The notes under the pieces were generated by a model. The model was not told the origin of the DNA. It ran no database searches and saw nothing but the letters and a program-made list of their open reading frames with translations. A stretch of 12,194 bases of DNA from NCBI GenBank assembly GCA_031372065.1, contig JANMKN010000326.1, positions 1 through 12,194 on the forward strand. The letters are read 5' to 3'. The position numbers were made by a program, and so were the translations under genes. Origin of the DNA: Abditibacteriaceae bacterium. Lineage in GTDB: Bacteria; Armatimonadota; Abditibacteriia; Abditibacteriales; Abditibacteriaceae. Positions 1 through 12,194 of the stretch are shown here, piece by piece; position 1 is the first letter of the stretch; each line of letters begins with the position of its first letter.

Positions 1-234
1 GTTGGAACAACCTCGCTTTTACGAAGTATGGCGCTCTTGAAAAACTCCGTCAACAAAAGGTTGCAGGGATGCTTCCAGAGCGGTTTTGGCAAAAATACTG
101 AAAACTGGCGTGCCAGTGGCTTGCCAAAGGCGTGCGGTAAACAATATCTTACCGCTAAGTGGCATTTGCTTCATACTGAAGGGCATTAATGGTGCGAAGT
201 GGTTTAAAAGAAACACGGGTGCAAGGAGAAAGCG

Positions 235-738
235 ATGAGCAACGAGTCATTTCACAGCGCTGAAGTCGGGAAAAACGGCGCGACGCCGTCTGTTGCAACA
301 AAGGATTCAGCGTCTGAAATGGAGGAGCCAAACTTTACCGAGCGTCGTGGCGGCGACCGGCGCACGGGTGATCGTCGCACCGAAGAAAGACGCCTTCTTA
401 GCCGACGCGATGAAGAGCGGCGCAGCAGTGACCGCCGGTTTCTCACGATGGAAGAATTGGAAGCCGAAGATGAAGCTGAAGAATCCGAAATGCGCCGCGA
501 GGCCGGATTATGGCCTTCGCTGGACTGGCGGGCCGGTGATAAGCGCGCTACGCAGCGCCGCGCCAGCGAACGGCGCATTGATGACCGTCGCGAAGAAGAG
601 CGGCGCAAAAGTGATCGCCGAGCGCGCGGGCGGCGCAAAAGTGATTTGCGTGAGGATTTGTATCACGGCCAGATTCAACTCGAAGAAGATATTGACGACT
701 TGTTTGAAGCGGGCGAATACAAAGGTGGTTCCGATTGA
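235..738 (+). CDS. Hypothetical low-complexity protein with two blocks of 5-residue [D/E]RRxx repeats
   Basis: 167-aa ORF with AAGGAG RBS at 223-228 before ATG 235. The repeat phase is kept in the protein (ERRGG DRRTG DRRTE ERRLL SRRDE ERRSS DRRFL) while codons vary. A terminator-like hairpin follows. Confidence 0.8.
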   Translation: MSNESFHSAEVGKNGATPSVATKDSASEMEEPNFTERRGGDRRTGDRRTEERRLLSRRDEERRSSDRRFLTMEELEAEDEAEESEMRREAGLWPSLDWRAGDKRATQRRASERRIDDRREEERRKSDRRARGRRKSDLREDLYHGQIQLEEDIDDLFEAGEYKGGSD

Positions 739-758
739 ATCTTGCTTTCGCTGGAGAC

Positions 759-793
759 AACGGCCTGTTGATAGGACTTAGCAGGTCGTTTTT
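759..793 (+). terminator. Probable intrinsic terminator
   Basis: AACGGCCTGTTGA (759-771) pairs with TTAGCAGGTCGTT (778-790): 13 bp, all three non-Watson-Crick positions are G-U on the + strand, 6-nt loop, ending in TTTTT (789-793). Confidence 0.6.
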
Positions 794-910
794 CATTAAA
801 TCGGACTGTTCGTAAAATCACCCGCGCCGCAACTGTTGTTCTGTGTCAAAATCAAATTGAGCCGATGTTTAACAACGCAACGGCGTAAAAATGGAGCGAC
901 AAACAAAGTT

Positions 911-2644
911 GTGAATAAAAATATAAATTCGAATGTTATAGATGAGGAAATGGCGCGCCGTGAAGAACGAAAGCGCGAAGTTTATTTCAGCAACTTTGAT
1001 GACCTGCCTTCTATTAATTTTGAGCAAGCTGAAGCCGCTTTGCGTTTTGAAGAGCGCCTAAAATTACTCAACGAAATCGGTCTGGCACTGTCGGCAGTGC
1101 GCGATATTGACGTGCTGTTGGATTTGATTTTGTCCAAAGCGCGCGAATTGACGGGTTCTGATGCCGGCAGTTTGTATTTAATAGATACCTCGGACACGGC
1201 GGCCACAAGCGACGACACGCTGTATTTTCGCAAGGCGCAGAACGATTCGATTCATGTTGATACATCGCGCTCGTTTCCGGTTTCTTCGTCCAGTCTGGCC
1301 GGTTATGTGGCCCTGACCGGCGAAACGCTGTCGTTCGAGGACGTTTATCACCTGCCGACGAACGCGCCTTATCAGTTCAACCCTTCGTTTGATGATGCCA
1401 ACCGTTATCGCACCAAAAGTGTGTTGGTTGTGCCGATGCTCAACCACAAAGGCGGAATACTTGGCGTTTTGCAACTCATCAACCGCAAGCGGCACCGCGA
1501 GGTCAAATTAAAAGATGTCGAAACCGTTATGCATGAGGTTTTGCCCTTCGATAAAGAGCTAATAGATTTGGCGGCTTCTTTGGCTTCGCAGGCGGCGGTA
1601 GCAGTGCAAAACAGCCTTTTTGTAGACAGTATTCGAGACTTGTTTCGCTCGTTTGTAGATGCTTCCTCGCGCGCCATTGAAGACCGGGATAAATACACCA
1701 GTGGTCACTCGCTGCGCGTCACGCAGTTGACGATGGCAATGGCCCGCGCCGCGCACGCCACAACAGAAGGGCCTTTTAAAGGTGTGCATTTCACATCTAC
1801 CGAATTGGATGCCTTGGAATATGCCGGTATGTTGCATGACTTCGGCAAAATCGGCGTGCCCGAATATGTTCTCACCAAAAGTCATAAGTTAGAGCGGGCT
1901 TCTTTTGAAAAAACCAAAGGTCGCATTTTCGCTTTGCGTCAGGAGCGCCGCGCTTTTTACGCCGGACAAATCGCCTGCGTTTGGCGCGACCATGCCGGAC
2001 AGCCCGACAGCATCGCAAAAGCCGAAGCTGCCAGCGCCGAGTTAGAACAAAAACTGCACGACGAACTGGAAGATTTCGGGGATATTTTACAGATTCTCAC
2101 GCGCGCCAACGATCCCGCCGTGACGTTTTTGCCGGACGACGAATATGCACGCCAACAACAATTCGTGCAGCGCTTGGCGAACATGACTTACGAAGATGAA
2201 AATGGCGGGCGCCAGCCCATTATCGGCGAGGAGGAAATTCTCGCCTTGAGCATCCGCAAAGGCAGCCTGACGCAAGACGAATTCAAGCAGATTCAAAGTC
2301 ACGCGCAGTTGTCGTATGAATTTTTGAGCAAGATTAAATGGACAGACGAATACGCGCGCATTCCGTTAATCGCGTGGGGCCATCACGAAAAATTGAATGG
2401 CAAAGGTTATCCGCGCGGCGTGACGGCGCCTGATATTCCGCTCGAAACGCGCATGATGACCGTCGCCGATATTTACGAAGCGCTGACCGCCGAACGCCCT
2501 TACAAGCGCCCGATGCCGTGGGAACGCGCTTTGTCCATTCTTTCCCAAGAAGCCGACAAAGGCGACCTTGACCGCGACGTAGTGGACTTATTTATCCAAG
2601 AAAAAATCTACGAAGTGTTGCAAGACAAAAACCGCAGCGAGTAA
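911..2644 (+). CDS. GAF domain + HD-GYP cyclic di-nucleotide (probably c-di-GMP) phosphodiesterase
   Basis: GAF motifs (SDAGSLYL, SLAGYVALTGE, YRTKSVLVVPM, GVLQLIN). HD-GYP motifs EDRDKYTSGHSLRV, LHDFGKIGVP, HHEKLNGKGYPRG, ADIYEALTAERPYK. Start is uncertain: GTG 911 chosen, ATG 950 or TTG 836 possible. Confidence 0.92.
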   Translation: MNKNINSNVIDEEMARREERKREVYFSNFDDLPSINFEQAEAALRFEERLKLLNEIGLALSAVRDIDVLLDLILSKARELTGSDAGSLYLIDTSDTAATSDDTLYFRKAQNDSIHVDTSRSFPVSSSSLAGYVALTGETLSFEDVYHLPTNAPYQFNPSFDDANRYRTKSVLVVPMLNHKGGILGVLQLINRKRHREVKLKDVETVMHEVLPFDKELIDLAASLASQAAVAVQNSLFVDSIRDLFRSFVDASSRAIEDRDKYTSGHSLRVTQLTMAMARAAHATTEGPFKGVHFTSTELDALEYAGMLHDFGKIGVPEYVLTKSHKLERASFEKTKGRIFALRQERRAFYAGQIACVWRDHAGQPDSIAKAEAASAELEQKLHDELEDFGDILQILTRANDPAVTFLPDDEYARQQQFVQRLANMTYEDENGGRQPIIGEEEILALSIRKGSLTQDEFKQIQSHAQLSYEFLSKIKWTDEYARIPLIAWGHHEKLNGKGYPRGVTAPDIPLETRMMTVADIYEALTAERPYKRPMPWERALSILSQEADKGDLDRDVVDLFIQEKIYEVLQDKNRSE

Positions 2645-2678
2645 ACAAGACCTCACAGCAGCAAAACACGGCAGTGGG

Positions 2679-2909
2679 ACGCGAAAATCAGTCGGAATCG
2701 CGCCAAGATTAGTCGGAATGGTGAGAAGATTAAGACTAATCACGCCAAGATTAAGGCTAATCACGCCAACATTAAGGCTAATCACGCCGAAATTAAGACC
2801 AATCGTGCCAAGATTGGGACTAATCACGCCAAGATTAGTCTTAATTTCGGCGCGATTAGTCTTAATCTTCTCACCATTCCGACTAATCTTGGCGCGATTC
2901 CAACTAATA
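2679..2909. repeat. 21-bp tandem repeat array (11 units) whose distal part is inverted, giving a 76-bp inverted repeat
   Basis: Units such as ACGCCAAGATTAAGGCTAATC at exact 21-nt spacing (2679, 2700, 2721, 2742, 2763, 2784, 2805, 2826, 2847, 2868, 2889). 2694-2741 is the perfect 48-bp reverse complement of 2854-2901, extendable to 2687-2762 / 2833-2908 with 6 mismatches. Confidence 0.95.
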
Positions 2910-3151
2910 AACCTCTTGCAAAAGGAGAGAAAAGCGGGACTGACGCACTATTTGGCGCATTTCACAGGCGATTAGGAGTTACGCAGTGGGTTATCAGCGC
3001 GGCAAAGGTGGCCGCAAAGTGGCTTGGGCGCGATGGCATCTTGAAATACCACTTAATAAGGAGATTTTAATCTTGTCTTAGGTTTTTTCGTTGAACTTTC
3101 CAGCGGCCTTTCATTTGCATTTTGGTGATGCGAAGTTTTAAGGACAACATT

Positions 3152-4225
3152 ATGAAAATGCCCAGTGGGAAAGAGTTCGTTGAACTCTTAAAAGATAGTT
3201 GCGCCGAGTTCAGCGAGGATAAAGCGCCGCGTTTGGGCGCGGCTTTGTCGTATTACACCATTTTTTCAATGGCGCCTTTGTTGGTTGTCATAATGGGCCT
3301 TGTGGGCTTGTTTTATTCGGGCGCGGATGCCGCGTTGCAAAAGCAAATTGCCGATATGGTGGGTGAAAGCGCCGCGAGTGCCATTTCCGATATTTTGAAA
3401 AATGCCCATCAAAACAAAACCGGCGGCATCGTGGCGACGATTATGGGCACGATTACGCTTTTATTGGGTGCGGGTGGCCTTTTTGGGCAGTTGCAGGACG
3501 CGCTGAACACGATTTGGGAAGTGCAACCAAAGCCGGGTCAAGGCTTTATGGCGATGATTAAAAATCGCTTTTTATCGTTTTCGATGGTGCTTTGCACAGG
3601 CTTCTTTTTGCTGGTTTCGTTGGTAGCGAACGCTTTGATTACCAGTCTCAGCACTTACATGGAAAGCGTGCTGCCAATTCCCGGTTTTGTCTTGCAATTA
3701 GTGAATTTCGTCGTGGCTTTTGCTTTGATTACGTTGATGTTTGCGGCGATTTATAAAGAATTGCCGGACGCGGAAATCGGCTGGCGCGATGTTTGGGTCG
3801 GCGCGGCGATGACTTCGTTTTTGTTTGGCGTTGGCAAATATGCCCTGGGCCTTTATTTGGGCAAAAGCAGCGTTGGCTCGGCTTATGGCGCAGCGGGCAG
3901 CCTCGCCGTTTTGCTTTTATGGATTTATTACGCGTCGCAGATTTTGTTTTTCGGTGCGGAATTTACGCAGGTTTACGCAAAAAAATACGGCTCCAATATT
4001 TTGCCTTCGGATCACGCCGAAGCCGTGACTGCCGAAGCGCGGGCGCAACAAGGTATGAAGTCTGATAATTCGCCGGTGCCCGACGGCGCTTCTGTGGTTT
4101 TGCATCCGCAGGGCTTGGGCGACAAGCCGAAAACTGCAACGCAAAAAGATTTGGAATTTCTCTGGCCTGCCGCCGTTGGCTTCTTTGGCATTTTATTTTT
4201 GGCCGGACGCCGCCGAAAATCGTGA
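3152..4225 (+). CDS. YihY/virulence factor BrkB family inner-membrane protein
   Basis: Family-typical motifs RLGAALSYYTIFSMAPLL, LQDALNTIWEV, IYKELPDAEIGWRDVWVGA, SAYGAAGSLAVLLLWIYYASQILFFGAEF and several hydrophobic helices. AAGGA RBS at 3140-3144 favours ATG 3152 over TTG 3122. Confidence 0.92.
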   Translation: MKMPSGKEFVELLKDSCAEFSEDKAPRLGAALSYYTIFSMAPLLVVIMGLVGLFYSGADAALQKQIADMVGESAASAISDILKNAHQNKTGGIVATIMGTITLLLGAGGLFGQLQDALNTIWEVQPKPGQGFMAMIKNRFLSFSMVLCTGFFLLVSLVANALITSLSTYMESVLPIPGFVLQLVNFVVAFALITLMFAAIYKELPDAEIGWRDVWVGAAMTSFLFGVGKYALGLYLGKSSVGSAYGAAGSLAVLLLWIYYASQILFFGAEFTQVYAKKYGSNILPSDHAEAVTAEARAQQGMKSDNSPVPDGASVVLHPQGLGDKPKTATQKDLEFLWPAAVGFFGILFLAGRRRKS

Positions 4226-4293
4226 GGCAAAAGCGTTTTACAAGACGCATCCAAGCTGTCCACTCGCCGCTTATCACTATATTGTGCTTTTTC

Positions 4294-4321
4294 GCCCGCC
4301 CAAAAGCGGGCTTTTGGTTTT
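4294..4321 (+). terminator. Probable intrinsic terminator after the YihY gene
   Basis: GCCCGC (4294-4299) / GCGGGC (4306-4311) stem, 6-nt loop, followed by TTTTGGTTTT. Confidence 0.55.
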
Positions 4322-4331
4322 ACCTATGCGC

Positions 4332-4361
4332 TTGCCTTGTTAAAATTTTTTGTGCTATAAT
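4332..4361 (+). promoter_or_regulatory. Sigma70-type promoter for gltBD
   Basis: TTGCCT (4332-4337), 18-nt spacer, perfect TATAAT (4356-4361) with extended -10 TG at 4353-4354. Predicted transcription start ~4367-4368. Confidence 0.75.
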
Positions 4362-4367
4362 GCGCGG

Positions 4368-4546
4368 CTCAGAGCGATTATTTCCAGACGGAATTTTCAG
4401 GCCCCGAATTGCGATGAGATTGGCAACGGCGGGCGCAGGCAGCCTCCGACACAGCACAGATTAACAATTCGATTGCAGCTTCTGAGAGGCTTTCGCCGGC
4501 AAAAAGTAAGTCCGGCGAGGGCCGCTTTGTTCTTTGATTTTTGTTT
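4368..4546 (+). promoter_or_regulatory. Structured 5' leader of gltB: candidate riboswitch or attenuator with terminator and antiterminator
   Basis: Nested stems CTCAGAG(4368-4374)/TTCTGAG(4480-4486) and CGAATTG(4405-4411)/CAATTCG(4465-4471). Terminator-like stem 4488-4499/4512-4523 with T-rich tail. Alternative pairing of 4427-4446 with 4486-4498. I do not recognise it as a known family. Confidence 0.5.
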
Positions 4547-4586
4547 AGTGATGCTGCACTTTAGACGATTTGAGAAAGGTGAGACG

Positions 4587-7500
4587 ATGACGTTTCCCAC
4601 TACAAAAAAAGGTGTTCCTGCCCGTCAGGGACTTTACGACCCTCGCCATGAACACGATGCGTGTGGCATTGGTGCGGTTGTGCATATCAAAGGCGCCAAG
4701 TCGCATTCTATTGTGCGTCAGGGACTTCAGATTTTGGTCAACCTCGACCATCGCGGCGCTCGCGGCGCCGAAGTTTGCACGGGCGATGGCGCGGGCATTT
4801 TACTGCAAATGCCTCACGACTTTTTCACCTCTGTCGTGGAAGGTTTCACCTTGCCCGAAATCGGCGCTTATGGCGTCGGATTTTTGTTTTTGCCCAAAGA
4901 CGACGCGCAGCGCGCAGCACAAGAACAAAAGCTCGCGGCTATCATCGCCGAAGAAGGCCAAATCGTCCTCGGTTGGCGCACTGTGCCGACTAATAATGCG
5001 GATTTAGGCCAATCGGCGATTGATGCCGAACCGTCCATGCGTCAGGTTTTCATTGGCCGCAGCGCGCAAGTCTTCGCAAAGCAAGAAAGCGATGCGCTGG
5101 CGTTCGAGCGCAAACTTTATGTCATCCGCAAGCGCGCCGAGCATGAAATCCATTACTCCAAAATGCCGGGCGGCGACGATTTCTATGTGCCCAGTTTGTC
5201 CGCGAAAACTATCGTTTACAAAGGTATGCTGACGCCCGATCAGGTGGATTCCTATTTTCCTGATCTGAGCGATGAACGCATGGTGTCGGCGCTGGCTTTA
5301 GTCCATTCACGTTTCTCCACCAACACATTTCCCAACTGGGATCGCTCACATCCTTATCGTTATATCATTCACAACGGCGAAATCAATACTTTGCGCGGCA
5401 ATGCCAACTGGATGTTCGCGCGGCAAAAACAGGTGGCTTCGGAAGTCTTCGGCGAAGACCTCGAAAAATTGTTTCCCGTCATTGATACGGATTCCAGCGA
5501 TTCGGGCCAGTTCGACAACGTGCTGGAATTCCTTTATCTTGGCGGGCGGCCATTGGCGCAGGCCGTCATGATGATGATTCCTGAGCCGTGGGCCAAACAC
5601 GAAGGTATGAGCGCCGAAAAGCGCGCCTTTTATAATTATCACGCGAGTTTGATGGAGCCGTGGGACGGCCCCGCTTCGATTGGTTTCACCGATGGCACCA
5701 GTTTGGGCGCGGTTTTGGATCGCAATGGACTTCGTCCGTCGCGCTTTTATGTGACCAGCGATGACTTGGTAATTTTGGCCTCGGAAGCGGGTGTTTTGGA
5801 TGTTGACCCAGCCAAAGTTGTCCAAAAAGGCCGTTTGCAGCCGGGTCGTATATTTTTGGTGGACACCGAAGCCGGACGCATCATTGGCGACGAGGAAATC
5901 AAACAAAAATTTGCGAGCGAATATCCGTATCGTGAATGGCTTGAGGCGAATCTCAAAAAACTCGAAGATTTGCCGCCCGCCGAAAATGTTCCACAGCCTG
6001 ATCATCACACGATTTTGCAGCGCCAACTGGCGTTTGGTTACACCTTTGAAGAATTGCAGATGATTATTGGCCCGATGGCACTCAATGGCATTGAACCGGT
6101 TGGTTCGATGGGCAACGATGCGCCGCTGGCCATTCTTTCGCGCAAACCGCAACTGCTGTCGTCGTATTTCAAACAGTTGTTCGCGCAGGTGACGAATCCG
6201 CCGATTGATGCCATCCGCGAGGAAATTATCACTGGCACCAATTTGCGTTTGGGCGCCGAAGGCAATTTGCTAAAACCAACGCCGGAAAGTTGCCGCCAAA
6301 TCGAAGTCGAAAACCCGTTTTTGTCGAATGAAGAATTGGCAAAGCTGCGCGATTATAGCGCGCCCGGCTTCCAAAGTGTGACGCTGCCGATTTTATTCGA
6401 CCCGCGCACCGACGGCGATGGCCTTGAAAAAGCGTTGGACGATTTATTCGCGCAGGCCGATAAAGCCATCGAAGACGGCGCCACGATTTTAATTTTGTCG
6501 GATAGAGGCGTGGACGAAAAACGGGCGCCGATTCCGTCGCTTTTAGCGTCGGCGGGCTTGCATCATCACTTAATCCGTCAGGGCACGCGCACCAAAATCG
6601 GTTTGGTTTTGGAAAGCGGTGAGCCGCGCGATGTGCATCAATTCGCCACGCTGATTGGCTACGGCGTCAGCGCTATCAACCCGTATCTGGCGTTTGAAAC
6701 CTTAGACGACATGATTCGCAGCGAAATGCTCAAAGGCATCAAGCACGAATACGCCGTCGAAAAATTCAAAAAAGCGGCTGTCAAAGGCGTTGTGAAAACG
6801 ATGGCTAAAATGGGCATCTCGACCATTCAAAGCTATTGCGGCGCGCAGATTTTTGAAGCGGTGGGCTTGTCTTCGGCGCTGATTGACAAGTATTTCACAT
6901 GGACAAGTTCGCGCGTCGAAGGCATCGGCCTCAAAGAAATCGCCGAAGAAATTCGCACGCGCCACGAACGCGCTTATCCGCCGCGCGATATTGAAGTGGA
7001 TCAGACATTGGACGCTGGTGGGCAGTATCAATGGCGTCGCCACGGCGAGTTTCACACTTTCAATCCGCAAACTGTCCATAAGTTGCAACAGGCCTGTCGG
7101 CGCGGTAGTTATGAAGCATTTAAAGATTACACGCGCTTGTTGAACGAAGAAGCCACGCAAGCCAACAATTTGCGCGGACTTTTGGAGTTTAAATTCGCCG
7201 AAAATCCGATTTCGATTGACGAAGTGGAATCGGTAGAGGAAATCGTCAAGCGTTTCAAAACCGGCGCCATGAGCTACGGCTCCATTTCCGGCGAAGCGCA
7301 CGAAGCCTTAGCTATTGCCATGAACCGTTTGGGCGGCAAAAGCAATACGGGCGAAGGCGGCGAAGACCCAGCGCGTTATTTCCCCGAAGCCAACGGCGAC
7401 TCGAAAAACTCGGCGATTAAACAAGTCGCGTCGGGGCGTTTTGGCGTGACCAGCAATTATCTGGTCAACGCCAAAGAATTGCAAATCAAAATGGCCCAAG

Positions 7501-9209
7501 GCGCCAAGCCGGGCGAAGGCGGTCAGTTGCCGGGCAGCAAAGTTTATCCGTGGATCGCCAAAGTGCGCGGCGCGACGCCGGGCGTCGGCCTGATTTCTCC
7601 GCCACCGCATCACGATATTTATTCGATTGAAGACCTCGCGGAACTGATTCACGATCTGAAAAATTCCAACACCAAAGCACGCGTTAGCGTGAAGTTGGTG
7701 TCGGAAGTGGGCGTCGGCACTATTGCGGCGGGCGTTGCCAAAGCCAAAGCCGATGTGGTTCTCATTTCTGGCTACGAAGGCGGCACAGGCGCCTCACCAC
7801 AATCGAGCATCTGGCACGCCGGTTTGCCGTGGGAATTGGGCCTTGCCGAAACGCATCAAACGCTGCTCCTCAACGATTTGCGCTCGCGTATTGCTGTTGA
7901 AACCGACGGCAAACTCATGACGGGCCGCGATGTGGCAGTGGCGGCGCTGCTCGGCGCAGAGGAATTTGGTTTTGCCACCGCGCCGTTGGTGGTTTTGGGC
8001 TGCATTATGATGCGGGTTTGCCATTTGGACACTTGTCCGGTTGGCGTGGCGACGCAAAACCCAGAGCTTCGCAAGCTTTTCATGGGCGACCCCGATCACG
8101 TTGTCAACTTCATGAAATTCATCGCGCAGGATTTGCGCGAATACATGGCGAAACTCGGTTTTAAAACTATCAACGAAATGGTGGGCCGCACCGATAAATT
8201 AGAGCCGCGCAAAGCCCTCGAACACTTCGAAGGACGCGGTTTGGATTTGTCGGCGCTGCTTTACAAGCCCGAAGTCGGCGAAAATGTCGGCACATTTTGC
8301 CAGAAGCCGCAAGATCATGGCTTGGAGCGCACTTTAGACCAAAAAGAACTGCTGGGCGCCTGCAAAGCGGCCATCGAACGCGGCGAAAAAGTCGAATATG
8401 CGACGGAAGTGAAGAACGTCAATCGTGTCGTCGGCACGCAACTCGGCAGCGAAATCACCCGTCATCATGGGCCGGAAGGCTTGCCAGATGACACCATCAA
8501 AATCAAGTTCAGCGGCTCGGCAGGCCAGAGTTTCGGCGCGTTTATGCCCAAAGGCATTACCTTTGAACTCGAAGGCGACATCAACGATTATTTCGGCAAA
8601 GGTTTAAGTGGCGCGAAACTGATTGTTTATCCGCCCGCGCAAAGCACTTTCACGCCGGAAGACAACATTATCATCGGCAACGTGGCCTTTTATGGCGCGA
8701 CGGCTGGCGAAGCCTACATTAGCGGCATGGCGGGCGAACGTTTTTGCGTGCGCAATTCGGGCGTGAACGCAGTTGTCGAAGCGGTTGGCGATCATGGCTG
8801 CGAATATATGACCGGCGGGCGCGTTGTTGTGCTGGGAAAAACCGGACGCAACTTCGCGGCAGGCATGAGCGGCGGCATCGCTTATGTGCTGGACGAAAGC
8901 GGCGATTTTCCGGCTCACGTCAACAAAGAAATGGTCGCACTTGAACCGCTGGAAGATGTCGAAGAAGTGTTAGCAGTGCGCGCCCAAATTGGGCGCCATG
9001 TAGATTATACAAGCAGCAAGCGCGGCCAATATGTGCTGGACAACTGGGACACCCTTGTCGCGAAGTTTGTTAAAGTGATGCCCATTGACTTCAAGCGCGC
9101 CATGGAAGCCATGAAGCGCATCGAAGCACAAGGTTTAAGCGGCGACGAAGCTGTCATGGCCGCCTTTGAAGAAAACAAAAAAGACCCGTCCCGCGTGGGT
9201 GGAAGCTAA
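4587..9209 (+). CDS. gltB: Glutamate synthase large subunit
   Basis: EHDACGIG (Ntn amidotransferase Cys), [50 protein letters not shown], [3Fe-4S] motif [15 protein letters not shown] and C-terminal GXGXG beta-helix. RBS AAAGGTGA at 4575-4582 supports ATG 4587 (1540 aa) over the 4350 start in the ORF track. Confidence 0.98.
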
Positions 9210-9215
9210 ATCGCG

Positions 9216-9285
9216 GTGATGAGTGACGAGTGATGAGTGATGAGCAGTAAGAATCACTCGTCACTCTTCATTCGTCACTCGTCAC
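9216..9285. repeat. Inverted heptamer tandem repeats forming a 28-bp hairpin between gltB and gltD
   Basis: 4x GTGAYGA (9216-9243), then 4x TCGTCAC-like (9258-9285). On the + strand the stem has 3 G-U pairs and 1 mismatch. Confidence 0.9.
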
Positions 9286-9295
9286 TGGAGTGATT

Positions 9296-10777
9296 ATGGG
9301 AAAGCCCACTGGCTTTTTAGAATATCAGCGGCAATTGCCCGAAGATCGTGACCCGCAAAAGCGGGTCGGCGATTGGTTTGAATTTCACGAGCATCTTTCG
9401 GAAGAAACGATGCGCGATCAAGGCGCGCGCTGCATGAACTGCGGCGTGCCATTTTGTCACACCGGCACGCTAATTAACAACATGGCGTCCGGTTGCCCGA
9501 TTAACAACCTCATTCCCGAATGGAATGATTTGGTTTATCGCGGCCTGTGGAAAGAAGCCGCCGAGCGCTTATTCAAAACTAATAACTTCCCGGAATTTAC
9601 CGGACGTGTGTGCCCCGCGCCCTGCGAAGGCGCTTGCGTTTTGGGCATTCATTCGCCGCCAGTTACCATTAAAAATATCGAATGCGAAATCGCTGACCGC
9701 GCCTATGAAAACGATTGGGTAGATGGCAAACCGCGCAAGCGCACGGGCAAAAAAGTCGCGGTTGTTGGCAGCGGCCCATCGGGTTTGGCGTGCGCCGATC
9801 AATTGAACAAAGCCGGTCACTCCGTTACCGTTTTCGAGCGCGCCGACCGCATTGGCGGGCTGCTCATGTATGGCATTCCCAACATGAAATTGGACAAGCG
9901 TATTGTGCAGTCACGCGTGGACATGATGGCCGAAAACGGTGTGGCATTCGTCACGAATTGCGAAATCGGCAAAGATAAAACCGCCACGGAATTGCAAAAC
10001 GAATTCGACGCCGTTGTCATTTGCACCGGCGCCACCAAAGCGCGCGATTTAACTATCGAAGGCCGCGAAGCCAAAGGCATCCATTACGCGATGGATTTCC
10101 TGCGCGCCAACACCAAATCGCTGCTCGATTCCAAGCACGAAGATAAGAATTACATCTCGGCCAAAGACAAAGACGTGATCGTCATCGGCGGCGGCGATAC
10201 CGGCACCGACTGCTGTGGAACTTCACTGCGTCACGGCTGCCGCAGCCTTGTGCAATTTGAAATCATGCCGCAACTGCCGGGCGAACGCGCCGGTGACAAT
10301 CCGTGGCCGCAATGGCCGCGCATTCATCGCGTGGATTACGGTCAGGAAGAAGCCATCGCGCTTTACGGCGCCGACCCGCGCCGCTACGCCATCATGACCA
10401 AGCGCTTCGTGTCGGACGAAGACGGCAATTTGAAAGAATTGCACACCGTTCAAATCGAGTGGCAGAAAAACGAAAAAGGCGCCTTCGTGCCGGTCGAAAA
10501 AGCCGGAACGGAAAAAGTCTGGCCCGCGCAATTAGTCCTCATCGCGATGGGCTTTTTAGGCCCCGAAGACATCGTTTTGGAGCAACTCGGCATCGAACGC
10601 GACCCACGCAGCAACGCCAAAGCCGAACACGAAAAATACACCACCAATGCCGAAGGCATCTTCGCCGCCGGTGACTGCCGTCGCGGTCAAAGCCTCGTCG
10701 TGTGGGCCATCAACGAAGGCCGTGGCGCCGCCCGCGAATGCGACCGCTTCCTCATGGGCGAAACCCAATTGCCGTAG
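9296..10777 (+). CDS. gltD: Glutamate synthase small subunit (probably NADH-type)
   Basis: N-terminus [10 protein letters not shown], Fe-S motifs CMNCGVPFC and [15 protein letters not shown] motif VVGSGPSG, nucleotide motif [10 protein letters not shown] followed by acidic VQFEI, and [25 protein letters not shown] at 9287-9290 supports ATG 9296. Confidence 0.98.
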
Positions 10778-10796
10778 ATTTCTTACTTCATAAACC

Positions 10797-10836
10797 AAAA
10801 TCGCCACGCCTGAAATTTTCAGGCGCGGCGATTTTT
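10797..10836. terminator. Bidirectional intrinsic terminator between convergent genes
   Basis: AAAATCGCC-A-CGCCTGAA, ATT loop, TTCAGGCG-C-GGCGATTTTT. A run on the left and T run on the right, between the gltD stop (10777) and the convergent stop (10840). Confidence 0.85.
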
Positions 10837-10839
10837 CTC

Positions 10840-11397
10840 TTATGGAATACGCCAGAGTTCGTCACAGGCGCTGGTAAGTGATGGAGGGCAGTCAGCGGGC
10901 AAAGGTTCGCGCGGCCAAGTGAGGTTCGCAAAACGTGCTGGGGCTTCATTTATCTCAGTTTGCGAGCAACGTGATTTGTAGTCGGTTTTTTCATCTACAC
11001 TGTTGCCTGCAAGATAATGAATCCACGTTTCAATGTTGCGGCGCGGGATAACAAAAAAGATTGGTTCGTCGTGGCGTCGGGCTGGTTTATCTGCTTCGAC
11101 TAATTTAGCATCTAAAACCGCAATACGCTCGGCCACTGTTAAATTATCGGCATCAGCTACGACAACGAGAACACCTGAGCGGCGTGAAAGGATAGCACGC
11201 AAACCTTCGACTTCCTTCGCATAATCTTCATAAAGTCGCGTTAAACCGCCTGTCCTACTGTCAGATTCATTGCTGCGCCTTTTGTATTCAATGCGAATTT
11301 GATGATGTGAATAGCCCCGTTTTCTAAGGTGCTTCCACAGTAAAGTTTGTTGGTTAACATCTTCAACGATGCCTACGACTATTGCAGGTCGGTTCAC
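10840..11397 (-). CDS. TOPRIM-like protein (DUF4276/RloB/DUF4435-like), partner of the adjacent ATPase
   Basis: 185 aa from GTG 11397, overlapping the ATPase TGA (GTGA). Strand-acidic motif IVVGIVED, DxD motif VLVVVADAD and IPRRNIETW match TOPRIM-fold partners of AAA_15/AAA_21 ATPases. The exact family cannot be fixed without an HMM search. Confidence 0.7.
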   Translation of the reverse strand: MNRPAIVVGIVEDVNQQTLLWKHLRKRGYSHHQIRIEYKRRSNESDSRTGGLTRLYEDYAKEVEGLRAILSRRSGVLVVVADADNLTVAERIAVLDAKLVEADKPARRHDEPIFFVIPRRNIETWIHYLAGNSVDEKTDYKSRCSQTEINEAPARFANLTWPREPLPADCPPSLTSACDELWRIP

Positions 11398-12194
11398 GAT
11401 TCCCAACCCCGCGCCATAATTTCCGCCGGAGCCAACGGCGAATTGCCTTGCTCCCACGATTTAATGCGCACTGGCCCGCCCGCGTCGCGCTCGAAAACCA
11501 CGCCATTTTCCGGCGCTAACATATTGATGAATTCGGGATGATGCGAAATCAAAATCACTTGCCCGCCTTTTTCTTCGAGGCGCTCTTGCAACAACATCAG
11601 CCACGGCTGCAATTCGCGCAAAGCGATGTAGTTTTCCGGCTCATCAATCACCAAAGTCACGCCTTCTTCCAAAGTGCAAAAAAGCAACGTATAAAGCCCG
11701 ATTAAAGCGCGTTGACCATCGGAAAGTTCGTCGAAGCTGTAGCGTAAGGGGCTTTTTGATACGCCGTTCTGATTCGTGCGACGACAATTAATTTGTAAAT
11801 CGCGGCGTGCTTCCTCGAAATCTTCCGAAACTGCAAAAGAATCGAAGTTTGTAATTACTTCACGCAACAGTGGCAACAACTCAAAAATCTGACCTTGCTT
11901 TTGCTGCAAAAGATAAAGGTAATAGGAAGCAAATTCAGATAAATCAAAGTTAGAACGCTTAATAGCGCGCTTGACTTGAGAGGTCATTAAAGGCGAATTT
12001 ATTTTGATATAATGGAAGCCTTGTAGATACTCCGCATATCTTGTTCTTTCAAATGCACTGTGGTTGTTATTACCTAAAGAGTATTCGCCATCAATGTCTA
12101 ATCCTTGAATAGCGCGGACTCCATTCTGGTGCTGTTCCTCGCTATCTGGATCAAAATCGATCCATCGCACCGTCATGTCGCGATCGGCGGCGAC
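11394..12194 (-). CDS. ABC/SMC-superfamily AAA_21/AAA_15-type ATPase, C-terminal part (5' end outside window)
   Basis: Signature-like ELSDGQRAL, Walker B/D-loop LVIDEPENYI, H-loop VILISHHPEFIN. The frame stays open from 12176 to the window edge (VAADRD) and no Walker A is visible, so the gene starts beyond 12194. Confidence 0.88.
   Translation of the reverse strand, partial: VAADRDMTVRWIDFDPDSEEQHQNGVRAIQGLDIDGEYSLGNNNHSAFERTRYAEYLQGFHYIKINSPLMTSQVKRAIKRSNFDLSEFASYYLYLLQQKQGQIFELLPLLREVITNFDSFAVSEDFEEARRDLQINCRRTNQNGVSKSPLRYSFDELSDGQRALIGLYTLLFCTLEEGVTLVIDEPENYIALRELQPWLMLLQERLEEKGGQVILISHHPEFINMLAPENGVVFERDAGGPVRIKSWEQGNSPLAPAEIMARGWES

Follow-up and report, generated by a model that had tools for sequence, protein, structure and literature searches.

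A Probable Transcription Attenuator in the gltBD Leader of an Abditibacteriaceae Bacterium, with a Small Hairpin RNA as Its Possible Trigger

Introduction

The genes for the two subunits of glutamate synthase, gltB and gltD, follow a long 5′ leader in the Abditibacteriaceae genome studied here, and the question raised by this locus is twofold: can the leader decide whether transcription goes on into gltB, and, if so, what tips the decision? An original prediction, made from the letters of the DNA alone, had seen there an unrecognised riboswitch or attenuator, namely a promoter, a multi-stem domain, a terminator-like stem, and an antiterminator excluding the latter, which together would form an OFF switch sensing a nitrogen-status ligand or protein.

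The leader-peptide type of attenuator is found at trp, his, and ilv; antisense-RNA attenuation has plasmid examples in pT181 and pIP501, and DsrA, ArcZ, and RprA act on the premature termination of rpoS. In antisense-RNA attenuation, as summarised in PMC6524683, a cis-encoded RNA binding the nascent leader favours the terminator over the antiterminator. Trans-encoded small RNAs are described in PMC6582626 as affecting Rho-dependent termination with Hfq, the cases being SraL on rho and ChiX. Lastly, a gltD motif is described in PMC8632094 for Selenomonadales and Veillonellales, its final hairpin occluding the ribosome site.

Genomes, Locus, and Sequence Check

The window, i.e., the whole stretch of 12,194 nt analysed here, is contig C295 of the genome under study (G000); the genus comprises four genomes (G000–G003) and the family 27, and completeness is 94% for G000, 85% for G001, and 79% for G002. 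The leader is placed between a YihY-family gene (3122–4225) and gltB, with gltD coming after gltB, and a protein atlas search returned the GATase-2 family as its sole result. The leader sequence agrees without differences with the DNA contigs of runs X3 (4385–4900) and X4/X5 (4309–4459 and 4553–4703), and there are no variants of it across four DNA runs. Every motif that the original prediction had named is present and the pairings it had drawn are possible; coordinates are given in Table 1.

Other genes of the window deserve a mention. In the region of 836–2644 and 235–738, a gene for a GAF and HD-GYP-type protein (domains assigned by eye, weak match to a NosR-family phosphodiesterase) is preceded by a gene for a protein with repeated ERR/DRR motifs, which we take to resemble c-di-GMP-binding motifs. 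Convergent with gltD, on the minus strand at 10840–12194, lies an ABC/AAA-type ATPase fragment, and beside it a 205-aa protein for which no NCBIfam match was found.

Table 1. Features of the gltBD leader and of the loci associated with it (window coordinates unless a contig is named).
Feature	Position	Strand	Basis or remark
Upstream motif GCNG(C)TTAT(C/G)ACT(A/C)TA(T/A)T	4266–4284	+	Kept in 4 of 4 genus genomes
Likely terminator of the upstream YihY-family gene, outside the switch	4294–4321	+	
Predicted sigma-70-type promoter P1: TTGCCT (4332–4337), TG (4353–4354), TATAAT (4356–4361)	4332–4361	+	Start predicted near 4368
TG-n-TAAAAT in the P1 spacer	4338–4346	+	TGnTAAAAT in 4 of 4 genus genomes, n variable
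TGCGATG, including the ATG of the short ORF	4410–4416	+	Six Watson–Crick pairs and one U·G to the small-RNA loop
Short leader ORF, 16 codons, without Shine–Dalgarno	4414–4464	+	Frame kept across blocks A and B in G001 (14 aa) and in G002 (13 aa); expected by chance at 0.24–0.47 per genome
Inner hairpin (anti-antiterminator), block A (4427–4434) with block B (4441–4448)	4427–4448	+	−9.6 kcal/mol
Alternative antiterminator, block A with 4492–4498 and block B (4441–4446) with 4486–4491	4427–4498	+	Pairing in three genomes
Intrinsic-terminator-like hairpin (4488–4523), interrupted U-tail from 4524	4488–4532	+	Pairing, identity, folding
Shine–Dalgarno-like GAAAGGTGA of gltB	4574–4582	+	50 nt 3′ of the terminator hairpin
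gltB, glutamate synthase large subunit	4587–9209	+	NF008730, 1709 bits, over cut-off
gltD, glutamate synthase small subunit	9296–10777	+	TIGR01317, 783 bits, over cut-off
GlnR homologue, actinobacterial type	G000:C96:14874–15557 (L329:528–1211)		Directly 5′ of glnB-glnA
GlnR-box promoter and ~55-nt hairpin RNA with U-tail	G000:C88:15143–15246, RNA ~15190–15246 (L257, L258, L259)	+	

Promoter, Terminator, and Antiterminator

The promoter proposed for gltB is present as TTGCCT-18-TATAAT, with 10 of 12 consensus matches and a TG extension; 31 of 41 positions are identical in G000, G001, and G002, and TATAAT is also found in G003. Within its spacer, TG-n-TAAAAT may be an operator or else a second promoter of the extended −10 type that overlaps the first. 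The motif at 4266–4284, which is kept although the more distal upstream DNA differs in G001 and G003, could likewise be an operator or an additional −10 element.

The terminator stem comprises, as proposed, 12 bp including two G·U pairs, with one more pair past a bulge; its energy is −24.9 kcal/mol (z −3.2), a stability equalled by 1 of 200 shuffled sequences. Its U-tail, GCTTTGTTC, is interrupted, as had also been noted, and weak, with 4–5 U in 9. All cells of the stem pair in G000, G001, and G002. Across the same three genomes, 95% of the cells of the inner hairpin pair, with one two-sided change from C-G to U-A, and for the antiterminator 32 of 33 cells are paired and every change is one-sided. 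That changes in the terminator stem are one-sided only is what is expected of a strand with two partners. The three genomes are identical at 16 of 26 positions of blocks A and B; for the terminator, the figure is 38 of 46, compared with 11 of 38 for the spacer beside it.

Conserved upstream helices span 11 of the 13 bases of the terminator arm, a coverage reached by 4 of 1000 column shuffles in a test made on related sequences and designed after the helix had been seen. The antiterminator of G001 is lengthened by pairing between two insertions, one of 21 nt that follows block A and one of 36 nt that precedes the arm; this counts as one event. The best duplex between arm and upstream sequence in each genome is no stronger than chance (13–28% of shuffles as strong), and covariation among the three sequences is not above that of shuffles (289 of 500 as high). 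The comparison of orthologous leaders thus upheld one part of what had been expected, since promoter, inner hairpin, terminator, and antiterminator are conserved in two of three congeners, and not the other, covariation above shuffles. The proposed switch between terminator and antiterminator stands, in that the strands that must pair two ways are conserved. A promoter followed by a mutually exclusive terminator and antiterminator 5′ of the first gene, kept in relatives (three genomes), is the general plan of an attenuator and, judging from sequence, we consider it probable that the gltBD leader is a regulated transcription attenuator of one kind or another.

Distribution of the Leader

A DNA search of 61 genomes gave six matches, G000 included; the leader itself was matched only in G001 and G002, and the other three matches fall at or 3′ of the gltB start. 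The remaining congener, G003, is the most distant one (GltB 70% identical, against 83–86%); its leader is diverged, of equal length, and has the same promoter core and a terminator of its own. A covariance model of the core recovered, of 31 class genomes, just the 3 that it had been trained on and, of 121 sampled phylum genomes, G000 alone. A pattern for the gltB start found nothing in metagenome contigs. A scan for the GltB N-terminus kept 80 of 506 relatives, none of them more than 66% identical, and a leader profile run over the collected loci found no leader; its best match elsewhere was the G003 promoter (E 0.036). A loose antiterminator pattern hit at least 120 loci in genome contigs; among the matches listed, 2 of 120 carry gltB, and a single one, with the G002 arm sequence, lies 5′ of gltB. 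G000 itself was searched for a second copy of the leader, without success. Comparative statements on the leader all rest on three related sequences.

Predicted Order of Folding

In the folding model, with naked RNA and the 3′ arm of the terminator still unmade, the 5′ arm is paired upstream at about 0.7 in G000 and G002 and at 0.99 in G001. The antiterminator and hairpin states are predicted at −22.8 and −12.5 kcal/mol in G000, −11.1 and −10.0 in G002, and −47.0 and −27.4 in G001, respectively, with modelled barriers of 6.7–11.0 kcal/mol for passing from the hairpin to the antiterminator. Once the 3′ arm is complete, equilibrium favours the terminator in all the states tried (0.83–1.00 in the three genomes), so that any control would have to be kinetic and exerted within about 25 nt of transcription. 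Blocking the TGCGATG site lowers the predicted sequestration of the arm from 0.73 to 0.11 in G000 and from 0.99 to 0.75 in G001, and leaves it unchanged in G002, where the model has the arm held by partners other than block A.

A GlnR-Type Regulon in the Same Genome

The OmpR-type protein encoded 5′ of glnB has as its best PDB match the GlnR structure 8HIH (E 5e-39); 8HIH and 8HML are presented as GlnR structures in PMC10235972. Boxes of the form TTTAC-n6-GAAAC-n6-GAAAC stand 5′ of glnB, amt1, amt2, and a hairpin RNA, and are the genome's four top scores with a GlnR matrix built from 25 sites, all four of them belonging to its training set. No GlnR box was found at gltB, where the best upstream score is −0.8 bits against 18.6–36.6 for the training sites. 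Such 11-bp-periodic boxes occur in many family genomes. A fifth GlnR-type box was seen 5′ of a gene on contig C156. In three genomes of genus g2 (L275, L276, L278), a conserved leader of about 130 nt with shared blocks lies 3′ of a GlnR box; no Rfam family matched it at gathering score, and it may be a structured nitrogen-related RNA.

The actinobacterial GlnR regulon, as outlined in PMC10704036, is alike in its GlnR-like regulator and in its 11-bp-periodic boxes at glnB-glnA and amt. Saccharopolyspora GlnR is reported in the same source as a direct regulator of gltBD, whereas gltB has no box here and the link would have to run via an RNA. Nac repression of E. coli gltBD, also thought of as a parallel, was dropped, gltBD being given as without a substantial Nac response in PMC1784095.

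A Small Hairpin RNA under a GlnR-Type Box

On contig C88, a GlnR-type box with its −10 drives no protein gene and precedes a single hairpin 5′ of the second glnA. Among the 27 family genomes, this hairpin RNA was found only in G000, G001, and G002; it folds with a z of −5.0, its loop is invariant, the changes in its stem preserve pairing in the three genomes, and no Rfam family reaches its cut-off on it. The loop is complementary to the start regions of amt2, amt1, and glnA and to the glnB leader: when the 12-nt loop core was compared with 4147 5′ regions of G000, taken from crude gene calls of our own, amt2 came at rank 1 and glnB at rank 5, rank 2 being the opposite strand of the RNA itself. 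Matches of 7–12 nt at glnB, glnA, amt1, and amt2 are kept in 11 of the 11 regions examined in the three genomes; in G003, in which the hairpin RNA was not found, those at glnB, glnA, and the amt genes are shorter or absent. The string GCG-ATG-G opens 14 of 3466 ATG genes, glnA and amt2 included. At the sequence level, we find here what makes an independent small-RNA gene, i.e., a promoter, a terminator, and a conserved seed; this candidate RNA gene is likely to be real, and it is better supported than its link to gltB.

A few observations were made around this RNA. In the glnB leader (L327, L328, L329), the small-RNA site reads as an ORF of two codons, Met-Gly-stop, whose stop is TAA in two of the genomes and TGA in the third; it is absent from G003. 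A second exact copy of the loop sequence, intergenic and without a hairpin, sits in G001 (C462:1960–1974, minus strand; L312) 5′ of an unrelated exported-protein gene. Eight of 21 matches were inspected in a search for further copies; a G003 15-mer with a seemingly compensatory seed was rejected, as it falls within an open frame of 407 codons and shows neither hairpin nor box. Lastly, some 30–110 nt before the second glnA (L240–L243), directly 3′ of TAAAAT in 4 of 4 genomes, stands a strong hairpin flanked by A-rich sequence on its 5′ side and U-rich sequence on its 3′ side; it may terminate transcripts arriving from upstream or be a second leader element.

The Hairpin RNA as a Possible Trigger

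We tentatively propose, from sequence comparison, that the attenuator is tipped by the predicted ~55-nt hairpin RNA, likely under GlnR-type control, pairing with TGCGATG. As read in the sequence, transcription would start at a promoter without a GlnR box and run through blocks A and B and the terminator. According to the folding models, A and B would first form a weak hairpin and could refold onto the 5′ arm of the terminator while its 3′ arm is unmade, until the completed terminator displaces this pairing, which would make the decision kinetic. The separate C88 locus, with its GlnR-type box, −10, and hairpin with an invariant loop, would provide a predicted RNA whose loop is complementary to the 5′ regions of amt, glnB, glnA, and gltB. 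We infer as a last step that this loop may pair with the nascent gltB leader over the start of the short ORF and thereby tip the choice.

TGCGATG is the sole 7-mer common to the three gltB leaders 5′ of the terminator, and a 6-mer shared among them is matched by 0.5% of shuffled loops and 1% of random 12-mers. In G001 and G002, the loop could form seven Watson–Crick pairs with the base of the inner hairpin, a strength that in G000 would fall within the top 4% and 10% of regions, respectively; the match in the G000 leader, with six such pairs and a U·G, lies 12 nt further upstream and is in the top 37% (rank 1440 of 4147). The shared 7-mer is not at one aligned place, G000 having the upstream copy, G002 the downstream copy, and G001 both. 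The same 6-mer occurs in 65 of 1300 non-coding 120-nt windows, and the cimA leader, taken as a control, carries GCGATG in 3 of 3 genomes, G003 included. Co-folding, scored for 1700 of the 4147 regions and leaving G001 aside, yields at equilibrium only −1 to −2 kcal/mol; as it fails even for the perfect amt2 site, it has no bearing on the pairing. The joint absence of RNA and matches from G003, the most distant congener, amounts to one event; Hfq was not found in five of five genomes; and the link between the small RNA and gltB was spotted post hoc among 17 upstream regions.

A trans-acting small RNA, probably nitrogen-controlled, appears a more likely trigger on these sequence grounds than a metabolite-binding riboswitch. 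If the predicted RNA acts on the leader, its presence would be somewhat likelier to increase termination than to decrease it, because its best matches cover start codons, as those of a repressor would, and because blocking the site lowers arm sequestration in two of three models. The complete scheme, in which a chromosomal, trans-encoded, Hfq-independent RNA of ~55 nt, switched on by a GlnR-type regulator, would govern the nitrogen-assimilation module as a whole, masking the amt and glnA starts with a single anti-AUG loop and throwing the gltBD switch as it is transcribed, possibly by covering the upstream ORF, is more doubtful. The upstream ORF, which has no amino-acid-sensing codons, would in that scheme possibly do no more than place a ribosome.

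Alternative Triggers

A ribosome on the short ORF could act without any small RNA: by covering A and B, it would let the terminator form, and an early stall would leave the antiterminator free. The genome does use such a mechanism at cimA, with a leader peptide and a terminator. An ATG-initiated ORF running across block B and stopping before the terminator is found in 4 of 4 gltB leaders, although such an ORF also arises in 17–47% of shuffles, and the 12-nt and 21-nt length differences among G000, G001, and G002 keep the frame. The distance from the ORF stop to the terminator arm is 22, 71, and 8 nt in these genomes, respectively. In a footprint model, arm sequestration in G000 and G002 is 0.80 and 0.73 with the ribosome at the start and 0.17 and 0.28 with the ribosome at the stop; in G001, however, the antiterminator survives when the ribosome is placed at the stop (0.96). 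The ORF of G003 is near-leaderless, like that of cimA, and has two Gln codons, whereas in G000, G001, and G002 the ATGs are 47–113 nt inside the transcript. Nor do these three peptides have, unlike the cimA control, a Shine–Dalgarno or shared control codons; they contain no run of Asn, Gln, or Glu, and the conserved GCG before the ATG (found at 54 of 3466 starts) would go unexplained. Taking both sides together, we hold a ribosome-only trigger to be unlikely, though it is the chief competitor of the hairpin RNA.

Two other reading frames were discarded. CAG codons share a frame in the four leaders, as a Gln-codon leader peptide would have them, and this frame has no start in G000 and G002; a long frame that begins at 4350 and continues in phase into gltB was discarded because the relatives do not keep it. 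As for cimA (citramalate synthase; G000:C16 upstream of 13177, minus strand; L319, L320, L323), its Ile-rich leader peptide is encoded by a near-leaderless ORF with IIRI, kept in three of four genomes and followed by a terminator; G001 has different DNA with a tRNA-like sequence at this place.

There may also be no dedicated trigger, the hairpin being a leaky terminator or a pause hairpin with fixed read-through or a response to polymerase speed, perhaps releasing a leader RNA of about 165 nt. The weak U-tail, the terminator winning at equilibrium in every state, and covariation that is not significant would all agree with this, as would G008, in which a similar −10 region lies immediately 5′ of gltB with no leader at all. 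Such a passive element leaves unexplained, however, why blocks A and B are kept and remain complementary to the arm, as well as the paired insertions of G001 and the shared 7-mer, and it seems to us rather unlikely.

An RNA-binding protein from some unrecognised family, acting by stabilising one of the folds, is an improbable trigger. Conserved single-stranded blocks (CCCCGA, the CAG repeats, AAAA in the terminator loop) could bind one; the original prediction had left room for a protein sensor, but the usual candidates, ANTAR, HutP, TRAP, CAT_RBD (BglG/LicT), and GlpP, were not found in any of the five genomes searched (G000–G003 and G008, with G001 and G002 at 85% and 79% completeness). The search covered these five families; ANTAR exceeded its cut-off in 39 of 61 phylum genomes, and the controls for HutP, TRAP, CAT_RBD, and GlpP were positive too. 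We take GAGAGGCU to resemble a PyrR motif and AATTTTCAG a CodY motif; the PyrR look-alike was rejected, not being kept in G001 or G002.

The riboswitch reading, which places an aptamer for glutamine, glutamate, 2-oxoglutarate, or ppGpp in the 5′ 120 nt, fared worst. The multi-stem domain drawn at 4368–4487 does not fold beyond chance (z −0.51; 55 of 200 shuffles fold as well), the drawn minimum-energy structure makes up 0.7% of the ensemble, and the whole leader has a folding z of +0.44. Its outer stems, with 67–79% of cells paired across the three genomes, are not conserved: CTCAGAG/TTCTGAG loses its 3′ strand in G002, and TTCC/GGAA and CGAATTG/CAATTCG are 75% and 67% paired. The 5′ part is identical at only 24 of 45 positions among three close relatives and contains no conserved helix of at least 5 bp lying wholly inside the putative aptamer, and G001 breaks the proposed ligand-binding domain with four insertions of 13–41 nt. 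The expectation of no known family was borne out, no Rfam family reaching its gathering score anywhere in the window; up to an E of 10, there is only a chance match to anti-hemB (12.9 bits) on the upstream terminator, and the models of glnA (glutamine-I), Downstream-peptide (glutamine-II), and the ykkC clan do not match the leader. Even though the expression platform is of riboswitch type, two of the G001 insertions fall within predicted hairpin loops, and PMC8632094 places glutamine riboswitches and the gltD motif candidate 5′ of glutamate synthase genes, this lack of conservation and a leader model matching 3 of 31 class genomes and G000 alone of 121 phylum genomes make a new metabolite-binding riboswitch very improbable.

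Comparison with Known Systems

Returning to the hairpin RNA as trigger, the closest likeness is to antisense attenuation, in that an RNA pairing with the nascent leader would favour the terminator (PMC6524683). The RNAs known from that source are, however, cis-encoded and fully complementary, whereas the one considered here lies on another contig, would contact its target by 6–8 loop bases, and apparently has several nitrogen-gene targets. With the trans-acting sRNAs, it would share trans-encoding and a co-transcriptional action on a long 5′ leader; those of PMC6582626 are presented as Rho-dependent and Hfq-assisted, unlike the intrinsic-type hairpin here and the genomes in which Hfq was not found.

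Like leader-peptide attenuators, the gltB leader has a short ORF over the 5′ strand of the antiterminator, ending before the terminator; unlike them, it has, in G000, G001, and G002, no conserved control codons or start position, no Shine–Dalgarno, and no leaderless start. The T-box antiterminator motif, whose bulge reads UGGNACC, also has two helices with a 7-nt bulge in the 5′ strand and competes with a terminator, but the bulge here is CGCAGGC or CGTCGTC and not conserved. The T-box model RF00230 did not match the gltB leader and matched two other loci. These two T-box-like elements (G000:C16:4625–4946 and C222:21682–22022; 81 and 78 bits, below the 93-bit cut-off) have long inserted hairpins and stand 5′ of ilvC- and ilvB-like genes, named by eye. 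The gltD motif of PMC8632094 is alike as a structured leader 5′ of glutamate synthase genes and is set apart by its described layout and range, the hairpin here lying 50 nt 5′ of the ribosome site. The gltB leader is, in short, a member of no tested riboswitch, T-box, or ANTAR family. In the papers searched, we found no description of this gltB leader element, which large motif surveys may list in their supplements.

What the Switch Would Mean

Were the trigger a ribosome, or were there none, the element would be an attenuator confined to the genus and of modest interest, leaving the small RNA as a separate, better-supported find. RNA-driven attenuation, as far as PMC6524683 and PMC6582626 present it, has been described for cis-encoded antisense RNAs, and trans sRNAs have been described for Rho-dependent termination. 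If the tentative reading with the hairpin RNA holds, intrinsic termination would here be decided, in a natural chromosomal setting, by a trans-encoded RNA through a loop contact of 6–8 bases, and glutamate synthase would be tied to the GlnR-type nitrogen regulon of these bacteria without a GlnR box of its own.
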